A stretch of DNA of 64,000 nt from a virus. The notes below the pieces were generated by a model, which worked only from the letters and a program-made list of their open reading frames with translations, was not told where the DNA came from and made no database searches. The stretch is from positions 1-64,000 of IMG/VR virus record IMGVR_UViG_3300024265_000043. One strand, written 5' to 3'. Both the position numbers and the translations under genes were made by a program. Of the stretch, positions 1 through 64,000 are shown in pieces (positions within the stretch are counted from its first letter, which is position 1; every line of letters starts with the position of its first letter).

Positions 1-3
1 GAG

Positions 4-393
4 GTGAAAGAGATACAAGAAGGGTGGGAGCCGAAGAGAGGGGATCAAGTAAGCGAATTCGCTGGGCCAACGAGTTTCCCTTGGGCATTCCCTCCTCGGT
101 GGAAAGAATCATTTCCTACTACGCACTGGCTTCCCAAAATTGAAGACTTGATGGGAATGATACTGCCCGAGCATATGGCAGCTCTTGTCCCTATTACAAC
201 CATATCAACAACATTTGGCTTTAATAGAATTTTAGCCCTTGAAAGATGGTTAGATTGCGCGCATGAGGGACCGTATAAGCATAATATTAGCCAATTTAAG
301 GCAAATGAGATATGGCTACTATTTGTCATGCATACTCTCTACAAAAAATCATGGAGCGGAAACGCTTGGGAATCCTCGGAGACTAAAAATTGA
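4..393 (+). CDS. Hypothetical phage protein
   Basis: 129 aa ORF, overlaps next ORF by 4 nt; 5' end may lie outside the window. Confidence 0.6.
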   Translation: MKEIQEGWEPKRGDQVSEFAGPTSFPWAFPPRWKESFPTTHWLPKIEDLMGMILPEHMAALVPITTISTTFGFNRILALERWLDCAHEGPYKHNISQFKANEIWLLFVMHTLYKKSWSGNAWESSETKN

Positions 394-620
394 CGCGAAT
401 ATGCTGGGGAGAGCCCGATTATATATACCATCGAGATATTGGAGAAGGTATAGGGGAAAATTCTGGTTATCCTGAATGTGACGCCGTGCTTGTTCCTGAG
501 GAAGACGTTATTGGGCTTGGGGATACTAATGATTACAAATCGGTTCCGATAGGCATTCCCAAATGTCCTAAATGCCTTTGGCTACCTGATAATCCCAATC
601 AAACGGATCTATTCGGATGA
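390..620 (+). CDS. Small hypothetical protein, possible Zn-binding
   Basis: 76 aa, CPKC motif, 4-nt overlaps with both neighbours. Confidence 0.55.
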   Translation: MTRICWGEPDYIYHRDIGEGIGENSGYPECDAVLVPEEDVIGLGDTNDYKSVPIGIPKCPKCLWLPDNPNQTDLFG

Positions 621-967
621 ACCAAATAGCGAAGATAATTCAATCCTACGAATTTGTGTATCAAAATGAGACAGAACTTCAAGAGCAAATTGAATCTGTA
701 TTGAAGGACAATGATATTCCATTTGAACGGGAATATTCACTTGATAAGGATTCTCGGATAGATTTCTACCTACCTGAATCGAAAACAGGTATTGAGGTGA
801 AAGTGAAAAGCGGTGCTGCTGTTGTATCGAAACAACTCCACAGATATGCGAAAAGCAACCAGATTGATAATCTAATGCTCGTTACTACAAGGATGGATCA
901 TGTTATGCTCGATGGATTTGTGTACGGTGATATTAGGCTGGATGTTGTTTTCATAGGGGGATTTTGA
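617..967 (+). CDS. PD-(D/E)XK-family endonuclease
   Basis: E..LQ ... FERE ... RIDFY ... GIEVK ... QLHRY catalytic pattern. Confidence 0.7.
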   Translation: MNQIAKIIQSYEFVYQNETELQEQIESVLKDNDIPFEREYSLDKDSRIDFYLPESKTGIEVKVKSGAAVVSKQLHRYAKSNQIDNLMLVTTRMDHVMLDGFVYGDIRLDVVFIGGF

Positions 968-2646
968 TGCGCAACTATGGCGAGATGAGATTGGACACGG
1001 CAAACAATCAATGGATAATAACTGCTGATCGACATATCATGGCAAGGTTAAAGCGAGTGTTTGAGGGCTTGGCAAAATTCCCAAGAAAAGAAGTGAAGAT
1101 ATCGAATACTCCAGAACACTGCCTTGATCTTGAATGGTTTATGACGCGCTATCCGCTTGAAATTGTTGAAGGCGCGGATCAATTACGGGTTGGCTCACTT
1201 GCTTATAAATCTATGGTCGAAAGGCTTGATGATATGGCAGATCCCAATTATGAGCCGAAATCTCATCCTCTTGCAATTCCATTACGCGGATATCAAAATG
1301 TTGCTGTTGATATGTATCTGGAGCGTGGATCATTATTGCTTGGTGATGATGTGGGTGTCGGGAAAACAGCGGTCGGCATAGGCTCATTTACAGATAAACG
1401 AACTTTACCTGCGCTCGTGGTTACTCATGTGCATTTATTGCACCAGTGGGAAAGAGAGATCAATACCTTCATGCCCGAATTAAATACGCATGTAATTAAG
1501 CAGGGGCCTATCTATGCGTTGCCCGAAATGTTTGGGAAGGGCCCTGATGTTGTGATCACCAACTACCACAAAATTGCTAAATGGGCCACAGTGCTATCAT
1601 CCTACCTGAAATCTATCGTGTGGGATGAAGTTCAAGAATTAAGAAATGATGGTAGCCAAAAATATCAAGCAGCTCGGTCTTTAGTTGAATACGCCAATTT
1701 TGTTCTTGGATTATCGGCAACTCCCGTCTATAATTATGGAGGGGAATTTTTCAATATCATGGAGACGATCACACCAGGAGCGCTTGGGGAAAGATATGAA
1801 TTCAGGAGAGAATGGTGCAGCGGGAGATATGAGAATAAAATAAGTATCGTAGATCCTCCAGCATTCGGCGCGTATTTGCGAGAAAGTCATTTGATGCTCC
1901 GCAGAACCAGAAAAGATGTTGGGCGCGAACTAGAATCTCTCAGTAATGTAACTCATATAATTGATTCGGATTCTCGTGAAATTATTGACGAAGAGGGAAC
2001 TATAGATTCTTTGGCTAAAATACTGGTAAACAGCGAATCAACATCTCAAGAGAAATTTCAAGCAGGCGGTTTATTTGATCAGAAAATGAGAAAGGCCACA
2101 GGATTAGCCAAGGCCGGTTATGTAGCCCATTTCGTCAATATGCTGGTAGAATCGGGCGAAAAAGTTGTATTATTCGGTTGGCATAGAGAAGTTTATGAAA
2201 AATGGCTACACATGTTTTCGCCTATACAATGCAATCCCGTTATGTATACAGGGACAGAATCTCCCGCCAAGAAAGAGGCAGCAAGAGAGGCATTTATCAA
2301 TGGCGACTCCAAAGTTCTGATCATGTCGCTGCGGTCTGGTGCTGGGCTTGATGGTCTCCAATATAGCGGATGCAGAACAGTTGTGTATGGTGAAATGGAT
2401 TGGTCTCCAGGCATTCACGAACAATGCACTGGTCGCGTTTATAGGGACGGGCAAGAAGAGCCTGTAGTGGCATATTATCTGGTATGCGAAGATGGTTGCG
2501 ATCCATTCATGGTTAATGTGCTTGGGATCAAGAAGCAGCAATCCGATGGGATTAAGGACCCCGAGAAACAATTCGGTAAGAAAGAATCAATACAAAAGAA
2601 CATGGCCGACGTAGCCCGTCATTACTTGGAGAGGAAAAAGAATTGA
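967..2646 (+). CDS. SNF2-family (SF2) helicase/ATPase
   Basis: LRGYQ, GDDVGVGKT (Walker A), WDEVQ, LSATP, SGAGLDGLQ, QCTGRVYRDGQ motifs. Confidence 0.9.
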   Translation: MRNYGEMRLDTANNQWIITADRHIMARLKRVFEGLAKFPRKEVKISNTPEHCLDLEWFMTRYPLEIVEGADQLRVGSLAYKSMVERLDDMADPNYEPKSHPLAIPLRGYQNVAVDMYLERGSLLLGDDVGVGKTAVGIGSFTDKRTLPALVVTHVHLLHQWEREINTFMPELNTHVIKQGPIYALPEMFGKGPDVVITNYHKIAKWATVLSSYLKSIVWDEVQELRNDGSQKYQAARSLVEYANFVLGLSATPVYNYGGEFFNIMETITPGALGERYEFRREWCSGRYENKISIVDPPAFGAYLRESHLMLRRTRKDVGRELESLSNVTHIIDSDSREIIDEEGTIDSLAKILVNSESTSQEKFQAGGLFDQKMRKATGLAKAGYVAHFVNMLVESGEKVVLFGWHREVYEKWLHMFSPIQCNPVMYTGTESPAKKEAAREAFINGDSKVLIMSLRSGAGLDGLQYSGCRTVVYGEMDWSPGIHEQCTGRVYRDGQEEPVVAYYLVCEDGCDPFMVNVLGIKKQQSDGIKDPEKQFGKKESIQKNMADVARHYLERKKN

Positions 2647-4163
2647 GGAAGAATTTGATAATAAATAAGGATGTCATAGAAGGATTGAAAGGAATTCCTG
2701 ATGAATCCATTCAGTGTTGCGTGACTTCGCCGCCGTATTGGGGCTTGCGCGATTATGGAGTCGACGGCCAGCTAGGATTAGAGCCGACATTGGAAGAATA
2801 TATCGCCAAGATGGTCGAGGTCTTCCAGGAAGTCAAGCGAGTGCTCCGAAAGGATGGTACTTGTTGGGTGAATTTGGGCGATGCTTATGCAGGTGGCGGA
2901 CGTGGGGGCAATCCAGCAGAATCCAAACATCGGAAACAGGCGCCCAATGTGGGGTCTTTGATAAGTCCGTCAAAGATACCGGCCAATCTCAAGGCCAAAG
3001 ACATGATCGGGACGCCCTGGCGCATTGCTTTTGCCTTGCAACAACCGCAATATACCGGAGATATTAAGGACATCAAAGATAGGGTATGGCTAGCTGCTGC
3101 CATTGATGGCGAAGGATGTATGTTTATCCACAAGAGGAAAAAAGGTCAGAGTAACGGCCAGGGATATGTGCGAAAAAATGCTTCCTATGGTGCCGGTTTA
3201 GAAGTGGCAAATACCAATAAAGCGTTCGTCGAAAAATGCATGGAAATAACCGGGAAAGGGAGCATTTGCCATCAGGACTTGGGAAGACGACAGAGAATAT
3301 ATCGCTGGAATCTTCGCTCGAATGAATGCCGAAAAGTTATTGAACAAATCTATCCTCATTTAGTTATCAAACAACATGAAGCGCGATTGCTTATTGGATG
3401 CCCAAGTTCTGGTGAAAAAGCACATGAGGCTCATCAATCTGTTATTGCCCTACATAATGGAGGGGAAGCAACTATTGATTTCGATCCTCCAAATTCTATG
3501 TATGAGCCAGGTTGGTATTTAAGAAGTGATATTATATGGTCAAAGTCGAATCCGATGCCTGAGAGCGTCACCGATAGACCCACTAAAAGCCACGAATATA
3601 TCTTTCTGCTGACCAAATCGGCGCGGTATTACTATGATGCGGAAGCGATAAAAACGGCGCCCGCCGAATCTACCATCAATGACAAGCGTGGTAATGATGA
3701 TGGTACCAGGTCGGACAGAAACTATCCCGGAAGTCCGAGCAACGGTGGGACAAACTTGGGGGGCCCAATCAGGGGCAGTGCCGGTGGGTTCCGACCAAAT
3801 TCAGGGCGCCGACAAAAGTGGCCCGGCATAGGGCCCCAACATGGCGCCCAACGCGACAGGGGCGAGAAATATGAGCCTATGGCTACGCATCAGAGAGTGA
3901 ATCGCCGCACGGTCTGGAATATCCCTGCCCAAGCCTACCCCGAAGCACATTTTGCCACCTTCCCTGAGATGATACCGAAACTTTGCATACTGGCGGGATC
4001 TAAGAGAGGCGACACAATCCTTGACCCCTTCCTTGGATCCGGCACCACCGGCATGGTTGCGCAAAACGAGGGCCGTGAGTGGATAGGCATCGAATTGAAT
4101 CCAGAATATGCCGAAATGGCCCGAAAAAGAACCAAAATCATTCAAACATCCATGAATTTCTAG
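2643..4163 (+). CDS. DNA N4-cytosine/N6-adenine methyltransferase (beta class) with inserted LAGLIDADG domain
   Basis: VTSPPYW motif IV near N-terminus; HFATFP and DPFLGSGTTG motif I near C-terminus; ~155 aa internal insert. Confidence 0.9.
   Translation: MRKNLIINKDVIEGLKGIPDESIQCCVTSPPYWGLRDYGVDGQLGLEPTLEEYIAKMVEVFQEVKRVLRKDGTCWVNLGDAYAGGGRGGNPAESKHRKQAPNVGSLISPSKIPANLKAKDMIGTPWRIAFALQQPQYTGDIKDIKDRVWLAAAIDGEGCMFIHKRKKGQSNGQGYVRKNASYGAGLEVANTNKAFVEKCMEITGKGSICHQDLGRRQRIYRWNLRSNECRKVIEQIYPHLVIKQHEARLLIGCPSSGEKAHEAHQSVIALHNGGEATIDFDPPNSMYEPGWYLRSDIIWSKSNPMPESVTDRPTKSHEYIFLLTKSARYYYDAEAIKTAPAESTINDKRGNDDGTRSDRNYPGSPSNGGTNLGGPIRGSAGGFRPNSGRRQKWPGIGPQHGAQRDRGEKYEPMATHQRVNRRTVWNIPAQAYPEAHFATFPEMIPKLCILAGSKRGDTILDPFLGSGTTGMVAQNEGREWIGIELNPEYAEMARKRTKIIQTSMNF
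3042..3509 (+). mobile_element. In-frame LAGLIDADG homing-endonuclease-like insertion (no intein motifs)
   Basis: WLAAAIDGEGC motif, LEVANTN, YRW, IYPHLVIKQ; interrupts the usual PWRIAFALQ-xx-GWYLRSDIIW segment. Confidence 0.8.
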
Positions 4164-4171
4164 GAGATATT

Positions 4172-4528
4172 ATGCTTAAAATATTCAAGAATCTATTCTC
4201 GAAATCCAATGTAATCGCAGATACTGTGAAAATCATTGATCAAGCCGTGGAGGATAAAGACCTTCGCAATACGCTCACCGCTAAACTATTGGAAGCCGAA
4301 CTGACTGGCTCAAGAGCCCAGAGAAATTGGCGACCTCATCTCATGTATGTAATGATGTTCCTGCTGATTTGGATCGTTGTTATAATCCCAATCTCTGAAG
4401 TGTATTTTGGTGTTAAGGTGCCAATTAAGGAATATCTCGCAGCGGTACCCCAACAACTTTGGACATTGCTTACGGTAACTACGACTGGTTATATTGGGTT
4501 GCGCTCATTTATTGATAAGAAAGGTTAA
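4172..4528 (+). CDS. Putative holin (3TM holin-like)
   Basis: WRP motif followed by hydrophobic helices and GYIGLRSF.KK basic tail; SD GGAG upstream of ATG 4172. Confidence 0.7.
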   Translation: MLKIFKNLFSKSNVIADTVKIIDQAVEDKDLRNTLTAKLLEAELTGSRAQRNWRPHLMYVMMFLLIWIVVIIPISEVYFGVKVPIKEYLAAVPQQLWTLLTVTTTGYIGLRSFIDKKG

Positions 4529-4529
4529 A

Positions 4530-5180
4530 ATGGGATCAAAAATTATAACAAAAGTAGTTCTAGATCGAAGAGTAATCAAACAGCCAATACCGCAACTAAA
4601 TGACGGTGGTGATTGCGGGGCTTGTGTTCTGGGCGGATTGCTTGACCTAGGAGGTGATTCAACGGCACAAATCGGTAAAATTTATGTAGCCTTTTGTGAA
4701 AGCGAAGCCAAGTCGATTAGCCAGCCGAAAATGCTGAGCATTCTTGGTGAAATCAAATCTAGGGGATTGGTAGAGGAATTTATCCATAATGTCCCTATCT
4801 GGCAAAGACCAGATTCAGTATCCCAATTTGGTTCGCCCGGTTGGACTATGGCGTCGCAATGGTATCAATATATCAAAATGGCAATTCGGGCTGGATATTA
4901 TGGGATGGCAATGGTGACGAGCAAAGGCCGAGGGAATCATGCAGAATTGGATCATTGGGTAATGATTTGCGGATTCAGACAACGTGAAATCCCGAATCCT
5001 CACACTCGGAACAGCAAAGACCCAAAAATGCGAGAATCAACAATAATCACACAAGAAATATTAATCTCAAATAGCAGCATAAAAGCAAAAGATGAGCGAT
5101 GGATAGAAACTCGCGATTTTCTAAAACGATTCGGCGGATATAACGCGATTCTTGTGTTGCTTACAAAAAAGGATAAATAG
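4530..5180 (+). CDS. Papain-fold cysteine peptidase (C39-like)
   Basis: PQ....DCGAC catalytic Cys, HWVMICG His, ISNS. Confidence 0.6.
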   Translation: MGSKIITKVVLDRRVIKQPIPQLNDGGDCGACVLGGLLDLGGDSTAQIGKIYVAFCESEAKSISQPKMLSILGEIKSRGLVEEFIHNVPIWQRPDSVSQFGSPGWTMASQWYQYIKMAIRAGYYGMAMVTSKGRGNHAELDHWVMICGFRQREIPNPHTRNSKDPKMRESTIITQEILISNSSIKAKDERWIETRDFLKRFGGYNAILVLLTKKDK

Positions 5181-6184
5181 TGGCCGAATTGATCAAACTT
5201 GAACCAGGTAAATCCAAATTATATTTGGGGGTTGATGATAATGAAGTTGACGATTCACCTCAAGAATTTGAATGGACTTGGATCAAAGCCGCGACAAAAC
5301 TCAGGAAAAAAGGCAGTTTCGTCGAGCATTTGGAAGCAGGTCGTTTTGGAATATATAAGAAGATTGGCATTCATTCATATGAATTTCAAGAAGGGCACAG
5401 AGCAATCTGTAGATTCAACAACGAGAGATTTGAGCATACTCACAATACAATTATAATGTCAATGGACGATTATGAATCTTCTATTTGTGGTAGAGAACTT
5501 GAAAATGGCGTAGTAATCGTTCGAGGGGCTGAATACACAGGGAAGCCTAGTATCGAAAAATTTAATCCAGAAGAATTTTTTGCTCTTCCGAGATATACAA
5601 GCGGTCAATGTAAAATGATGGCAACGGAGCGGGTAGAGCGTGATATTTCCGAGAAAGCGGTTGGCTGGCATGATCTTCCTGTAAAGGGATATGAATTCAA
5701 AACGAAATGGGAAGCAAGATATAGTTTATTCTATGGAACACTCAGAAAAGAAATGGTACTTGTCGCCAAACGCGGCGCTTCACAACAGCAGATAGATGAT
5801 GCAATTGATCTTCCTCCAAGCATCTTAGCCCTTATAGCAAGAAAATTAACTCTTGCTGAATCTGAATATTATATTGCGAGAATGGTGGAATATATTGAGA
5901 CCAATCCCCAAGCCATGTCAAATCCATCCATAAATTATAAAGTTCATCAAGCAACTCTTGAGGAAATCAATATAGAGCGTCTGAGAAACTTGCAAAGATT
6001 ACATGGCGATAATGTGAATCCATCTATCGAGAAAGCACTGAATGATGCTCTGACGCGATATTGGAAATTAGTACCAAAGGATGCAATATCTGACGCAAAG
6101 CCAAAAAACAATTATAATGCCGCTCCACCATCAAAAGAGAATAGTCACCAAGATAATGATCGCAATGATGATGGTATGTTTTAA
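5180..6184 (+). CDS. Hypothetical protein, positional candidate for terminase small subunit
   Basis: 334 aa, helical C-terminal half, abuts the terminase large subunit. Confidence 0.5.
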   Translation: MAELIKLEPGKSKLYLGVDDNEVDDSPQEFEWTWIKAATKLRKKGSFVEHLEAGRFGIYKKIGIHSYEFQEGHRAICRFNNERFEHTHNTIIMSMDDYESSICGRELENGVVIVRGAEYTGKPSIEKFNPEEFFALPRYTSGQCKMMATERVERDISEKAVGWHDLPVKGYEFKTKWEARYSLFYGTLRKEMVLVAKRGASQQQIDDAIDLPPSILALIARKLTLAESEYYIARMVEYIETNPQAMSNPSINYKVHQATLEEINIERLRNLQRLHGDNVNPSIEKALNDALTRYWKLVPKDAISDAKPKNNYNAAPPSKENSHQDNDRNDDGMF

Positions 6185-8325
6185 TGGCTATTTTTGATCA
6201 ATCTAAATATCCAGCCCTTACCTCTATAGGCGAAGAGAGTGTTTCGTGTATTAATCTGCCTATAGGTCATCCAGCATATCTTCATCCTATGCAAATTTAT
6301 ATATGGATGCATAATCCCTATCAAGCTGTTACTGATATTTATGAAACCAAAATGCCAATTGAACAAAGTCGAAGATTCGATCATCTAATCAATTGTAGAT
6401 TCATGGGGGACGATAGCGGTAGATCAACAGGAAAAACGTTTACATATATACAATTCATGGCAATTAGAGGAATTTGCAGTAACTATTATATGAATGTTCT
6501 ATTAGGACAAGATGCAAGTATTGGTGTTGAATTATTCAAAAAGCACTATGGCCCCCAGATGAGGGATAATGATAATTTTAAAAGATTCTTTCATACTGCT
6601 GGCCGCAAAACCCCTAGAGTATCAACAGACGGAATGATTTCTCATATCACTACTTATTCTGGCTCAGTTATACAAGCAATGACTCCTAGCGTTCAGAAGA
6701 AATTCGCAAAAATGCAATCATGGCGAGCGAACGATGGCATATTCAATGAAGTAACCACATGGCCTAACACCAAATTAATTCCAGAAACGATTGAACCTAT
6801 TTTCACAAATGGGACTCCACGTTATGTCAAAACAAAAGCATTTCGGGAAAGAATGGAAGAAATATCTGGGATTGAATTAGGATGGCTTACGAACGAAATA
6901 TTAGAAAAAAGGCATCAAAATCCTGGGTATGTTCCCAGAGAGCACATGATTAATGCCACCCTTCTTAAATGGGAAGATATAAAAGAGAAATTCTTCCTTA
7001 GTTTTGATTATACATATGGTTTTGAATATAAATATGGCATGGATAATGAGCAGATTGGATTTGAAGAAATCAAATCTATGAATGATATCGTTATGTTTTT
7101 CAGAAACTATGACGAAGGCGATCCTGTCTATTTCAATAAGCTTATTTATGACGGCAGTGCAAAAAGGCCATCAGATGATTCATATTGGATCCATAAAGAT
7201 TTCAAAAAAAGGATTAAAGAGGGGAATAGATTATATGCTCAATATTCCATAGGAGTTGATGACATCCCAACAGAATGGGATGGTATCATATATGAATCTG
7301 CCATTGTTGAAAAAGCCCGTGAATCAATGCTTGACGAAGATTTTCAGCGCGTCTGGAACGGCAAATGGACAGAAGGTAGATCCAAGAAGCCCTTCACCCT
7401 TAAAGAAATACTTGACTGCCAAGAGGCGGGCTATTTAGGAAGAATTGGAAGAGAATCGCTAACGGATGAGCATATAAGCGGGATTGATTCGGCTCAGGGC
7501 ACCGACAAGCAGCATTCCACTGAAGAAGGGGTCAAAGATGGTCGTGGCGATGATGGGGCGGAAACAATTTGGAAAGTGGGCGCAGGAACTCCTGAAAGTC
7601 CCCATGAGCTTTGTCTTGTGAGTATTGCTGAAGACGTGAGATCAGAAATATGGGCGCTTGAAATCCAAAAAAATGAACAAGCATTTCAAGGCGAATCAGA
7701 AATAGGCTGTATAATAAATATCGTGGACCCAGGCGGCGGCGGAAAGGCCACTATCGAAAGACTTGCAAAACGTCGGCTTGAGGTGAAAGGCATAGAATAT
7801 GATTTTGATCCGCTTGTTCCATATGATCATCAAGCACCATTAGAAGGATCAAAAAGATCCATTGTAATGTTTAGTCTCTCGAATGAAATGATAAAAACAT
7901 TCCTGATCGCCAGCAAGACTGAAAAAGTAATGATGCAACAACAAGATCAGTTGAATAATTATATGGTTACGAGAGCGCAGAAACTTATTAGAAATAAATG
8001 TATTAAATTCCCCCAATATCTTGATGTATCAATGCTTAATGTTATGCACAACGAGGGGAAGATTGATGATGATGTGTTCATAAATTTGATAAATATTCGG
8101 ACAGCATTGAATCAGTTATTACATCTAGAGTTTGAAACTGACAAAAATGGTAAAAAAGTCAAGACCAAAAACGGCGTATATCGCTATGTCTCTAAGGGGA
8201 ATAAAGATGTCGCTCTCGCAATTTTGTATGGTATATTTGGATGTGATATGTTTGTCAAACTTAATTCTATTGGCGATAAATCAAATCAGCCAACAACCTC
8301 ATCTTACATGCCTGTAATAGGTTAG
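6184..8325 (+). CDS. terL: Terminase large subunit
   Basis: GRSTGKT Walker A, GIFNE Walker B-like, GIDSA nuclease Asp, VDPGGGG, KDVALA C-terminal Asp; upstream of portal. Confidence 0.8.
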   Translation: MAIFDQSKYPALTSIGEESVSCINLPIGHPAYLHPMQIYIWMHNPYQAVTDIYETKMPIEQSRRFDHLINCRFMGDDSGRSTGKTFTYIQFMAIRGICSNYYMNVLLGQDASIGVELFKKHYGPQMRDNDNFKRFFHTAGRKTPRVSTDGMISHITTYSGSVIQAMTPSVQKKFAKMQSWRANDGIFNEVTTWPNTKLIPETIEPIFTNGTPRYVKTKAFRERMEEISGIELGWLTNEILEKRHQNPGYVPREHMINATLLKWEDIKEKFFLSFDYTYGFEYKYGMDNEQIGFEEIKSMNDIVMFFRNYDEGDPVYFNKLIYDGSAKRPSDDSYWIHKDFKKRIKEGNRLYAQYSIGVDDIPTEWDGIIYESAIVEKARESMLDEDFQRVWNGKWTEGRSKKPFTLKEILDCQEAGYLGRIGRESLTDEHISGIDSAQGTDKQHSTEEGVKDGRGDDGAETIWKVGAGTPESPHELCLVSIAEDVRSEIWALEIQKNEQAFQGESEIGCIINIVDPGGGGKATIERLAKRRLEVKGIEYDFDPLVPYDHQAPLEGSKRSIVMFSLSNEMIKTFLIASKTEKVMMQQQDQLNNYMVTRAQKLIRNKCIKFPQYLDVSMLNVMHNEGKIDDDVFINLINIRTALNQLLHLEFETDKNGKKVKTKNGVYRYVSKGNKDVALAILYGIFGCDMFVKLNSIGDKSNQPTTSSYMPVIG

Positions 8326-8334
8326 GAGATCAAA

Positions 8335-9990
8335 ATGTCAACCTACAAAGTAGAAGAATTATCCCTCAGAGAAGTCGTTGGGGCTTTAATGGAGAACGAG
8401 GGCATTACTGATGCGGCCAATAGTCTTAGCGTGAAGAAGAACCTTTTGGATGAGAGAATTAACGCCCTTGACGAAAAGTATGAAGGATCTGGTGCGATTG
8501 ACGCTGCAATTGCTGCTCACTTTAACTATAATCGCGGGGCTATTCATACAGGTGATAATTCTGTTTATGGAAATCTGAACCTTCTCATAGATACGACAGT
8601 ACCAAAAGATCTTGAAGCCAAATTCGCAAAAGCTATTAAATACAAATCCACAGATGATTTACTCGGGCCAAGCGTAGCGACAAAGGTTAGTTTCCTGAAG
8701 TCTGGATTCAGGGTGACAGCCAAAGACAAGGAGGCTGAGGCGAAAGCGAATGCATGGCTGAAATCTAGAAAAATAGCCAACTCATTTATCCCACAATGCG
8801 CTGAATCAATATTCCTTAATGATCAAAGTGCGGTTTTGTGGAATAGCAAAGCAAAGTCATTGTCCATATTACCGCTGGCTAATTTGAGAATATTTTCACT
8901 TCATTCGATAAACTCTGATGGTAGCCCCAAGTTCGTGACATACATGAAACTTCCGGCTGAAGTCGTTGCCTTGATTAAAAAATTAAAAGATGGCGCGAAG
9001 GAATTAGAAAATTTCCCAAAAGATTGGATTACCGCCGCTAGGAGAGGTCGCACCCGCAACACGGCAAAACCACTTATGCCCGCAGGTCCGTGGGTTGAAT
9101 TGGGGGAGAAAGGATCTGAGGATAAGGTTTACATTCTTAGCTTGAGTGGAGTGGATTCAAAACTTACTGAGCCAAGTGTGACAACAGTATTCCCGCAACT
9201 TGAATTACGCAGATTCCTTCAGGACGGCGAATTCTCTGCTGCATATCTCTCAAAATATTTCATGCATCAAATTAAAGTTGGTCCAAAAAACGAAGGGACA
9301 ACCCTCAGAGATTTATTGGCGGCAAAAACATCTGGTCCTGTTGAAAAGAAGGCTATATTAGATAAATATGCACAGACTCCCGATAAAGCCATTTGCACCG
9401 TAACTGATCAAGATGAAGAGCATGTTTTTCTATTCCCTGGCAGTGATATACAATTTGAAAAACGATACATATCCGCTGACATGAAGATATTATTCTGGGG
9501 TGGGGTATCCCTTCGCATTATGACAGATGCTGAGGGGGGTAGTTTTTCTGCTGGGCTCATTTATATGAAAGCATTCTCGAAGAAAATAGATGCGGCAAGG
9601 GCGTTGATTTCTGAACTTCTTGAAGATGTCACAGGCAGAATGGGCATCAAGGGGACAAGTTACAAATGGAACCAAAACTACATGAAGGAACCGAAGCAGG
9701 TACTTGCCGAAGTCACCTTTATGACTGGTCGAGGTCAAGACATGGAAATGGCGATAGCGCAACTTGGATATGACTGGGATGAATGGGTTGCAAAGCGTGA
9801 AAAAACGTTATCTCCAGAGGTATTAAAATTTAAAAACGATAAGGAGCAAAAGCATAAATATTGGAAGGCGCTCCAAATCCCATTCTTTGAGGATCATCAA
9901 GGGCAACTGGATGCGGGAGGTCGCCCTGAAGATGATGGGGATCAGACCGATCCAAGCAATACTGAAGATACACCAAGAGCGGGGCAATAA
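8335..9990 (+). CDS. Portal protein
   Basis: 551 aa after terminase, acidic GGRP..D C-terminal tail typical of portals. Confidence 0.65.
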   Translation: MSTYKVEELSLREVVGALMENEGITDAANSLSVKKNLLDERINALDEKYEGSGAIDAAIAAHFNYNRGAIHTGDNSVYGNLNLLIDTTVPKDLEAKFAKAIKYKSTDDLLGPSVATKVSFLKSGFRVTAKDKEAEAKANAWLKSRKIANSFIPQCAESIFLNDQSAVLWNSKAKSLSILPLANLRIFSLHSINSDGSPKFVTYMKLPAEVVALIKKLKDGAKELENFPKDWITAARRGRTRNTAKPLMPAGPWVELGEKGSEDKVYILSLSGVDSKLTEPSVTTVFPQLELRRFLQDGEFSAAYLSKYFMHQIKVGPKNEGTTLRDLLAAKTSGPVEKKAILDKYAQTPDKAICTVTDQDEEHVFLFPGSDIQFEKRYISADMKILFWGGVSLRIMTDAEGGSFSAGLIYMKAFSKKIDAARALISELLEDVTGRMGIKGTSYKWNQNYMKEPKQVLAEVTFMTGRGQDMEMAIAQLGYDWDEWVAKREKTLSPEVLKFKNDKEQKHKYWKALQIPFFEDHQGQLDAGGRPEDDGDQTDPSNTEDTPRAGQ

Positions 9991-10178
9991 TGACAATCAG
10001 CACGCCACATCGAGACACTTCTATATGTGAGCAAATAAGGTCAATGATGTCCAAGAAATCAAGACGAGGCGTTAAAATGTATAAAGAGTCCTATATATAC
10101 GATTATATAGCGGAACAATACGATCTTGCCGCCAGAACTGTTGAAAATATATGGCGATCAAAGCAATATAGGGAGTAA
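9990..10178 (+). CDS. Small helix-turn-helix protein (Mor/C-like regulator?)
   Basis: 62 aa with IAEQYDLAARTVENIW HTH pattern. Confidence 0.55.
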   Translation: MTISTPHRDTSICEQIRSMMSKKSRRGVKMYKESYIYDYIAEQYDLAARTVENIWRSKQYRE

Positions 10179-10244
10179 CTATCTCCCAATTAGGGAGCAA
10201 CTTCCTCCCATATTGTTGACTTTGTTTTATTAAGTATATAACCT
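10169..10244 (+). promoter_or_regulatory. Two tandem palindromic operators plus sigma70-like promoter
   Basis: TAGGGAGtaactatCTCCCA (10169-10188) and TAGGGAGcaacttcCTCCCA (10191-10210); TTGACT 10216-10221, 17-nt spacer, TAACCT 10239-10244. Confidence 0.6.
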
Positions 10245-10251
10245 CTCCCCC

Positions 10252-11859
10252 ATGTTACGGGGCAGACCAATTAAATATGAAGGCATGGCGCTAGTCAGCA
10301 CTGTCGGCAGTGTTGTCGTTGGTGGTGAAACCCTTGTTTCGGATCTAACCCGCACTTATATAAAATTCAAACTTCTTCATTCCTTTCCTGTTATCAATGG
10401 TAATGGGATGACTTTTACCCCTCAAAATATTGCATTATCAATCGGTACCGCCGTCAATCAGCCTTTAGATCTTAACCATCAATTAGAAGGCAATCCAGTA
10501 GATGGTGAAGACAAAATTTTGGGGTCTATGATAAGAGCGCAGACCGATGCCAAAAGTGATTCCCCATTAATCCCTGAATCTCCATTTGTTGCGGAAGTTA
10601 TCGGTGTTTTGTGGAACCGGACGGAAAGCGCCCGCAAGGTTATTGAATCTCTTGGCACAGAAGAAAAAGAATACAAAGTGAGTATGGAGGCTGTCCGTAA
10701 TTCTGAAAACGATGGATGGTATGTAATGCGTGATGGAGAATGGCATTACGTTGCTTCAATCAGTGCAGAAGAATTTGAAAAATGGGAAGCCAAAAAATAT
10801 GATGAAGTTGGGTTAGCGGTTGGTGGCACTGGAGAAGATGGTACCACTAATTTTTGGGGTGGCGCTTTTACGCTCACTCCTGCCGACGAAAATGCAACAA
10901 TTGATGATGTTTTAATAGCCAGTTTTGATAACTGCGCAATCGCCACTTTGAGCCCTTCTACTGCTGGCGTAAACAAACCCAAGGAGAATAAAATGAAACT
11001 CAAAGAACTTATGGCTGCGATAGCCGCTGGCTTCAAGGCTGCTGTAAGCGGCAATGATTTAAATCTGACGGTCGGAGAAACAGAATACATAAATCCAGAT
11101 TTTTACATGTATAGTTCTGAAGACGGTGATGGCAAGAATACAGTTTATGCGTCATTGGTCACAAAAGTATCTGATTCAGACGGCATGCAGGAGACCAAGA
11201 GATTTGAATATGACGGATCAGTCGATGGCGATGAACTTGTTGCCGTCGAAGCATCAGCCGCAAAAATAAAGATGCCAAAAGAACTTCTTGCGGATATCGC
11301 ATCTCTTGAAGAAGAAAAATCGGAGATTGCGAGCAAATACAAAGATTATGTGTCCAAGGAGGATGCTGATAAAATGGTTACTGAGGCAGTTACGGCTGCA
11401 CTCAAAGCCGAAGAAGGAGATGGTAATATGGGTGACAAAATCACCAAAGACGAAGCTTCTGCTTTGGCGAAAGAAGAAGTTGATAAGGCAATGGCTACTC
11501 GCGATAAAGAAGATGCTGCCCTTGCATCGCGTTCTGAGCAACTTGAGGCTGGCGGCTTCACTTTGACTCCAGAGCGAAAAGAAGTTATTGCTGCAATTCC
11601 TTCCACTGATGAAGGCGATAAGGCCTTCAGTTCATACTTGGAAGGCCTCGTAGCAGGTCGTACAGAGATGAAAAAAGAACTCAAGGGCTCTGGCATTGAT
11701 ATTGAGGACAAGGGCGTTCAAGCTGCCTTGGCGTCAGTTGATAATGCGAAATCCACTGCGTTTTCGGCTGTAAAGGCTGCTCTTAGTTTAGGCGGTGGAG
11801 CGTTCTCCCCGACCCTGAATGCTGATGCTACCACTCAAAACACACCATCAATTGTTTAA
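10252..11859 (+). CDS. Prohead protease / scaffold protein
   Basis: INGNG, PLDLNH, VSME, PADENA protease-like motifs in N-half; acidic coiled-coil C-half; between portal and capsid. Confidence 0.7.
   Translation: MLRGRPIKYEGMALVSTVGSVVVGGETLVSDLTRTYIKFKLLHSFPVINGNGMTFTPQNIALSIGTAVNQPLDLNHQLEGNPVDGEDKILGSMIRAQTDAKSDSPLIPESPFVAEVIGVLWNRTESARKVIESLGTEEKEYKVSMEAVRNSENDGWYVMRDGEWHYVASISAEEFEKWEAKKYDEVGLAVGGTGEDGTTNFWGGAFTLTPADENATIDDVLIASFDNCAIATLSPSTAGVNKPKENKMKLKELMAAIAAGFKAAVSGNDLNLTVGETEYINPDFYMYSSEDGDGKNTVYASLVTKVSDSDGMQETKRFEYDGSVDGDELVAVEASAAKIKMPKELLADIASLEEEKSEIASKYKDYVSKEDADKMVTEAVTAALKAEEGDGNMGDKITKDEASALAKEEVDKAMATRDKEDAALASRSEQLEAGGFTLTPERKEVIAAIPSTDEGDKAFSSYLEGLVAGRTEMKKELKGSGIDIEDKGVQAALASVDNAKSTAFSAVKAALSLGGGAFSPTLNADATTQNTPSIV
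10993..11859 (+). CDS. Nested in-frame scaffold protein (internal start)
   Basis: AAGGAG SD at 10981 followed by in-frame ATG 10993. Confidence 0.55.
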   Translation: MKLKELMAAIAAGFKAAVSGNDLNLTVGETEYINPDFYMYSSEDGDGKNTVYASLVTKVSDSDGMQETKRFEYDGSVDGDELVAVEASAAKIKMPKELLADIASLEEEKSEIASKYKDYVSKEDADKMVTEAVTAALKAEEGDGNMGDKITKDEASALAKEEVDKAMATRDKEDAALASRSEQLEAGGFTLTPERKEVIAAIPSTDEGDKAFSSYLEGLVAGRTEMKKELKGSGIDIEDKGVQAALASVDNAKSTAFSAVKAALSLGGGAFSPTLNADATTQNTPSIV

Positions 11860-11871
11860 GGAGATTGAAAA

Positions 11872-12387
11872 ATGAGCGCTATAGATTCAGGACAGATTTT
11901 CTACAGGGGGGGAACTCCCATCCTCAATGGCAATCTTGCCGCACCTACTGCCGTTATGATAAGGGGAGTATGCGTCGTTAATAGTTCAGGCGCTGTGGCC
12001 CTAAATGGCGCTGCATCTCGACCTCTCGGCTTTTTGCAGAGTGAGGTTGTGCTTGAAGTTGACTACCAAGAACTGTTAAGGATTCCAGAATCCGTAATGT
12101 TTGAAGTGCCAGTTTCTGGTGGCGACGCCAAAATTAAGGTCCAGGTGCTTGAGATTCAAGATGGCATTAGTTATGTGGCCTATGGAGATGTTATTCATGC
12201 ATCAACAACGTTCGCAGTGGGCGATCTAGTATATGCCGTAGCAGCAGGCCAGATTGCAAAGGCGGCTAATGCTGCTGTCGGAGACTTCCCCATTGGCAGA
12301 GTAACAGAAATTGATATTACTGTTGAAAATACTGTTGACGGTGGCGTTGTCTGGAAAGCAGAATCTACATTAACAGCTAAGACTTAA
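11872..12387 (+). CDS. Head decoration / cement protein
   Basis: 171 aa, FAVGDLVY...G and PIGRV motifs, directly upstream of capsid. Confidence 0.6.
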   Translation: MSAIDSGQIFYRGGTPILNGNLAAPTAVMIRGVCVVNSSGAVALNGAASRPLGFLQSEVVLEVDYQELLRIPESVMFEVPVSGGDAKIKVQVLEIQDGISYVAYGDVIHASTTFAVGDLVYAVAAGQIAKAANAAVGDFPIGRVTEIDITVENTVDGGVVWKAESTLTAKT

Positions 12388-12400
12388 GGAGAAATGAAAA

Positions 12401-13516
12401 ATGATTAATGGACAAGGATATATTGATATCCACCCCCAAGCAGCCTTGCTGATGTCTCCTTCGAGACTGAAACAGTTGGAGGCTTCTGTTGCCGCGCTAA
12501 ACGAGAGAAAAGAGGCGCTTTCAAAGGATGATCGCGTCGCAGCATATCGTGAAGCATTCCGTGCTCTTGGTGATCCTGCAATAAGGCAGGCAGTTCTGGC
12601 TGGTATAGTTGAAACTGTCAACATCAACTATTGGGCTGGCAACCCAATGGACATGATGGCAGATCATAAAGAAATCACTGGCGAAAACAATCTGATTGAA
12701 ATTGTGAATAGAAGTAATCAGATTTGGAATGTCCTAACCGTGAATAGTCATGGCGGAAGTCCCCAGCAACATTTGATAAGAAAAAATACAGTCTCACGGG
12801 TTGAGCCTTATATTATTGATACGGGGCTCATCAAGGTACCATTGTTCAATTCGCTTGTCGGCGTTATTGATGTTGTCAACGAAGTGATGGAAGAAATGAC
12901 GATGTCTTTGAGTCAGCGTCGTAATACCGACCTCCAAACTGTCGTGGACGCGGCATTTGGGACCTATCCCACTGGCTCTGAGAAAACGGATGCCCGCGTT
13001 GCTACTGGCACTCGCCCGACCACAAGTGCAATTGACGATTCAGCAGAAGGTTCGTTTACACTGAAAGCTATGCAGGATGCTATCAATCATTTCATCCTCT
13101 TGAAGAAGACGCTCAGATGGATTGTGATCAATCCTCAAGACATGAGAGACACTTGGACGTGGCAGGAACTTGTTTCTACCGCCTCAAGCAATGGGTCTCA
13201 AGATGGTCGCGAGATGATCACTACGAAGATGCGTCAGGATATCTTTGATAAAGGTATGCCTGCTGGTTTCTACGGCATGACATTTAATTGGGTTCTTGAT
13301 GATACCAAAACAGCAGGCTCAATTGATGTTTATGCCGACGCTCCAATTACGAATTATGGTCGCCCAAGTGTCGATACTTCGTATATTTACGACGCTAAAG
13401 AGATGAATCTAGCAGGGCACGGCCTAAATCAGAATGGCATTCAAATGTATGAACTTATGAAGCCAGTTATTCTGACCAACCAGTTCCGTGACGCTCTCAG
13501 AGTCACATTCCAGTAA
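12401..13516 (+). CDS. Major capsid protein (HK97 fold inferred)
   Basis: 371 aa, strong SD, IVINP motif, position, followed by terminator hairpin. Confidence 0.75.
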   Translation: MINGQGYIDIHPQAALLMSPSRLKQLEASVAALNERKEALSKDDRVAAYREAFRALGDPAIRQAVLAGIVETVNINYWAGNPMDMMADHKEITGENNLIEIVNRSNQIWNVLTVNSHGGSPQQHLIRKNTVSRVEPYIIDTGLIKVPLFNSLVGVIDVVNEVMEEMTMSLSQRRNTDLQTVVDAAFGTYPTGSEKTDARVATGTRPTTSAIDDSAEGSFTLKAMQDAINHFILLKKTLRWIVINPQDMRDTWTWQELVSTASSNGSQDGREMITTKMRQDIFDKGMPAGFYGMTFNWVLDDTKTAGSIDVYADAPITNYGRPSVDTSYIYDAKEMNLAGHGLNQNGIQMYELMKPVILTNQFRDALRVTFQ

Positions 13517-13527
13517 ACAATAGCATT

Positions 13528-13561
13528 GGGGTGGCAATCGTATGGTTGTCACCCCTATTTT
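13528..13561 (+). terminator. Probable intrinsic terminator after capsid gene
   Basis: GGGGTGGCAATC-gtat-GGTTGTCACCCC followed by TATTTT. Confidence 0.7.
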
Positions 13562-13570
13562 GGAGGAAAG

Positions 13571-14071
13571 ATGAAAGTTTTACCAGCAATTAATCAAAAA
13601 GCAGCGATCTATATTCATGGATTGGCAAACAAACCTGTAGTAATTATGCCGCCAGCATATGGCAAGGCTCCTACCCCCGTCGAAATCAACGAAAAAGACG
13701 AACGGGTGATGAAGTTTATCAAGAAATATTTGGAAGAAGGTAAGATTCGAGAATTTAAGGGCGAGACCGAAACTGCGATTGAAGCCGCAGAGAAAGAGAT
13801 CCCCCGAATCGAAGGCGAACTTGAGAAGGCTCAAGATACTGCTATTAAGGCGAAGGAAAACCATGACGCGCAAGTCATCCGCCTAAACAATGAGACTACT
13901 ACCCTTGAAGGCATGGATAAGCCAACGAAGACGCAGGAGAAAAAGGTAGTGGCGGCACAAACCGCTTTTGACAAAGCGGAACTAGCGCTCAGTGCGGCAG
14001 ATGAAGATGTTGCCAATCTAAGCAATGAACTTGAGGCCGCTAACGATGAACTAGCGCGCTTAACCGAGTAA
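13571..14071 (+). CDS. Hypothetical coiled-coil protein
   Basis: GGAGG SD before ATG 13571; E/A/K-rich heptads. Confidence 0.7.
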   Translation: MKVLPAINQKAAIYIHGLANKPVVIMPPAYGKAPTPVEINEKDERVMKFIKKYLEEGKIREFKGETETAIEAAEKEIPRIEGELEKAQDTAIKAKENHDAQVIRLNNETTTLEGMDKPTKTQEKKVVAAQTAFDKAELALSAADEDVANLSNELEAANDELARLTE

Positions 14072-14079
14072 GGGTTATA

Positions 14080-14811
14080 ATGAAACCAGTTTCCACGAGA
14101 GATTTCAGCCCCGACAATTATTCTACGGGGCTGACGCCTATTACAACCCCAAATGCTCAAAATCCTGATGGTTTAAATCCTGATCTTGTTGTTAATGGGG
14201 ATTTTACTGCTGATGAAACTTGGGTTAAAGGCACTGGCTGGACAATTGGAGGTAATGTTGCCACAAAAGTAGCAGGCGTTGCCTCAGATTTAAAGCAGAC
14301 TATTGCTGGGCTTGATCTGAATACCGCATATCTTATGGTAACAACGGCAACTCGAACGGCTGGCAATTTGACTCCAAATATTGGTGGCAATAATGGCGCT
14401 GTTATTACTGGCGATGTAACCCTTCAATATGATATACTTCAGGCTGGTAGCGATGAACTGATCTACACCGCTGACGATACATTTGCTGGTACAGTCGTAT
14501 TATCAAAGGCAATCAAGATACTTGAGGCTGAAGTTCTATTAAAAGGATCAGCGGGAGTGCTCTATAGTCTCTCTGGTCATAATAATAATGCCACTGCGCA
14601 ATATATTATGATTTTCAAATCTGATTCTGCTGTTGATAATGGCGAAGTTCCATTTAGGCAGATACTTGTTGGCCCAAATTCTGATTATGAATTTGAACTC
14701 CCGATATTTGGCGATCATTCTCTTAACGGATGGTATTTATGTGTCAGCACATCAAATCTATATAAAACATTGGGATTGGCAGACTGCACGTTTGTCGCTC
14801 AATATAAATAA
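14080..14811 (+). CDS. Virion structural protein with carbohydrate-binding-like insert
   Basis: LVVNGDF...W..GTGW beta-sandwich signature followed by KGSAGVLYSLSG domain. Confidence 0.55.
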   Translation: MKPVSTRDFSPDNYSTGLTPITTPNAQNPDGLNPDLVVNGDFTADETWVKGTGWTIGGNVATKVAGVASDLKQTIAGLDLNTAYLMVTTATRTAGNLTPNIGGNNGAVITGDVTLQYDILQAGSDELIYTADDTFAGTVVLSKAIKILEAEVLLKGSAGVLYSLSGHNNNATAQYIMIFKSDSAVDNGEVPFRQILVGPNSDYEFELPIFGDHSLNGWYLCVSTSNLYKTLGLADCTFVAQYK

Positions 14812-15608
14812 TGACTTCCTCGTTTATATATTCACTTGATGCTGGATTGCAAATTTCTGCCGGATTAATTCCTAATCTTGAGCGGGAATTCAAATACGGG
14901 CGAAATCCTAATATCGCAAGTGGTGTTGTTTCTGATATTTGGGATTATGGCGGTACGGGAAATCAACCGATATATGTCTTCCCAGATTCTGCTGGTGAAG
15001 ATATGACCATTTCTAGCGACCTCGGGACTGATACTTCTGCGGGAGCTGGGGCAAGAACAGCTCAAATATATGGGCTTGATACAAATTTTAATCTATATAA
15101 CGTAGTATTGTCTTTAGACGGGCAAAATGCCGTTGCAATCCCAGAGAAAATGACTAGCGTTCATCGAATCATAATCAGAACTGATGGCAGTAGCGGGCTC
15201 AACGCTAATCTTGGTAATGTATATGTTGGGTCTGGAGCGGTTGCAGTGGGTAAACCTGCCAATGTTTTTGCAATGATTGCAGTAGGCAATGGTCGAACCT
15301 TAATGACTCCGTATATGGTCCCTGCTGGGCGCACTGCATTTATTTATAAATGGAATGCTTCGATTATAAAACCCCCTTCGGATTCGTCTGCGTCATTATT
15401 ATTTAAGATGAAGCCATTCGAGGAAGTATTTCAAGTGCAAGATTCTATTGGGTTGGTGACAGATGGCGATAATAATGAAAATTCAGATTTATGGGAATGT
15501 TCCCCGCTGCCAATATTTGAAAAATCTCAAATAAAGATTGAAGCGACTACGTTGGCGAGCAGTTTTATTATTGACGCGAAATATATTGGTTTTCTGAGGA
15601 AGAATTAA
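14811..15608 (+). CDS. Putative virion structural protein
   Basis: 265 aa beta-rich, FKYGRNP, GARTAQIYGLD, YMVPAG motifs; in morphogenesis cluster. Confidence 0.55.
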   Translation: MTSSFIYSLDAGLQISAGLIPNLEREFKYGRNPNIASGVVSDIWDYGGTGNQPIYVFPDSAGEDMTISSDLGTDTSAGAGARTAQIYGLDTNFNLYNVVLSLDGQNAVAIPEKMTSVHRIIIRTDGSSGLNANLGNVYVGSGAVAVGKPANVFAMIAVGNGRTLMTPYMVPAGRTAFIYKWNASIIKPPSDSSASLLFKMKPFEEVFQVQDSIGLVTDGDNNENSDLWECSPLPIFEKSQIKIEATTLASSFIIDAKYIGFLRKN

Positions 15609-16192
15609 TGGCCCTCTTTGACATAGCATTTAAGCGCACAATGGGTATCGAAGGGGCTTATGATAATGATCCCGACGATAAAGGCGGTGAGACTTGTTGG
15701 GGTATTGCCAGGAATTATCACCCTAGATGGAAGGGATGGGGTCGCGTAGATGCATTGAAGGCTGCAAATCCCGATCCAAAGAAATTCAAACATGCTCTAT
15801 CTGAAAATGGGCTACTTTTAAAGGCCGTGAAAGATTTTTACAGAGAAGAATTTTGGGATAAGGTAAGGGGAAATTCTGTTCCAAATCAATTCGTCGCAAA
15901 TGAGCTCTTTGATACAGCAGTCAATATCTACCCAGCCACTGCGATTAAGTTCTTGCAAGAGAGCTTGAACAAATTCAATTATAATCAGAGAGATGATTAT
16001 TACAATGACATGGAAGTTGACGGGATGATAGGTCCAACGACTTTAAGTGCTTTGAAGATATTTTTAATGCGCGATGATGTTGGATTATTATTAAGTTCTC
16101 TTAATGGCTTTCAGTGGCAGTATTATATGGAGCATAGCAACGAAAAGTTTCTTCGAGGTTATTACAATAAGAGGCTCGTAATTGAAGTTTAG
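15608..16192 (+). CDS. Endolysin, glycoside hydrolase family 108 with peptidoglycan-binding domain
   Basis: EGAYDNDPDDKGGETCWGI, LFDTAVN, VDGMIGPTTL. Confidence 0.9.
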   Translation: MALFDIAFKRTMGIEGAYDNDPDDKGGETCWGIARNYHPRWKGWGRVDALKAANPDPKKFKHALSENGLLLKAVKDFYREEFWDKVRGNSVPNQFVANELFDTAVNIYPATAIKFLQESLNKFNYNQRDDYYNDMEVDGMIGPTTLSALKIFLMRDDVGLLLSSLNGFQWQYYMEHSNEKFLRGYYNKRLVIEV

Positions 16193-16541
16193 TATAAATA
16201 AATTTATTCGAGAGCAGGAGAAGAATGTGAAGATATTTGGATTTGGTATGATGTACTGCTTCTTGATTCTAATGATGTTTTTTGGCGAAGATCTAAGAGC
16301 AAGAGTGTTTGATGGCAATTCTGATTCAAGCAAGTCTGTTGAAAAACTTGATGATCGTGTTCGTGCGGTTGAATATGAAACGAAACTTTACAAAGCCAGT
16401 GCGGTTAGCATAGCGGCCAATACGGAAATTATTCGGCAGATGCAGATAGTCCAAGAGAGGCTGCTTATGATGTCTAAGGCATTGGAATCTGATGTTAAAG
16501 GAATGCGGGATCGTGAATATGCCCGCCTTACCAAGGAATAA
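16182..16541 (+). CDS. Membrane-anchored coiled-coil protein (lysis accessory candidate)
   Basis: One TM helix then coiled coil; follows endolysin; alternative GTG start at 16227 with AGGAG SD. Confidence 0.5.
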   Translation: MKFSINKFIREQEKNVKIFGFGMMYCFLILMMFFGEDLRARVFDGNSDSSKSVEKLDDRVRAVEYETKLYKASAVSIAANTEIIRQMQIVQERLLMMSKALESDVKGMRDREYARLTKE

Positions 16542-16543
16542 TC

Positions 16544-16834
16544 ATGGAATTTTTGAATAGTCTTGTTGATCTTATAGCGAGCGCTGAGTTTTATGCGCTT
16601 ATTGGTACGTTGACTGCATTGCTTGTGGCTCTAGGGAAAGCCTTTCAGGCTCTTGGCAATCTTCGCGACAGGAAAAATATGGGCTTATCTGGGAAGGCGT
16701 TATGGGCGGCTGGAGAATTAGGTCGATTGGCTGAATGGTTAGCGCCAGGCAATGCCAACGAGAAGAATCATCCCGATACTGTGAAGACCGCGTTATATTG
16801 GGTTAAGAACACATTGGATCGACTGAAGAAGTAA
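16544..16834 (+). CDS. Small membrane protein (holin/antiholin candidate)
   Basis: N-terminal hydrophobic helix, in lysis neighbourhood. Confidence 0.5.
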   Translation: MEFLNSLVDLIASAEFYALIGTLTALLVALGKAFQALGNLRDRKNMGLSGKALWAAGELGRLAEWLAPGNANEKNHPDTVKTALYWVKNTLDRLKK

Positions 16835-17292
16835 TGGCTACTTCTTACACAGACCTGTATCCACTTATTCGCGCAGTCGTGGGCGATTTTGGCGTTAAAG
16901 ATAACAATGGCGATACCATCCCGAACAGGAATGATTATGATGACGGCGATGTTGATGCAGTTATTGATCTTACACTTTTAGAGATACCAAATTTTTCAGG
17001 GGATGGAACTGATATAACTCCCACCATCAGTACAGATGACGAAAAGGGTTTGATCATATTTTTGGCGGCATTATATTTGGCACTACCTAATGGTCCCTAT
17101 TCTTTGGAGTTGCCGAATATGTCTTATAGGCAGAGCGCGAACGATAATCTGATTGCCAATATTTACGGGAAGTATCGAAAGTATCTGGATAGCAACGGCG
17201 ATACAAGCGCTTTATTTGGCACCTATAACCTGCTATTCAACGCTAACAGGATAATTTCAAATAGAGTCCAAGAAGTGGTAAATCAGGTTTAA
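16834..17292 (+). CDS. Head-tail adaptor-like protein
   Basis: IRAVVGD, YDDGDV helical pattern typical of connector proteins; position. Confidence 0.5.
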   Translation: MATSYTDLYPLIRAVVGDFGVKDNNGDTIPNRNDYDDGDVDAVIDLTLLEIPNFSGDGTDITPTISTDDEKGLIIFLAALYLALPNGPYSLELPNMSYRQSANDNLIANIYGKYRKYLDSNGDTSALFGTYNLLFNANRIISNRVQEVVNQV

Positions 17293-17294
17293 TC

Positions 17295-17552
17295 ATGGTT
17301 AAAAAATCAACAAAGAAAAAATCTACTCCTAAGCCAAAGCCTGAGAAAAAAATTATTCCTGAGATATGGAAATGCAAAGTTGAATGGGCCGAATATAAGG
17401 GGCTTAAATACTCCAAGAAACGAGAAATACTTATTATGCCCGGCTCATTGACTGAAGATGATGAAAAGATCCTTAGGAGATATTTTAAAAAGACGGTTAC
17501 AAAAACCGAAACGATAATTTCTGAGCCAATTGAATTGGCGGAAGGAGAATAA
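17295..17552 (+). CDS. Lys-rich hypothetical protein
   Basis: 85 aa ORF tightly packed in operon. Confidence 0.55.
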   Translation: MVKKSTKKKSTPKPKPEKKIIPEIWKCKVEWAEYKGLKYSKKREILIMPGSLTEDDEKILRRYFKKTVTKTETIISEPIELAEGE

Positions 17553-17553
17553 G

Positions 17554-18321
17554 ATGGTTGCCACAAGAACGAACGTTGTTAAAAATTTAGATGAAGGCTT
17601 TCTGTATATAACCAGAGCCAACGCAAATAGTATTGTCGCATCGCGATCAGTAGGGCAGAGATTTTCCGTTACTGGCGCAACAGCTATTGCCACTCCATTA
17701 ACAGATGCCATTCGTGGCGCTGGATATGTGGGCTCTGGTGGTGCTGCCGCCACGGTTTTGGCATATGCGGTGGCTTTGACGGCAATTAATGATGCAACTG
17801 TCGTTACAGTTGGCGGGGAAACGGCCACATTCGCGGAAGGTGCTCCTCCAGGCACTGCCATACCGTTTTCGGGAGTTATTGATATTCAAGCCGTTCCAAC
17901 TGTTACAAGCGGTGTCGCTGGCGATATGTTCGCCATTGTTGAGCAACCCCCAACTTATTCCACTGGTCGTATTGATTACGTTCAATCAAAGAGTGATGAA
18001 CCCGCCGAATTGAATCGCGATATCCGCGATAAAGGTTCATTGGCACATCGTAAGAAAAATGCTCTTGAAATGGGCGTTTTGAGTCTGACTTCTTTCTATG
18101 AAAACAATCAGGCTGGTGTATCAAAATATGCTGGACAAGAAATTATTGTTGTCCTTGAGCGTGATGATGATCGTGGTAATGTTATATCGGAGAAAGAGAT
18201 TTATTATGGTGCTCGTATCAATGTGACTCCACCGATCAATGAGAGTACGGGAGACACAGATTCTGATACTACTGTCTCAATAAATTATGAGTTAAAAATA
18301 ATTGTTGGTGAATCTGTATAG
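17554..18321 (+). CDS. Tail-tube-like protein, paralog 1
   Basis: AAGGAG SD; shares N- and C-terminal blocks with 18384-19553; upstream of tail chaperone. Confidence 0.55.
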   Translation: MVATRTNVVKNLDEGFLYITRANANSIVASRSVGQRFSVTGATAIATPLTDAIRGAGYVGSGGAAATVLAYAVALTAINDATVVTVGGETATFAEGAPPGTAIPFSGVIDIQAVPTVTSGVAGDMFAIVEQPPTYSTGRIDYVQSKSDEPAELNRDIRDKGSLAHRKKNALEMGVLSLTSFYENNQAGVSKYAGQEIIVVLERDDDRGNVISEKEIYYGARINVTPPINESTGDTDSDTTVSINYELKIIVGESV

Positions 18322-18331
18322 ATTCCTGATT

Positions 18332-18371
18332 CTCACCTTCGTCTGCGATTTCCTCCAAGGGCGAAGGTGAG
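18332..18371 (+). promoter_or_regulatory. Intergenic stem-loop overlapping the SD of the next gene
   Basis: CTCACCTTCG / CGAAGGTGAG 10-bp stem plus G-U extension. Confidence 0.55.
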
Positions 18372-18383
18372 GGAGTTTAAAAT

Positions 18384-19553
18384 ATGACACGTACAAATAC
18401 AGTAAAAAATCAAGATGAAGGTTTCTTGTATGCAATCCCGAATCCCTATGTGGGAAATGGATTGATTTCACAAGTTAGCCTCAGCAACATGCAGGTTGAT
18501 TATGACAATCTAGCAGTTGCTAGTTTTGCCGTTGGCGATACAATAACTGGCGTCACTTCTAGCGCTACTGGCATCGTCGTGGATGTTTTCGAGGATGGAA
18601 CTACTGGTTATTTGATCCTTGATAATACATCAAGCAAATTCCAAGATGGCGAACAGATTGGCAATGGGACAGCTACGGCAGATGTCGATGGTATTCCAGC
18701 AGAATTTGCTATCGAAATTACAAGGCGTGCGGAGGATGTTTATACGCCAGCCGATGCAGAAGTGGTTGTGAGAGCCGTTACAGCGGTAGAAGGGTCCGCC
18801 GCTGACACAGTATTGACTGTTGCTCAGGAAATCACCTATACTGGCAAGGCTGGTGGCCCATATACGGTTGGTGAGACTGTCACTGAGAGCGTTTCTGGCG
18901 CAACTGGCGTTGTTGTTGCCGATAGCAATAGTGGTGCCACAGGCGCTGGTGTGCTTACTTTCAGTGGTATTGTAGGCACATTCACTGGCGGACAGACTCT
19001 TACTGGTGGTGGTTCAGGAGCAACTTCGACTGGAGTTGCATATACGGATCGCCAAGCAACATTTACTGAAGCAACTCAGCCAGATGAGGCAGTGCGGGTT
19101 ACTATTGGTGGTATTGCATTATCTCCAGTTATTGCAACTGGCGGCGCTGCGAAAAATACTTTCGAGATATTACGTGGCTTCCCTACATTCGGTAGCTCTG
19201 ATTATGGCATCTATATTACGTCCACGACTAGCGAGGAAGGCGAGCGTACAGTCCCAATTAGGGACAAGAATGGTCCTTTGCAAAGTAGAAAGCGTGTTGC
19301 TGATGTGGTGCGAACGCTATCTATTACGCATAATTATGTGAATGAACAAGCAGCACTACTTGCTATCGCCGGAAAGGATGCCGTCCTTATTTATGAGCGC
19401 GATGACGATCAGGCAGGTATTGCAACCGAAACTCGTGTATTTTTGCAAGCCAGAAACAATATGTTGAAAACGGCAAATGAATCAGAGGGCGCAGATATTT
19501 CTGATATAACCACTGATCTTAGATTTGAACGTTCATATTATTTGACTCCTTAG
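18384..19553 (+). CDS. Tail-tube-like protein, paralog 2, with two inserted repeat domains
   Basis: TRTNxVKNxDEGFLY start, ERDDD..G C-terminal block; two F/Y.VG[DE]T.T...S.ATG.VV repeats. Confidence 0.55.
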   Translation: MTRTNTVKNQDEGFLYAIPNPYVGNGLISQVSLSNMQVDYDNLAVASFAVGDTITGVTSSATGIVVDVFEDGTTGYLILDNTSSKFQDGEQIGNGTATADVDGIPAEFAIEITRRAEDVYTPADAEVVVRAVTAVEGSAADTVLTVAQEITYTGKAGGPYTVGETVTESVSGATGVVVADSNSGATGAGVLTFSGIVGTFTGGQTLTGGGSGATSTGVAYTDRQATFTEATQPDEAVRVTIGGIALSPVIATGGAAKNTFEILRGFPTFGSSDYGIYITSTTSEEGERTVPIRDKNGPLQSRKRVADVVRTLSITHNYVNEQAALLAIAGKDAVLIYERDDDQAGIATETRVFLQARNNMLKTANESEGADISDITTDLRFERSYYLTP

Positions 19554-19565
19554 CGAGGGCTGGTT

Positions 19566-20006
19566 ATGCCTGAGCGCGTTGAAATCTTTAACCTTGCAGA
19601 TTGTGCAGTAGAAATACGTACAGAAGATGTTGATGGCGCTCCTGATGTCCTACTTACTTCCTACCTAATATATGTCAATAATGCGACACTAGACGATAGA
19701 CCGACTGTAAGGAAAACCGCCCAAGCTGGCAAACGCGGGAACAGATTGACCACTATTGGTCACGACTATATCCTTTCGTTATCAAGACTTCACGCAAAAT
19801 TTTCAGAAGATTTTGGAATTGCTTCAATAAGTCCTGATGCTACCTATCAAATACTTCTTGTATATACCAATACGGAGAACCCAACTTTGACCGAAACACA
19901 CACCCTGAATGGATGTCAATTAGCAGGGCGAGCAATAAGAACAAATCTGTTGGAGAACACAGTTCCTTTATCCTGGGCGGTAGGGGATTATGTTCCACCG
20001 ACATAG
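19566..20006 (+). CDS. Tail protein (tube-fold-like)
   Basis: 146 aa beta-rich, HTLNGC motif, in tail cluster. Confidence 0.5.
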   Translation: MPERVEIFNLADCAVEIRTEDVDGAPDVLLTSYLIYVNNATLDDRPTVRKTAQAGKRGNRLTTIGHDYILSLSRLHAKFSEDFGIASISPDATYQILLVYTNTENPTLTETHTLNGCQLAGRAIRTNLLENTVPLSWAVGDYVPPT

Positions 20007-20014
20007 GAGGAAAA

Positions 20015-20623
20015 ATGTTAGTGAATACAATTACGGAATTCGTTGAATTCGTCAATCAGCATATTGATGTAGATGGTATGGACGAAGAATCATCGCAAAA
20101 ATTACAAGAATTGAGCGGCAAGGTAATCAAAGAAGCTGAAGACTCAGTAACTGTCAATGCTGAATATGTGATCAAGAAGGTTGAATCATTTGATGACTTG
20201 ACTGCAAAAGTTCACGACACAGTTGAATTTGAGCGTGGCGATTCTATGATTTCAATCCCTGTTCACAGCATCACTGCTGCTGAAATGGCTAAAGTCAGTA
20301 AGACAATGATTGAACTTGAGCCTAAAAAGCCAAAGCCAAGAGACAAAAATGGCGTCCCTGATGAAAATGATCCGCATTATAGTAAAGACTTGGCTGAATA
20401 TCTGACTAAACACCGAGAATATGTTGCGAAGATAAATCTCATAATTTTTAAATTTGGTCTTGACATTAAGATTCCCGAAGGTACAGAGGCAGAGCAATTA
20501 GAACATGTTAATAATCTTGCGGCTGGAGACGGGGATAAGATCGTTGAAAAGATATTTGAGATTTCAAATCTTAATGAAAGCACAGTCGTCCCTTTCGGAA
20601 GTCCCTCACGCCGAGGGAGTTAG
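20015..20623 (+). CDS. Tail assembly chaperone (G-like)
   Basis: GGAGG SD, acidic helical protein ending at a slippery site. Confidence 0.7.
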   Translation: MLVNTITEFVEFVNQHIDVDGMDEESSQKLQELSGKVIKEAEDSVTVNAEYVIKKVESFDDLTAKVHDTVEFERGDSMISIPVHSITAAEMAKVSKTMIELEPKKPKPRDKNGVPDENDPHYSKDLAEYLTKHREYVAKINLIIFKFGLDIKIPEGTEAEQLEHVNNLAAGDGDKIVEKIFEISNLNESTVVPFGSPSRRGS

Positions 20624-20817
20624 AAGGATACGAGCCATCTCCAGGTAGAGAAGTCAAATTGCCTTGGAGATTGCTGGAGATGATTACTGCAAAGGCATGG
20701 GGTATCCCGCCTCACAAATGGGACCTTATGCCTTTGAATAGTCGCGCAGAAATGATTGCTGTTAATGATATTGAAGGATTAATAACAAGTTATAGGCAAG
20801 AACCAGAAGAAAAATGA
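20015..20817 (+). CDS. Tail assembly chaperone, -1 frameshift product (GT-like)
   Basis: -1 frame open from 20590 to TGA at 20815-20817, encoding ...AKAWGIPPHKWDLMPLNSRAEMIA...; overlaps next ATG. Confidence 0.7.
20590..20618 (+). promoter_or_regulatory. Programmed -1 ribosomal frameshift signal
   Basis: C CCT TTC slippery heptamer (20590-20596), 5-nt spacer, TCCCTC-acgcc-GAGGGA hairpin. Confidence 0.75.
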
Positions 20818-21476
20818 TTATAAAGTCCCAACATATCAACAAAATGCGAAATATTGAAGCAGCTTCAATTTATGGAGTAGGCTCCCAGTTGGTTCGCCTT
20901 GAGTGGATAACTGAGACTGGAGGGACATTCGTTCCTTCTCGGAATGCTTATGAAGGTTCTACTAAGGTCACGAACGTCCTTGATAATGTTGCTGCGATAT
21001 GGGGGCCAGTACAGAGGGATCAACGCGAAAAGGTGAGCCTCCAAGAACAAGCGATGGCTATTGATCAGCAGGGGTATTGGTATTTTGATAATTCTCTGAA
21101 TCTTACTGGAAAGCCAAATCTAATTATCCTTCATCGAATGATGGATGAATTATATAGTGGCGACGGAACAGATGCATCAGATGTATGGACTCCAGATGAT
21201 GATCCGTCGTGGACAGTTAATCAGTGGCGTGGCTATTGGCTAGTATTCGCCGCATCAAGATTTAAGATTCTTAGCAACGATGCCACTTCTGTTACTGTTG
21301 ATCTTAATGATGGGATATTGCCTGTTGGCAGTACCGCTGGAGAAATCCTCACGTTTGTTAAATGGGATCCTGATAGGGATGATTTGAGCAATCCAGGCGG
21401 ATCACTGTCACCAATCGGTCAGGAAGATGTCTTTCAATCATTATTATGCACCCGCTTGGGTATTATAGGTGTATAA
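20814..21476 (+). CDS. Head-closure/neck-like protein with inserted W-x-x-N-x-W module
   Basis: Position; internal SWTVNQWRGY...ILSND module also present in tail proteins. Confidence 0.5.
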   Translation: MIIKSQHINKMRNIEAASIYGVGSQLVRLEWITETGGTFVPSRNAYEGSTKVTNVLDNVAAIWGPVQRDQREKVSLQEQAMAIDQQGYWYFDNSLNLTGKPNLIILHRMMDELYSGDGTDASDVWTPDDDPSWTVNQWRGYWLVFAASRFKILSNDATSVTVDLNDGILPVGSTAGEILTFVKWDPDRDDLSNPGGSLSPIGQEDVFQSLLCTRLGIIGV

Positions 21477-21973
21477 TGAGTGGAATGACGCTTAAAGGAT
21501 ATACGAGGGTTAATGCTCAATTAATGGGACTTGGCAAGTTCCAGAAGAAAGTTCAAACTGCCGTGAACAGAGAATTGCCCGCAATGGAATCACAGGCAAG
21601 AAGTGATGTGCTTGAAGTCGTTTACAGCGCCCCAGAAAATCCTGACTTTCCAAGATCAGGCAATATGGCCGCAGCAACTGATGTAATTATGACAAGCGAT
21701 CCTGATTCTGTTACTGCTAACGTGATGTTGAATCCTGATAAAGCGAATGAGCCCTTCAATTACACTTATGCAGGGAATGTATCGCCATCAGGTCTTAGAA
21801 GTTTCTACGATTTGACTTCTCGTGGAGGCAAAAAATGGTACCCAATCTATGTTATGCTGGGTATATTCTTTCGTAAAACAGGCGCTCCAAGAGATTATCG
21901 CTTGAAGTGGCGAGAGACGATATATCCTATGTTCAAATCTATTGCAGGGAAGGCAGTAAGGGCTTTTAGATAA
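21476..21973 (+). CDS. Neck / tail completion protein
   Basis: Basic protein with RSGNM, Y..YV..G, PRDY pattern reminiscent of HK97 gp10-like proteins. Confidence 0.5.
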   Translation: MSGMTLKGYTRVNAQLMGLGKFQKKVQTAVNRELPAMESQARSDVLEVVYSAPENPDFPRSGNMAAATDVIMTSDPDSVTANVMLNPDKANEPFNYTYAGNVSPSGLRSFYDLTSRGGKKWYPIYVMLGIFFRKTGAPRDYRLKWRETIYPMFKSIAGKAVRAFR

Positions 21974-22449
21974 TGGCTATTACGACTATATTTGATCCAA
22001 CCAAGTTTCGAGTCAGTATTCAAGAAATGATTTTTGAATGGTTGACCGATGCTCTTGGAGATAGTGTATCTGAGATTACTACTAATACCATTAAAGACGA
22101 GGATTTGGAGAAACTCGATAAATCTATTTGTCAATACAAGGTAAGTTCGCCGTCATCTAGAAGCACTGGGGCTGGGGCTCTTAATCGGGAAGCAGTATTC
22201 AAAAACGTTACAGTAACTATTGGATTTAAAGCGAGATCACAAGTCGAGGAACTTGAATTAGATTTGCTGGATGATATACTTCTTGCTTATATGCAAAGCC
22301 CTGATCCAACAAAGGGGCGCAAAGCACTTGGCGTCGCTGGGCTCAGAAGTGGATTGCTGACTGGGCCTATGGATAACAATAGTAAAATCTATTATTTACA
22401 TAGATGGATATTATCTGTTAGGGTCTTAACGCAAGGGGTAGCACCATAA
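21973..22449 (+). CDS. Tail terminator-like protein
   Basis: 158 aa, position after neck gene. Confidence 0.45.
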   Translation: MAITTIFDPTKFRVSIQEMIFEWLTDALGDSVSEITTNTIKDEDLEKLDKSICQYKVSSPSSRSTGAGALNREAVFKNVTVTIGFKARSQVEELELDLLDDILLAYMQSPDPTKGRKALGVAGLRSGLLTGPMDNNSKIYYLHRWILSVRVLTQGVAP

Positions 22450-25250
22450 TGTCGAATCAATTAGACGACCTGATTCTACAATTAAAGTCCGTTGGATTTA
22501 TTTCAGCGACTAAAGAAGTTAATAATCTACGTGCATCTCTCGCGAAACTTAATACTACTGTTTCAAGAACAAATAAGTCTTTTAAGAAAAGCGAAGCTGC
22601 TCTAAATAGCGCCAATAAAACAATCTCCAAATATGAGAAAAAATTATCTGCCTCTGCCGTTCAAGTTAAAAAACTCAAAACCCAAGTTGATCAATTAAGT
22701 GGCAAAAAAGGACTTGGCGGATTCCTTGGCTTGACCGATTCTATTGGTAAGACCATAGCCAAGGTTGCGCTGTGGAGTTTAGCTACAGGTGTTGTCTTCA
22801 GTACAATAAGAGCATTCAAGGCGGGTATATCCACGATTACTGAGCACGACGCTCAAATGATTGGACTGAGAAAGGTTTATTCTGGAGCAACGGAAGACCT
22901 TGCTGGTGTTGAACGTGGCGTCCTTGAAGTTGCTACCGCCATGAAGTCATTGAATGCGAGTGCTTTTGATGCGGCCATTACAGTGGCTAAAACTGGCCGA
23001 GTGAATCTTGATATTATTGAATTGACCGAAGGCGCATTGATTGCGCAAAATATTGCTGAACTCGAAGCAGCAGATGCTGTCAAATTCCTTAATTCCGCTC
23101 TAATCCAATTCAACATAGAAGCCAATCAAACTATCAGGATATTGGATGAATGGAACGAATTGTCCAATAAGACTCCAGCGACCACGAGAGATTTGGCGCA
23201 AGCAGTTACTGTTGCTGGTAGTGTATTTGATCAAGCTGGCGCAAGTATTCAATTCCTGAATGCGACCACGGCGGCTCTCGTTGAAATCACAGCGAAGTCC
23301 GGTAATATTATTGGTCGTGCCGAGCGCACAATGGCTATTTATGCGCAAAGACAGAAAACAGTTTCAATCCTCGGCAGAATTGGCATTGAAGTCTTTGATA
23401 AGCAGAATCAACAATTCATCGGTATAGATCGTCTCCTATTCTCAGTGGCTGAAAAATGGGAGAATATGACTGATAAGATGAAAACCAATGTTGCTCAGGC
23501 AATTGCAGGTACTAGGCAGCAACAATTCTTTATTGCGTTGATGGAAAATCAAGATATCGTGCTTAAAAATCTTGCCATTCAGTGGAATTCATTTGGATCA
23601 GCAGTCAAGGAAAATGAGAAATTCCTAGAATCAATTATCAAGGAAGCAAATGCCCTTGTTAATGCCCTTGAGAGACTTGCGATTAAGGCTGGGGATGCTG
23701 GGCTTACGGCGGTAATAAAGAATCAAATTCGTGCTCTCACTGATCTTGTTAATGGATTGCAATCAGCGAAAGGCGCTCTTGCGGCATTGGCTACAGGCGT
23801 TAGTATATTCGCATTAGGAATGATTGGTGGGGCAAAGGCTGTTGATGTTATGACGGCATCAATGGCGAGGCTTGGGGTTTCTGTTGGGGCAGTATCAAAA
23901 TTTATCACAAAGTTTTTAGTGTGGTTCGTAGCAATTGAAGCTGGTATTTTCATCTTTAATGAGTTGACTGGTGCAACTGATAGATATGCCAGAGAATTAG
24001 ATAAACTTGCCGATAAGCAAAAGGCCATCGCAGATGCAGGCGCTGCGAATAAAAAACAACTGAAAAGTATGGTGGAAACAGTTGAAGATCTGCTTGCAGC
24101 AGGACGTAAAGATGAACTCTCAGATGTTTTGGAAACTATTGATGATATAACTAAAAGAATGTTTGGCGATACAGTTATCACCAATATCAATAATTATGAA
24201 GGGGCCTTAGAGGATTTACGTAAGAAAATGTTAGAAGTTGGCAATGAAGCCCTTCGTGCTGAAATATCTTTATTGCGTATTTCTCTGGCGAAATTACCCA
24301 AGCCTGAATTCAAACGGCTTCAACCAACAAAGGGAGCGCCTAAAGGGAAACAAGCGGGAGGCGTAGTAGTACCCCGCGAAGGCTTTGTCGCAGAATTAAC
24401 TAGCATGACAAGTGGTCTTATATCTGCAACTACAGCTATTGATAAAACTTTAGCTCAAGGTGCTCGGCAAGTGGCTGGATTTTCAGACGAATTGACCAAG
24501 GAAGGCGAGCGTGTAAAAAAGGAAGCAGAATCAATCCTTGAATTGATTGAAGACCTTGAAAAGAAATTAAGAGATCCTGATAAGCCCAAGGATAGAAAGC
24601 CCTTAATTGCTCTGCCTGACGAAGGTGAACTCAGAAAAATTGAACAGGAAATTCAACGAATATCAAGGATTTTTGAAGGCGGCATTAGCCGTGCAATTGC
24701 TTCTGGATTCGAGGGTGATGAAGTTCGTGCAGCAGCTCGCAATATGGCTGATCAGTTAGGCAATCTTGTCGGGATGAGCATACAAGAATCACTTCAGACT
24801 TCCCTTACGGCATCTGGATTCAGTAAGTTCTTAACTGGCGCTATCAGCGGCGGCGTTGCTGGAATCGCTACTGGTATTATTGGATTCCTAGCCAATCAAT
24901 TATTTGGAGAACAATCAGAATCAGATAAACAATTGAATGCGACTGAAGAGAACACAATTCAACTCAGAGCATTAACGGATACTATGGAGAGTCTATCATC
25001 AACATTTGTCAATGCTCCAACGGGATTTGCATTTCCTGCTGCTAGTGGGGCTGTCTCAAGTGGCGGGACTGCGGCAAGCATCGGGGGATCCCAATCAATA
25101 CAGTCTATTGACCAAAGTATTACCATTGCTAAAGGAGCCATCAATGTTAATGCCGCTCAAAATCAATCCCCAGCAGATATATCTAATCAAATAAGCAAAG
25201 ATTTGACAGATCAATTCAGCAAAGGCGCTCATGTAAGGACAGGATTCTAA
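22449..25250 (+). CDS. Tape measure protein (TP901-like core)
   Basis: 933 aa helical Ala-rich, ILDEWNELSN..DLAQAV, AIAGTRQQ motifs. Confidence 0.9.
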   Translation: MSNQLDDLILQLKSVGFISATKEVNNLRASLAKLNTTVSRTNKSFKKSEAALNSANKTISKYEKKLSASAVQVKKLKTQVDQLSGKKGLGGFLGLTDSIGKTIAKVALWSLATGVVFSTIRAFKAGISTITEHDAQMIGLRKVYSGATEDLAGVERGVLEVATAMKSLNASAFDAAITVAKTGRVNLDIIELTEGALIAQNIAELEAADAVKFLNSALIQFNIEANQTIRILDEWNELSNKTPATTRDLAQAVTVAGSVFDQAGASIQFLNATTAALVEITAKSGNIIGRAERTMAIYAQRQKTVSILGRIGIEVFDKQNQQFIGIDRLLFSVAEKWENMTDKMKTNVAQAIAGTRQQQFFIALMENQDIVLKNLAIQWNSFGSAVKENEKFLESIIKEANALVNALERLAIKAGDAGLTAVIKNQIRALTDLVNGLQSAKGALAALATGVSIFALGMIGGAKAVDVMTASMARLGVSVGAVSKFITKFLVWFVAIEAGIFIFNELTGATDRYARELDKLADKQKAIADAGAANKKQLKSMVETVEDLLAAGRKDELSDVLETIDDITKRMFGDTVITNINNYEGALEDLRKKMLEVGNEALRAEISLLRISLAKLPKPEFKRLQPTKGAPKGKQAGGVVVPREGFVAELTSMTSGLISATTAIDKTLAQGARQVAGFSDELTKEGERVKKEAESILELIEDLEKKLRDPDKPKDRKPLIALPDEGELRKIEQEIQRISRIFEGGISRAIASGFEGDEVRAAARNMADQLGNLVGMSIQESLQTSLTASGFSKFLTGAISGGVAGIATGIIGFLANQLFGEQSESDKQLNATEENTIQLRALTDTMESLSSTFVNAPTGFAFPAASGAVSSGGTAASIGGSQSIQSIDQSITIAKGAINVNAAQNQSPADISNQISKDLTDQFSKGAHVRTGF

Positions 25251-25702
25251 TGCCCAGCGTACTCTACCTTGATACGGTAAATACTTTTGACTCAGGGAGC
25301 GAATTTCAACTTCCTATTAACCCCTTGCCGCCTCGGGGGATGGTGGCGAATCAGCCTGCAAAGCCGTTCCAAACTCTTCAAGGTCCAGGCGGGATACAAG
25401 CACCGAAAGAATGGTTTCCTCTAATCATTTTACCGTGGCCCGATATTGTGAAAGGGAATACAAATCACGATGTATTGCTTGCGGCATTTGAATCTAGGCA
25501 GTATGTGAAAACAGGAGTAGATTATTTCATTGGCATTTTGCCCGCTGCATCAATAGATGATGGGTTTCCGTTCCCCACAACTAATAAATATATCAAGATC
25601 CGCATCGTCGAAGTGAAGTCGGCAGAAAATCCAGAAGATAATAATATGGATGCTGTTATATATAATATGGTCGTGAGCGCAATCTGGCTGGATGCTTTCT
25701 AA
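25250..25702 (+). CDS. Distal tail (Dit-like) protein
   Basis: 150 aa immediately after tape measure; LPINP motif. Confidence 0.45.
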   Translation: MPSVLYLDTVNTFDSGSEFQLPINPLPPRGMVANQPAKPFQTLQGPGGIQAPKEWFPLIILPWPDIVKGNTNHDVLLAAFESRQYVKTGVDYFIGILPAASIDDGFPFPTTNKYIKIRIVEVKSAENPEDNNMDAVIYNMVVSAIWLDAF

Positions 25703-28700
25703 TGCAACCAGTCAACCCATCATTTGAAACTCTTGTAAATAATGCCCAACGCTTCCCTATTGGGCGCGTCTCGGTTTATGAGACAACTAAATCAGTGCCG
25801 TCTCTGGGATTCAATGCGGCATATTATGCTATAGGACAAGAGACTGATATGGATGTCGTTGATTGGTGGTCGGGATTACCAACAACTAATCCAACAGGCG
25901 TTCTTGATGAAGGCACATTCCTCAGTGGATCCAGTATCATTGAAGAATCAACTATTATGGCATTTGATTGGGGTGTTGCTGGCGTTCCCCCTCCTATATC
26001 GGGGAGAAATGATTTATGGGCAATGCGCCAATACGGATTCTTTTTTGCTCGATTCAGCGGTGTTTACACATTCCATATGGATTCATCTCCACACACTCAA
26101 ATGCGGATGGTTTTTGATAGTTCAGTTGCTCAGTTTGAAGATGATGATAGTGTTGTGGTTGATCGTTGGGCAGGGTCCAATTATGAAAAAACACGACAAG
26201 AATTGCATTGGGATAGTCCGTCATTGGTTGCTGGTACGTGGTATCCCATCCAAATAGAATTCCATGTCCCCAAACAATCCGATCCACAGAACGTATCTAC
26301 ATATCTTTGTATGAAATATGAAGAACCTGACGCCACGACTGATCTTGATTTATGGGGCAATAGTGGTGGAGATATCGTTCCTGATTACCAAAGCGATGTG
26401 GGGATCAAGAAAGTATTATCAGCAGGGGTAGTCAATACAACGAATTCATTTCTATCCCCAATTGTCATTCCTTGGGCTTCTGGATTCTCTGGTTCCCGAC
26501 GGCAGGGGCAATCAACAGATTTTAATTTTACTGTCCCAATCCCTGCTACAACAAATATTGAAGTTCAAACGGCAGCGCTTGATACTGAAATTGAAGTAGA
26601 TAGCGTTGATGGATTCCCAACTGAGGGGGCTCTTGGTATCGGGACAAATCCTGATTCTATGGATATTGTTACGTATACAGGATTAGATACCGCCAACAAT
26701 AAATTCACTGGAGTATCAGGAGTTGGAGTAAATGTCGTAGGAGCCCTTGTCAATCAACTGCTAGGTCTTGATAACAATCAATATGTGGCTGGATATGATG
26801 CACTAACAGGAGCATTTGGTCCTATCAAAGGATTTAGATTGATCCAAATCGAAGGCGGTTTATATGACGGAACTTCTACGGATTATTATTCTGACAGAAT
26901 ATGGGGGAATTTATCTCAAAATCCAATAATTGATAGGGATAATAAATCTGTTTCTTGGATCGTGAGAGATTCTTCATGGATGCTGAATAGAAAATACGAT
27001 AAGAATTATCCCAATCAGGCATCATACTCAATGGCGGGGTATTATGAAGCATTCACATCTACCAATCCTGAGGGCGTGGCTCGCCCTATATGCTATGATA
27101 GATGGACTTCTGGCAACGCCGTGCGCGATATCTTCATGTTGGCAGGCGTTGATCCAGTGTTACTATTTCAACGCGAGAGAATCGCCATATCAGCGTCTCC
27201 AGCGTTTGCGTCCGATTATGGCAGGTATTTGGTTAGCGGAGATCTAATCCTTGATGGAAACCCTAGATACGGGCATCCTGAGAGCATTGAACAACTCAGT
27301 CCTGATGATAGATATATGTGGCAATTCGGCTATGGCACAACTCTATTTGAGAATATTGCCGAAATTGTCAGAGTCTTTGCCTATAACTTTGGCTTTACAC
27401 CGAATGGATTTGCCAAATCTCAGCCAATTGGATTGCCCGATAATGAATTAATTATCAGTGATGCTGAAGTTACTTCGGTTGATACTGCACAAACATGGCT
27501 GGATAAAGCATCAACTGGAGCCTTATCAGCATTTAAGGCGAAATATATTGAGCCTGATGGAACGCCTTCTGTAGGAATGAAAGTATTATTAAGTGCTCAA
27601 TTTTTTAATGATCTTGATCTTATCGTAGGAAGACATTCTGGAGCCAGCCAGGTGATCAAATTGAAAGTTGATGGAGTATTCCAAACGAGTTTGATTATTG
27701 ACGGGCAAACAGTTGCTGGTACTGGTGGAGGCGGTGATGAATTTGATATCACGCGATCTGCTGGAGATTGGTTCTTTAATGATGGGGTTGATACTTCTGG
27801 ATTCAATCCTAGTATTATCAAGATAGCCGCTCCAGTTGCTTATACATCGAAGGCCGTGGAACTTGAAGTTGTCAGCGGGGTAATTCGATTCAATGCTTTC
27901 TTCCTATATAGCAATAGTTCAAGGACGACAATAAGAGATATTGATGAAACTGTGATGTCCACTCTCCGGATGGAAAAAGATATTGAAAACCAGAGAAATG
28001 AAATCGCTGTAATTGGAGCGCTTCAAGGCGTTGCAAGAACAGTAGACGGTCAGATTATAAATACAAATAATCCAATCTATATACATGTGGTTAGTAGATC
28101 AACTGACTTGGGATCAATATATGATTCATCATCTAAGAATTATATTGGGCATATCGTATCGACAGAAATTTATGACGAGAGGATTCTTGACCAAGAACGT
28201 GCCGATTATGTTTCTATTTTTGCGCTTAGAGAATATCGAGAACAATTAGCCTCTGGGGCGGCAGAGATCATGTTTGATCCGAGGTTAGACATCTTAGATA
28301 GTATTGGGATGACTGATGTACATAGCAATGTTATGGACGGACGGCAGGTATGGTTATCTTCAATATCTGAAATCTATGCAATTGATGCTGCTGGAATTCC
28401 TTCGTATACGACTAGGATAAATGATGCGACTCAGCGGGAGCCGCTACCAAGTATGCGATTCAAGCCTGAGCCCGATCTTTCAGATTGGGATGGTGAACCA
28501 ATTGTAAACATAAATTTATTCTATCGAGGATATCGAGCTGCGGGGAATGATGCGAGTCAAGTTGCTCAAGTAATAACCATAGCGAATAGTCCTGGCTGGG
28601 TTGTTAATATGTGGGCTGGCTATTTCATATCCGATGAAACAGGGCATTTATATGAAATTGAATCAAATACTGCCGATACTGTAACTCTCGTTGAATTCCC

Positions 28701-30711
28701 GTCTATTTGGGAGGGTATTAATTGGGCGATTACATTTGACCCCTTGGATGCAGAGAATGGCGAACCGATTGATATTAGATACGATCAAATTTCAAATGCC
28801 AAGGTTGAAATACAAATTGTGGGTAAAAATGGAAGACTAATTGCCAATCTGAATGAAGATACGAGAGACACTATTGTTAATTGGGGCCCCAATAAGCGAA
28901 TCCTATGGAATGGTGAAGTACAATTTGGAGCGAGAGAAGGACGGGTAGATTATCTCGTATCCAAATATACTCTATTTGAGTTTAGGGAAAAACTTCCTAT
29001 CGCCATAAGATTTATATCCAAGATTCAAAATCAATCCACAGGGGCTGAAGAAACCGTTTCTATTGTGTCTCATTCTGAGAATATTGACGGCACGACAATT
29101 TATACTGAGCCATTCATACATTCAACAACGAGAGAGGGAGAAGTAACGCTACATAATCCAAATGGAGCGGCCAAGATTATTCCCAGGATATTGGATGGCG
29201 GTTATTATATTGGTGCGCGAGCATCTGGAAATGTATCAGGATCAGATAATACTATAATTGATGCGGGAAGACTCATCGAGGTCATTGATCAAGGAGGTGG
29301 TCTTTATAGATTGATGATTGAAGGAAGAGGATCTGGTGGGTTTAATCCATTTTCGCTGAATGAATTTAATGGCAAATGGGTGATGTCGGGCAAGAGCGGA
29401 GCAGTTTCCGAAATTATTGATACCGGATTCGACGCTGATGATGGATGGATTGAAATTCAGATGCCAAATGCGGTTACTGCGGCAGATTATTTGAAGCATT
29501 CTGGATTTGAGGGCACGTTCAATTTATGGAGAAACGGGGATCTATCAGATACGAGAGACGATGCAGAATATCCTTGGCTTAAAATTGTAGAGAATCAACA
29601 TCAATCTATTGCATTCAAACAATCTGACAATAGTGGCCTTGGGCTCAAATTGAAATTCACCTCTCCTGATTTTTGGGTTGAGAATATCAATGAAAATATG
29701 TTTCTCGATGGGATTAGCATTGTTGCTTCTTCTGGGTCATTAGAAATAATGCTTCAAGCGAAATTCAAAACGATATGTGAAAACGAATTAACAATTAATT
29801 ATGAGGGGAATATTTATACTATTCCTGCTGGCTCTGATATAAAACTTGCGCAAAATGGTGCTGGGGGGAATCAATCTGCGCTCGATCCAGATGATAATAA
29901 TAGATATTCATCAGGCATCTTGGATTCTGGGTTCAAATCATTAAATATTTCTTTTCAGATATATTGGAGTAAATATTACCCAACAAAATTATGGATGTCT
30001 GCTGGGCAATCTCCAGATGCGCATAATCCCACAGAGGGAACATTTGTAATTGCCGATATAATAAATCTAAAACCCAGAGGGAGATCACAACGGTCAGTAT
30101 TCATTCGTTGCCCTAAAATTGCACCAAAGGCAAAATCTTTTGTCATGGCACCATATATGGAGATTCATCAAATAGCCTCAGGAGACATTATAACTCAGGC
30201 TCAAATTGATGCGGGAAGAAGGCCCGTAAATAGAAATACGGCTGGAGAGATCGGCAATATTCTGACAGAAAATTTAGATTTCGAACTTGATTTACCTGCT
30301 TATAATGAATTTACCGCAGCTAGAGATTTATTTGTAACTGTAAATCCTTCTTCTTTGCAGCAATCCGATGGCCCCAGTGAATCTTTATATTTTTGGAGAT
30401 CACTTACCAATGGGAATACACCTGATAGAGTTGTTTGGGAATTTCTGATTAAACAAGTTATATTTGATAGAATTGGGCGCACGCCTTTGAATTTGCCCGA
30501 TTTTGATATATTTGATCAGGAGGATCAAGAGGAAGTGACATCAACAGATTTTACATTCACAGATTGGAATGCGATTGTTGCATTTTGGCACCCAGAATCT
30601 GGATTCACCACCAGACTTATTCAAGGCGGGACGAATTGGGAATTCATTAAATTCAATGCCAGCAACCTAAATCTACAGAGATTATTGCCTATAAGCGAAT
30701 GGATTAAATGA
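25702..30711 (+). CDS. Large tail tip / hub protein with PA14-like and Ig-like domains
   Basis: 1669 aa; WAMRQYGFF..SGVYTF..LVAGTWYPIQIEF (PA14-like); RNEIAVIG, DPRLDILD hub motifs. Confidence 0.7.
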   Translation: MQPVNPSFETLVNNAQRFPIGRVSVYETTKSVPSLGFNAAYYAIGQETDMDVVDWWSGLPTTNPTGVLDEGTFLSGSSIIEESTIMAFDWGVAGVPPPISGRNDLWAMRQYGFFFARFSGVYTFHMDSSPHTQMRMVFDSSVAQFEDDDSVVVDRWAGSNYEKTRQELHWDSPSLVAGTWYPIQIEFHVPKQSDPQNVSTYLCMKYEEPDATTDLDLWGNSGGDIVPDYQSDVGIKKVLSAGVVNTTNSFLSPIVIPWASGFSGSRRQGQSTDFNFTVPIPATTNIEVQTAALDTEIEVDSVDGFPTEGALGIGTNPDSMDIVTYTGLDTANNKFTGVSGVGVNVVGALVNQLLGLDNNQYVAGYDALTGAFGPIKGFRLIQIEGGLYDGTSTDYYSDRIWGNLSQNPIIDRDNKSVSWIVRDSSWMLNRKYDKNYPNQASYSMAGYYEAFTSTNPEGVARPICYDRWTSGNAVRDIFMLAGVDPVLLFQRERIAISASPAFASDYGRYLVSGDLILDGNPRYGHPESIEQLSPDDRYMWQFGYGTTLFENIAEIVRVFAYNFGFTPNGFAKSQPIGLPDNELIISDAEVTSVDTAQTWLDKASTGALSAFKAKYIEPDGTPSVGMKVLLSAQFFNDLDLIVGRHSGASQVIKLKVDGVFQTSLIIDGQTVAGTGGGGDEFDITRSAGDWFFNDGVDTSGFNPSIIKIAAPVAYTSKAVELEVVSGVIRFNAFFLYSNSSRTTIRDIDETVMSTLRMEKDIENQRNEIAVIGALQGVARTVDGQIINTNNPIYIHVVSRSTDLGSIYDSSSKNYIGHIVSTEIYDERILDQERADYVSIFALREYREQLASGAAEIMFDPRLDILDSIGMTDVHSNVMDGRQVWLSSISEIYAIDAAGIPSYTTRINDATQREPLPSMRFKPEPDLSDWDGEPIVNINLFYRGYRAAGNDASQVAQVITIANSPGWVVNMWAGYFISDETGHLYEIESNTADTVTLVEFPSIWEGINWAITFDPLDAENGEPIDIRYDQISNAKVEIQIVGKNGRLIANLNEDTRDTIVNWGPNKRILWNGEVQFGAREGRVDYLVSKYTLFEFREKLPIAIRFISKIQNQSTGAEETVSIVSHSENIDGTTIYTEPFIHSTTREGEVTLHNPNGAAKIIPRILDGGYYIGARASGNVSGSDNTIIDAGRLIEVIDQGGGLYRLMIEGRGSGGFNPFSLNEFNGKWVMSGKSGAVSEIIDTGFDADDGWIEIQMPNAVTAADYLKHSGFEGTFNLWRNGDLSDTRDDAEYPWLKIVENQHQSIAFKQSDNSGLGLKLKFTSPDFWVENINENMFLDGISIVASSGSLEIMLQAKFKTICENELTINYEGNIYTIPAGSDIKLAQNGAGGNQSALDPDDNNRYSSGILDSGFKSLNISFQIYWSKYYPTKLWMSAGQSPDAHNPTEGTFVIADIINLKPRGRSQRSVFIRCPKIAPKAKSFVMAPYMEIHQIASGDIITQAQIDAGRRPVNRNTAGEIGNILTENLDFELDLPAYNEFTAARDLFVTVNPSSLQQSDGPSESLYFWRSLTNGNTPDRVVWEFLIKQVIFDRIGRTPLNLPDFDIFDQEDQEEVTSTDFTFTDWNAIVAFWHPESGFTTRLIQGGTNWEFIKFNASNLNLQRLLPISEWIK

Positions 30712-32975
30712 GAGAGACTTTTACTCAGCAAGTCGAAGATCGCATTGAGCGTGAACAGCGTCGAGGCAGAAATGTGCGCATTGGTAAGGGAAAGTCTGTA
30801 CTATTTCAGGTTGGCACTGGGAAACGTCTTCTGGAAAATTTGAGACCAGCACAATTTGAATGGCGATGTGCTTTTCTTCAGGAAACCAAATTTGCACTGA
30901 CGGGAGTGAATACTCAAGTTACTCCTTCGAGCATAATTGTGAACACCGTTGATAGTGGTGTGGCTGGCGTATTTGATATAGATGCCCGAACTTATACTGA
31001 TGGTTCACAAACATGGACAATCAATGAATGGGCCCAATTCTACTTAAAAGTTGATACAGAATATTATCAGATAGTATCAAACACAGTTGATGAATTAACC
31101 CTTGATATAAATATTGGCGTTTCTATTGACGATGGCACATATGATATAGTCCCCTTCGTTCCAAATTCATTAGTGGGGACTTTAATCCAACCAGATGAGA
31201 ATGATGATCAGATTTATGTTGTTCAATCAAATACAGAGACGCAGATATTCATAGAATTTGATCGGGGCGCTGCATTTAGAACTATTGCATCAGGCACCGT
31301 AACAACTGGTGACGCAGGGGCTCCATTTGATACTTTTGACGATCTTGCATTTGGGAGCAATTCTGACGATCAATGGAACGATTATACTATATATTTCTAT
31401 TCAGGAAACAATCAGGGCGAGTCTCGTCTAATATCTGATTTCCAAACATCAACTGGCAGATTTATTTTAAGTACTGGATTCACAAATGCGATTCAGATTG
31501 GCGATACCTTTAGAATAAACAGATCACTTTTATGGGTTGGAACAGGAGCGACTTTTAGAATAGAGACTGGTTATACTCCATCAAATTTAGATTTCGAGAA
31601 TTCATCAACGCCTCCAGTTTTGAGAATATTAGGGTCATCAAAAGAGGGAGCGATTGACGATCAACAAATGCCTACTCCATATCTCGGCATGTATTCTGCT
31701 GAAGTATATGTTGCAGGGCGAAAATCATTCAAATTAGATATTGATTATGTTGGCGCTCTAAGCATTTACACTGTTAATACGTCTACGAATGAAAGATTGC
31801 TGGTGTTTTCATCTCCTGTTAGGGCGAGAGGGAGTGATTCCATTGTATTTTCATTGCCTGGCAGAGTTTATACAAGAATTGAAATTTACAATTATGTACC
31901 AGAGACTCTATATGGTACCTTAAAAGTATCTGGCATTGCACAATTCCTGAATTCATGGAGAGATTTAACATCAAGTGCGCCGATATGGGTAAGCCTAACT
32001 GGTGCAGATTCAAGTGATGTTGACGATCCTGATACCATGCTATCCGATTCGATTGAATTGGAATGGATCAATAATGTCTTTTTGAGGGAAAACGGCAAGA
32101 CAGAAATATATATATCAGATACCGAAGGTGGGACATTCACTTTGAACGCAACGGTTTTAGCCTCAGAGACTAGGAGAGTTGTGCCGTTGGCTCCAGGCAC
32201 TACAAAATGGTTCAAATTGCAACACGTTTCTGCTTCTGGTGTTATTGGCGGGATAACTGATGCACGGAAAGGGGTGACTTCTAATCCAGGTCTTGGCAAT
32301 GTTGATGTTGATATCCAATGGTCAGATAATGGTGGTTCTCAGGTATTCAGAAATGAAAATGGATGGTATAATGATGCCATATTGAGAGCAAAAGTGATAG
32401 TCTCTTCTGATTTGACTATTTCGGATATAAGATATCAGGAGACTGGTCAATCGGAACAATCTATTGGAAGTTCGTCTCCTGCGTTAGCTCCGGCAATTGT
32501 AACTGAAGCAATTAGTACAATCAGAGTGAAGATCATTTTCACAAATGGCATGTCTACTTCATGGCTAATCTTTAATTTCCAATACGATAAGACTGCTCCA
32601 AGCGTCCCTGTATTTGTAGTTGATAGCGGCAAAGCGCAGAATTATGAAATCACTGTTCCAATTGACAGTGGCGGCGTTGATGCATTATCGGGCTTATCGC
32701 ATTGGGAGTGGTTCTTTAATGCTGATGGAACAGATCCAATAAGTAGCGATCCTCCTCTAAGGGTAACAGCATCGGGAGCATTTAGGCTTGGGCTTGCAGA
32801 TTATGAATTGACTTCAAATGAATTTTATCTATGGGCAAGATCAGTTGATGTTGCGGGCAATAAATCAATTTGGGTACAATATAATGGTGCCTCAGGATTT
32901 TTAGATTTGAATCAGTCTGAAGTTAAGGGTAGCTTTGAGATCAGAGATATACATGAATTCGCACAACCAATATAG
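30708..32975 (+). CDS. Tail protein with FN3/Ig-like domains
   Basis: 755 aa; DKTAP, DALSGL, ARSVDVAGNKS motifs. Confidence 0.65.
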   Translation: MRETFTQQVEDRIEREQRRGRNVRIGKGKSVLFQVGTGKRLLENLRPAQFEWRCAFLQETKFALTGVNTQVTPSSIIVNTVDSGVAGVFDIDARTYTDGSQTWTINEWAQFYLKVDTEYYQIVSNTVDELTLDINIGVSIDDGTYDIVPFVPNSLVGTLIQPDENDDQIYVVQSNTETQIFIEFDRGAAFRTIASGTVTTGDAGAPFDTFDDLAFGSNSDDQWNDYTIYFYSGNNQGESRLISDFQTSTGRFILSTGFTNAIQIGDTFRINRSLLWVGTGATFRIETGYTPSNLDFENSSTPPVLRILGSSKEGAIDDQQMPTPYLGMYSAEVYVAGRKSFKLDIDYVGALSIYTVNTSTNERLLVFSSPVRARGSDSIVFSLPGRVYTRIEIYNYVPETLYGTLKVSGIAQFLNSWRDLTSSAPIWVSLTGADSSDVDDPDTMLSDSIELEWINNVFLRENGKTEIYISDTEGGTFTLNATVLASETRRVVPLAPGTTKWFKLQHVSASGVIGGITDARKGVTSNPGLGNVDVDIQWSDNGGSQVFRNENGWYNDAILRAKVIVSSDLTISDIRYQETGQSEQSIGSSSPALAPAIVTEAISTIRVKIIFTNGMSTSWLIFNFQYDKTAPSVPVFVVDSGKAQNYEITVPIDSGGVDALSGLSHWEWFFNADGTDPISSDPPLRVTASGAFRLGLADYELTSNEFYLWARSVDVAGNKSIWVQYNGASGFLDLNQSEVKGSFEIRDIHEFAQPI

Positions 32976-32983
32976 GAAATGAT

Positions 32984-35383
32984 GTGGCAAGAGCAGTAAT
33001 TATAAATGTATCAGGTATAGATTCCGAAAACGGCGTTGCTGATGAAACACTCGTGGCTGGTCCTTGGGATCCTGCAACTATAGGCATTGCGGGTGGCGTG
33101 AATCTTGATTTCTTTCCTGCAATCTATAGTGAGGATTTTACGCCAGGTGGATCAACTGGCTTTTTCTTAGGTCATTGGGCCGATGGCTTTGGGGGTCAAT
33201 TCTCTGCCATTAAAGTGAATATAGGCTTTATCGGAGATTATGTTATACAATCCCCTTATTTGTATAGTTTGTCTTCTGGTACGCCGACAGTATCTCCCAA
33301 TGATGGTATTGTTTTGAGCGCGGTTACGGACCAAGCAGGCTTGACTGTTTATGAAGATGCTAATAAACGGATTGAGATTGGCTATTTGTCTGCTGGTGTA
33401 TTCGGAATAAAGGCAAATAATACTTCAGGGAATCTTCTATTTGAAATTTCTGACACTCGACAAGTGATTGGCAGAATAGAGATTGATGATGAGTCATTAT
33501 TTAGCACTGGGTTTGTTTCTGGGCAACAAGGGTTCAAAATATTTGATGACGGTAGTGCTGAATTTGAAAATATAACAGCTCGGGGCGAATTTAGATCTTC
33601 CATTATAGTCCAAGATGAAATACATGCTTTGGGCGGTCAATTCATGGCAAATACTGCCGGATTATTGCTCAATGATATGATAACAGTAAGTTCCCCAACG
33701 CAATTTTCTATGCGGATTAAAGACCCTCCATCGGGGCATGCTCAATTATTTGCTGTAAATGATCTTGTAAGAGTAAAGGATGGCTCAGGCAAGGATAATT
33801 TCATTAGGGTTGATTCTGTATCAGACTCAGGGGATCATTATTTATATACTTGCACTCTACAAAATGGCACAGCGGGTACATTCTATATTGGTACTGCCAT
33901 AGTTTATTGGGGCAACACAACTGTAGGCAATCTCCTTAATATCGTTGGAGTGGGTGCAGATGCGCCGTATATGGATATTTTCAGCCATACGGGGAGTCCT
34001 TGGTCAAGTACAAGCACAAATCTACGTATAGGCAACCTTGATGGGGTTACAGATGCAGATTTCACGAATCTTGGCGGATATGGTCTATATGCTGATAATA
34101 TCTTCTTAAAAGGCTCATATCAAAGCAGTGCGGGGAGCGGTCAACGGATTACGCTCAATGAAGATGAAGGCAGTGGTGCTAATAATGCGATGATTTTTTA
34201 TGAGGCTGGAGGAACAGAAACAGTAAGAATAGATGATACAATTCACGGATCCGCTGCTGGAATAAGAATAACAGTCGTTCCGGGGATAACCACAGAAATT
34301 ACTGGCGCTCAAATAGAAATAGTATCTAGTATAGGGGCCGCTACTCCTGCTATTCTTGCTACCTTAACTTCTCCTTCTAGTGTAGTTGATACTGGTGTTG
34401 TTAGAGGAGATTATGATAGTTCAGAGGCTGATGCTTTTGGATTACTAAGAGCAGGTATCTGGGGAAGATCTGTAATATCTCATGTAAGCGCTACTTCAGA
34501 TGCAGTCGGTATTTATGGAACAGCCACAAACTCTGGCTCAGGCGCTGCCTATGCTGGCTACTTCGCCGCTGGTGATGTCTATATTGCAGATAATTTGGGG
34601 GTGGGGACGGATTCGCCACAGTTCTTTCTTGATATAGGTGATTCTGTTAGTCAACCTGGGATACGAACTCTTGGGTTCACTTATAATGGCATTCGTATGG
34701 ATACTGATAGTGCTAACGCGGCTGCTAGAAATTATTTTGCAGGGGCGAATTTTACAGTTTTTGGAGATTATGGAATTGTTCAAAGCAATGCTAAAGATGG
34801 AGACCCAGTTGCAGCAGGAACAACACGATTTTATATTGATTCAGCAGGCAACGTCGGCATCGGGACGAGTTCGCCAAGCGAATTATTAGAGGTAGAAAAA
34901 GATCATACTCTACCGACAGGTATACGTGTTGACAATCCTGATACTGGGGCGGGAGTAAATTCGCTCTCAAAATTTGCAGCCGCTTCAAGCACGGCACTTA
35001 TTGAAATAATCTCCCACGGTGGTAGTAGAGTAGTAACAAGGTATGGCGTTACTGTCGCTGACTACGCAGAAGTAGTAGCTACTGCCGGTGATGGCTTATT
35101 AATTGGCACTTTTACAAATGCTACGCCTATCATATTTGGAACAAATAATGCAGAAAGAATGAGAATTGATTCCTCTGGCAGTGTCGGCATCGGTGGTATC
35201 CCAGCCACATCAGCACTTCTTGATCTCCAAAGCACCACGGGCGCATTACTCGTACCAAGGATGACCACTACACAAAGAAACGCATTAACGCCAGTTGACG
35301 GAATGGTGATTTATAATATCACCACAAACGCATTTAATTTTCACGAAAATACCCTATGGCGAACTGGCTCTGGATTAGTATAG
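32984..35383 (+). CDS. Tail fiber / receptor-binding protein
   Basis: GSAEFENITARG, repeated GNVGIGT.SP / RIDSSG.VGIG, C-terminal LLVPRMTTTQR..GMVIYN. Confidence 0.8.
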   Translation: MARAVIINVSGIDSENGVADETLVAGPWDPATIGIAGGVNLDFFPAIYSEDFTPGGSTGFFLGHWADGFGGQFSAIKVNIGFIGDYVIQSPYLYSLSSGTPTVSPNDGIVLSAVTDQAGLTVYEDANKRIEIGYLSAGVFGIKANNTSGNLLFEISDTRQVIGRIEIDDESLFSTGFVSGQQGFKIFDDGSAEFENITARGEFRSSIIVQDEIHALGGQFMANTAGLLLNDMITVSSPTQFSMRIKDPPSGHAQLFAVNDLVRVKDGSGKDNFIRVDSVSDSGDHYLYTCTLQNGTAGTFYIGTAIVYWGNTTVGNLLNIVGVGADAPYMDIFSHTGSPWSSTSTNLRIGNLDGVTDADFTNLGGYGLYADNIFLKGSYQSSAGSGQRITLNEDEGSGANNAMIFYEAGGTETVRIDDTIHGSAAGIRITVVPGITTEITGAQIEIVSSIGAATPAILATLTSPSSVVDTGVVRGDYDSSEADAFGLLRAGIWGRSVISHVSATSDAVGIYGTATNSGSGAAYAGYFAAGDVYIADNLGVGTDSPQFFLDIGDSVSQPGIRTLGFTYNGIRMDTDSANAAARNYFAGANFTVFGDYGIVQSNAKDGDPVAAGTTRFYIDSAGNVGIGTSSPSELLEVEKDHTLPTGIRVDNPDTGAGVNSLSKFAAASSTALIEIISHGGSRVVTRYGVTVADYAEVVATAGDGLLIGTFTNATPIIFGTNNAERMRIDSSGSVGIGGIPATSALLDLQSTTGALLVPRMTTTQRNALTPVDGMVIYNITTNAFNFHENTLWRTGSGLV

Positions 35384-35389
35384 CCGAGA

Positions 35390-35974
35390 TTACTTCTTCC
35401 CAATAAGTTTCTCGCATTGTGTTTTTGCTACGAGAATCTTATCATAAAACTCAATTATCCATGTTGCAGTTTCTTGGATTTGTTCCTCGATATAGCGCTC
35501 CATAACGATGAATAACTCAAGCATATCATCCCATTTCGGCTGAATAAGCCCCGCGTGTTGATGGAATTCAATCTTGATTTTCTTCTGTCCCTTAGAAGTC
35601 AATTCCTCTATGTGATTAATTAATCTGTTATGGATTCTCATGGTTGGTAAATCTTTTCCAGCAGTTCTGGGCCCTGATGCGCCACCCATTTGCTGGAATA
35701 TCTCAACCTTTCCGTCAGCATCTCTCTCAAATGCTTTCGCTTGGAGAGCCCTTGTAACCATATCCATTTCATCAAAGGTTGGTTTTTCAATCTTCTCTGT
35801 CATCATAGATTTAAAAGCATTGACTGCATTATCCATGTCAACTTCTGACATTTTTGAACTCACATCAACATCCATGAACATTCTAGTCATGCCATGCCCT
35901 ACAGGTTTAATATCCCTGATTTCAAGTTCCAGATATACTATATCTTGCTCTTCGTTGTTCTTTTTATCAGCCAT
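35390..35974 (-). CDS. Hypothetical protein
   Basis: 194 aa, last gene of - operon, converges on tail fiber. Confidence 0.65.
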   Translation of the reverse strand: MADKKNNEEQDIVYLELEIRDIKPVGHGMTRMFMDVDVSSKMSEVDMDNAVNAFKSMMTEKIEKPTFDEMDMVTRALQAKAFERDADGKVEIFQQMGGASGPRTAGKDLPTMRIHNRLINHIEELTSKGQKKIKIEFHQHAGLIQPKWDDMLELFIVMERYIEEQIQETATWIIEFYDKILVAKTQCEKLIGKK

Positions 35975-35978
35975 TATT

Positions 35979-36389
35979 TTATCCTTGTGTTAAGTTGATC
36001 TCTGTTATTTTGTGAGCCTTATCACTCAATGGGATTGTCTCACCATCTTTGAATCTTTTCCATGCAGATATTGTGAATATCCAGGCAACACTAATATTAA
36101 CATATCCCATAGCATCCATGCTCTCATTTACAAGCGGAAATGAAAATTCATGTTTTTTGAATATCTTATTCAATCCCTGCCTTCGACCCGAATGTGAATC
36201 CCCAACGATATAAACCGTGACAGTTTCCGGTTCTATATCATCTTTCATTTCCACTCTATTTCCGCACTTTATGCACGAGAACATTTGCCCTTTAAGTTCA
36301 TTCGTTTCAATTTCATTTCCAACTAATATCAAAGTCATAATTGGAATTACCATGAAATTGGTTTCACCGCATTGTGGACATTCTACCAT
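35979..36389 (-). CDS. Zn-ribbon protein
   Basis: CPQC...CIKC; AGGAG SD. Confidence 0.6.
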   Translation of the reverse strand: MVECPQCGETNFMVIPIMTLILVGNEIETNELKGQMFSCIKCGNRVEMKDDIEPETVTVYIVGDSHSGRRQGLNKIFKKHEFSFPLVNESMDAMGYVNISVAWIFTISAWKRFKDGETIPLSDKAHKITEINLTQG

Positions 36390-36398
36390 AATTTCTCC

Positions 36399-37772
36399 TT
36401 AAAATGGGTTGTCATCACCGAAATTAGCATCCACTTGTTGCGCCTCTCTGCTGAATCCTCGACCAACAAATTGCATCTTGTCCTTAAGGAATGTCATATT
36501 GATTGATCCGGTGGGGCCATTCCTCTGTTTTGCAATTATAATCTCGGCAAGCCCTGCGGTACTCTCACCAGTAATTTCATCAAGTTTGAAACCATAATAT
36601 TCGGGGCGATATAGAAATACGACCGTATCGGCGTCTTGTTCAATTGAACTTGATTCTTTTAGATGCGAAAGAAGTGGTCGTTTTTTGGGAGCCTCTTCAA
36701 CCTTTCTCGACAACTGAGCTAATATAATGACCCCAATATCTAATTCTTTTGCCAATTGCTTTAGCCCATTAGAATATGCGCCAATTTCAATATCTCGCCT
36801 TTCCGCCTTGACGCCAGTCATCAATTGAATATAATCAACAAAAAGAAAATCCAAATTGTATTTTGCTTTTAATCTCCTAGCTCTGCTACATATACTCCTA
36901 AGAGTTTGCCCGCCGCTATCATCAATATGAATTGGAAGCCCCTTAAAATCAATCGCTCTCTGTCTGAAGGACTCTATTGCTTTTTTGGTGATAAGCCCCT
37001 CGCGATGATTAGTTTCGTCATCAGGCTTGGCATGAAGAAGATATCTAGTTCCAACTTCTTTATCGCCGCTCTCAAGCGAATTGAACGCGCATACATGATC
37101 TTTTTTCGCTAGATGTTCCATTAGGTCCATTGCCCAAGCCGTTTTGCCCATAGAAGGTCTACCAGCCAGAATCAATGATTCTTGCTTGTGAACCCCACCA
37201 GTCATGCCATCAAAATCGGACCACCCAGTTGCAGTGCCCGGTATGACCTTATGCTTGTAAATCATCTCCATTACTTCAAGTGCTTTATCAATACCAACGT
37301 CCATGCTTTTGAAGCCGGATACATCCCCTTGGTCGGCGAGCAGGATTAGGGATTCTTGGGCTTCCTCAGCAGTGATTTCTTTACTGTATAGTTTCTCCTC
37401 AGCTTCACGACACGCAAATATCGTCTGCCTTGATTTATAGCATTCAAGAACTATATCTCTATAATATACAATATTTGCGGATGAAGGGCTTACCTCAAGA
37501 AGTTTCGTGACATAAAATGCATCATCAGGATTTTTGAGCAATCCATCTCTCTGCATTCTATCAGTTAGAGTAACAATATCAATGGGCATATTATCATCAA
37601 CCATGCCCATCATGGACCGATAGATCACATCATTATAACCGCTATAGAAGTTGTAATGATGCAGCTCTCCTGATACCTCATAAACAGAATTACCATCAAT
37701 GAGAATGGCACCAAGGATAGATTTTTCGGCCTCAATGTCGTGGGGCAGAATCCTTATTTCTTCCTGCGCCAT
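36399..37772 (-). CDS. dnaB: Replicative DNA helicase DnaB
   Basis: PHDIEAEKSILG, AGRPSMGKT, VDYIQL, AQLSR, SIEQDAD, KQRNGPTG. Confidence 0.95.
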   Translation of the reverse strand: MAQEEIRILPHDIEAEKSILGAILIDGNSVYEVSGELHHYNFYSGYNDVIYRSMMGMVDDNMPIDIVTLTDRMQRDGLLKNPDDAFYVTKLLEVSPSSANIVYYRDIVLECYKSRQTIFACREAEEKLYSKEITAEEAQESLILLADQGDVSGFKSMDVGIDKALEVMEMIYKHKVIPGTATGWSDFDGMTGGVHKQESLILAGRPSMGKTAWAMDLMEHLAKKDHVCAFNSLESGDKEVGTRYLLHAKPDDETNHREGLITKKAIESFRQRAIDFKGLPIHIDDSGGQTLRSICSRARRLKAKYNLDFLFVDYIQLMTGVKAERRDIEIGAYSNGLKQLAKELDIGVIILAQLSRKVEEAPKKRPLLSHLKESSSIEQDADTVVFLYRPEYYGFKLDEITGESTAGLAEIIIAKQRNGPTGSINMTFLKDKMQFVGRGFSREAQQVDANFGDDNPF

Positions 37773-38581
37773 TGCATCTCCCCATTTTCGCCCTTGCCAG
37801 CAGGCATGAAATCATCGGTGCTCAGTCCTTCTCTACCCACCGTAGCAATCATCTGTGATGGCGACAGTAATCCTTTTTCTTCGGTTATTCCCATAACATC
37901 CATTGCTGACACCGCTTTAATTTTCCCCTTATTCTTATTTAGCAAAGTCCCTAGCTCGGCACCCATTCTTCTCCAGAAACTATCTGTTGGCATCCACGCT
38001 AGTAATGCCTTGATCTGATCCATTCCCCAGCCCATTTCATTATGAAGACGATCTAATACTGATGCCCCATTCAAATTTAAGTTATCTCTATTATTTCGCC
38101 TAAATGCTGGGTCGAATGGCCGCGTTTTTTCGGTCATGGTATGATATGCGGTAGCCATCTCAAGGAATATCTTATCAGGTGCTTTCATAGGATAGTTTGC
38201 TGGAATGATATCCTCCGGGCTCGTAAGATTGGTTGCCCATCCAATATTCTTTATTATCTCATCTAGCATTGAAGATACGGTTTTCACCTTAAATAGTGTT
38301 TTCCTCGAAATGTATTCAGCATCATATCTAACGCCAGCCTTGGTACCATCGACAGTTAGATAACCATCACGATTATCACAAGGCTGCTTTGAGAGCAATA
38401 ATATCAGAGCGTGAAACGCCCCGTAGAGTGCTTCACCATTTTTGCACCCCATAAGATACGCATATCCTGATCCACCTTGTTTATTTGGTACAATACAAGT
38501 AGATCGCTGCCTTTTATCTATAGATTTGGAATCCTCGAATATAGGTTTCCAGTTATTTATCTGTATTAATGGCGCGATCAT
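37754..38581 (-). CDS. Putative replication initiator
   Basis: IQINNW start, YDAEYISRKT wHTH-like segment, DSFW C-terminal motif, directly upstream of dnaB. Confidence 0.55.
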   Translation of the reverse strand: MIAPLIQINNWKPIFEDSKSIDKRQRSTCIVPNKQGGSGYAYLMGCKNGEALYGAFHALILLLSKQPCDNRDGYLTVDGTKAGVRYDAEYISRKTLFKVKTVSSMLDEIIKNIGWATNLTSPEDIIPANYPMKAPDKIFLEMATAYHTMTEKTRPFDPAFRRNNRDNLNLNGASVLDRLHNEMGWGMDQIKALLAWMPTDSFWRRMGAELGTLLNKNKGKIKAVSAMDVMGITEEKGLLSPSQMIATVGREGLSTDDFMPAGKGENGEMQWRRKK

Positions 38582-38641
38582 TTACAGAGCCACTGCAAAA
38601 TTGAAGACATATCCCATCCAAGATAGCTTGAGCAAATTAGG

Positions 38642-38666
38642 AGAAATGGGGCGCTCAACACGCCCC
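38642..38666 (-). terminator. Possible terminator/attenuator after recT
   Basis: GGGGCG-tgttgag-CGCCCC-ATTTCT on - strand. Confidence 0.45.
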
Positions 38667-38674
38667 TACAATAT

Positions 38675-39658
38675 TTAGAGTTCCATTTCGCCTTGACTAT
38701 CTTTGGATTGTTTCTCTTTGACTATCTGCTTCCATCCAGCCAGGTGCTCTTCCATATATTCTATGGTTTGATGTTCAGGGTCATCTGCATTTTTGCATTC
38801 CTCGGAATACTCAGCCTCTGTAACCAGTCCAGCCTCTTTGGAATCATGCACAAATGAAATGAGCGCATTCTTGGCATCTGAAAGGGTTGGCTTCTTTTCA
38901 GGTTCGTCGTCTTCTGGCTTTTGATCGGATTCATCACGAGCTTCATCAGGAGTTTCAATCTCCTCAAATTGAGCAACAGATTCATCACTCTTAGCGCCTT
39001 TAAGCCTTTCTTTCAATCCATCAGTTTTAGACTCCGTTGCATCTTTAACTTGATCTCCTGTACTTATGACTTCAGCATTTTGGATTCTACCTGCTTCATC
39101 TGGATCGTACATGTTTGAGAGACTATAGGCAACTCTCGCACATTGGATGATAGATTTATGACGAAGCATTCTTTCAGGCCATTGCTGCCATGCTTTGCTT
39201 TTCGGCATAAAACATTCTGCCAGTCTTTCCGTAATCACAGTCGGATGAGATCTATCTTTTCTGTAGATCGTTGTTGTGCAGGATTCGAGTTCGCCTTCAT
39301 CATCAAAATTGGCTACGCATTCTAATCCATCGTGCTCTGGTCTGGCGTTCATATAACTTAACCATCCATCAATTGGCACTATGATAGAAACAGCGCCATC
39401 TTTCTCGAACGCATATATTTCATTCGTGAATGGATTGAGATTATATTCTTTCGCGACGGCGAGGAACATTATCATTACTTCATTAGTTACGGTTTTACCC
39501 TTAAAACAAGTCGCCCTGATTGTATTCAGAAATTGTTCTTGAGTAACACCAACTTTGCCAGCAAAATAGCCGCTAAGGCCCTTTTGATTTACTTCAGGAT
39601 TTGCTAATGCTGATGATTCTTTTTTTGCAACCGCTGTAGTTTCTTTCTTCTTAGCCAT
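38675..39658 (-). CDS. bet: RecT/Redbeta-like single-strand annealing recombinase
   Basis: YNLNPFTNEIY, PIDGW, IYRKDRSHP, WPERMLRHK.IIQCAR; acidic tail. Confidence 0.9.
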   Translation of the reverse strand: MAKKKETTAVAKKESSALANPEVNQKGLSGYFAGKVGVTQEQFLNTIRATCFKGKTVTNEVMIMFLAVAKEYNLNPFTNEIYAFEKDGAVSIIVPIDGWLSYMNARPEHDGLECVANFDDEGELESCTTTIYRKDRSHPTVITERLAECFMPKSKAWQQWPERMLRHKSIIQCARVAYSLSNMYDPDEAGRIQNAEVISTGDQVKDATESKTDGLKERLKGAKSDESVAQFEEIETPDEARDESDQKPEDDEPEKKPTLSDAKNALISFVHDSKEAGLVTEAEYSEECKNADDPEHQTIEYMEEHLAGWKQIVKEKQSKDSQGEMEL

Positions 39659-39669
39659 TTTTCCTTCTC

Positions 39670-40635
39670 CTAGATTGGATATTTTCTGAGTGTTCGTATT
39701 GGAGTAATTTTCGTGCATTCGTCAGCAATATCTGAGTATTTACTTCTCAAAAACTTAGAATCAATGCTCCTTCTAGTTGATTCTCTGAAGTAAATTTTCT
39801 GCCCTCCAGAAATGACTGCCTGATCATCGCCGATTAACTCTTTGACTTTAGCTTTGGCAATTTCATTCATCGCCTTGGCTTCTTTCTCGATTTTGTCTAT
39901 TTCATCCCATTCTCTCACTGCCTCAGCCAAGTCGGGGCGATCAACAAAATCATCTTTGACTGCGTTTTTATCGCCGACCGACAAGAGGTAGTCACCCTTA
40001 CACGTTGACCTGAAGTTGCAATGAAGACAACGCTTATCATCATCTGAGAGACCCTGCTGATCAACTCCGCCTTCAACTTCTTGCCAGAATTCATCGGCTT
40101 TTGCCTCTAACATTTCGCCCATCTCTGGGTCATAATCAACTTCAAAATCAATGAATTCCCATGTCTCTGAGCAGAAGATTACGAATGCGCCCCATTTCCA
40201 ACCCTTAATGTGCATACCCCACTGGAGTTGCAGTATATAGGCATCATAAACACCATCATGTCTAAGTTTATGGAATTGGAATTTTGAGGCCATATTCTTG
40301 ACTTCGAGTACTCCTGGCCCTCTTTCGTCAAAGGCTACGATATGACGATCAATATGCACGCCACAATGAGGTTTATCATTGATGTAAGCCATTTTGTTAA
40401 TCTGGAATAATTTCACGTCATGCTTATCTGCATATTTTTGAGCAGCTATTGGCTCAATATCATGCCCGCGCTCAAAGCGGTTATCGTCGTGAAACTCTTC
40501 ATAATCAGGTTCATGACCTGTTTTCTCAAGCCAAAGTTTCTTTCTGCAACCCCAAGGGAGTAAACTGAGAACTCCCCACCAATCACTGCCACCAATGGCC
40601 CTTGATCTTTCCTGTTTCTGCTGTTCGGTTAGCAT
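39670..40635 (-). CDS. YqaJ-like (lambda exonuclease family) nuclease
   Basis: IGGSD, G..EP, HIDR, VLEVK, LQLQWGM. Confidence 0.9.
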   Translation of the reverse strand: MLTEQQKQERSRAIGGSDWWGVLSLLPWGCRKKLWLEKTGHEPDYEEFHDDNRFERGHDIEPIAAQKYADKHDVKLFQINKMAYINDKPHCGVHIDRHIVAFDERGPGVLEVKNMASKFQFHKLRHDGVYDAYILQLQWGMHIKGWKWGAFVIFCSETWEFIDFEVDYDPEMGEMLEAKADEFWQEVEGGVDQQGLSDDDKRCLHCNFRSTCKGDYLLSVGDKNAVKDDFVDRPDLAEAVREWDEIDKIEKEAKAMNEIAKAKVKELIGDDQAVISGGQKIYFRESTRRSIDSKFLRSKYSDIADECTKITPIRTLRKYPI

Positions 40636-40644
40636 GATTCCTCC

Positions 40645-40782
40645 TTAATCTTTATCGAACATTTTGGCGAAAATAAGTATTAACATCATTAGAATCCCGA
40701 CGAGAATATAATTCCCATCATTCGTTTCGAGTCCTATCAGTCCAATTCCCGCAGCCGCAAACGTTAAAATTACATATCCCAT
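40645..40782 (-). CDS. Small 2-TM membrane protein (not in ORF track)
   Basis: AAGGAG SD; MGYVILTFAAAGIGLIG...ILVGILMMLILIFAKMFDKD, 45 aa. Confidence 0.55.
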   Translation of the reverse strand: MGYVILTFAAAGIGLIGLETNDGNYILVGILMMLILIFAKMFDKD

Positions 40783-40893
40783 TTGTTGTTTCTCCTTTAA
40801 TTACTGCCAGTGCACCAACTCTCTGATCCGCTGTTTGCTAAACTCAGATTTAGAATTTCTTACTCTGTTTAGCGGTAGAAGATGCACCAGCAA

Positions 40894-41379
40894 TTATATG
40901 TCAAATTTCATCAATTCTAAATTATAGCGCAGATATAAAGGGTGCTGAGGATGCCCTTTTCCAGTCAACGCTAGGCAATAAAGTTGCTTGCCGATTGAAT
41001 ATGCCAAGTCACAAATCTTTTTGGCTCTCCCAATTTTTGCATGAGCACCCCAGGCGACTATTACCTCATGGCAGTCTTTCATAATTTGCAATAAATGCTT
41101 GTCATTGTCGGGCCCTATCGCATCACCAACCAGTTTTAGTTTCTTGGGATCGGTTGATCTGTATGCGTAGGCATTGCCAACAACGATTCCCCCATATCCC
41201 ATTTGCTCTGCTCTCTTCATACAGCGCGATATTGTGGGATCATTGGATTCAGCATCAGCAGTGCTGGGATTCAGCATAATGAATCCGAGAAGCGGTTTAT
41301 CCTCATCCCATATCCTATCAAGGCGGTATCTATAATTAGGTTCCCCAAATATTGCATCTGATCTAATCATGTTTGGCAA
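40894..41379 (-). CDS. DUF1643 family protein
   Basis: YRYRL.R.W, MLNPSTAD..NDPT, VAWG, G.PQHPLY. Confidence 0.85.
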   Translation of the reverse strand: MPNMIRSDAIFGEPNYRYRLDRIWDEDKPLLGFIMLNPSTADAESNDPTISRCMKRAEQMGYGGIVVGNAYAYRSTDPKKLKLVGDAIGPDNDKHLLQIMKDCHEVIVAWGAHAKIGRAKKICDLAYSIGKQLYCLALTGKGHPQHPLYLRYNLELMKFDI

Positions 41380-41623
41380 TCAAATCTACGAATCCAGCCA
41401 TTGTGTACTCGGTAGATTCCCATTCTTCATCTGTGATGTCTTCGATATCAAATTCATCTTCAATAGTCATCTCTAATTCAACAACATCAAGAGAATCTAA
41501 CCCAATATCATGGATTAAATTTGCTCCCATGACAATTTTGGATTCATCTATGCTAATATCATTGACCCGATCATTTCTCAGCATGATAGTTTTTATCCTG
41601 TCAAATATTTCTTCTTTAGTCAT
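41363..41623 (-). CDS. acpP: Acyl carrier protein
   Basis: DIGLDSLDVVELEMTIEDEFDI with phosphopantetheine-accepting Ser; acidic, 86 aa. Confidence 0.85.
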   Translation of the reverse strand: MTKEEIFDRIKTIMLRNDRVNDISIDESKIVMGANLIHDIGLDSLDVVELEMTIEDEFDIEDITDEEWESTEYTMAGFVDLIAKHD

Positions 41624-41633
41624 AATATTTCCT

Positions 41634-41873
41634 TTATGCTATTCGTTCAACTTTTGCCCCATTGACTCCATCTTCACATGCTGTAGTCACTCGCAAATTT
41701 ATATCTCTGATACTACACCAGCTATCTTTTGCCTTCCTGACGAATGGCACTTTGACGCCTGGCAGGAAATAAGCCTCTCCAACTTCTGCGTTTAACAATA
41801 TCTCAAATTGATATTTCGTCGGTTTTTCGGCTCTTTTAATATCTGTTGCTTTTTTAATTGTTGGTACGGCCAA
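41634..41873 (-). CDS. Hypothetical protein
   Basis: 79 aa, KYQF..AEVGE.YF pattern of small phage proteins. Confidence 0.55.
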   Translation of the reverse strand: MAVPTIKKATDIKRAEKPTKYQFEILLNAEVGEAYFLPGVKVPFVRKAKDSWCSIRDINLRVTTACEDGVNGAKVERIA

Positions 41874-42123
41874 GAGTTCTGCTCCCTATTCTTTCCCCAA
41901 ATCCACTATTAACAAAATTATCTACCTTCTTTTGAAGCCCTTTTGATACTGTCCCAGGTGTTTCCGTCAACCCCATTTCTAAATATTTATCAAATCGAAC
42001 TATTTGACAAGACTTCAATTTTTCAACCGTTGTTTCATTCCCGCATCCTATACATGCTTTGGCGCAGAAACTAACAAACTTATCTTCATATTCCTGTAGC
42101 GTCATATATTGAGTTAATGTCAT
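41854..42123 (-). CDS. Hypothetical protein
   Basis: ATGA overlap with recombinase stop suggests start at 42123. Confidence 0.5.
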   Translation of the reverse strand: MTLTQYMTLQEYEDKFVSFCAKACIGCGNETTVEKLKSCQIVRFDKYLEMGLTETPGTVSKGLQKKVDNFVNSGFGERIGSRTLGRTNN

Positions 42124-43031
42124 ATAGTGAGCCCGCTTAATATGGCTTTCCCAACAGTTCCCTTTATGGAGGGGTGGCAATAAGTCTTTGCAATAACTTC
42201 TGGAGAGACGCCAAACATCATGCTCAATTCTTTCTCGCGAAATATTGGGGTGATACCATCTTCTCCAGTTTGTTCATAAAATTTTGTAATGCAATAATGC
42301 CTGAATGCATGAGGATGAACCCAGCCCAAATCTATTGACTTTGCAATCTCTTTAATGATCCCCCACATGCGATGTGTTGCGACCTTAAATAATGGATCAC
42401 TGCTGCTCACATCAGCATAATCATTGAAAGCCTCCAACAATCTTGGAGTCAAAGGTACCATCCTTTCACCGCCATAGATGGATTTGCCCTCGGTTTTTGT
42501 TGATCTCAATGTCACAATATTGTTTGGCAAATCGAAATCAGATGCTCTGAGCATTGCAATTTCATGGGCCCTGGCACCGAGACATATCATGCACTCCAGT
42601 AAAAATCTATCTCTGCCGGATGAATTCTCTCTGAATAGTTTAACATCATCTTCGGTGAGAATCTTTTTCGACTTAGCTTTGTCAGAAACGGATTTCCTGA
42701 TTGGTATATTAAATGACGGCGCATTCTTAATCGCTTTAATTTCCACGAGATAATCGTAATATTTCCGAAGTGCCGTCTTGACGTGCTGCCGATACCCAGA
42801 AGGATGCCCGCTATTTAATAATGCATCGAAATATGCCCTGATATTGGCTCCCGAAGCGGCGGCAAGGCAACCATATTTTTTAATTCTATCAGCGTTTCCT
42901 TTTGGAATATCTATATTAGATATTGCCCAACGATTAAACATGCGAAGCCTGCTGACATTCTGACGGATAGTTTCTTCAGAAAGCGTAGATTGTGCAATAA
43001 GAAATTCACTAAATCGGTTTTCCCAAGTCAC
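42120..43031 (-). CDS. Tyrosine recombinase (Xer/integrase family)
   Basis: GARAHEI (Arg), TK, HPHAFRH (HxxR), TYCH (Tyr); N-terminal core-binding domain. Confidence 0.85.
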   Translation of the reverse strand: MTWENRFSEFLIAQSTLSEETIRQNVSRLRMFNRWAISNIDIPKGNADRIKKYGCLAAASGANIRAYFDALLNSGHPSGYRQHVKTALRKYYDYLVEIKAIKNAPSFNIPIRKSVSDKAKSKKILTEDDVKLFRENSSGRDRFLLECMICLGARAHEIAMLRASDFDLPNNIVTLRSTKTEGKSIYGGERMVPLTPRLLEAFNDYADVSSSDPLFKVATHRMWGIIKEIAKSIDLGWVHPHAFRHYCITKFYEQTGEDGITPIFREKELSMMFGVSPEVIAKTYCHPSIKGTVGKAILSGLTI

Positions 43032-43186
43032 GATGTTGGCCTCGTTATAAGTTGGTAGTAAGCGCGTTTTATCAATGGATCATTTTCATACTGTTTAAGT
43101 CTTGCAGCAATTCCGTTGCCCGTCCAGTGTCCCTTTGCATAGCAATCATATCCGAAAACTTTTAAAACTTCAATAGGCTTACTCAT
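43028..43186 (-). CDS. Small hypothetical protein (not in ORF track)
   Basis: 52 aa, fills gap, GTGA overlap with recombinase start. Confidence 0.5.
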   Translation of the reverse strand: MSKPIEVLKVFGYDCYAKGHWTGNGIAARLKQYENDPLIKRAYYQLITRPTS

Positions 43187-43206
43187 CGGTTTTCCCTTAT
43201 ACTAAA

Positions 43207-43461
43207 TCAGTTAATTCTGCGGTCTTTGGTGGTGCGCTTCTCTTCATACTTCATCGCATATTTGATTTGTCCAAGCGATGTAATCGGTTTATCATGGTCT
43301 ATAGGTTTGTACAAACCAGTTATAAATCCGTCTGGGCCATCAATTCGCCTCTCCTCACCTGAGCGACCTTCAATGCCTGCAAGCCTCTTCATCCAATGCG
43401 GCCATGCAGCACATTCATCGCTAACTTCACGTAGGCGCTCAATAAGTTTTCGTTTACTCAT
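43207..43461 (-). CDS. Hypothetical protein
   Basis: 84 aa in - operon. Confidence 0.55.
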   Translation of the reverse strand: MSKRKLIERLREVSDECAAWPHWMKRLAGIEGRSGEERRIDGPDGFITGLYKPIDHDKPITSLGQIKYAMKYEEKRTTKDRRIN

Positions 43462-43739
43462 GGGGACTCCTTGGGTTGGGGTTTAAAATATCCCAGATAC
43501 GAAATTTGTTTCAACGATAGAAAGCCATTACATAACGAATGTTTTGGGATTGTATCTTCATTATGGTGCCACATAGATTTGCCGAGAAATCGCCAACTTA
43601 TCGCCAGCCGTCTTGATGGGAACCCCGTCGTAGATCGCAACGAAAACAACACAACACCCCCACGGCTTTTGTATTCCATTTCATAGAAATACCAATATCG
43701 ATAGCCCATATAAATCAATATCGCTCTTATCCATTTCAT
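43458..43739 (-). CDS. Hypothetical protein
   Basis: 93 aa, ATGA overlaps. Confidence 0.55.
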   Translation of the reverse strand: MKWIRAILIYMGYRYWYFYEMEYKSRGGVVLFSLRSTTGFPSRRLAISWRFLGKSMWHHNEDTIPKHSLCNGFLSLKQISYLGYFKPQPKESP

Positions 43740-44116
43740 CCCCTACCCTCCTTGTAAGCCAGGTAAAACGCCATGAGGAGGTCGGTGAGTTCAGAAAAAG
43801 CATAATGAGGTGGTAATAGTTTACCATATCGCTTGGGATATTGTTTACTCAAAATCTCCATTAAGGCTTTATAAAAGTAGAATTCATTCCTCACAAATTT
43901 CCTATCCTTCGTTTCCTCAAGTAATTCGCGGATCCTGGCGCGGGTTATTGTAGGATGAAAATGTCTTGGCTCCCCTTTTTCATTATTCCACTTAAAGGTT
44001 GGCCCGGCTTGATGTTGTTTATATGGTTCTTCCAATACTGTCCATCCGTTTTTATTGCGCCATGCCTCAAGCACAAACTCTCTGGCCTGGATCAATCCAT
44101 CTTTAGATGTTTCCAT
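43736..44116 (-). CDS. Hypothetical protein
   Basis: 126 aa, coupled overlaps. Confidence 0.55.
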   Translation of the reverse strand: METSKDGLIQAREFVLEAWRNKNGWTVLEEPYKQHQAGPTFKWNNEKGEPRHFHPTITRARIRELLEETKDRKFVRNEFYFYKALMEILSKQYPKRYGKLLPPHYAFSELTDLLMAFYLAYKEGRG

Positions 44117-44571
44117 GATTCCCTCTTTTTAATTTTAAGAACATTGCCGTTTGAAATATTATGAGATAGAGCAATAAGCCCCGTGCGCCTTTTGTCATTC
44201 AATATTTCTATAACTTCATTTGCAGATAATTTTGATTGTGGTGAGCCCTCTCCAACGGCCATTCTGCCTTTACTGAGCGCATCGCGTATGTTATCCTTCT
44301 GCGTTCCTAAAAATAGATGTTCTGGATTGATACATGATCTAACGTCACATTTATGGCAAACAAGCAGCCCGCTAGGAATAGGGCCGTTATGTCTTTCCCA
44401 TGAGAGTCTATGCGCCCTATAATATTTCTTTTTGAATGTTATTTCCCCATATCCGTCAGCCTTAATATGTCCGCCCCATAGCCAGCATCCGGTGTTTGGT
44501 TCGGGATATGTGTAATAATCAAGTTTATCATTAAGGCTCATGCCTCTAGTGGCGCGCCTATCCAAATCCAT
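44092..44571 (-). CDS. HNH homing endonuclease
   Basis: GCWLW, AHRLSW, VCHKCD..CINPEHLFLGT..DN, C-terminal HTH-like SKL. Confidence 0.9.
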   Translation of the reverse strand: MDLDRRATRGMSLNDKLDYYTYPEPNTGCWLWGGHIKADGYGEITFKKKYYRAHRLSWERHNGPIPSGLLVCHKCDVRSCINPEHLFLGTQKDNIRDALSKGRMAVGEGSPQSKLSANEVIEILNDKRRTGLIALSHNISNGNVLKIKKRESWKHLKMD

Positions 44572-44574
44572 CTT

Positions 44575-44943
44575 TTATTCCTTTATTTTAGTGAGTGATT
44601 CAGCGATAGCAATGATGAGGTCAGAACGGTCAGAGGTATATGTTTTGCTATTGATAAATGCTGGATTTCCAACCATAATATTTACACGATACAACCTGCT
44701 CCCATTAACTGTTAATGGTCGTTTTATCTCCCAATACCTCCCCAGAGTGTTGTCTTGCCACCACTCCAGCAATCCCATGATGATGTTGAGGTCGAGAAAA
44801 TTGACCATCGTTAAAAATGCGTCTTCTGGTTTTGCAAAGCGCATACAACCTTCAATAATATTATACGAGTCAACCCCCTCCTTCTCCGCATACATCTCAG
44901 CTAGGGTATTTAATTGCTCGGTAGTCAATTCTGGCTTATCCAT
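44575..44943 (-). CDS. Hypothetical protein (phage ABA-sandwich-like?)
   Basis: DLN....LLE ... IAIAESL pattern. Confidence 0.5.
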   Translation of the reverse strand: MDKPELTTEQLNTLAEMYAEKEGVDSYNIIEGCMRFAKPEDAFLTMVNFLDLNIIMGLLEWWQDNTLGRYWEIKRPLTVNGSRLYRVNIMVGNPAFINSKTYTSDRSDLIIAIAESLTKIKE

Positions 44944-45037
44944 CTTGCCAGTCTCCCCATGTTTTATTATACGCCCACCCGATTAAAGAAATGCCTATGA
45001 TTATAAAAATGATGATTCCTGCTAGAATCCACTTCAT
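44936..45037 (-). CDS. 33-aa single-TM peptide (not in ORF track)
   Basis: MKWILAGIIIFIIIGISLIGWAY...; ATGA overlap with upstream gene. Confidence 0.5.
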   Translation of the reverse strand: MKWILAGIIIFIIIGISLIGWAYNKTWGDWQDG

Positions 45038-45357
45038 GATTTTTCCTTAAGAGCTATTCGTATAAGTTCTCCCAGCGATAACATTGCCCCTTCAAGATTT
45101 GGATGCTTTGGGTTAGCAATAATGCTCATTTTTAGTAATGATCCCTTGAGTCGCTCATTCTCAGCAGTTATGGCAACAATCTCATCACCCAATAAGTTCA
45201 CAGAACAATTCGCCATAGCAGATGAAATTTGCTCACTAAACAAGTCTTCAATGCACGACAGCGCCTCTTTTTGCGTTATGCGCAAGGAACTATAATTCAT
45301 AAGTATGTTCTTCAAAACTAACGGTCTATTCATCTTTAAACCCTCTCGCCCTTGCAT
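45034..45357 (-). CDS. Hypothetical protein
   Basis: ~100 aa, AENERLK coiled coil. Confidence 0.5.
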   Translation of the reverse strand: MQGREGLKMNRPLVLKNILMNYSSLRITQKEALSCIEDLFSEQISSAMANCSVNLLGDEIVAITAENERLKGSLLKMSIIANPKHPNLEGAMLSLGELIRIALKEKS

Positions 45358-45691
45358 GGGCTAATATGCGGCGATCGAGGGAGGCGTTGTGGAATGCTTG
45401 TGGATCAGTGTACCTAGTCCCGTCAATAATTTCCTCTAAAGCATATGCGTAAGAACTATGATTGCTCTTCTTCCAATCTTCAATTTCGATAGATGATATG
45501 CATTCATAGGAGTATACACTATCCAAATTATGGCAACAATTCCCCTTCGGAGTATGCCAGTGAGGTGTGAATAATTCCTGTACGCCCTTCTCTCCAGTCT
45601 CTATTTCTTCCACAGAAAGGGAACAATCTGTTACAATCTCGGCATATGTCCAGCCTAAATTCTTCAATAGCCATTTGAATACTTCCATCAC
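45326..45691 (-). CDS. Hypothetical protein
   Basis: 121 aa in - operon. Confidence 0.55.
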   Translation of the reverse strand: MMEVFKWLLKNLGWTYAEIVTDCSLSVEEIETGEKGVQELFTPHWHTPKGNCCHNLDSVYSYECISSIEIEDWKKSNHSSYAYALEEIIDGTRYTDPQAFHNASLDRRILAHARARGFKDE

Positions 45692-45867
45692 ATTCCCTCA
45701 TGTAGATACTGATGCACTGCATCAATGATTATCAAAGAGGCCCAAAACCCAAGCCCATAGACAATGCCGTAGACTATGCTGCCGATGAGCCCATGGAAGA
45801 ACATCTCCCATCTTTCATCTGCTGTGGTATTCTTGATGCGTTGCCGCCATTTTGCGAGATTATTCAT
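45688..45867 (-). CDS. Small membrane protein (not in ORF track)
   Basis: 59 aa MNNLAKW...GLIGSIVYGIVYGLGFWASLIII; GGAGG SD; overlaps both neighbours. Confidence 0.55.
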   Translation of the reverse strand: MNNLAKWRQRIKNTTADERWEMFFHGLIGSIVYGIVYGLGFWASLIIIDAVHQYLHEGM

Positions 45868-46097
45868 TCTTCCTCCGCCTTGTATCCCGTTACTACAACT
45901 CCAAATATTCGTTCTATATCAGAGCATACGCTATCCGCATAAGAATCTCGGGCTTTACGATTAAGAAAATTGCTAATGTCAGACGGATCTCTTTCTAGCA
46001 TTGTAGCCAGTCTTCTTTGGGTTGTTATCCCTCTTCCTCGAAAATGTTCAAGTAGATCATCAAGAGGAATATTTATCGTATTTACAATATTTACCAT
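45864..46097 (-). CDS. XRE/Cro-like HTH regulator
   Basis: GITTQRRLATMLERDPSDISNFLN. Confidence 0.7.
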   Translation of the reverse strand: MVNIVNTINIPLDDLLEHFRGRGITTQRRLATMLERDPSDISNFLNRKARDSYADSVCSDIERIFGVVVTGYKAEEE

Positions 46098-46142
46098 TGG
46101 TTTGTCTTCATTATTTCCATTTGTTCGTGTTCTGGGGTTCCA

Positions 46143-46171
46143 AACCTACATCCCGCTAATCACAATGTCAA
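46143..46171 (-). promoter_or_regulatory. Sigma70-like promoter upstream of XRE gene
   Basis: TTGACA (46171-46166), 17 nt, TAGGTT (46148-46143). Confidence 0.5.
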
Positions 46172-46174
46172 ATC

Positions 46175-48100
46175 CTATTTAGTAATTCTTTCTATTAATT
46201 CATCTACAGTGTTGAAATCGTCCCCTTCGCTAATAATTCCATCGGTGGCGGCATTCACTACCTTCCGCTTCGCTTCGATGATATCTTGAATCTCCAAATC
46301 AATAGTCTCTTCTCCGATAAGGTAATATGCTGTGACGGCATTCTCCTGACCAATCCTTAGCGCCCTATCTTCGGCCTGATCGTGCTCTGCTGGTGTCCAT
46401 CCAAGTTCCAAGAATACTAGATTGGAAGCCGCTGTTAAAGTGATGCCAACGCTACCTGCTTTAAGTGAGCATATAATAATTTTGCAGTCAGAATTTTGAA
46501 ATCTATCTACATTAGATGCCCTAGTTGCAGCGTCATCTTCTCCCATGATTCTAGCAGCGTCTGGGTACTTTCCCAAGAGGGCTTTCTGGATTTCGATATG
46601 ATTGGCAAAGACGATCAATTTTTCATCAGTTTCAAGAAAGTTATCAATCCATTCGATTGCTGGATCCATTTTGCCCTTAGCGGATAATCCCTTCAGATGC
46701 TCAATTCTCGTGAGTTGGAGAGCCTTTTCGGCCTTGACTGCCTTTGATGCTCTATGAGTTTTAATAGCAACATCCTTCGCTTCTTGATTCATGTGCTGGA
46801 TAGTATCTAGAAAATTTTGCTCTACCTTGGCATTGTCCTTCAGCCATAGGATCAGATCTTTCTCAGCCGCTTTATATTGGGTTAAATTGGTGATCTGGAT
46901 GGGTATATCAACGCGTTGCTTAGTAGGAAGGTCTGGAAGCACCTCGGCCTTAGTTCTCCGGATAAAACATGTGGCACGTAGTCTCTCATGCAATTCGGCC
47001 AAGTTTGATGATCCAGTTATATCATTCCCGAAGAATCCTTTCTTTCTATCGCAATATCTGCCAGTGAAATCATACCATCCGCCGAAATCTTCAAGCCTTC
47101 CAAGAATTTGAAGCTGAGAGATCAATTCAGATGGTCGGTTCATAATCGGCGTACCTGTGAGGGCAAATCTATATTGAATCTTTTTTGATAATTGAATCAA
47201 TCCCCTTGTGCGTTGGCTTTTACCTGATTTCGCCATTTGAGATTCATCAATAATGAGAGTCTTGGGGAATATGTCCAGCAATCGCTCAATGATGCCGTTG
47301 CTACTGGAGCCGAGCCCCTTCTTTTTGCAATGCTCTTTTACATAAGCTTTGTCATCCGTTTTCCAAGGCTTTGTGGGTTCCTTGATGATAGCGCCAACAT
47401 TTAATTCTTTCCCGTCCATATTCATTGGGTGAATGACTTCCCAAGTGTTGGGTTGCGGCTTGAGAATATCATAATTGAGGATCACGACATCATAAGAGCC
47501 AGGTAAATTGTGTACATCAGGAGCCATATGCATCCTGCCATTGATGATATACGCATGGTAGAATTGCTTTTTCTCCGCTACGGATACTCTCTTGCCCTCT
47601 AGCCATTCTAAGGTCTCTTGGGCCCACTTGTGCTTCATTGACGCAGGCGTTATGACAACGGCTGGATAAGCGCCAAGGTCTTGAATGGTGGCGAGGGCTT
47701 GTATGGTCTTGCCTACCCCCATATCATCGGCCATGAAGGTTCTCTCAGCCTTTATGGCGTATTCAACTCCCGCCTTCTGGAATGGATAGAGAGTTTTGCC
47801 CAATCCATCAACTTCGTATTCAGATGTAATTGCGCGGGACATATTGAGAAGGCTATTTTTATCTTTCCCGATATTGAGTAGCGCATGTTCGGCCTCTGGG
47901 GTGATCGTGAAGCCATGTTTGGCTACGATATCGAATATTGGATTGACATTTTCCTGATTAATGGGAGCCGTCCACCATTTATTATCGCCGTCGTAAGTTC
48001 TAGCGGGGAGAGTCTTCACATCATCTACGACTGTTCTATTGAAGTCAAACAAGATGTATAGGCGTTGATTCTTGAGGAATATTTGACGGCCTTTATTCAA
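46175..48100 (-). CDS. SNF2-family helicase with HARP-like N-terminus (SMARCAL1-like annealing helicase?)
   Basis: LYPFQ, ADDMGVGKT, IDESQ, LTGTPI.NRP, GITLTAA, QAEDRALRIGQ; N-terminal VKTLP.RTYD...WW; TTG start after AGGAG (track start 48142). Confidence 0.88.
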   Translation of the reverse strand: MNKGRQIFLKNQRLYILFDFNRTVVDDVKTLPARTYDGDNKWWTAPINQENVNPIFDIVAKHGFTITPEAEHALLNIGKDKNSLLNMSRAITSEYEVDGLGKTLYPFQKAGVEYAIKAERTFMADDMGVGKTIQALATIQDLGAYPAVVITPASMKHKWAQETLEWLEGKRVSVAEKKQFYHAYIINGRMHMAPDVHNLPGSYDVVILNYDILKPQPNTWEVIHPMNMDGKELNVGAIIKEPTKPWKTDDKAYVKEHCKKKGLGSSSNGIIERLLDIFPKTLIIDESQMAKSGKSQRTRGLIQLSKKIQYRFALTGTPIMNRPSELISQLQILGRLEDFGGWYDFTGRYCDRKKGFFGNDITGSSNLAELHERLRATCFIRRTKAEVLPDLPTKQRVDIPIQITNLTQYKAAEKDLILWLKDNAKVEQNFLDTIQHMNQEAKDVAIKTHRASKAVKAEKALQLTRIEHLKGLSAKGKMDPAIEWIDNFLETDEKLIVFANHIEIQKALLGKYPDAARIMGEDDAATRASNVDRFQNSDCKIIICSLKAGSVGITLTAASNLVFLELGWTPAEHDQAEDRALRIGQENAVTAYYLIGEETIDLEIQDIIEAKRKVVNAATDGIISEGDDFNTVDELIERITK

Positions 48101-48269
48101 TTGAGGTCTCCTTGTTCCGGTGTAATTTATCAGGCCAGCCACTATTGCTCTGGTGTCCTTCGGGTCTGCATCCAGTACATGATTCTTGTTCGTCTTGATC
48201 CTCAGTCCAATAATAATCTGTGGCAGTATTAGCTATAGTCAAACATGTCGGACAAATGAATATTGACAT
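48093..48269 (-). CDS. Small Zn-finger protein (not in ORF track)
   Basis: 58 aa, CPTC...CTGC. Confidence 0.5.
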   Translation of the reverse strand: MSIFICPTCLTIANTATDYYWTEDQDEQESCTGCRPEGHQSNSGWPDKLHRNKETSIE

Positions 48270-48271
48270 AA

Positions 48272-48973
48272 CTATTCTTCCATATCTATGAACACTAAAT
48301 CTTCAATATATTCTCGTGCTTGAGTAAAAATAGGAATCTCATAATCGGTTGACAAATCCTTCGACGATACGCAGAAACCACGCTTTTCTTTCGTTTGAAG
48401 GTCATTCCAATTCACGCCATGCTCTTCAAATAGCATATCTTGAATTTGATCGTTTTTCAGTCCTTGCATTTTTTTATGGCTGATTAAAGATTGCCCCAAA
48501 GACTGGATGCTGTTCCTGGTGGCATCCTGTTGTCTCCAAATGAAATAGTTTGCAACTTCTTCTTTTGGCAGGATAAAAGCCCTTGAGTCAAACGTTACTA
48601 ATCCTGGGATCGAAAATCCTGTTGATTGTGCGGCGGCATTGAATTGATACGTAGATATGCCAGCACTCACGCTCACGATTTTTTGCAGGGAATTATCAAA
48701 CCAAGAAGAAGTATCTCGTTTCTTGTAATTTATCATCAGAATAGAAATCTCATCGCTCTGCACATAGGCTAGAACGGCATTCTGCATTTCAGATACTAGC
48801 CTTCGAGCCGTTTGCGCCATTAATTCCATCATCCTTGGGTCAAAAGGCTTTTCCATGCCTCTAGTGACTGTATGAAATGCCTTGCCGTCTATGCGAACTA
48901 TTACTGGAGATCGCTCAGGCATCTTTATGGAAAATGCCTTCTCATATTTTTTCATTCTATCGCTTAAATTCAT
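48272..48973 (-). CDS. tRNA(His) guanylyltransferase Thg1-like protein (3'-5' polymerase)
   Basis: VRIDGKAFH, YVQSDEIS, FDSRAF, YFIWRQQDATRNS. Confidence 0.92.
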   Translation of the reverse strand: MNLSDRMKKYEKAFSIKMPERSPVIVRIDGKAFHTVTRGMEKPFDPRMMELMAQTARRLVSEMQNAVLAYVQSDEISILMINYKKRDTSSWFDNSLQKIVSVSAGISTYQFNAAAQSTGFSIPGLVTFDSRAFILPKEEVANYFIWRQQDATRNSIQSLGQSLISHKKMQGLKNDQIQDMLFEEHGVNWNDLQTKEKRGFCVSSKDLSTDYEIPIFTQAREYIEDLVFIDMEE

Positions 48974-49927
48974 TTAATCCTCCACTGATTTAGCGATTTT
49001 ATCCAAAACTTTTCTCTCTTTTTCCTGGCTTTTTACTGCCGCTTTATAAATATCTATATCACAATACTCCAGTATGCTATCTTTTGTGACTTGCGCCAAC
49101 ACTTCTGGCTCTAAGGCGTCAAGCTCCCATGAGTTTCTTCCATACTCAGCGATGTAACCTTTGCCGCGAGAATCTGATAATTTTGCGGGGTCTGGCGGTG
49201 GATTGTACTCCTGAATCTGGTGCATATTGAGTGCAACTCGATACACAAGTGGGAATGCCGATTGGCAGAATGTATTCAATCTATCTTGAATATCTCTGGT
49301 CATATCAATACCGGAAGGGTCGTGATCTCCCATGTGAATGATAACTACTTTCTGCCCGTCCACCCGAGTATGATTATCGAATCTTAATGATGCCTTCCAC
49401 ATCTCTGATTGAGACATGTACCCGCGACACGATAGATATGGGATATCAAGCGATTCGCAAACAGGCCCTATTATTCCAGTGAGAGCATCTTTCTCTACCC
49501 AAACTTCAATTCTCGTACCTTGATCAGCCCATAGATCATGGTGGAATGCTTTAACGCAATCCTCAAGAATTTCTTTGGGCGAATCCCAATGGGACAATAT
49601 TTTCTGCCCTCTTGTTCGATCTTCTATGTGATCCCAATCCAAATTCCCTGCCATACGAGCATCGTTTACAATGGATCCCAGCCATTTATAATTTGGGTCG
49701 GCATTTCTCGTGCCATTAATATCCCTGACCCATTTCTTTGTGTGCTCAACATAGCGCCATCGTCGGTCATCAGGAAACATCCCGCGAGCGACAAATTGAT
49801 AATACAATTGCCTTAACGTTAAAGTATAGCCCTGTTCGGCATAATCATCTAATATCATATTGGCTAGTGAAATTATGTACCACGATGCATCACCAAAGTT
49901 TTTTGTGATATATGGGATTTTGGGCAT
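48974..49927 (-). CDS. Topoisomerase VI subunit A / TOPRIM-like protein
   Basis: LTLRQLYY, EVWVEKDAL, GDHDPSG, WELDAL. Confidence 0.8.
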   Translation of the reverse strand: MPKIPYITKNFGDASWYIISLANMILDDYAEQGYTLTLRQLYYQFVARGMFPDDRRWRYVEHTKKWVRDINGTRNADPNYKWLGSIVNDARMAGNLDWDHIEDRTRGQKILSHWDSPKEILEDCVKAFHHDLWADQGTRIEVWVEKDALTGIIGPVCESLDIPYLSCRGYMSQSEMWKASLRFDNHTRVDGQKVVIIHMGDHDPSGIDMTRDIQDRLNTFCQSAFPLVYRVALNMHQIQEYNPPPDPAKLSDSRGKGYIAEYGRNSWELDALEPEVLAQVTKDSILEYCDIDIYKAAVKSQEKERKVLDKIAKSVED

Positions 49928-50130
49928 TATTTCTTCTCCCGCTTCTTATCATATTCAATCTGAGCAATGACCCGACGACGATCTCTTGCGTTGAGTTTGC
50001 TTTTCTTCTTCATAATCAAGTCATATTCCTTTTTAAGGTCAATGCCAGCGAGAGGATCTTTTATGTTTCCGACTCCAACGGTTCGGCTGTATTGCTTGTC
50101 CATATCTCGTATTTTTTGTGGTCTACTCAT
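49927..50130 (-). CDS. Basic hypothetical protein
   Basis: 67 aa. Confidence 0.55.
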   Translation of the reverse strand: MSRPQKIRDMDKQYSRTVGVGNIKDPLAGIDLKKEYDLIMKKKSKLNARDRRRVIAQIEYDKKREKK

Positions 50131-50134
50131 GATT

Positions 50135-50371
50135 TTACCTCAAAACTATTTTGTTAATGATTAATCCTTGAAGATCAAGCGATTCTATTTCCGTAGCTGC
50201 TTCTTCATAGGGCCCATCAAGATCGTCAAGCAACGGGTGGTCTTCACCAGAATGTATTACTGCGCTCACGTATTCAGGCTCTATGAATTTCGCTTTAATC
50301 ACTGAGCCACGCCCTGGATCCGATAACCTTACGGCATAATGGCCGTCTGGTGCTTCCCACAGTTGGATCAT
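50135..50371 (-). CDS. Hypothetical protein
   Basis: 78 aa. Confidence 0.55.
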   Translation of the reverse strand: MIQLWEAPDGHYAVRLSDPGRGSVIKAKFIEPEYVSAVIHSGEDHPLLDDLDGPYEEAATEIESLDLQGLIINKIVLR

Positions 50372-50664
50372 CCGTTCAATTCCTTGACGATAACATTGAT
50401 TAGAGATTCTTCATCCTTGATGGCGCATTTAATCTTTGGTAATCCCTCTAGAGTTATCTCTATCTGAACACTCTTACCGCCAATGAATACGACATATTTC
50501 TTTATGTAGAATTTGTCGTTTACTCCCTTGAAGATAGTTTTCGCCGCCAGTTCAATAGTTGTAAAAACTTGGCAGTGATAATTATCCTTGTTGAAGACTT
50601 GAAGGATACATTGAGAATCAGGGCTTTTCATAATGCCTCCAAACGATTTTTCTATGCGCCCCAT
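50368..50664 (-). CDS. Hypothetical protein
   Basis: Start possibly at MKSPD with GGAGG SD. Confidence 0.5.
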   Translation of the reverse strand: MGRIEKSFGGIMKSPDSQCILQVFNKDNYHCQVFTTIELAAKTIFKGVNDKFYIKKYVVFIGGKSVQIEITLEGLPKIKCAIKDEESLINVIVKELNG

Positions 50665-50797
50665 ATGCTATTTGAAACATGACGACTAAGCAAAACAGCG
50701 AAATCGCGATGTTTTCTTGATTCCAAGCAAAGGAAAATATTATCAACTTGTAGATAAGTATGCCTATGAACATGCATGAGATTGTGTAGAGTTTCAT
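50618..50797 (-). CDS. Small 2-TM membrane protein (not in ORF track)
   Basis: 59 aa hydrophobic, GGAG SD. Confidence 0.5.
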   Translation of the reverse strand: MKLYTISCMFIGILIYKLIIFSFAWNQENIAISLFCLVVMFQIAYGAHRKIVWRHYEKP

Positions 50798-50946
50798 GAT
50801 TTCTCCAATTTATGTGCTATATGGAATAAGAATGTTAATATTACAAATAGTAGCCCAACCAGTGGGTTTGGCCCCTCTATTTCAACCGCATACCAGATTA
50901 TAGTGAATACTCCAGATATATACCAAAATGTTAATATGGTTTTCAT
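50794..50946 (-). CDS. Small 2-TM membrane protein (not in ORF track)
   Basis: 50 aa MKTILTFWYISGVFTIIWY...PLVGLLFVILTFLF; ATGA overlaps. Confidence 0.55.
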   Translation of the reverse strand: MKTILTFWYISGVFTIIWYAVEIEGPNPLVGLLFVILTFLFHIAHKLEKS

Positions 50947-51359
50947 GGTTTCTCCTTAATCCAGCGGTGAAACGATACTTTGTAAATAGCCCCATCATCA
51001 TTGCGGCTTACAATTCTATGTCCATTCTGTGCATCAGCAACATAACCAGTCCAGCCGTCTTTTTCGGCATCTGATACCGCTTTCTTAGCTACGGCATCTC
51101 CATCCTTATAATCGTGATTCGGGACGAAAATATCCATTGATTTGCGCTCTTGTTCGCATCCAATGTAGTCTAAGCCCATTACTTCTAAAGATGCAGGTCG
51201 CATGCCAAGTCCCGCAATGCATTGGGCGAATTCAGTAAACGATACTGACGCTTCAACAAATCGTATCCCAGATATTTTATCTTCTATTGCAATTTGTATG
51301 CATCCTTCTCCTACCGTATTGGTAATTCTACTAATTGTGATAAGTCCGTCCAGTTTCAT
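50943..51359 (-). CDS. Hypothetical phage protein
   Basis: 138 aa, GAGGAG SD. Confidence 0.65.
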   Translation of the reverse strand: MKLDGLITISRITNTVGEGCIQIAIEDKISGIRFVEASVSFTEFAQCIAGLGMRPASLEVMGLDYIGCEQERKSMDIFVPNHDYKDGDAVAKKAVSDAEKDGWTGYVADAQNGHRIVSRNDDGAIYKVSFHRWIKEKP

Positions 51360-51384
51360 GATTTCTCCTCGGTTGATGTGTTAA

Positions 51385-51777
51385 TTAATACTTGTGTTGT
51401 ACTCTAACGGTAAGAATTGTCCTAGACAACTCATCGTTTTGGAACGGTCTTTCAAACCCAATCGTCTTTGAAACAAAATCAATGCTATGAGAAGGAGGGG
51501 CGCATTCAACGGTAGCAGAGTCTTCGGCAACCAATTCCAATCTGCCATCTAGGTCCCGCAAAAACGCTGAGAAGATTATGCTAGGTTTGTCTGTTCCATA
51601 ACCTATTCTGATGACGTTATTAGTTACCAATATAGAGTAGCCGCCAGGGATAGGGCTTGTCATATATCCCATGTTTGTAACGGCAAACTCTGAATGCTCT
51701 ACTTCTGGTCCCTGTTCTGGCTCAAAAGGAGTAGAGCAGCCAACAGCAAATATAATTCCGAGCAGTAAATGTTTCAT
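51385..51777 (-). CDS. Putative lipoprotein
   Basis: MKHLLLGIIFAVGC lipobox. Confidence 0.6.
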   Translation of the reverse strand: MKHLLLGIIFAVGCSTPFEPEQGPEVEHSEFAVTNMGYMTSPIPGGYSILVTNNVIRIGYGTDKPSIIFSAFLRDLDGRLELVAEDSATVECAPPSHSIDFVSKTIGFERPFQNDELSRTILTVRVQHKY

Positions 51778-51779
51778 GG

Positions 51780-52025
51780 TTATCTCCTTCTTTCCTTGAA
51801 CAAATCGGTTAGCGGCTCCATAAGTTTTTGCATAAGCCGTTCTTCGGCTCTCTCCATCGCCAAGATAGGCAAATCTTCATTCCCTGATATGATTTCTTCA
51901 AATCCCTTGATTCGCCAATGGAATGTCCCGTTAATTTTGTCGTGACGAACGCTCAATTTGAATGGTCCCGTGCTCGCATCCCATTTATCTTTGAACTGTT
52001 TCGCTTCCCAATCTAGCCGTGTCAT
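51780..52025 (-). CDS. Hypothetical protein
   Basis: 81 aa. Confidence 0.6.
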   Translation of the reverse strand: MTRLDWEAKQFKDKWDASTGPFKLSVRHDKINGTFHWRIKGFEEIISGNEDLPILAMERAEERLMQKLMEPLTDLFKERRR

Positions 52026-52276
52026 AGTTTCTCCTCAGGATATCGTGGTTCAAGTACTGCTCGCCTCAGTGTCCTTTCCATAGTCGTCACATTAGCATCA
52101 AGAAAATCGTGATCGCCTCGCAATTTGTTTTGTAAAATGCTGGACGTTTCAATAGCAATGTAAATTAGACTAACACAAATTGTAGTGTAAATGCCTGCTT
52201 CTGAATACACCCCAAATATTAAGAGAACAGTTAAACAAACACGAATTATAGAAGTAATCTTTTTCATTCTATTCAA
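52022..52276 (-). CDS. Membrane protein (2 TM)
   Basis: Two hydrophobic segments. Confidence 0.55.
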   Translation of the reverse strand: MNRMKKITSIIRVCLTVLLIFGVYSEAGIYTTICVSLIYIAIETSSILQNKLRGDHDFLDANVTTMERTLRRAVLEPRYPEEKL

Positions 52277-52294
52277 TCTCCTTTTTGACTATCC

Positions 52295-52510
52295 TCATTT
52301 AAATATAAACCTGCCCACCACCGATGCGACGACCAAAAACATCACGATAAAGGCTAGTATGGCGGCGTTCTTTTGCTGTCTAGTGTATGAGCTACCCCGA
52401 TATGCCTCAGCAAGGAAAGCGGCAGCGCAACCGAGGAGAAAGAGCGCCACTAAAAGTGCCTGAAATGCTCTGGATTGTAGCCAGGTTTGTAATGTTTCAA
52501 GATGTTCCAT
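52295..52510 (-). CDS. Membrane protein (2 TM)
   Basis: Two hydrophobic segments, GGAGG SD. Confidence 0.6.
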   Translation of the reverse strand: MEHLETLQTWLQSRAFQALLVALFLLGCAAAFLAEAYRGSSYTRQQKNAAILAFIVMFLVVASVVGRFIFK

Positions 52511-52703
52511 TACTTTCCTCCTTTAAATATTCCATGCGCCAAGTTGGGTGGCACAACAAAATCCTACCACCATCGTCGGGGCGTATTCTCAAATGGGCAT
52601 TTCTGGCGCTCACAATTGTTCCCCCGCGCCCATCGAAAACAACTCTCCCCCCGCGCTTGGCGGGTACGTCGTAAAATTTTCTGATGTACTCCATTCTGTT
52701 CAT
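52497..52703 (-). CDS. Hypothetical phage protein
   Basis: Y.VPAKRGGRV...G.I...HPTW pattern; AAAGGCA SD. Confidence 0.65.
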   Translation of the reverse strand: MNRMEYIRKFYDVPAKRGGRVVFDGRGGTIVSARNAHLRIRPDDGGRILLCHPTWRMEYLKEESNGTS

Positions 52704-52726
52704 TTCTGCCTTTCTGTTCAATGTTT

Positions 52727-52815
52727 TCGCGCCCCCGCTATTCGGTATATCAGCGGATGTTAGGATTCACTATTTCACCTATTGGCGGATCGCCAGTCGT
52801 AGGACGGAGGCGCGA
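52727..52815 (-). ncRNA. Intergenic multibranch structured element
   Basis: Closing stem TCGCGCC/GGCGCGA enclosing four hairpins. Confidence 0.5.
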
Positions 52816-52829
52816 TGTTTAGTTCTGTT

Positions 52830-53165
52830 CTACGAATAATAAAAAGTTCCGCATTTGAAAATCACCTTCAAATCGTATCCTAGAGATTCCAGCAGATCAA
52901 GCAAAAAGTCATCAGCGTAAAGATGCCCGCTTTCGCAATCACTGGAAGCAATTATCATCTCTAATTTTTCTGCTGCCTTTTCTGGTGATATAGGAGCACC
53001 GACTTCTGGTTTTATAGTGCTGTGCACATCTCTAAGGCTCGTGTAAATCGTTGCACCCTCTCCAGGCTCTGAATTATCAGGCGTTGTTGTGTAGATGCGT
53101 TGATAGTTGCGGGTTGCCGCCCAAAATGTGGTCCCGCGAACTGTGGCTACTCTATGCCATTTCAT
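52830..53165 (-). CDS. Hypothetical protein
   Basis: 111 aa; D.ESGH..AD..L..LL..LGY motif. Confidence 0.6.
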   Translation of the reverse strand: MKWHRVATVRGTTFWAATRNYQRIYTTTPDNSEPGEGATIYTSLRDVHSTIKPEVGAPISPEKAAEKLEMIIASSDCESGHLYADDFLLDLLESLGYDLKVIFKCGTFYYS

Positions 53166-53632
53166 AATTTCACTCTTCTTTCTGCCCGTTCAATCATTTC
53201 GGCGGCAGTGTCTCTTAATAAATCATCCATCATTTTACTTTCAATCTCAATCGCTGATGGGTTGCGATGCCTACTCAAAACCGTTGCCATAAAATCTTTA
53301 GCGGCCAATATGAACGATTTATTCTTGGCGTAAATTTCTGGATTTAGTTGCCTTGCAAGTGATTCTTGGCTGGCGCTCAAATATGCTGTTCCTGTAGCTG
53401 GATGCGGCAGGAGCGCGGGCTTTCTGTGAATTGTGGTAGTATAGCCAATAATATCGCCGCTATCTGCCTTAATGGGAACCTGTTCAATCTTGGCAAATTC
53501 CTTATGCGCCATAACGATTTTTCGCCACCCCTTCACGCTTAATATGACCATTTCACCCTTTCGAGGTTTCTTAAATGGCACAAAGAAAACATCGTTCTTC
53601 ACTAGCGCAAGTTCTTCTTTGGTCAGTTTCAT
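53162..53632 (-). CDS. Truncated RecT/Bet-like protein
   Basis: FFVPF, SVKGW...AH.EF, YTTTIHRK aligns by eye with the Bet at 38675-39658. Confidence 0.5.
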   Translation of the reverse strand: MKLTKEELALVKNDVFFVPFKKPRKGEMVILSVKGWRKIVMAHKEFAKIEQVPIKADSGDIIGYTTTIHRKPALLPHPATGTAYLSASQESLARQLNPEIYAKNKSFILAAKDFMATVLSRHRNPSAIEIESKMMDDLLRDTAAEMIERAERRVKL

Positions 53633-53648
53633 AATTCCATCCTGAATA

Positions 53649-54266
53649 TTATCCCCATTGTTCTGCAAAGGCGTTGGCGATTCCAGGCAGTATCAATGCC
53701 CGATCTTTCCCGCGATTTGGTCCCGGTGACATTTTATGAATGCGTGCCTCTCTGCCATCTACAATATTCGTCGGTTTAAGTAGTGGGAGTCCCTTAACTT
53801 GCAATTGAGTCGCCTTGGTTTCTCCATGTCCGAACATCCACGGTTGAATTATTTGACACAAAAAATCGTCAAGCGTCCCAATTATTTTTTGGCCCCATCC
53901 ATGCATGATAGGGTTCTCCATGACGATTTTCTCAATCTCTGCATGAGCAATATCACGGTAAAACACCGCGCCATCTATCAAATCTTTCCATCTCTGGGTG
54001 CCTCTTTGCACCTTTGCGATATCTAAGTATTTAGTGCTCGGATATAACCATCTTACTCCAGAATTCGCCAAGTATGTGCATGGGGGGAATGCAATCATCA
54101 TGTCCCATCCATCATTTATAATATCCATCACATCGCCTTGATAGTGTGGCCCCGGCGATTCAGTTGGTAAAATATCGCAACTTGTCGCGTCGTGCCCCTT
54201 CGCAAGGAAAGCATTCCGAACACGCCCTGAATACTCACAAGCGATTAGAATTTTCTTGGGGTTCAT
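53649..54266 (-). CDS. Compact DNA cytosine-5 methyltransferase-like protein
   Basis: ILIACEYSG, AFPPCT (catalytic PC), MENP, IQPWMFGH. Confidence 0.75.
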   Translation of the reverse strand: MNPKKILIACEYSGRVRNAFLAKGHDATSCDILPTESPGPHYQGDVMDIINDGWDMMIAFPPCTYLANSGVRWLYPSTKYLDIAKVQRGTQRWKDLIDGAVFYRDIAHAEIEKIVMENPIMHGWGQKIIGTLDDFLCQIIQPWMFGHGETKATQLQVKGLPLLKPTNIVDGREARIHKMSPGPNRGKDRALILPGIANAFAEQWG

Positions 54267-54685
54267 AGCCCTAGAACCGAATCTAAAGTTTCATTAATTT
54301 TATCCATAACCGATTCATATTCATTCGTCGTATAGCCTTCTTGTTCAAGCAATGACTTCGCGCTTCTGATTGTTTCTAGCATATCGTTGCCAAAAATCGC
54401 AAATCTGATATCTTGCGCTGGTTCGCTCGCCAAAACTCCCTTTGATTTATGCAATAAATCCTTAAACCATTCTTCATTTTGGATTAATCCCGTCGCCAAA
54501 ACATCATCGGCTATTGCTTCCGCTGTTTTAACCGTGTCCAATATGGACGAGCGCTTGTTATAAAATTCAATTATTGATCTCCCAATATCCTGGCTTTCAC
54601 TATACAGAGATGCTACACGTTGTTCACCCTGCATTATTATCGCCGTTTGAGCTGGCCCGCTACGTTTGATTGTTAAAATATCCAT
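54263..54685 (-). CDS. Hypothetical protein
   Basis: 140 aa. Confidence 0.6.
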   Translation of the reverse strand: MDILTIKRSGPAQTAIIMQGEQRVASLYSESQDIGRSIIEFYNKRSSILDTVKTAEAIADDVLATGLIQNEEWFKDLLHKSKGVLASEPAQDIRFAIFGNDMLETIRSAKSLLEQEGYTTNEYESVMDKINETLDSVLGL

Positions 54686-54728
54686 TTTATTTTCCTTTAA
54701 TTAATTAGCCAAAATCCAATCATTTATT

Positions 54729-54956
54729 CTAGTTCAATACCTGCATTCTGTTCAGGATCGCCCCTATATCGGTAACGGATCCACCAAGGCTAAAGTGCCC
54801 GCAATCTGCGCATAGTTCAATCAGGCCCTGTTCTTTAAAATTGCCTAAAGCCTTTTTCGCTTCGTCGAAGCTGCACCCTGTAATATCCTGGGCATATGCA
54901 AGAAAGCCTATTTCTGCGTTGCTGATATTGGTTGCCAGTTCTTTGAATCTGTTCAT
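54729..54956 (-). CDS. Hypothetical protein
   Basis: 75 aa. Confidence 0.55.
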   Translation of the reverse strand: MNRFKELATNISNAEIGFLAYAQDITGCSFDEAKKALGNFKEQGLIELCADCGHFSLGGSVTDIGAILNRMQVLN

Positions 54957-54957
54957 G

Positions 54958-55155
54958 CTATGCCTTTGGGTTTCCGAATGGTGAAAAAGGTCCGCCGTTA
55001 CCGCCTAAAGTATTATCAAAGGGCTGGTCATCATATTCTTCTTCTCCGCAATCATAGCATAAATGTGTGTATTCGGGATGGGTGCATTCATCACAAATCT
55101 GATCATTACATCCGCTACAATTAAACCAATCTCCCCTGCATATGTGATTGCCCAT
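54958..55155 (-). CDS. Small Cys-rich Zn-finger protein
   Basis: CSGC, CDEC, CYDC. Confidence 0.55.
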   Translation of the reverse strand: MGNHICRGDWFNCSGCNDQICDECTHPEYTHLCYDCGEEEYDDQPFDNTLGGNGGPFSPFGNPKA

Positions 55156-55257
55156 ATTATCCCTTTGCCAGTATGATGAATAAAGTAACAGCTATCCCGC
55201 GAAATACCAAGCATTGCCAAGGCATCTTATTAAAATAGGCTCTGATCGGTGAGTAGT

Positions 55258-55596
55258 TCACGATTTATCACCTAAGTTTAATTTAGCCCTTGGGTCGCCT
55301 TCTTCCTCGTAAGACTGTTTAATAAGTTCTTCACAAGGCACATATTCACCGTTTATCCACTCGCAAATCCCAAAGTAATCACCCGTATAATAAACATGCA
55401 ATTCTTGACCATTAAGCCATTTCAAAAGGGGCTTTTCTTTGTCGCTCCCCTGTACATCATAAGAAAGCCGTGCCGCATTGTATGCACTGTGATACATGCC
55501 CACAACAGCATTGTCATATAAAATTACAAATTCATAAAGAGACAGCCACAAAACACTTATATGATCATCAATTTTGTTTACTTGCTGGTAGTTCAT
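55258..55596 (-). CDS. Hypothetical protein
   Basis: Start reassigned to MNYQ after AAAGGCA SD. Confidence 0.55.
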   Translation of the reverse strand: MNYQQVNKIDDHISVLWLSLYEFVILYDNAVVGMYHSAYNAARLSYDVQGSDKEKPLLKWLNGQELHVYYTGDYFGICEWINGEYVPCEELIKQSYEEEGDPRAKLNLGDKS

Positions 55597-55618
55597 TTCG
55601 TGCCTTTCTAAAGTTAGC

Positions 55619-55658
55619 GCCAGCTCCCGAATCGAACGAGAGCAAGTACCATACTGGC
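55619..55658 (-). ncRNA. Three-way-junction element, copy 6 (canonical T-loop)
   Basis: - strand GCCA GTA tgg TAC tt GCTCTCG TTCGATT CGGGAGC TGGC gcta. Confidence 0.55.
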
Positions 55659-55930
55659 TAATGACGGTCGTCGTCGAACTCGTGCATATAAACACGCCCT
55701 TTGCCGTCGGTTTCCAGCCCGTCAATGATAGTCCCGTTATCTACGTTTCGGTACATTTGTCCGGTGGTGTACATTGTAACGACCTTGCGGCTCAAACCCC
55801 CAGGATTCCGCGCCAATAGGCACACCTGAGATTTTTTATTCGCGTAGTCGAGCGAATATTCTATTACCGGAACATCTGGCTTTGCTGGCTCTCTGCCAAG
55901 GATTCTGTTAATCACGGATGGCTTAGTCAT
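55658..55930 (-). CDS. Hypothetical protein
   Basis: 90 aa, AAGGAG SD. Confidence 0.6.
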   Translation of the reverse strand: MTKPSVINRILGREPAKPDVPVIEYSLDYANKKSQVCLLARNPGGLSRKVVTMYTTGQMYRNVDNGTIIDGLETDGKGRVYMHEFDDDRH

Positions 55931-55953
55931 CTTTTCTCCTTCGGTTAGTTAGC

Positions 55954-55998
55954 GCCGCCGCTGGTAGTCAACCAGGCAATGAGTACACATTCGGCGGC
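55954..55998 (-). ncRNA. Three-way-junction element, copy 5
   Basis: - strand GCCGCCG AATG tgtact CATT gc CTGG ttgacta CCAG CGGCGGC gcta. Confidence 0.65.
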
Positions 55999-56008
55999 TG
56001 GGTAGAAA

Positions 56009-58049
56009 CTATTTATCTATTGTTACCATCCTTGCATTTACTCCCGTTTGCCTGAATGATTCAGCTCCCTTAAACGAACCTTCTTCCAGTTTTTCAGCGC
56101 ATCCATTGACATCTTCCAGCCATTCCCGAAACTCCACGGCCTTGGCGTCTGTTCTGAAAAATGGGCTTTCACTCATTAGACAGACCACTCGCCCGCCGTC
56201 GTTCAGCATCTCAAAGGCTCTCTTGATGTGGTCAATATCTGCCATTTTCTCAAAGGGCGGATTCATTATGATGCGGTCAAATGGTGAGCAATTCCGCCAG
56301 AAATCCACGTCTAGGAAATCCCACCCGCCTAAATCGTGTCCCTTGGCTTTTAGAATCTTCCGAAGGGTAGAATTTACCTCCACGGTTTTTAAATATGCGT
56401 TGGGCCACAATTCCTTGATAGCGTCGGCAATATCGCCCTTGCCCGCCGATGGCTCTAAAATGGTGTTGCTCTCTTCAATGGCTGCTCTCTCAATCATCAA
56501 ATCAATTACAGGGCGTGGAGTGGGGAAAAATCCGTCTATTTTGCACCCGATTAATTCCCGTTCAAGTTCTGCAATTGTTCGCGCCTTAATCTCCGCTTCT
56601 GTTGGTGGCTTAATATATGCCTCCAGCGCTGCCATGACTTCGGCGGAATTAGATTCCTTCACACCTGCCTTTTTCGTTCTGTCGGTCCCGTACCATTTCC
56701 AACCCTCGGGATGATAAGAGGCACGGGCGGCATTATCTAAAATATCAGCGATAACCGCCTTGGATCTGATAGCCTTTAAACAGTCTGGAAGTGTTCCCGC
56801 TTCGATATCATTAGCAAGACCGTAGAGCACAGATTGAATTTTTTGCAATCGTTCGCCGTCTTTTCGCATGGATTCGGCAATCCTTGCCCGCCTAGCTGTT
56901 GGGTTCTGCTGGCTGACTCCAGAATTAAATTTCCCGTCAATTTGTGCGGTCATCTTGTCGGCCATTGCCCGCAATTTATCGCCGTTCTCTTTTATCAAGG
57001 TTTCCCCCTTCGGCCTGGTGGACTTGGCGGTCTGTTCTACTGCTTGCCCTGCCAGTTCCTCAGCTAATAGCCTTTGCTGTTCGTGGTCCTTGGCATACCA
57101 AAAGCCGTATTTCCGATGCCAACGAAAGCCAGTATTTTTTAAACGATCCCTGATTTCTGCCGAAGGTTTGGCCGTGAATATCAATTCAATACCGTTTTTA
57201 TTTGGATTCTCTCGCAATTCGCAAAGTGCGCTCGTGCTGGTTGCCTGTTCTTTGGGTGCCTGTTCTGGTTTTGCGTCGGTTTTGGGTAGTTGGTTTCCCC
57301 CCTCTTCCATAATAATCAGCGCCAATTGATCCACATAATGAGAGCCTTGCAGGTCATATTTGCGAATTTCCCACCCTGTATCATGTCGATAACCGCCTTT
57401 GAGGAAATAGCCCGCACCCATCGAATACTTTTGGCGGTGTTCTTGCTTTTTGTCGTCGCCTGTTAGGTGTTGAACCTCTTCAAAGCCTGAAGCCTTGGCA
57501 ATTTTCCGCATTTCTGAGAAAATATCGCGATTGTGCCCGCTGAATCCTAACAACACCGCTCGCACTTCACGAGAACCGAAATAATCGCTCTGCATGTCGC
57601 TGGTATCTTCTTTATAGATAGCAACGATTGCCCCTTTGGTGCCTATTGGCATCAGTTCAGCCAGCAATATTTTGCCCTGTTCTCGCTTGGTCTCTCGATC
57701 TTCCAGTGGTCTCTCGATCTTCCAGTGCTCGCTCGTTGTTCTGCTTGCGCTGCTCTTTTGCCCTCATAGCAATATCACGCGCCGCCAAAGCTTCTTCTGC
57801 TGTTCTCATTTCGCCAGTTAGACGGAATCCATAGCGGTTGCCTCCCACTGGCTCAATTTGGCTATGTGCAACTTGTGTGGTGCCAGGCGTGTCGGTCCAG
57901 GCAATGTTTATCATGTTACCCACTTCAAAGATGATACCTTTATCATGGGTGCCCCTGTTCTCATATTGAACGACTGCACCAACTTTAAGGCCTTCGGCGG
58001 TGTTCGGCTGATGCCCGTTGTTCATATCAAAAATACTAATGACTGTCAT
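56009..58049 (-). pseudogene. Polyvalent protein with C-terminal N6-adenine methyltransferase, split by a 19-bp duplication (ORFs 57657-58049 and 56009-57667)
   Basis: FFPTP, LEPSAGKG, IMNPPF; removing one repeat copy fuses both ORFs into 673 aa. Confidence 0.75.
57688..57727. repeat. Perfect 19-bp tandem duplication
   Basis: GTCTCTCGATCTTCCAGTG at 57690-57708 and 57709-57727. Confidence 0.95.
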
Positions 58050-58059
58050 GTTTTGCCCT

Positions 58060-58662
58060 TTATGCGCCTAGTTTTGCTAGTGTGGTTTTGGTTGCTTCGC
58101 CATTTTCCAGCATGTCCTCTAGTTCGTCACGGTGGCGCGTATCGCCTATCCTGTTATGGCTGTGGTTAATCTCATTCCCTCTATTAAATAACACTGAATG
58201 AGTTATTGCCCCGTCATTGACCGCAATCACTGTAGAACCAATAATATAATATTCCACCGTGTGAAAGATTGCCGTAATATCAGCGGCCAATTCCCGCACG
58301 TTATCAAGTGCCGTTTTTGGAGGTTGCGCCATGTCTGCGCATGCTTCCCTTACTTGTGGGGTTGCTAAATATCTTTCAGCCTGTTCTAAGACATTAACCA
58401 CGTTATTTAATGGATGATGTTCATCAAGTAAGATAAAGACATAACCGCCACCGCATTTTTCGCCACCAATCATGGTCGAACCAAGAAGGCAATATCGCAC
58501 TCGCATTTCTTTGGCCGCTTGTTCGTGACATTCCTCAATCCTTTTGGACATGTCGCGGTCAATTATTACTGTTTCATTATCCCAGGTTGCTTTAATCCTA
58601 GAGCCGTGATAATCATCAGGCCCTAAAAATTCTGTTTGAATCACGTAACTATCCGTTATCAT
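58060..58662 (-). CDS. Hypothetical phage protein
   Basis: IQTEFLGP....GSRIKAT N-terminal motif. Confidence 0.65.
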   Translation of the reverse strand: MITDSYVIQTEFLGPDDYHGSRIKATWDNETVIIDRDMSKRIEECHEQAAKEMRVRYCLLGSTMIGGEKCGGGYVFILLDEHHPLNNVVNVLEQAERYLATPQVREACADMAQPPKTALDNVRELAADITAIFHTVEYYIIGSTVIAVNDGAITHSVLFNRGNEINHSHNRIGDTRHRDELEDMLENGEATKTTLAKLGA

Positions 58663-58699
58663 CGTCTAACCTCATTATTTATTATTTTGTTCTATCCGT

Positions 58700-58747
58700 G
58701 CCGCCGTCGGTATCGCTCCGAATCAAGGGCTAAACCCTTTCGGCGGC
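58700..58747 (-). ncRNA. Three-way-junction element, copy 4
   Basis: - strand GCCGCCG a AAGGG tttag CCCTT gat TCGG agcgata CCGA CGGCGGC acgg. Confidence 0.65.
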
Positions 58748-58758
58748 TAGCTGTGAGG

Positions 58759-58986
58759 TTAAACAGCCAAATTCGCAAAGTAAATATCTGCATTGTCGCG
58801 TCTATCGGCTGGAAAACTTTGCCCATAATTCACCCCGTCTATTGAGAAGGTGACGGAAATACAGGCCTTGTTTTTGCGCACACCAGCACCAGCAACGACC
58901 AGACCGTCACCAATAGTCACCATTTTTAGTGGATTGCCATTTGCCGTGGTGCCTGTTTTGATTATTTTTCTTGTCGCCATTTCCAT
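58759..58986 (-). CDS. Hypothetical protein
   Basis: Start reassigned to MEMATRK after GAGGT SD. Confidence 0.55.
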   Translation of the reverse strand: MEMATRKIIKTGTTANGNPLKMVTIGDGLVVAGAGVRKNKACISVTFSIDGVNYGQSFPADRRDNADIYFANLAV

Positions 58987-59011
58987 GATTTTAACCTCGT
59001 TTTCTGTTAGT

Positions 59012-59053
59012 GCCGCCGTTGGATTTGACTCCGTGCCTCCATGCATCGGCGGC
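59012..59053 (-). ncRNA. Three-way-junction element, copy 3 (degenerate inner hairpins)
   Basis: - strand GCCGCCG a TGC atggag GCA c GG agtcaaat CC aa CGGCGGC acta. Confidence 0.55.
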
Positions 59054-59067
59054 TGTTCATGTCCCCC

Positions 59068-60150
59068 TTAGATTCTTATGGGCATTAACAGTGCGGTTAT
59101 ATCGACGCCACAAGGTAATTTGTCCTTAATGATCGTGGCACCATAGTTATAAAAATCCCTATCTTCTCGTGGCTGCGTGCGCTTTGAATACTGCACTTCC
59201 ACAATTTCGGACTTAAGACTTTTAAGTACGGTTTCTAAAAGGGCTAAGTCATAAGCCACCGGGGCGTCGTCGCCACACTGTTCTTGTAGCTGCACTGTGT
59301 TTTCCCATTCCGTGCAGCTCTCAATATCTTCAACGAATACCCTTAGATCTTTTGGGGAAAAAGTAAATACACCCTTTTTGGTTTCCTTGTTAGCAAATCC
59401 TAGACCTTCTTTAATCGTGCCGATTAAATCGGTTCTGTTAATATCAGCCAAGCCGCCGAAATCAGAAGGGAAAACCGAGCGAAAATCTGGATAGACTTCA
59501 TCAACAAGATGAGAATATATTTTCATTCCCTCGGTTGTGACTCTCAAATACTTATCTCCAATTTCCACAAATGGGGCCTCCGTCCCTTTCTTGTCGATAA
59601 GTTTTAGCCATTCAGGGCTAATAATTCCCTCAAATTCGCCTGCATCGGCTGTAAATCCTTCACGTAGGCACATTTTGTGCCCATCCGTGGAACACATTTC
59701 CAATAGCCCGTCTATTTGCTTCACATAGACGCCCATCAGCGACGGCTTTAGTTCGTCCTTTGAGATAAATCCAACTTGTACTTGCAGGTTCTCAATAATG
59801 GATCTTGACCACCTGCCAAGGGGTGTAAAAGTATCTTCTGGATGGATTGGGAATTGTTCAGGGTCAGTATTGGGAAATTTCACCTTTTTCCCATCATACC
59901 CCAGGACTACCTTGTCCCCGTCGGTTTCAATCTCAATATTGGCTGGTTTGGTTGCCAGTACCTTTTTTAAGACCTTCAACGGTATTGCATAATTGCCCGC
60001 TATATCTATCGGAATTGTGACGGTTGTATCAAGATTTGTAATTCTTGCAATTCCGCCACTTATGCAGATCATCCCAAGTATTGGATAAGTTGGGTTTGCA
60101 GTCAAGATTTTGGTTGATAGTTTTGTTAGTCGTGTTAGTTCGTTAATCAT
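59068..60150 (-). CDS. dnaN: DNA polymerase III beta sliding clamp
   Basis: YPIL, TNLD, QFP, STDGHKM, YPDFRSVFP, C-terminal LLMPIRI. Confidence 0.88.
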   Translation of the reverse strand: MINELTRLTKLSTKILTANPTYPILGMICISGGIARITNLDTTVTIPIDIAGNYAIPLKVLKKVLATKPANIEIETDGDKVVLGYDGKKVKFPNTDPEQFPIHPEDTFTPLGRWSRSIIENLQVQVGFISKDELKPSLMGVYVKQIDGLLEMCSTDGHKMCLREGFTADAGEFEGIISPEWLKLIDKKGTEAPFVEIGDKYLRVTTEGMKIYSHLVDEVYPDFRSVFPSDFGGLADINRTDLIGTIKEGLGFANKETKKGVFTFSPKDLRVFVEDIESCTEWENTVQLQEQCGDDAPVAYDLALLETVLKSLKSEIVEVQYSKRTQPREDRDFYNYGATIIKDKLPCGVDITALLMPIRI

Positions 60151-60190
60151 TTTTCTGCCTTTCGATTGTTGTTTAACCTCATTCGTTAGT

Positions 60191-60237
60191 TGCTACCGTA
60201 GGCAATGAGCCTAGTAATGCCGTCGCATTCGGTAGCA
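60191..60237 (-). ncRNA. Three-way-junction element, copy 2
   Basis: - strand TGCTACCG AATGC gacg GCATT ac TAGG ctcattg CCTA CGGTAGCA acta. Confidence 0.65.
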
Positions 60238-60242
60238 TTCCT

Positions 60243-60458
60243 TTATTTCCTTATAAATTCCCCCACTTCATAAAATACATGTCGTGTTATTAAGTCGCCA
60301 TTTTCATCGGTGAAATCCGCCCTTGCACGCTTGCCCCTAGTTTCCAGCAGTTGCCCGCACTGAATCCGTGCCCCTTCGATAATTTGGTCTAGGCTACCGA
60401 TAGCCTTGTATTCCTTAACCGGGACATGAGAAGCACTATAAATAGTTACTGTGGTCAT
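60243..60458 (-). CDS. Hypothetical protein
   Basis: 71 aa. Confidence 0.55.
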   Translation of the reverse strand: MTTVTIYSASHVPVKEYKAIGSLDQIIEGARIQCGQLLETRGKRARADFTDENGDLITRHVFYEVGEFIRK

Positions 60459-60469
60459 AGTCCTGCCCT

Positions 60470-60805
60470 CTAATAATCGTCGTTACGTGATAATTCTAAG
60501 CAGTCAACGCTGCAATAAGTATCATCTAAATCGCTCGGGTGAATCTCACCTCCGCATTGTTCACAAGATCCTTTGGCAGTTTGTGGATCATTAGACAGTT
60601 TTAAATCTGGATCATCAAATGGTGTGCTTTCCTTCTCTCCATACTCATAAAGAATATCGGCAATCTTCTGCATTATTTCCGTGGGCAATGATAGCCAATG
60701 CGTGGAGGTGTCCCCGTGGTGCATTTTTATTTGTCCCTTATATTCTGAATCCTTGCACGAATCCAAAACAGGCTCAATTTGGTTTTTGTGGTAGTTGTAG
60801 CTCAT
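60470..60805 (-). CDS. Hypothetical protein with C-terminal Zn finger
   Basis: CEQC...YCSVDC. Confidence 0.6.
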   Translation of the reverse strand: MSYNYHKNQIEPVLDSCKDSEYKGQIKMHHGDTSTHWLSLPTEIMQKIADILYEYGEKESTPFDDPDLKLSNDPQTAKGSCEQCGGEIHPSDLDDTYCSVDCLELSRNDDY

Positions 60806-60985
60806 TTATTTCCCCTTTCCCCGAATGTGCCCAGTAACAACAAACCGCCTAAATGATGCAACGACGCCCGCAACCGTACCTTTATAGGTAGGTCCGAAGG
60901 ATACGCCAGTCCAGCCACAAGGCCTTATTTCTAATGATAGCCACACCCTACTTTTGGATATATTGCCAATGCTGAAATGCTTCAT
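60806..60985 (-). CDS. Small hypothetical protein
   Basis: Probable start MKHF at TAATG overlap. Confidence 0.4.
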   Translation of the reverse strand: MKHFSIGNISKSRVWLSLEIRPCGWTGVSFGPTYKGTVAGVVASFRRFVVTGHIRGKGK

Positions 60986-61284
60986 TAGGTTGCCCCTTCG
61001 ACTAGGAATTGACCAACAGCGACAAAATATGCAGGGTGATCTTTGGGGAGTCGGTCCCGCAATAGATCGGCACAACAGGCGCTTAACTCGGTGCCGTCTA
61101 TTTCGTCAGATTCGTCACTATAGCGACCATTAAGGGTAAAGTCTACTAGCCCCGTAGAATCGAAAGCAGCCGTAAACCTATTGCCTTGAAGGGTCGAACA
61201 AGGCCAGCCTACGCTTAACCAGTCGTATACATCCCCTTGGCTGGCGTACAGGGTGACAAAATTCTCTGTTATTTCTACTCTCAT
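60985..61284 (-). CDS. Hypothetical phage protein
   Basis: WPCSTL...FDS.GLVD motif. Confidence 0.6.
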   Translation of the reverse strand: MRVEITENFVTLYASQGDVYDWLSVGWPCSTLQGNRFTAAFDSTGLVDFTLNGRYSDESDEIDGTELSACCADLLRDRLPKDHPAYFVAVGQFLVEGAT

Positions 61285-61296
61285 TGGAATTGCCCT

Positions 61297-61614
61297 TTAT
61301 CTTAGGTGTTGATGTGCCGCACAATAAGTATTGTCTGTGAGCGCCATATAAACACGGTGGCAAGTATGGCAATTAAATAATTCATCTGGGTTTACTTCAA
61401 CCGCAACCCCATTAACAATATGCGCTTGGAAATCATCGTCCCAATAATCATCTGGTAAATAAACGTGCTGCGCTTCATCAATTTGGCCCCATTCCCCTTC
61501 ACCGCAGGCACGATCTACGATGCCGTTATTTACGCGCAAGAATATCGTGCTAACGCCACCCTTATCTTTATAAAATGGGTCGTCGTTTTTAATTTCTGTC
61601 TGATAATACCTCAT
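61297..61614 (-). CDS. Hypothetical protein with Cys/His cluster
   Basis: CHTC...CAAH. Confidence 0.6.
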   Translation of the reverse strand: MRYYQTEIKNDDPFYKDKGGVSTIFLRVNNGIVDRACGEGEWGQIDEAQHVYLPDDYWDDDFQAHIVNGVAVEVNPDELFNCHTCHRVYMALTDNTYCAAHQHLR

Positions 61615-61650
61615 AATTCTTGCCTTTCGATGTGTTTAACCTCAGTGAGT

Positions 61651-61696
61651 GCCGTCGTAAGTAATGGACTTAGTAAGGGCTGTACCCTTCGACGGC
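61651..61696 (-). ncRNA. Three-way-junction element, copy 1
   Basis: - strand GCCGTCG AAGGG tacag CCCTT ac TAAG tccatta CTTA CGACGGC actc. Confidence 0.65.
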
Positions 61697-61706
61697 GGGA
61701 ATTATG

Positions 61707-61922
61707 CTAGAGTATCAATTCTTGCTCGGTTTCAATTATACACGCTTCCCAATATTCAGCCAGCCAGGAAAGATCGTCTGATGCGTCACTAATTGCGCTA
61801 TCAACTTGGTGGCATTCACCATATGTGGGCTGAATAATATCATCAACATAAGACCTCAATTCTTCCACCACCATAATGGCTCTTTTTAAATCGGTGATTT
61901 GCTCGGATGTTGGTTTTGGCAT
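61707..61922 (-). CDS. Small acidic hypothetical protein
   Basis: 71 aa. Confidence 0.55.
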   Translation of the reverse strand: MPKPTSEQITDLKRAIMVVEELRSYVDDIIQPTYGECHQVDSAISDASDDLSWLAEYWEACIIETEQELIL

Positions 61923-61923
61923 T

Positions 61924-62202
61924 TTAGTATGTCCTTCTGTCAGATAATGGTCGTTTAGTTGCGTATGCCAATTCGTCGCGTAATTGAAATTCGATTTCTT
62001 CTTTTGCGGCTTTCAACGTATCCCAAATGCCAGCATATTGATATAGTGTCCCATCATTATAATGTAATTCAGCATACCAGCCTTGTTTTTCACCATAACG
62101 GGCTTTACGGATCTGACCAAATTTCTCCCCAGCACTATAGCGATAATAGCCCTTTACAGGGTCATTCCGTCGCCATTCGCCTAGTTTGTTGTTGTCGGTC
62201 AT
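61924..62202 (-). CDS. Hypothetical protein, first gene of - operon
   Basis: Start MTDNN after AAAGGCA SD. Confidence 0.6.
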   Translation of the reverse strand: MTDNNKLGEWRRNDPVKGYYRYSAGEKFGQIRKARYGEKQGWYAELHYNDGTLYQYAGIWDTLKAAKEEIEFQLRDELAYATKRPLSDRRTY

Positions 62203-63461
62203 TTGATGATTGCCTTTCAACTGTTATTTAACCTCAATTCTAGAATCAATTTCGCCCCTCACTACCTCATTGTCAAGTCTTTTCTTATCTTTTTTATTAT
62301 CTCATTCGTACTCCTTATATATAGGGCATACCACCCCAAACTTTATTTTAAAGCAAATGTGTGAATATTACGTCACATCATCGCCTAGCAACTCTTAATA
62401 TATAAAGTACCCCATAGCGTCCCCTTATATCTCTTGTATATACTCTCTACTCATGCCCTTTTAAAGGACTTACACCATATATCACACTTATTATATGTTG
62501 CTTATATCTTATATACTGGTAATCATTCAGTAATACTAACCTGCTACTACACCACACCACCTAACTAGAACAGCAACAAGGCACCCCTAAAGTATATATA
62601 TTCTCAATATGATACACTGCACATAGCACAGCACACAACGCCCCACTCATGCCCTTTTACTGAACTTAGCCCATGTATATATATAAGATAGTGTATGTGA
62701 AGATATACTACATGTATCATAATGAGACATAGAATCATTTAATAGAGGACAAGCAATACTTGTTTTCGTTCGCAGCCCCTTTTGACGATTCGCCCCAAAT
62801 TTTCCACTTACCATATACCCAGCCATACCGCACAATAATCTAGTGTAGATTATTACATTGGATGTGTGCCCCGTCGTGATAGGTATGCTAAGGGATGGGG
62901 GTTAGTTACATTTGGGGGAGTCCCACCGCTTGAACCGGGGAGGTCCCCCACCATTACTACCCATTCCGTGCCTTATTTTTACTTGTAAGGGAAATTATAT
63001 TTAATTGCGGCTAGTGTATTGGTGTTGTGTTCGGTTGTTTATTTCTTGGAGGTATGGCTATATACGTATATAATTACACCATCCAGAAATGGACCAGTTT
63101 TGTTTGAATCACCTAGACAATTATGTGATATCACACTTTATTATGTTAATTAGAATGATTTGTCTTAATTAGAAGATATTGATTTCATGGGACTTAAGTG
63201 TTATGCTTGTATGTAGTACTATAAACATACCATCCAGAAATGGACCTTTTGCCCCTGCATATATGTATTCTAGTAAGCTTTGATTCTTAAAGAAAAGAAT
63301 ATATCCCCCCTCCAAAAGTCTATTTCGGGATGCGTGTGTAGGATGATAGCATGTATGTATGTTAGCATGCAACCAAAACGATTTTATTTCTTGTTGTTAT
63401 GCGTAGGTATGTTTATATTGTTGCATGTAGATAGTATAACATAATATAATAAGGAGAGCAA
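62203..63461. other. Long AT-rich non-coding divergent control region with repeats and palindromes
   Basis: No credible ORFs; direct repeats ACTCATGCCCTTTTA x2 and ACCATCCAGAAATGGACC x2; palindromes TATATACGTATATA and TGTGATATCACA. Confidence 0.7.
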
Positions 63462-63845
63462 ATGTTGTATGATTATTCGCGTGCGGTTTATGTTCAGGTT
63501 GCTGAATTTATTCGTGAGTCAATTCTGAGCGGGGAGTATCCCGAGGGTGAGAAAATCCCATCATCGGGGGAGTTGGCGGAAATCTATGAAACCTCTAGGC
63601 AGACCGTGCTCCTCGCTGTGAAGGAACTTAGGTTTGAAGGATACCTAGATAGCCAAATTGGACACACAATCAACGTCATAGACGGAGCAAGGCTGGGAGT
63701 CAAGGCTTGGATATTAAAACTCCTGAACGAACGAGATGTGCCGAAAATTGTGAAAACGGCAAGGTTGCTCGAAATGACACAGACCGAGTTGATTGGTCTA
63801 CTGAAAGCAGAATTTGAGAAACCAGAGCCTGAAAAATCTTCTTGA
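63462..63845 (+). CDS. GntR-family transcriptional regulator (YtrA-like)
   Basis: VYVQVAEFIRESILSGEY.EGEKIPS..ELA.....SRQTV..A..EL...G, short helical C-terminus; AAGGAG SD. Confidence 0.88.
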   Translation: MLYDYSRAVYVQVAEFIRESILSGEYPEGEKIPSSGELAEIYETSRQTVLLAVKELRFEGYLDSQIGHTINVIDGARLGVKAWILKLLNERDVPKIVKTARLLEMTQTELIGLLKAEFEKPEPEKSS

Positions 63846-63878
63846 CTTTTTGATATCTCATGTTTTAAACTTACGCAG

Positions 63879-64000
63879 ATGGTAGATAACTCAAATATCA
63901 AACAATGTTCAGTCCAGGGATGCCAGGGGAAATACTACTGTAAAGGCCATTGCCGGAAACATTATTTGAGAGTTCGCCGAGGAAATTCTAATATGTCGCT
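63879..64000 (+). CDS. Partial ORF with CxxxxC...GxCxxHY Zn-binding motif (often N-terminal to HNH nucleases)
   Basis: MVDNSNIKQCSVQGCQGKYYCKGHCRKHYLR, runs off window end. Confidence 0.55.
   Translation, partial: MVDNSNIKQCSVQGCQGKYYCKGHCRKHYLRVRRGNSNMS

Follow-up and report, generated by a model that had tools for sequence, protein, structure and literature searches.

Covarying three-way junctions between early genes of a subsurface siphovirus-like phage as candidate mRNA-punctuating structures

Results and Discussion

Genomic Setting of the Elements

A subsurface metagenome is the source of the contig, which is 83.7 kb long and belongs to a siphovirus-like phage; the analyzed window covers its first 64 kb. 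Six short elements, E1 to E6, are located on its minus (sense) strand between the genes of the early operon, at the coordinates given for them in a first-pass annotation made from the sequence alone (Table 1). They all fall into the first 6.7 kb past the promoter region. The elements had also been described as lying shortly after a stop codon and ahead of the next ribosome-binding site, and this arrangement was recovered throughout. The gap between stop codon and element amounts to 10, 6, 14, 11, and 10 nt for E1 to E5, respectively, the first G of E6 is itself the last letter of the upstream TAG stop codon, and an ATG preceded by a Shine-Dalgarno sequence follows 22–41 nt downstream of each of the six. 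The Shine-Dalgarno sequences lie 7–26 nt downstream of the elements and outside the fold, in unpaired, A-rich spacers that carry the ribosome-binding leader of the next gene.

Single genes are bracketed by E2 and E3 (the sliding-clamp gene), by E3 and E4 (a 75-aa open reading frame), and by E5 and E6 (a 90-aa open reading frame). The 90-aa protein is an orphan whose sole match is itself, and the 75-aa protein, for which the collection's gene call after E3 is the identical form, had a single match besides itself, at 83% identity, in a set of 5.8 billion proteins. A PHROG family was lacking in nine of the ten small early proteins tested. In distant relatives, the neighbors of the clamp gene are packed gap-free and without such folds, which suggests that the elements are additions and not parts of genes. 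A sister phage is known as protein matches only.

Table 1. Coordinates and properties of the six elements and of the leaders downstream of them.
Feature	Coordinates	Strand	Description	MFE (kcal/mol)	z-score	Model score (bits)
E1	61651..61696	-	Three-way junction; 7-bp outer stem GCCGTCG/CGACGGC; hairpin 1: 6 bp, 3-nt loop, U-G closing; AC linker; hairpin 2: 5 bp, 5-nt loop, abuts outer stem; after TAG stop	-18.4	-4.11 (0/200 shuffles as good)	67.5
Leader of E1	61615..61650	-	ACTCAC, GAGGTTAAAC and TCGAAAGGCA motifs, ATG at 61614
E2	60191..60237	-	Three-way junction; outer stem GCTACCG/CGGTAGC, beginning at 60236, plus optional U-A pair; hairpin 1: 5 bp, 4-nt loop; AC linker; hairpin 2: 5 bp, 5-nt loop, abuts outer stem; after TAA stop, sliding-clamp gene immediately downstream	-22.4	-5.27	59.2
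Leader of E2	60151..60190	-	ACTAAC, GAGGTTAAAC, TCGAAAGGCA, clamp-gene ATG at 60150
E3	59012..59053	-	Weakest core copy; outer stem GCCGCCG/CGGCGGC; two hairpins of 3 bp each; AA linker ahead of 3′ strand; after TAA stop, downstream of clamp gene	-17.3	-2.52	43.8
Leader of E3	58987..59011	-	ACTAAC, GAGGTTAAA as Shine-Dalgarno, ATG at 58986
E4	58700..58747	-	Three-way junction; outer stem GCCGCCG/CGGCGGC; hairpin 1: 6 bp, 3-nt loop, stem sequence as in E1; hairpin 2: 4 bp, 7-nt loop, abuts outer stem; after TAA stop	-22.9	-3.36	57.3
Leader of E4	58663..58699	-	A/U-rich spacer, GAGGTTAGA as Shine-Dalgarno, ATG at 58662
E5	55954..55998	-	Three-way junction; outer stem GCCGCCG/CGGCGGC; hairpin 1: 4 bp, 6-nt loop; GC linker; hairpin 2: 5 bp, 5-nt loop, abuts outer stem; after TAG stop, downstream of frameshifted methyltransferase gene	-19.5	-2.77	60.2
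Leader of E5	55931..55953	-	GCTAAC, AAGGAG Shine-Dalgarno, ATG at 55930
E6	55619..55658	-	Doubtful, divergent; 4-bp outer stem GCCA/TGGC, 11-nt bulge, 7-bp hairpin	-13.8	-1.85 (9/200 shuffles as good)
Leader of E6	55597..55618	-	GCTAAC, GAAAGGCA, ATG at 55596
Leader of operon's first gene	62203..62235	-	Module GAGGTTAAA ... TGAAAGGCA also here, without upstream three-way junction

Structure, Covariation, and Strand Preference

In the MFE structures of E1 to E5, a 7-bp, G+C-rich outer stem encloses 24–34 nt that form two hairpins of variable sequence, at -17.3 to -22.9 kcal/mol. When each element was compared with 200 dinucleotide shuffles, z-scores of -2.52 to -5.27 were obtained for these five copies. 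In the centroid structure of E3 the outer stem alone was left and both 3-bp inner hairpins were lost. Of the six three-way junctions originally proposed, E6 has to be set aside, since its MFE structure is not a three-way junction and enforcing the outer stem (-12.8 kcal/mol) gave 4 bp and the 7-bp hairpin with hairpin 1 absent. A covariance model built from E1 to E5 likewise missed E6, even at E ≤ 10 with filters off. Its tail GGCGCTAAC is identical to that of E5, and E6 is perhaps a degenerate sixth copy.

Over the whole 83.7-kb genome, seven three-way folds at ≤ -17 kcal/mol were found on the minus strand, whereas 15 dinucleotide shuffles gave 0–2 (mean 0.67). A stretch of 6 kb holds five of the seven, a span in which no shuffle gave more than one. 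In the alignment, which comprises five paralogues of one genome and was fitted to the structure, 8 of 17 pairs were changed on both sides and 90.1% of the cells were paired, values reached by none of 500 shuffles, and sliding the 3′ partner by 1–3 columns lowered the paired fraction to 23–60%. For the outer stem alone, the compensatory changes reported earlier were borne out, with three of seven pairs changed on both sides and no unpaired cell. The covariance model scored 43.8–67.5 bits on the minus strand vs. 14.4–36.1 bits on the plus strand, and the sense strand was the more stable one in all six elements, by 0.1–5.3 kcal/mol (0.1–2.8 kcal/mol in the core five). The bias of G-U pairs toward the minus strand that had been pointed out is thin, at two sense vs. 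one antisense pair in the core copies, whereas the greater stability of the sense strand stands. E1 to E5 are a real structured, covarying family of the sense strand, the fold of which is under selection. Given the small difference between sense and antisense in the core copies, a role as single-stranded DNA or at the DNA level may be conceivable as well.

Transcription Signals

The elements are catalogued nowhere in Rfam, in keeping with the earlier suspicion that they were undescribed: searches with a 7.1-kb, a 391-base, and an 81-base sequence, which included the tRNA model, yielded no match at E ≤ 10. They are not intrinsic terminators either. The absence of a U-tract, already noticed in the first-pass annotation, applies to all six copies, and a scan of both strands gave 13 terminator-like sites, not one of which falls on an element of the sense strand. 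It is very improbable that transcription ends or is attenuated at the elements, with a phage antiterminator needed to pass them, and that they so govern a switch from immediate-early to delayed-early expression. Stable, G+C-rich, intergenic structures concentrated behind a promoter region might be expected of such a switch, and the stem-loops of PeSLs terminate transcription in reporter assays (PMC2839356). However, the branched fold differs from the hairpin of an intrinsic terminator, and an essential replication gene, that of the clamp, is situated behind two of the elements. Moreover, elsewhere in the same operon (~38640–38665) there is a hairpin of more conventional type, which has a short tail rich in T and looks like a weak intrinsic terminator.

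Comparison With tRNAs and tRNA-Like Processing Signals

The first-pass annotation had interpreted the elements as mimics of the top half of a tRNA, with the outer stem as acceptor stem and, stacked on it, the 3′ hairpin as T-arm. Cleavage would then be by host RNase P on the 5′ side of G1 and by RNase Z or RNase E after the purine beyond the stem, which would result in single-gene messages and released RNAs of ~45 nt. Several geometric features agree with this proposal. The first G pairs with the last C in 6/6 elements, the outer stem has 7 bp in 5/6, E1, E2, and E5 have a continuous stack of 12 bp with the 3′ hairpin and E4 and E6 one of 11 bp, and a purine follows the stem in every copy. A linker-free 3′ hairpin, claimed for the whole set, was found in four of the five core copies, the exception being the AA linker of E3. 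The phage also encodes a Thg1-like enzyme (Pfam PF04446, E 4.8e-30), of a kind that acts on acceptor stems.

The more specific hallmarks of a tRNA did not hold up. ARAGORN detected no tRNA in the window or in the whole genome, and the NCCA-like tail proposed earlier is a purine plus CTA in four of six copies (with a one-base shift in one), and CCA itself occurs in 0/6. The G-C-closed 7-nt loop is present in the MFE structures of E4 and E6, but E1, E2, and E5 have a 5-bp stem with a 5-nt loop instead of 7 nt. The 7-nt loop of E6, TTCGATT, does fit the tRNA T-loop consensus (G-TTCGATT-C); however, E6 is the copy rejected by the covariance model and the only one with the T-loop motif GTTCRANYC, which occurs in the window about as often as expected by chance (8 vs. 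6.9). A conserved GG loop in hairpin 1, as needed for an elbow, is absent.

Plant mitochondria provide a parallel: t-elements and acceptor-stem-like stem-loops have been proposed or mapped there as RNase P/Z signals at mRNA ends, according to Forner et al. (2007; PMC1920247). They, too, are non-tRNA folds at mRNA boundaries, and the simple stem-loops among them need no T-loop. The t-elements, non-canonical cloverleaves, were found via the conserved T-arm motif GGTTCRANYCC (Forner et al., 2007), which among the phage elements only the doubtful E6 comes near. In its geometry only, the fold appears compatible with recognition by tRNA enzymes, and tRNA mimicry as such seems unlikely.

Possible Recombination Seams

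The modules might alternatively serve as DNA seams, comparable to the promoter-early stem-loops (PeSLs) of T4-type phages (Arbiol et al., 2010, PMC2839356; Comeau et al., 2014, PMC4122927), at which recombination inserts single genes into the early region or removes them, with the fold incidental or acting as single-stranded DNA. The bracketing of single genes, the orphan character of the small ones among them and of most early proteins, the lack of elements around the clamp gene in distant relatives, and the presence of RecT-like and YqaJ-like recombination genes would all suit this explanation. As described in these papers, PeSLs share with the elements a repeated stop-to-start arrangement, in which a stem-loop is followed by a Shine-Dalgarno sequence and ATG, and they flank ORFans among the early genes. 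PeSLs are, however, characterized by a strong sigma-70 promoter, an AT-rich upstream element, and ~100 bp of conserved sequence. No sigma-70 promoter was found in the element modules (sigma-70-like sites were not enriched, with 26 vs. 25.8 expected), no two modules share an identical run longer than the 12-nt TGAGGTTAAACA of E1 and E2, and overall identity between modules is 38–65%. The PeSL-type cassette put forward as an alternative in the first-pass annotation thus lacks both the promoter that defines PeSLs and their long conserved sequence. In addition, compensation that preserves three separate helices, the covarying three-way junction itself, is unexpected for a plain patch of homology, a Y1/HUH transposase was looked for and not found, and the sole tyrosine recombinase, of a generic Xer-like type, scores far under every NCBIfam cut-off. 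A function as recombination seams is therefore considered improbable.

Possible Binding Sites for a Protein

The stems covary while certain unpaired bases are kept, namely the AC linker and a YCATT loop in E1 and E2 and an RCTAAC tail in 4/6 elements. This pattern, together with the location just ahead of Shine-Dalgarno sequences, could be that of an operator, with the conserved junction (outer stem and kept unpaired bases) recognized by a protein of phage or host origin that controls downstream translation, couples or uncouples cistrons, or modifies the polymerase in a boxB- or put-like manner. As nine of ten small early proteins are without PHROG family, the binder could be among them. On the other hand, a search gave no candidate RNA-binding protein, the unpaired positions are kept in just two to four copies, and the Shine-Dalgarno sequence is outside the fold. 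To our knowledge, there is also no precedent for five or six polymerase-modifying sites within 6 kb, and nothing specific speaks for the put-like antitermination that the first-pass annotation had offered as an alternative. The odds that the elements are operators appear low.

A Possible Role in Early mRNA Punctuation

We tentatively favor the view that the elements are lineage-specific, cis-acting structures of the early mRNA that protect or segment the polycistronic transcript, a reading that is plausible without being the probable one. After a ribosome has terminated, the three-way junction would refold and form a stable 3′-terminal cap. An RNase E/Y-type endonuclease would cut in the unstructured downstream spacer, and 3′-to-5′ exonucleases would be blocked by the G+C-rich, branched fold, so that the upstream cistron would survive as a discrete message. 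Since the downstream leader would at the same time be kept unpaired and translatable, the early transcript would be split into segments of separate lifetimes. The branching might provide stability without a long duplex that attracts RNase III and without a long perfect palindrome in the DNA. The position of the elements fits a 3′ cap and neither a terminator nor a promoter. From the overall interpretation offered at the outset, a covarying, punctuating sense-strand family that does not terminate transcription is retained, and the tests gave no support to the tRNA-mimic part. As a plain hairpin would be enough to block exonucleases, the punctuation reading accounts for neither the 7-bp outer stem and the abutting hairpin nor the conserved geometry of the three-way junction.

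The RNase III hairpins of phage T7 divide its early mRNAs, and REP-type hairpins do likewise in bacterial operons. Like the elements, the T7 hairpins have no U-tract and separate the genes of a single early transcript, placed behind stop codons. The upstream message keeps a protective structure at its 3′ end, as the elements would provide if cutting took place as proposed. Each T7 RNase III site consists of one long, irregular hairpin that spans about two turns of helix, whereas the elements are branched with a longest continuous stack of 11–13 bp.

The SAS/ESAS repeats of Cluster K mycobacteriophages, of unknown function, also resemble the elements in some respects. According to Pope et al. 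(2011; PMC3203893), a conserved sequence is located just before gene starts, in one orientation, with an inverted repeat adjoining upstream in about half of the cases. ESAS is a sequence-conserved, imperfect inverted repeat of 17 bp with a 4–13-bp spacer, in contrast to the 7-bp stem of the elements, which surrounds 24–34 nt folded into two more hairpins that vary in sequence.

Other intercistronic structures of the sense strand without a U-tract are present in the same operons at 52722–52829, 40783–40893, and 72462–72510. All nine intercistronic structures examined, i.e., the six elements and three others, were more stable on the sense strand.

Small branched elements in the gaps of the early operon

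The first-pass annotation had proposed six intercistronic three-way junctions, called E1 to E6 here, and all six stretches were found where it had placed them. E1 to E5 start 10, 6, 14, 11, and 10 nt past a stop codon, respectively, and E6 has its first G in common with a TAG stop codon, which confirms the claimed adjacency to stop codons; likewise, an ATG with a Shine-Dalgarno-like motif follows 22-41 nt beyond the end of each of the six. The three-way fold itself was recovered by minimum free energy (MFE) prediction for E1-E5 but not for E6. Each of these five has a 7-bp G+C-rich outer stem around two hairpins (hairpins 1 and 2), with free energies of -17.3 to -22.9 kcal/mol and z-scores of -2.5 to -5.3 (200 dinucleotide shuffles per element). 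A scan of the whole genome for any 36-53-nt three-way fold whose outer stem has 6 bp or more yielded seven folds at -17 kcal/mol or better on the - strand, five of which are E1-E5, while 15 dinucleotide shuffles yielded 0-2 each, with at most one in any 6 kb. E1-E5 are a real, uncatalogued family of small branched RNA-like elements that punctuate the early operon of this phage; the kind to which they belong, structured intercistronic signals, is known, and the family is an uncatalogued variant of it.

The copies are not uniform. The inner hairpins of E3 comprise 3 bp each and are gone from its centroid structure. A 7-nt loop closed by a G-C pair had been described as a constant feature; this does not apply to E1, E2, and E5, whose MFE loop has 5 nt and in which a 7-nt loop requires the opening of one predicted base pair. 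For E6, MFE prediction gave no three-way junction (z-score -1.85), and enforcing the outer stem resulted in a 4-bp stem, an 11-nt bulge, and a 7-bp hairpin. E6 was also missed by R1, the covariance model built from E1-E5, even with filters switched off. Apart from its position, E6 has just the GGCGCTAAC tail in common with E5, and we regard it as a doubtful, divergent relative. The leaders, i.e., the stretches between element and next ATG, contain GAGGTTAAA and/or GAAAGGCA in five of six cases, as does the leader of the operon's first gene; both are missing after E5. In the gap of E4, a CCTCA straight after the stop codon (58748-58758) can pair with the TGAGG Shine-Dalgarno motif of the next gene (58669-58673, - strand), which would enclose the whole junction (gap MFE -26.4 kcal/mol) and is seen in this copy only.

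Three further intercistronic structures were noted in the genome (see table). The multibranch structure consists of a 12-bp G+C-rich outer stem around two or three hairpins, and matches the small junctions in its placement but is unrelated to them by sequence. The ~89-nt fold has a long outer stem with some internal loops and a branched top. Neither of these two is followed by a U-tract. The three-way fold of the rightward operon lies 24 nt ahead of an ATG preceded by GGAGG, and its stem sequence is unlike those of E1-E5.

Coordinates of the junction elements and of other features of the phage genome
Feature	Position	Strand	Remarks
E1	61651-61696	-	junction element
E2	60191-60237	-	junction element
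E3	59012-59053	-	junction element
E4	58700-58747	-	junction element
E5	55954-55998	-	junction element
E6	55619-55658	-	doubtful copy
Sliding clamp gene	59068-60150	-	
Multibranch structure	52722-52829	- (sense)	intercistronic gap; -35.6 kcal/mol
~89-nt intercistronic fold	40783-40893	- (sense)	-28.2 kcal/mol; antisense less stable by 6.5 kcal/mol
Three-way fold	72462-72510, beyond the window	+ (sense)	rightward-operon gap; -25.7 kcal/mol
Non-coding A+T-rich stretch, 1.2 kb	~62230-63460		between leftward operon and divergent rightward GntR-family gene
GntR-family gene	63462-63845	+	
Thg1-like 3'-5' nucleotidyltransferase	48272-48973	-	Pfam PF04446, E 4.8e-30
Xer-like tyrosine recombinase	42120-43031	-	Pfam Phage_integrase, 44.6 bits
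Overlapping ORFs at CACTGGAAGATCGAGAGAC duplication	57657-58049 (130 aa) and 56009-57667 (552 aa)	-	

Covariation and acting strand

Searching the genome with R1 returned E1-E5 at 43.8-67.5 bits and nothing else, and the reverse complements of these elements scored 14.4-36.1 bits. In the R1-fitted alignment of E1-E5, 90.1% of cells are paired, and the compensatory changes that had been claimed were confirmed: eight of the 17 pairs have both sides changed, three of them in the outer stem, one in hairpin 1, and four in hairpin 2. In 500 column shuffles, neither the observed pairing nor the observed covariation was ever reached, and pairing fell to 23-60% when the partner columns were shifted by 1-3 positions. 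Since these figures come from five paralogues in an alignment that was fitted to the structure, they are supportive rather than conclusive. The clearest pair is E1/E2, in which the unpaired AC linker, the YCATT loop, and the downstream leader are kept, while all three helices differ, with the changes compensated.

The sense strand was predicted to be the more stable one in all six elements, by a margin of 0.1-5.3 kcal/mol, and also in the three other intercistronic structures of the phage (9/9). As the fold is nearly symmetric, this strand evidence is modest; R1 is strand-specific because the conserved bases are unpaired. The predictions modestly favor RNA over single-stranded DNA as the acting molecule.

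Comparison with known elements

Searches of Rfam 15 with the window and the remaining 19.7 kb of the genome yielded no match at gathering score, so that a known RNA family was rejected, in line with the expectation of the first-pass annotation. E1-E6 are not intrinsic terminators, since a U-tract follows none of the six. It is very improbable that they act as attenuators overcome by antitermination, and boxB/nut elements were rejected by eye, as they differ in their loops and in hairpin polarity. Elsewhere, a hairpin with a short T-rich tail at ~38640-38665 resembles a weak intrinsic terminator.

PeSLs are described as carrying a strong sigma-70 promoter and being conserved over ~100 bp (PMC2839356); the modules examined here (element plus leader to the next ATG) have neither and are not PeSLs. 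Promoter-like sites occur at shuffle level (26 vs 25.8), with none usefully inside a module; the only one touching a module, 61630-61603, extends 11 nt past the ATG at 61614 into the gene. Between modules, the longest identical run has 12 nt and pairwise identity is 38-65%. We consider it unlikely that the elements are seams of shuffling at the DNA level.

A T7-type RNase III site is a near-continuous duplex of ~20 bp; the longest continuous stack here is 11-13 bp, and this identity was rejected. The core sites R''/R' of integron attC sites read RYYYAAC ... GTTRRRY. Such sites were rejected here: no integron-type integrase was found, the outer stems are of the GCCGCCG type rather than core sites, and the sequences GTTAAAC and GTTAGAC are confined to the downstream leader instead of flanking the fold. 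REP/RAYT elements were dismissed with no Y1 transposase found, and hammerhead or other small ribozymes with Rfam silent and because a catalytic core would not fit into a junction whose linkers have 0-3 nt. N4-type hairpin promoters were dropped as well, given that the hairpin loops vary and that a virion RNA polymerase was not apparent from the large proteins. A pseudoknot between a hairpin loop and the leader was likewise discarded, the only candidate being a 5-nt match in E2.

The ESAS elements of Cluster K mycobacteriophages are 17-bp sequence-conserved inverted repeats with a 4-13-bp spacer beside a start-associated sequence (SAS; PMC3203893). Here, the inverted repeat has 7 bp and encloses 24-34 nt, and ESAS/SAS was therefore rejected; the SAS part does have a counterpart, namely GAGGTTAAA and/or GAAAGGCA in the leaders. 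A literature search found no description of the element, and the supplementary PeSL and SAS/ESAS alignments might show finer similarities.

Similarity to tRNA

The junctions might be anticodon-less 'top-half' tRNA mimics that are read as tRNA by host RNase P and RNase Z. The early operon RNA would then be cut into single-gene messages by mitochondrial-style punctuation, and the released ~45-nt RNAs could be substrates or decoys, e.g., for the phage Thg1-like 3'-5' polymerase or for host defences attacking tRNA. Such mimicry would be consistent with the G1-C pair, the 7-bp acceptor-like stem stacked on a 4-5-bp arm, and the purine in discriminator position, and a precedent for such a minimal signal exists in the plant-mitochondrial 'acceptor-stem-like stem-loops' (PMC1920247). 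Of the acceptor-like geometry noted earlier, the 7-bp outer stem is present in five of six elements and G1-C in all six; hairpin 2 and outer stem form a continuous stack of 12 bp in three elements and of 11 bp in two, but in E3 this stack is interrupted.

Against this stand the Rfam and ARAGORN searches, the T-loop motif, and CCA. No member of the tRNA clan was found by Rfam at E ≤ 10 in 55300-62400, 55600-55680, and 58680-59070; the only matches at this threshold, snoTBR5 and a CRISPR repeat, are noise. ARAGORN called no tRNA gene, whether in the window or elsewhere in the genome. The T-loop reported for one copy does exist as GTTCRANYC in E6 (1/6), yet E6 itself is doubtful, and the motif occurs eight times in the window compared with 6.9 matches expected by chance; the T-arm motif of t-elements is GGTTCRANYCC (PMC1920247). 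As for the proposed NCCA-like tail, a purine follows the stem in all six elements, but a CCA tail in none. Judged by sequence, the claim of tRNA mimicry thus fails on every criterion. Because the geometry is partly real, we retain the reading by tRNA enzymes as an unlikely one.

Distribution among related sequences

A blastn search with 55400-62000 gave no match among 50,697 phage records. The clamp protein had no match in viral_contigs, where an alignment of clamps found one distant match, and a search with the putative capsid protein gave one weak match. Against metagenome_contigs, the clamp alignment retrieved 166 relatives, of which 80 were kept (best 34% identical), and against genome_contigs 72 matches of at most 34% identity, mostly DnaN of Neomarinimicrobiota or Lentisphaeria MAGs. 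The nearest cellular DnaN proteins are from Neomarinimicrobiota (Marinimicrobia) and Lentisphaeria MAGs (27-34% identity), and this similarity weakly hints at a host in these lineages.

R1 had no match at E ≤ 1 in the loci of the clamp relatives (985,508 and 1,218,329 bases), none in five whole MAGs, and none at E ≤ 0.01 in 151 genomes from the phylum of one such MAG. A three-way-fold scan of the eight closest clamp loci revealed no shared family, and no three-way fold lay beside the clamp gene in the eight loci, six of them shared with that scan, for which its surroundings were listed; where resolved, its neighbors there mostly abut or overlap it. Given that these relatives, with clamps at most 34% identical, lack the elements and have mostly abutting or overlapping neighbors, the modules look like lineage-specific additions.

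A sister phage exists, as judged from two proteins: a 1,644-bp ENA contig encodes one with 81% identity to the clamp, and a 1,100-bp contig encodes one with 83% identity to the product of the 75-aa gene that E3 and E4 bracket. An 85.6-kb JGI contig of a more distant relative encodes a clamp with 43% identity. None of these three contigs was among the matches from viral_contigs, metagenome_contigs, and genome_contigs. A pattern of outer stem plus tail hit 26 loci in viral_contigs, with R1 scores of at most 25.4 bits; these were rejected as relatives, as all appear to be coincidental matches to coding sequence of G+C-rich contigs. The leader-motif pattern hit one locus in viral_contigs, and the unpaired conserved bases of E1/E2 also one, without the outer stem.

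Possible function

We tentatively read the elements as cis-acting mRNA punctuation of the stabilizer type. The junction would refold after the terminating ribosome has passed, an endonuclease would cut in the A-rich unpaired spacer downstream of it, 3' exonucleases would be stopped by the compact G+C-rich fold, and the next leader would be kept single-stranded. All nuclease steps in this scheme are ones that we infer; its basis is the observed structure, the pairing under selection, the strand bias, the position, and the lack of promoter or terminator features. Its weakness is that a plain hairpin would suffice for the same job. A role as protein operator appears improbable.

Early operons of phages are commonly described in terms of promoters, terminators, and genes. 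Repeated intercistronic RNA folds under selection would represent a further layer of control, acting by segmenting the message, by conferring different stabilities, or by insulating ribosome-binding sites, and to our knowledge such control has hardly been charted in tailed phages beyond the T7 and T4 groups. The family is small, compact (42-48 nt), and easily tested, and its natural variants suggest paired stem-breaking and stem-restoring mutations. If the cuts were made by tRNA-processing enzymes, the mitochondrial punctuation principle would extend to bacterial viruses, and a compact processing signal for host enzymes would become available to synthetic biology; if the elements are a nuclease barrier only, they would be an ordinary, though uncatalogued, stabilizer.

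Genomic context

The window covers the first 64 kb of the contig (83,714 bases, 42% G+C), which originates from a subsurface metagenome. Among the contigs of one DNA sequencing run, probably its source, one was identical to it, with no variants and no joints. The phage is siphovirus-like and encodes, among others, a tape-measure protein, SNF2-type and DnaB-like helicases, a sliding clamp, methyltransferases, RecT-like and YqaJ-like recombination proteins, a Thg1-like protein, a Xer-like tyrosine recombinase, and a GntR-type regulator. Nine of ten small early proteins tested had no PHROG family, and the 90-aa gene between E5 and E6 matched only itself among 5.8 billion proteins.

The Thg1-like gene is found in a phage for which ARAGORN called no tRNA anywhere in the 83.7 kb. 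The simplest reading would be a role in host tRNA repair; a connection with the junction elements is speculative. The Xer-like protein is the sole tyrosine recombinase found and reaches at most 69.9 bits, far under all NCBIfam cut-offs. Next to its gene, the ORF filter left 246 nt (41874-42119) without a gene call. The phage may be temperate, and an attachment site could lie in this stretch. A methyltransferase-domain gene looks frameshift-split because the 19-base unit CACTGGAAGATCGAGAGAC occurs twice in tandem (57681-57740, - strand) at the overlap of two ORFs.

The leftward operon occupies the - strand between 62202, where it starts, and ~35390, with the elements within its first 6.7 kb. 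The non-coding stretch ahead of it is probably the early control region. It holds two direct-repeat pairs, one containing GGTCCATTTCTGGATGGT near 63270 and 63090 and one containing AAAAGGGCATGAGT near 62660 and 62465, and the best sigma-70-like sites of the region lie inside it, at 63149-63120.
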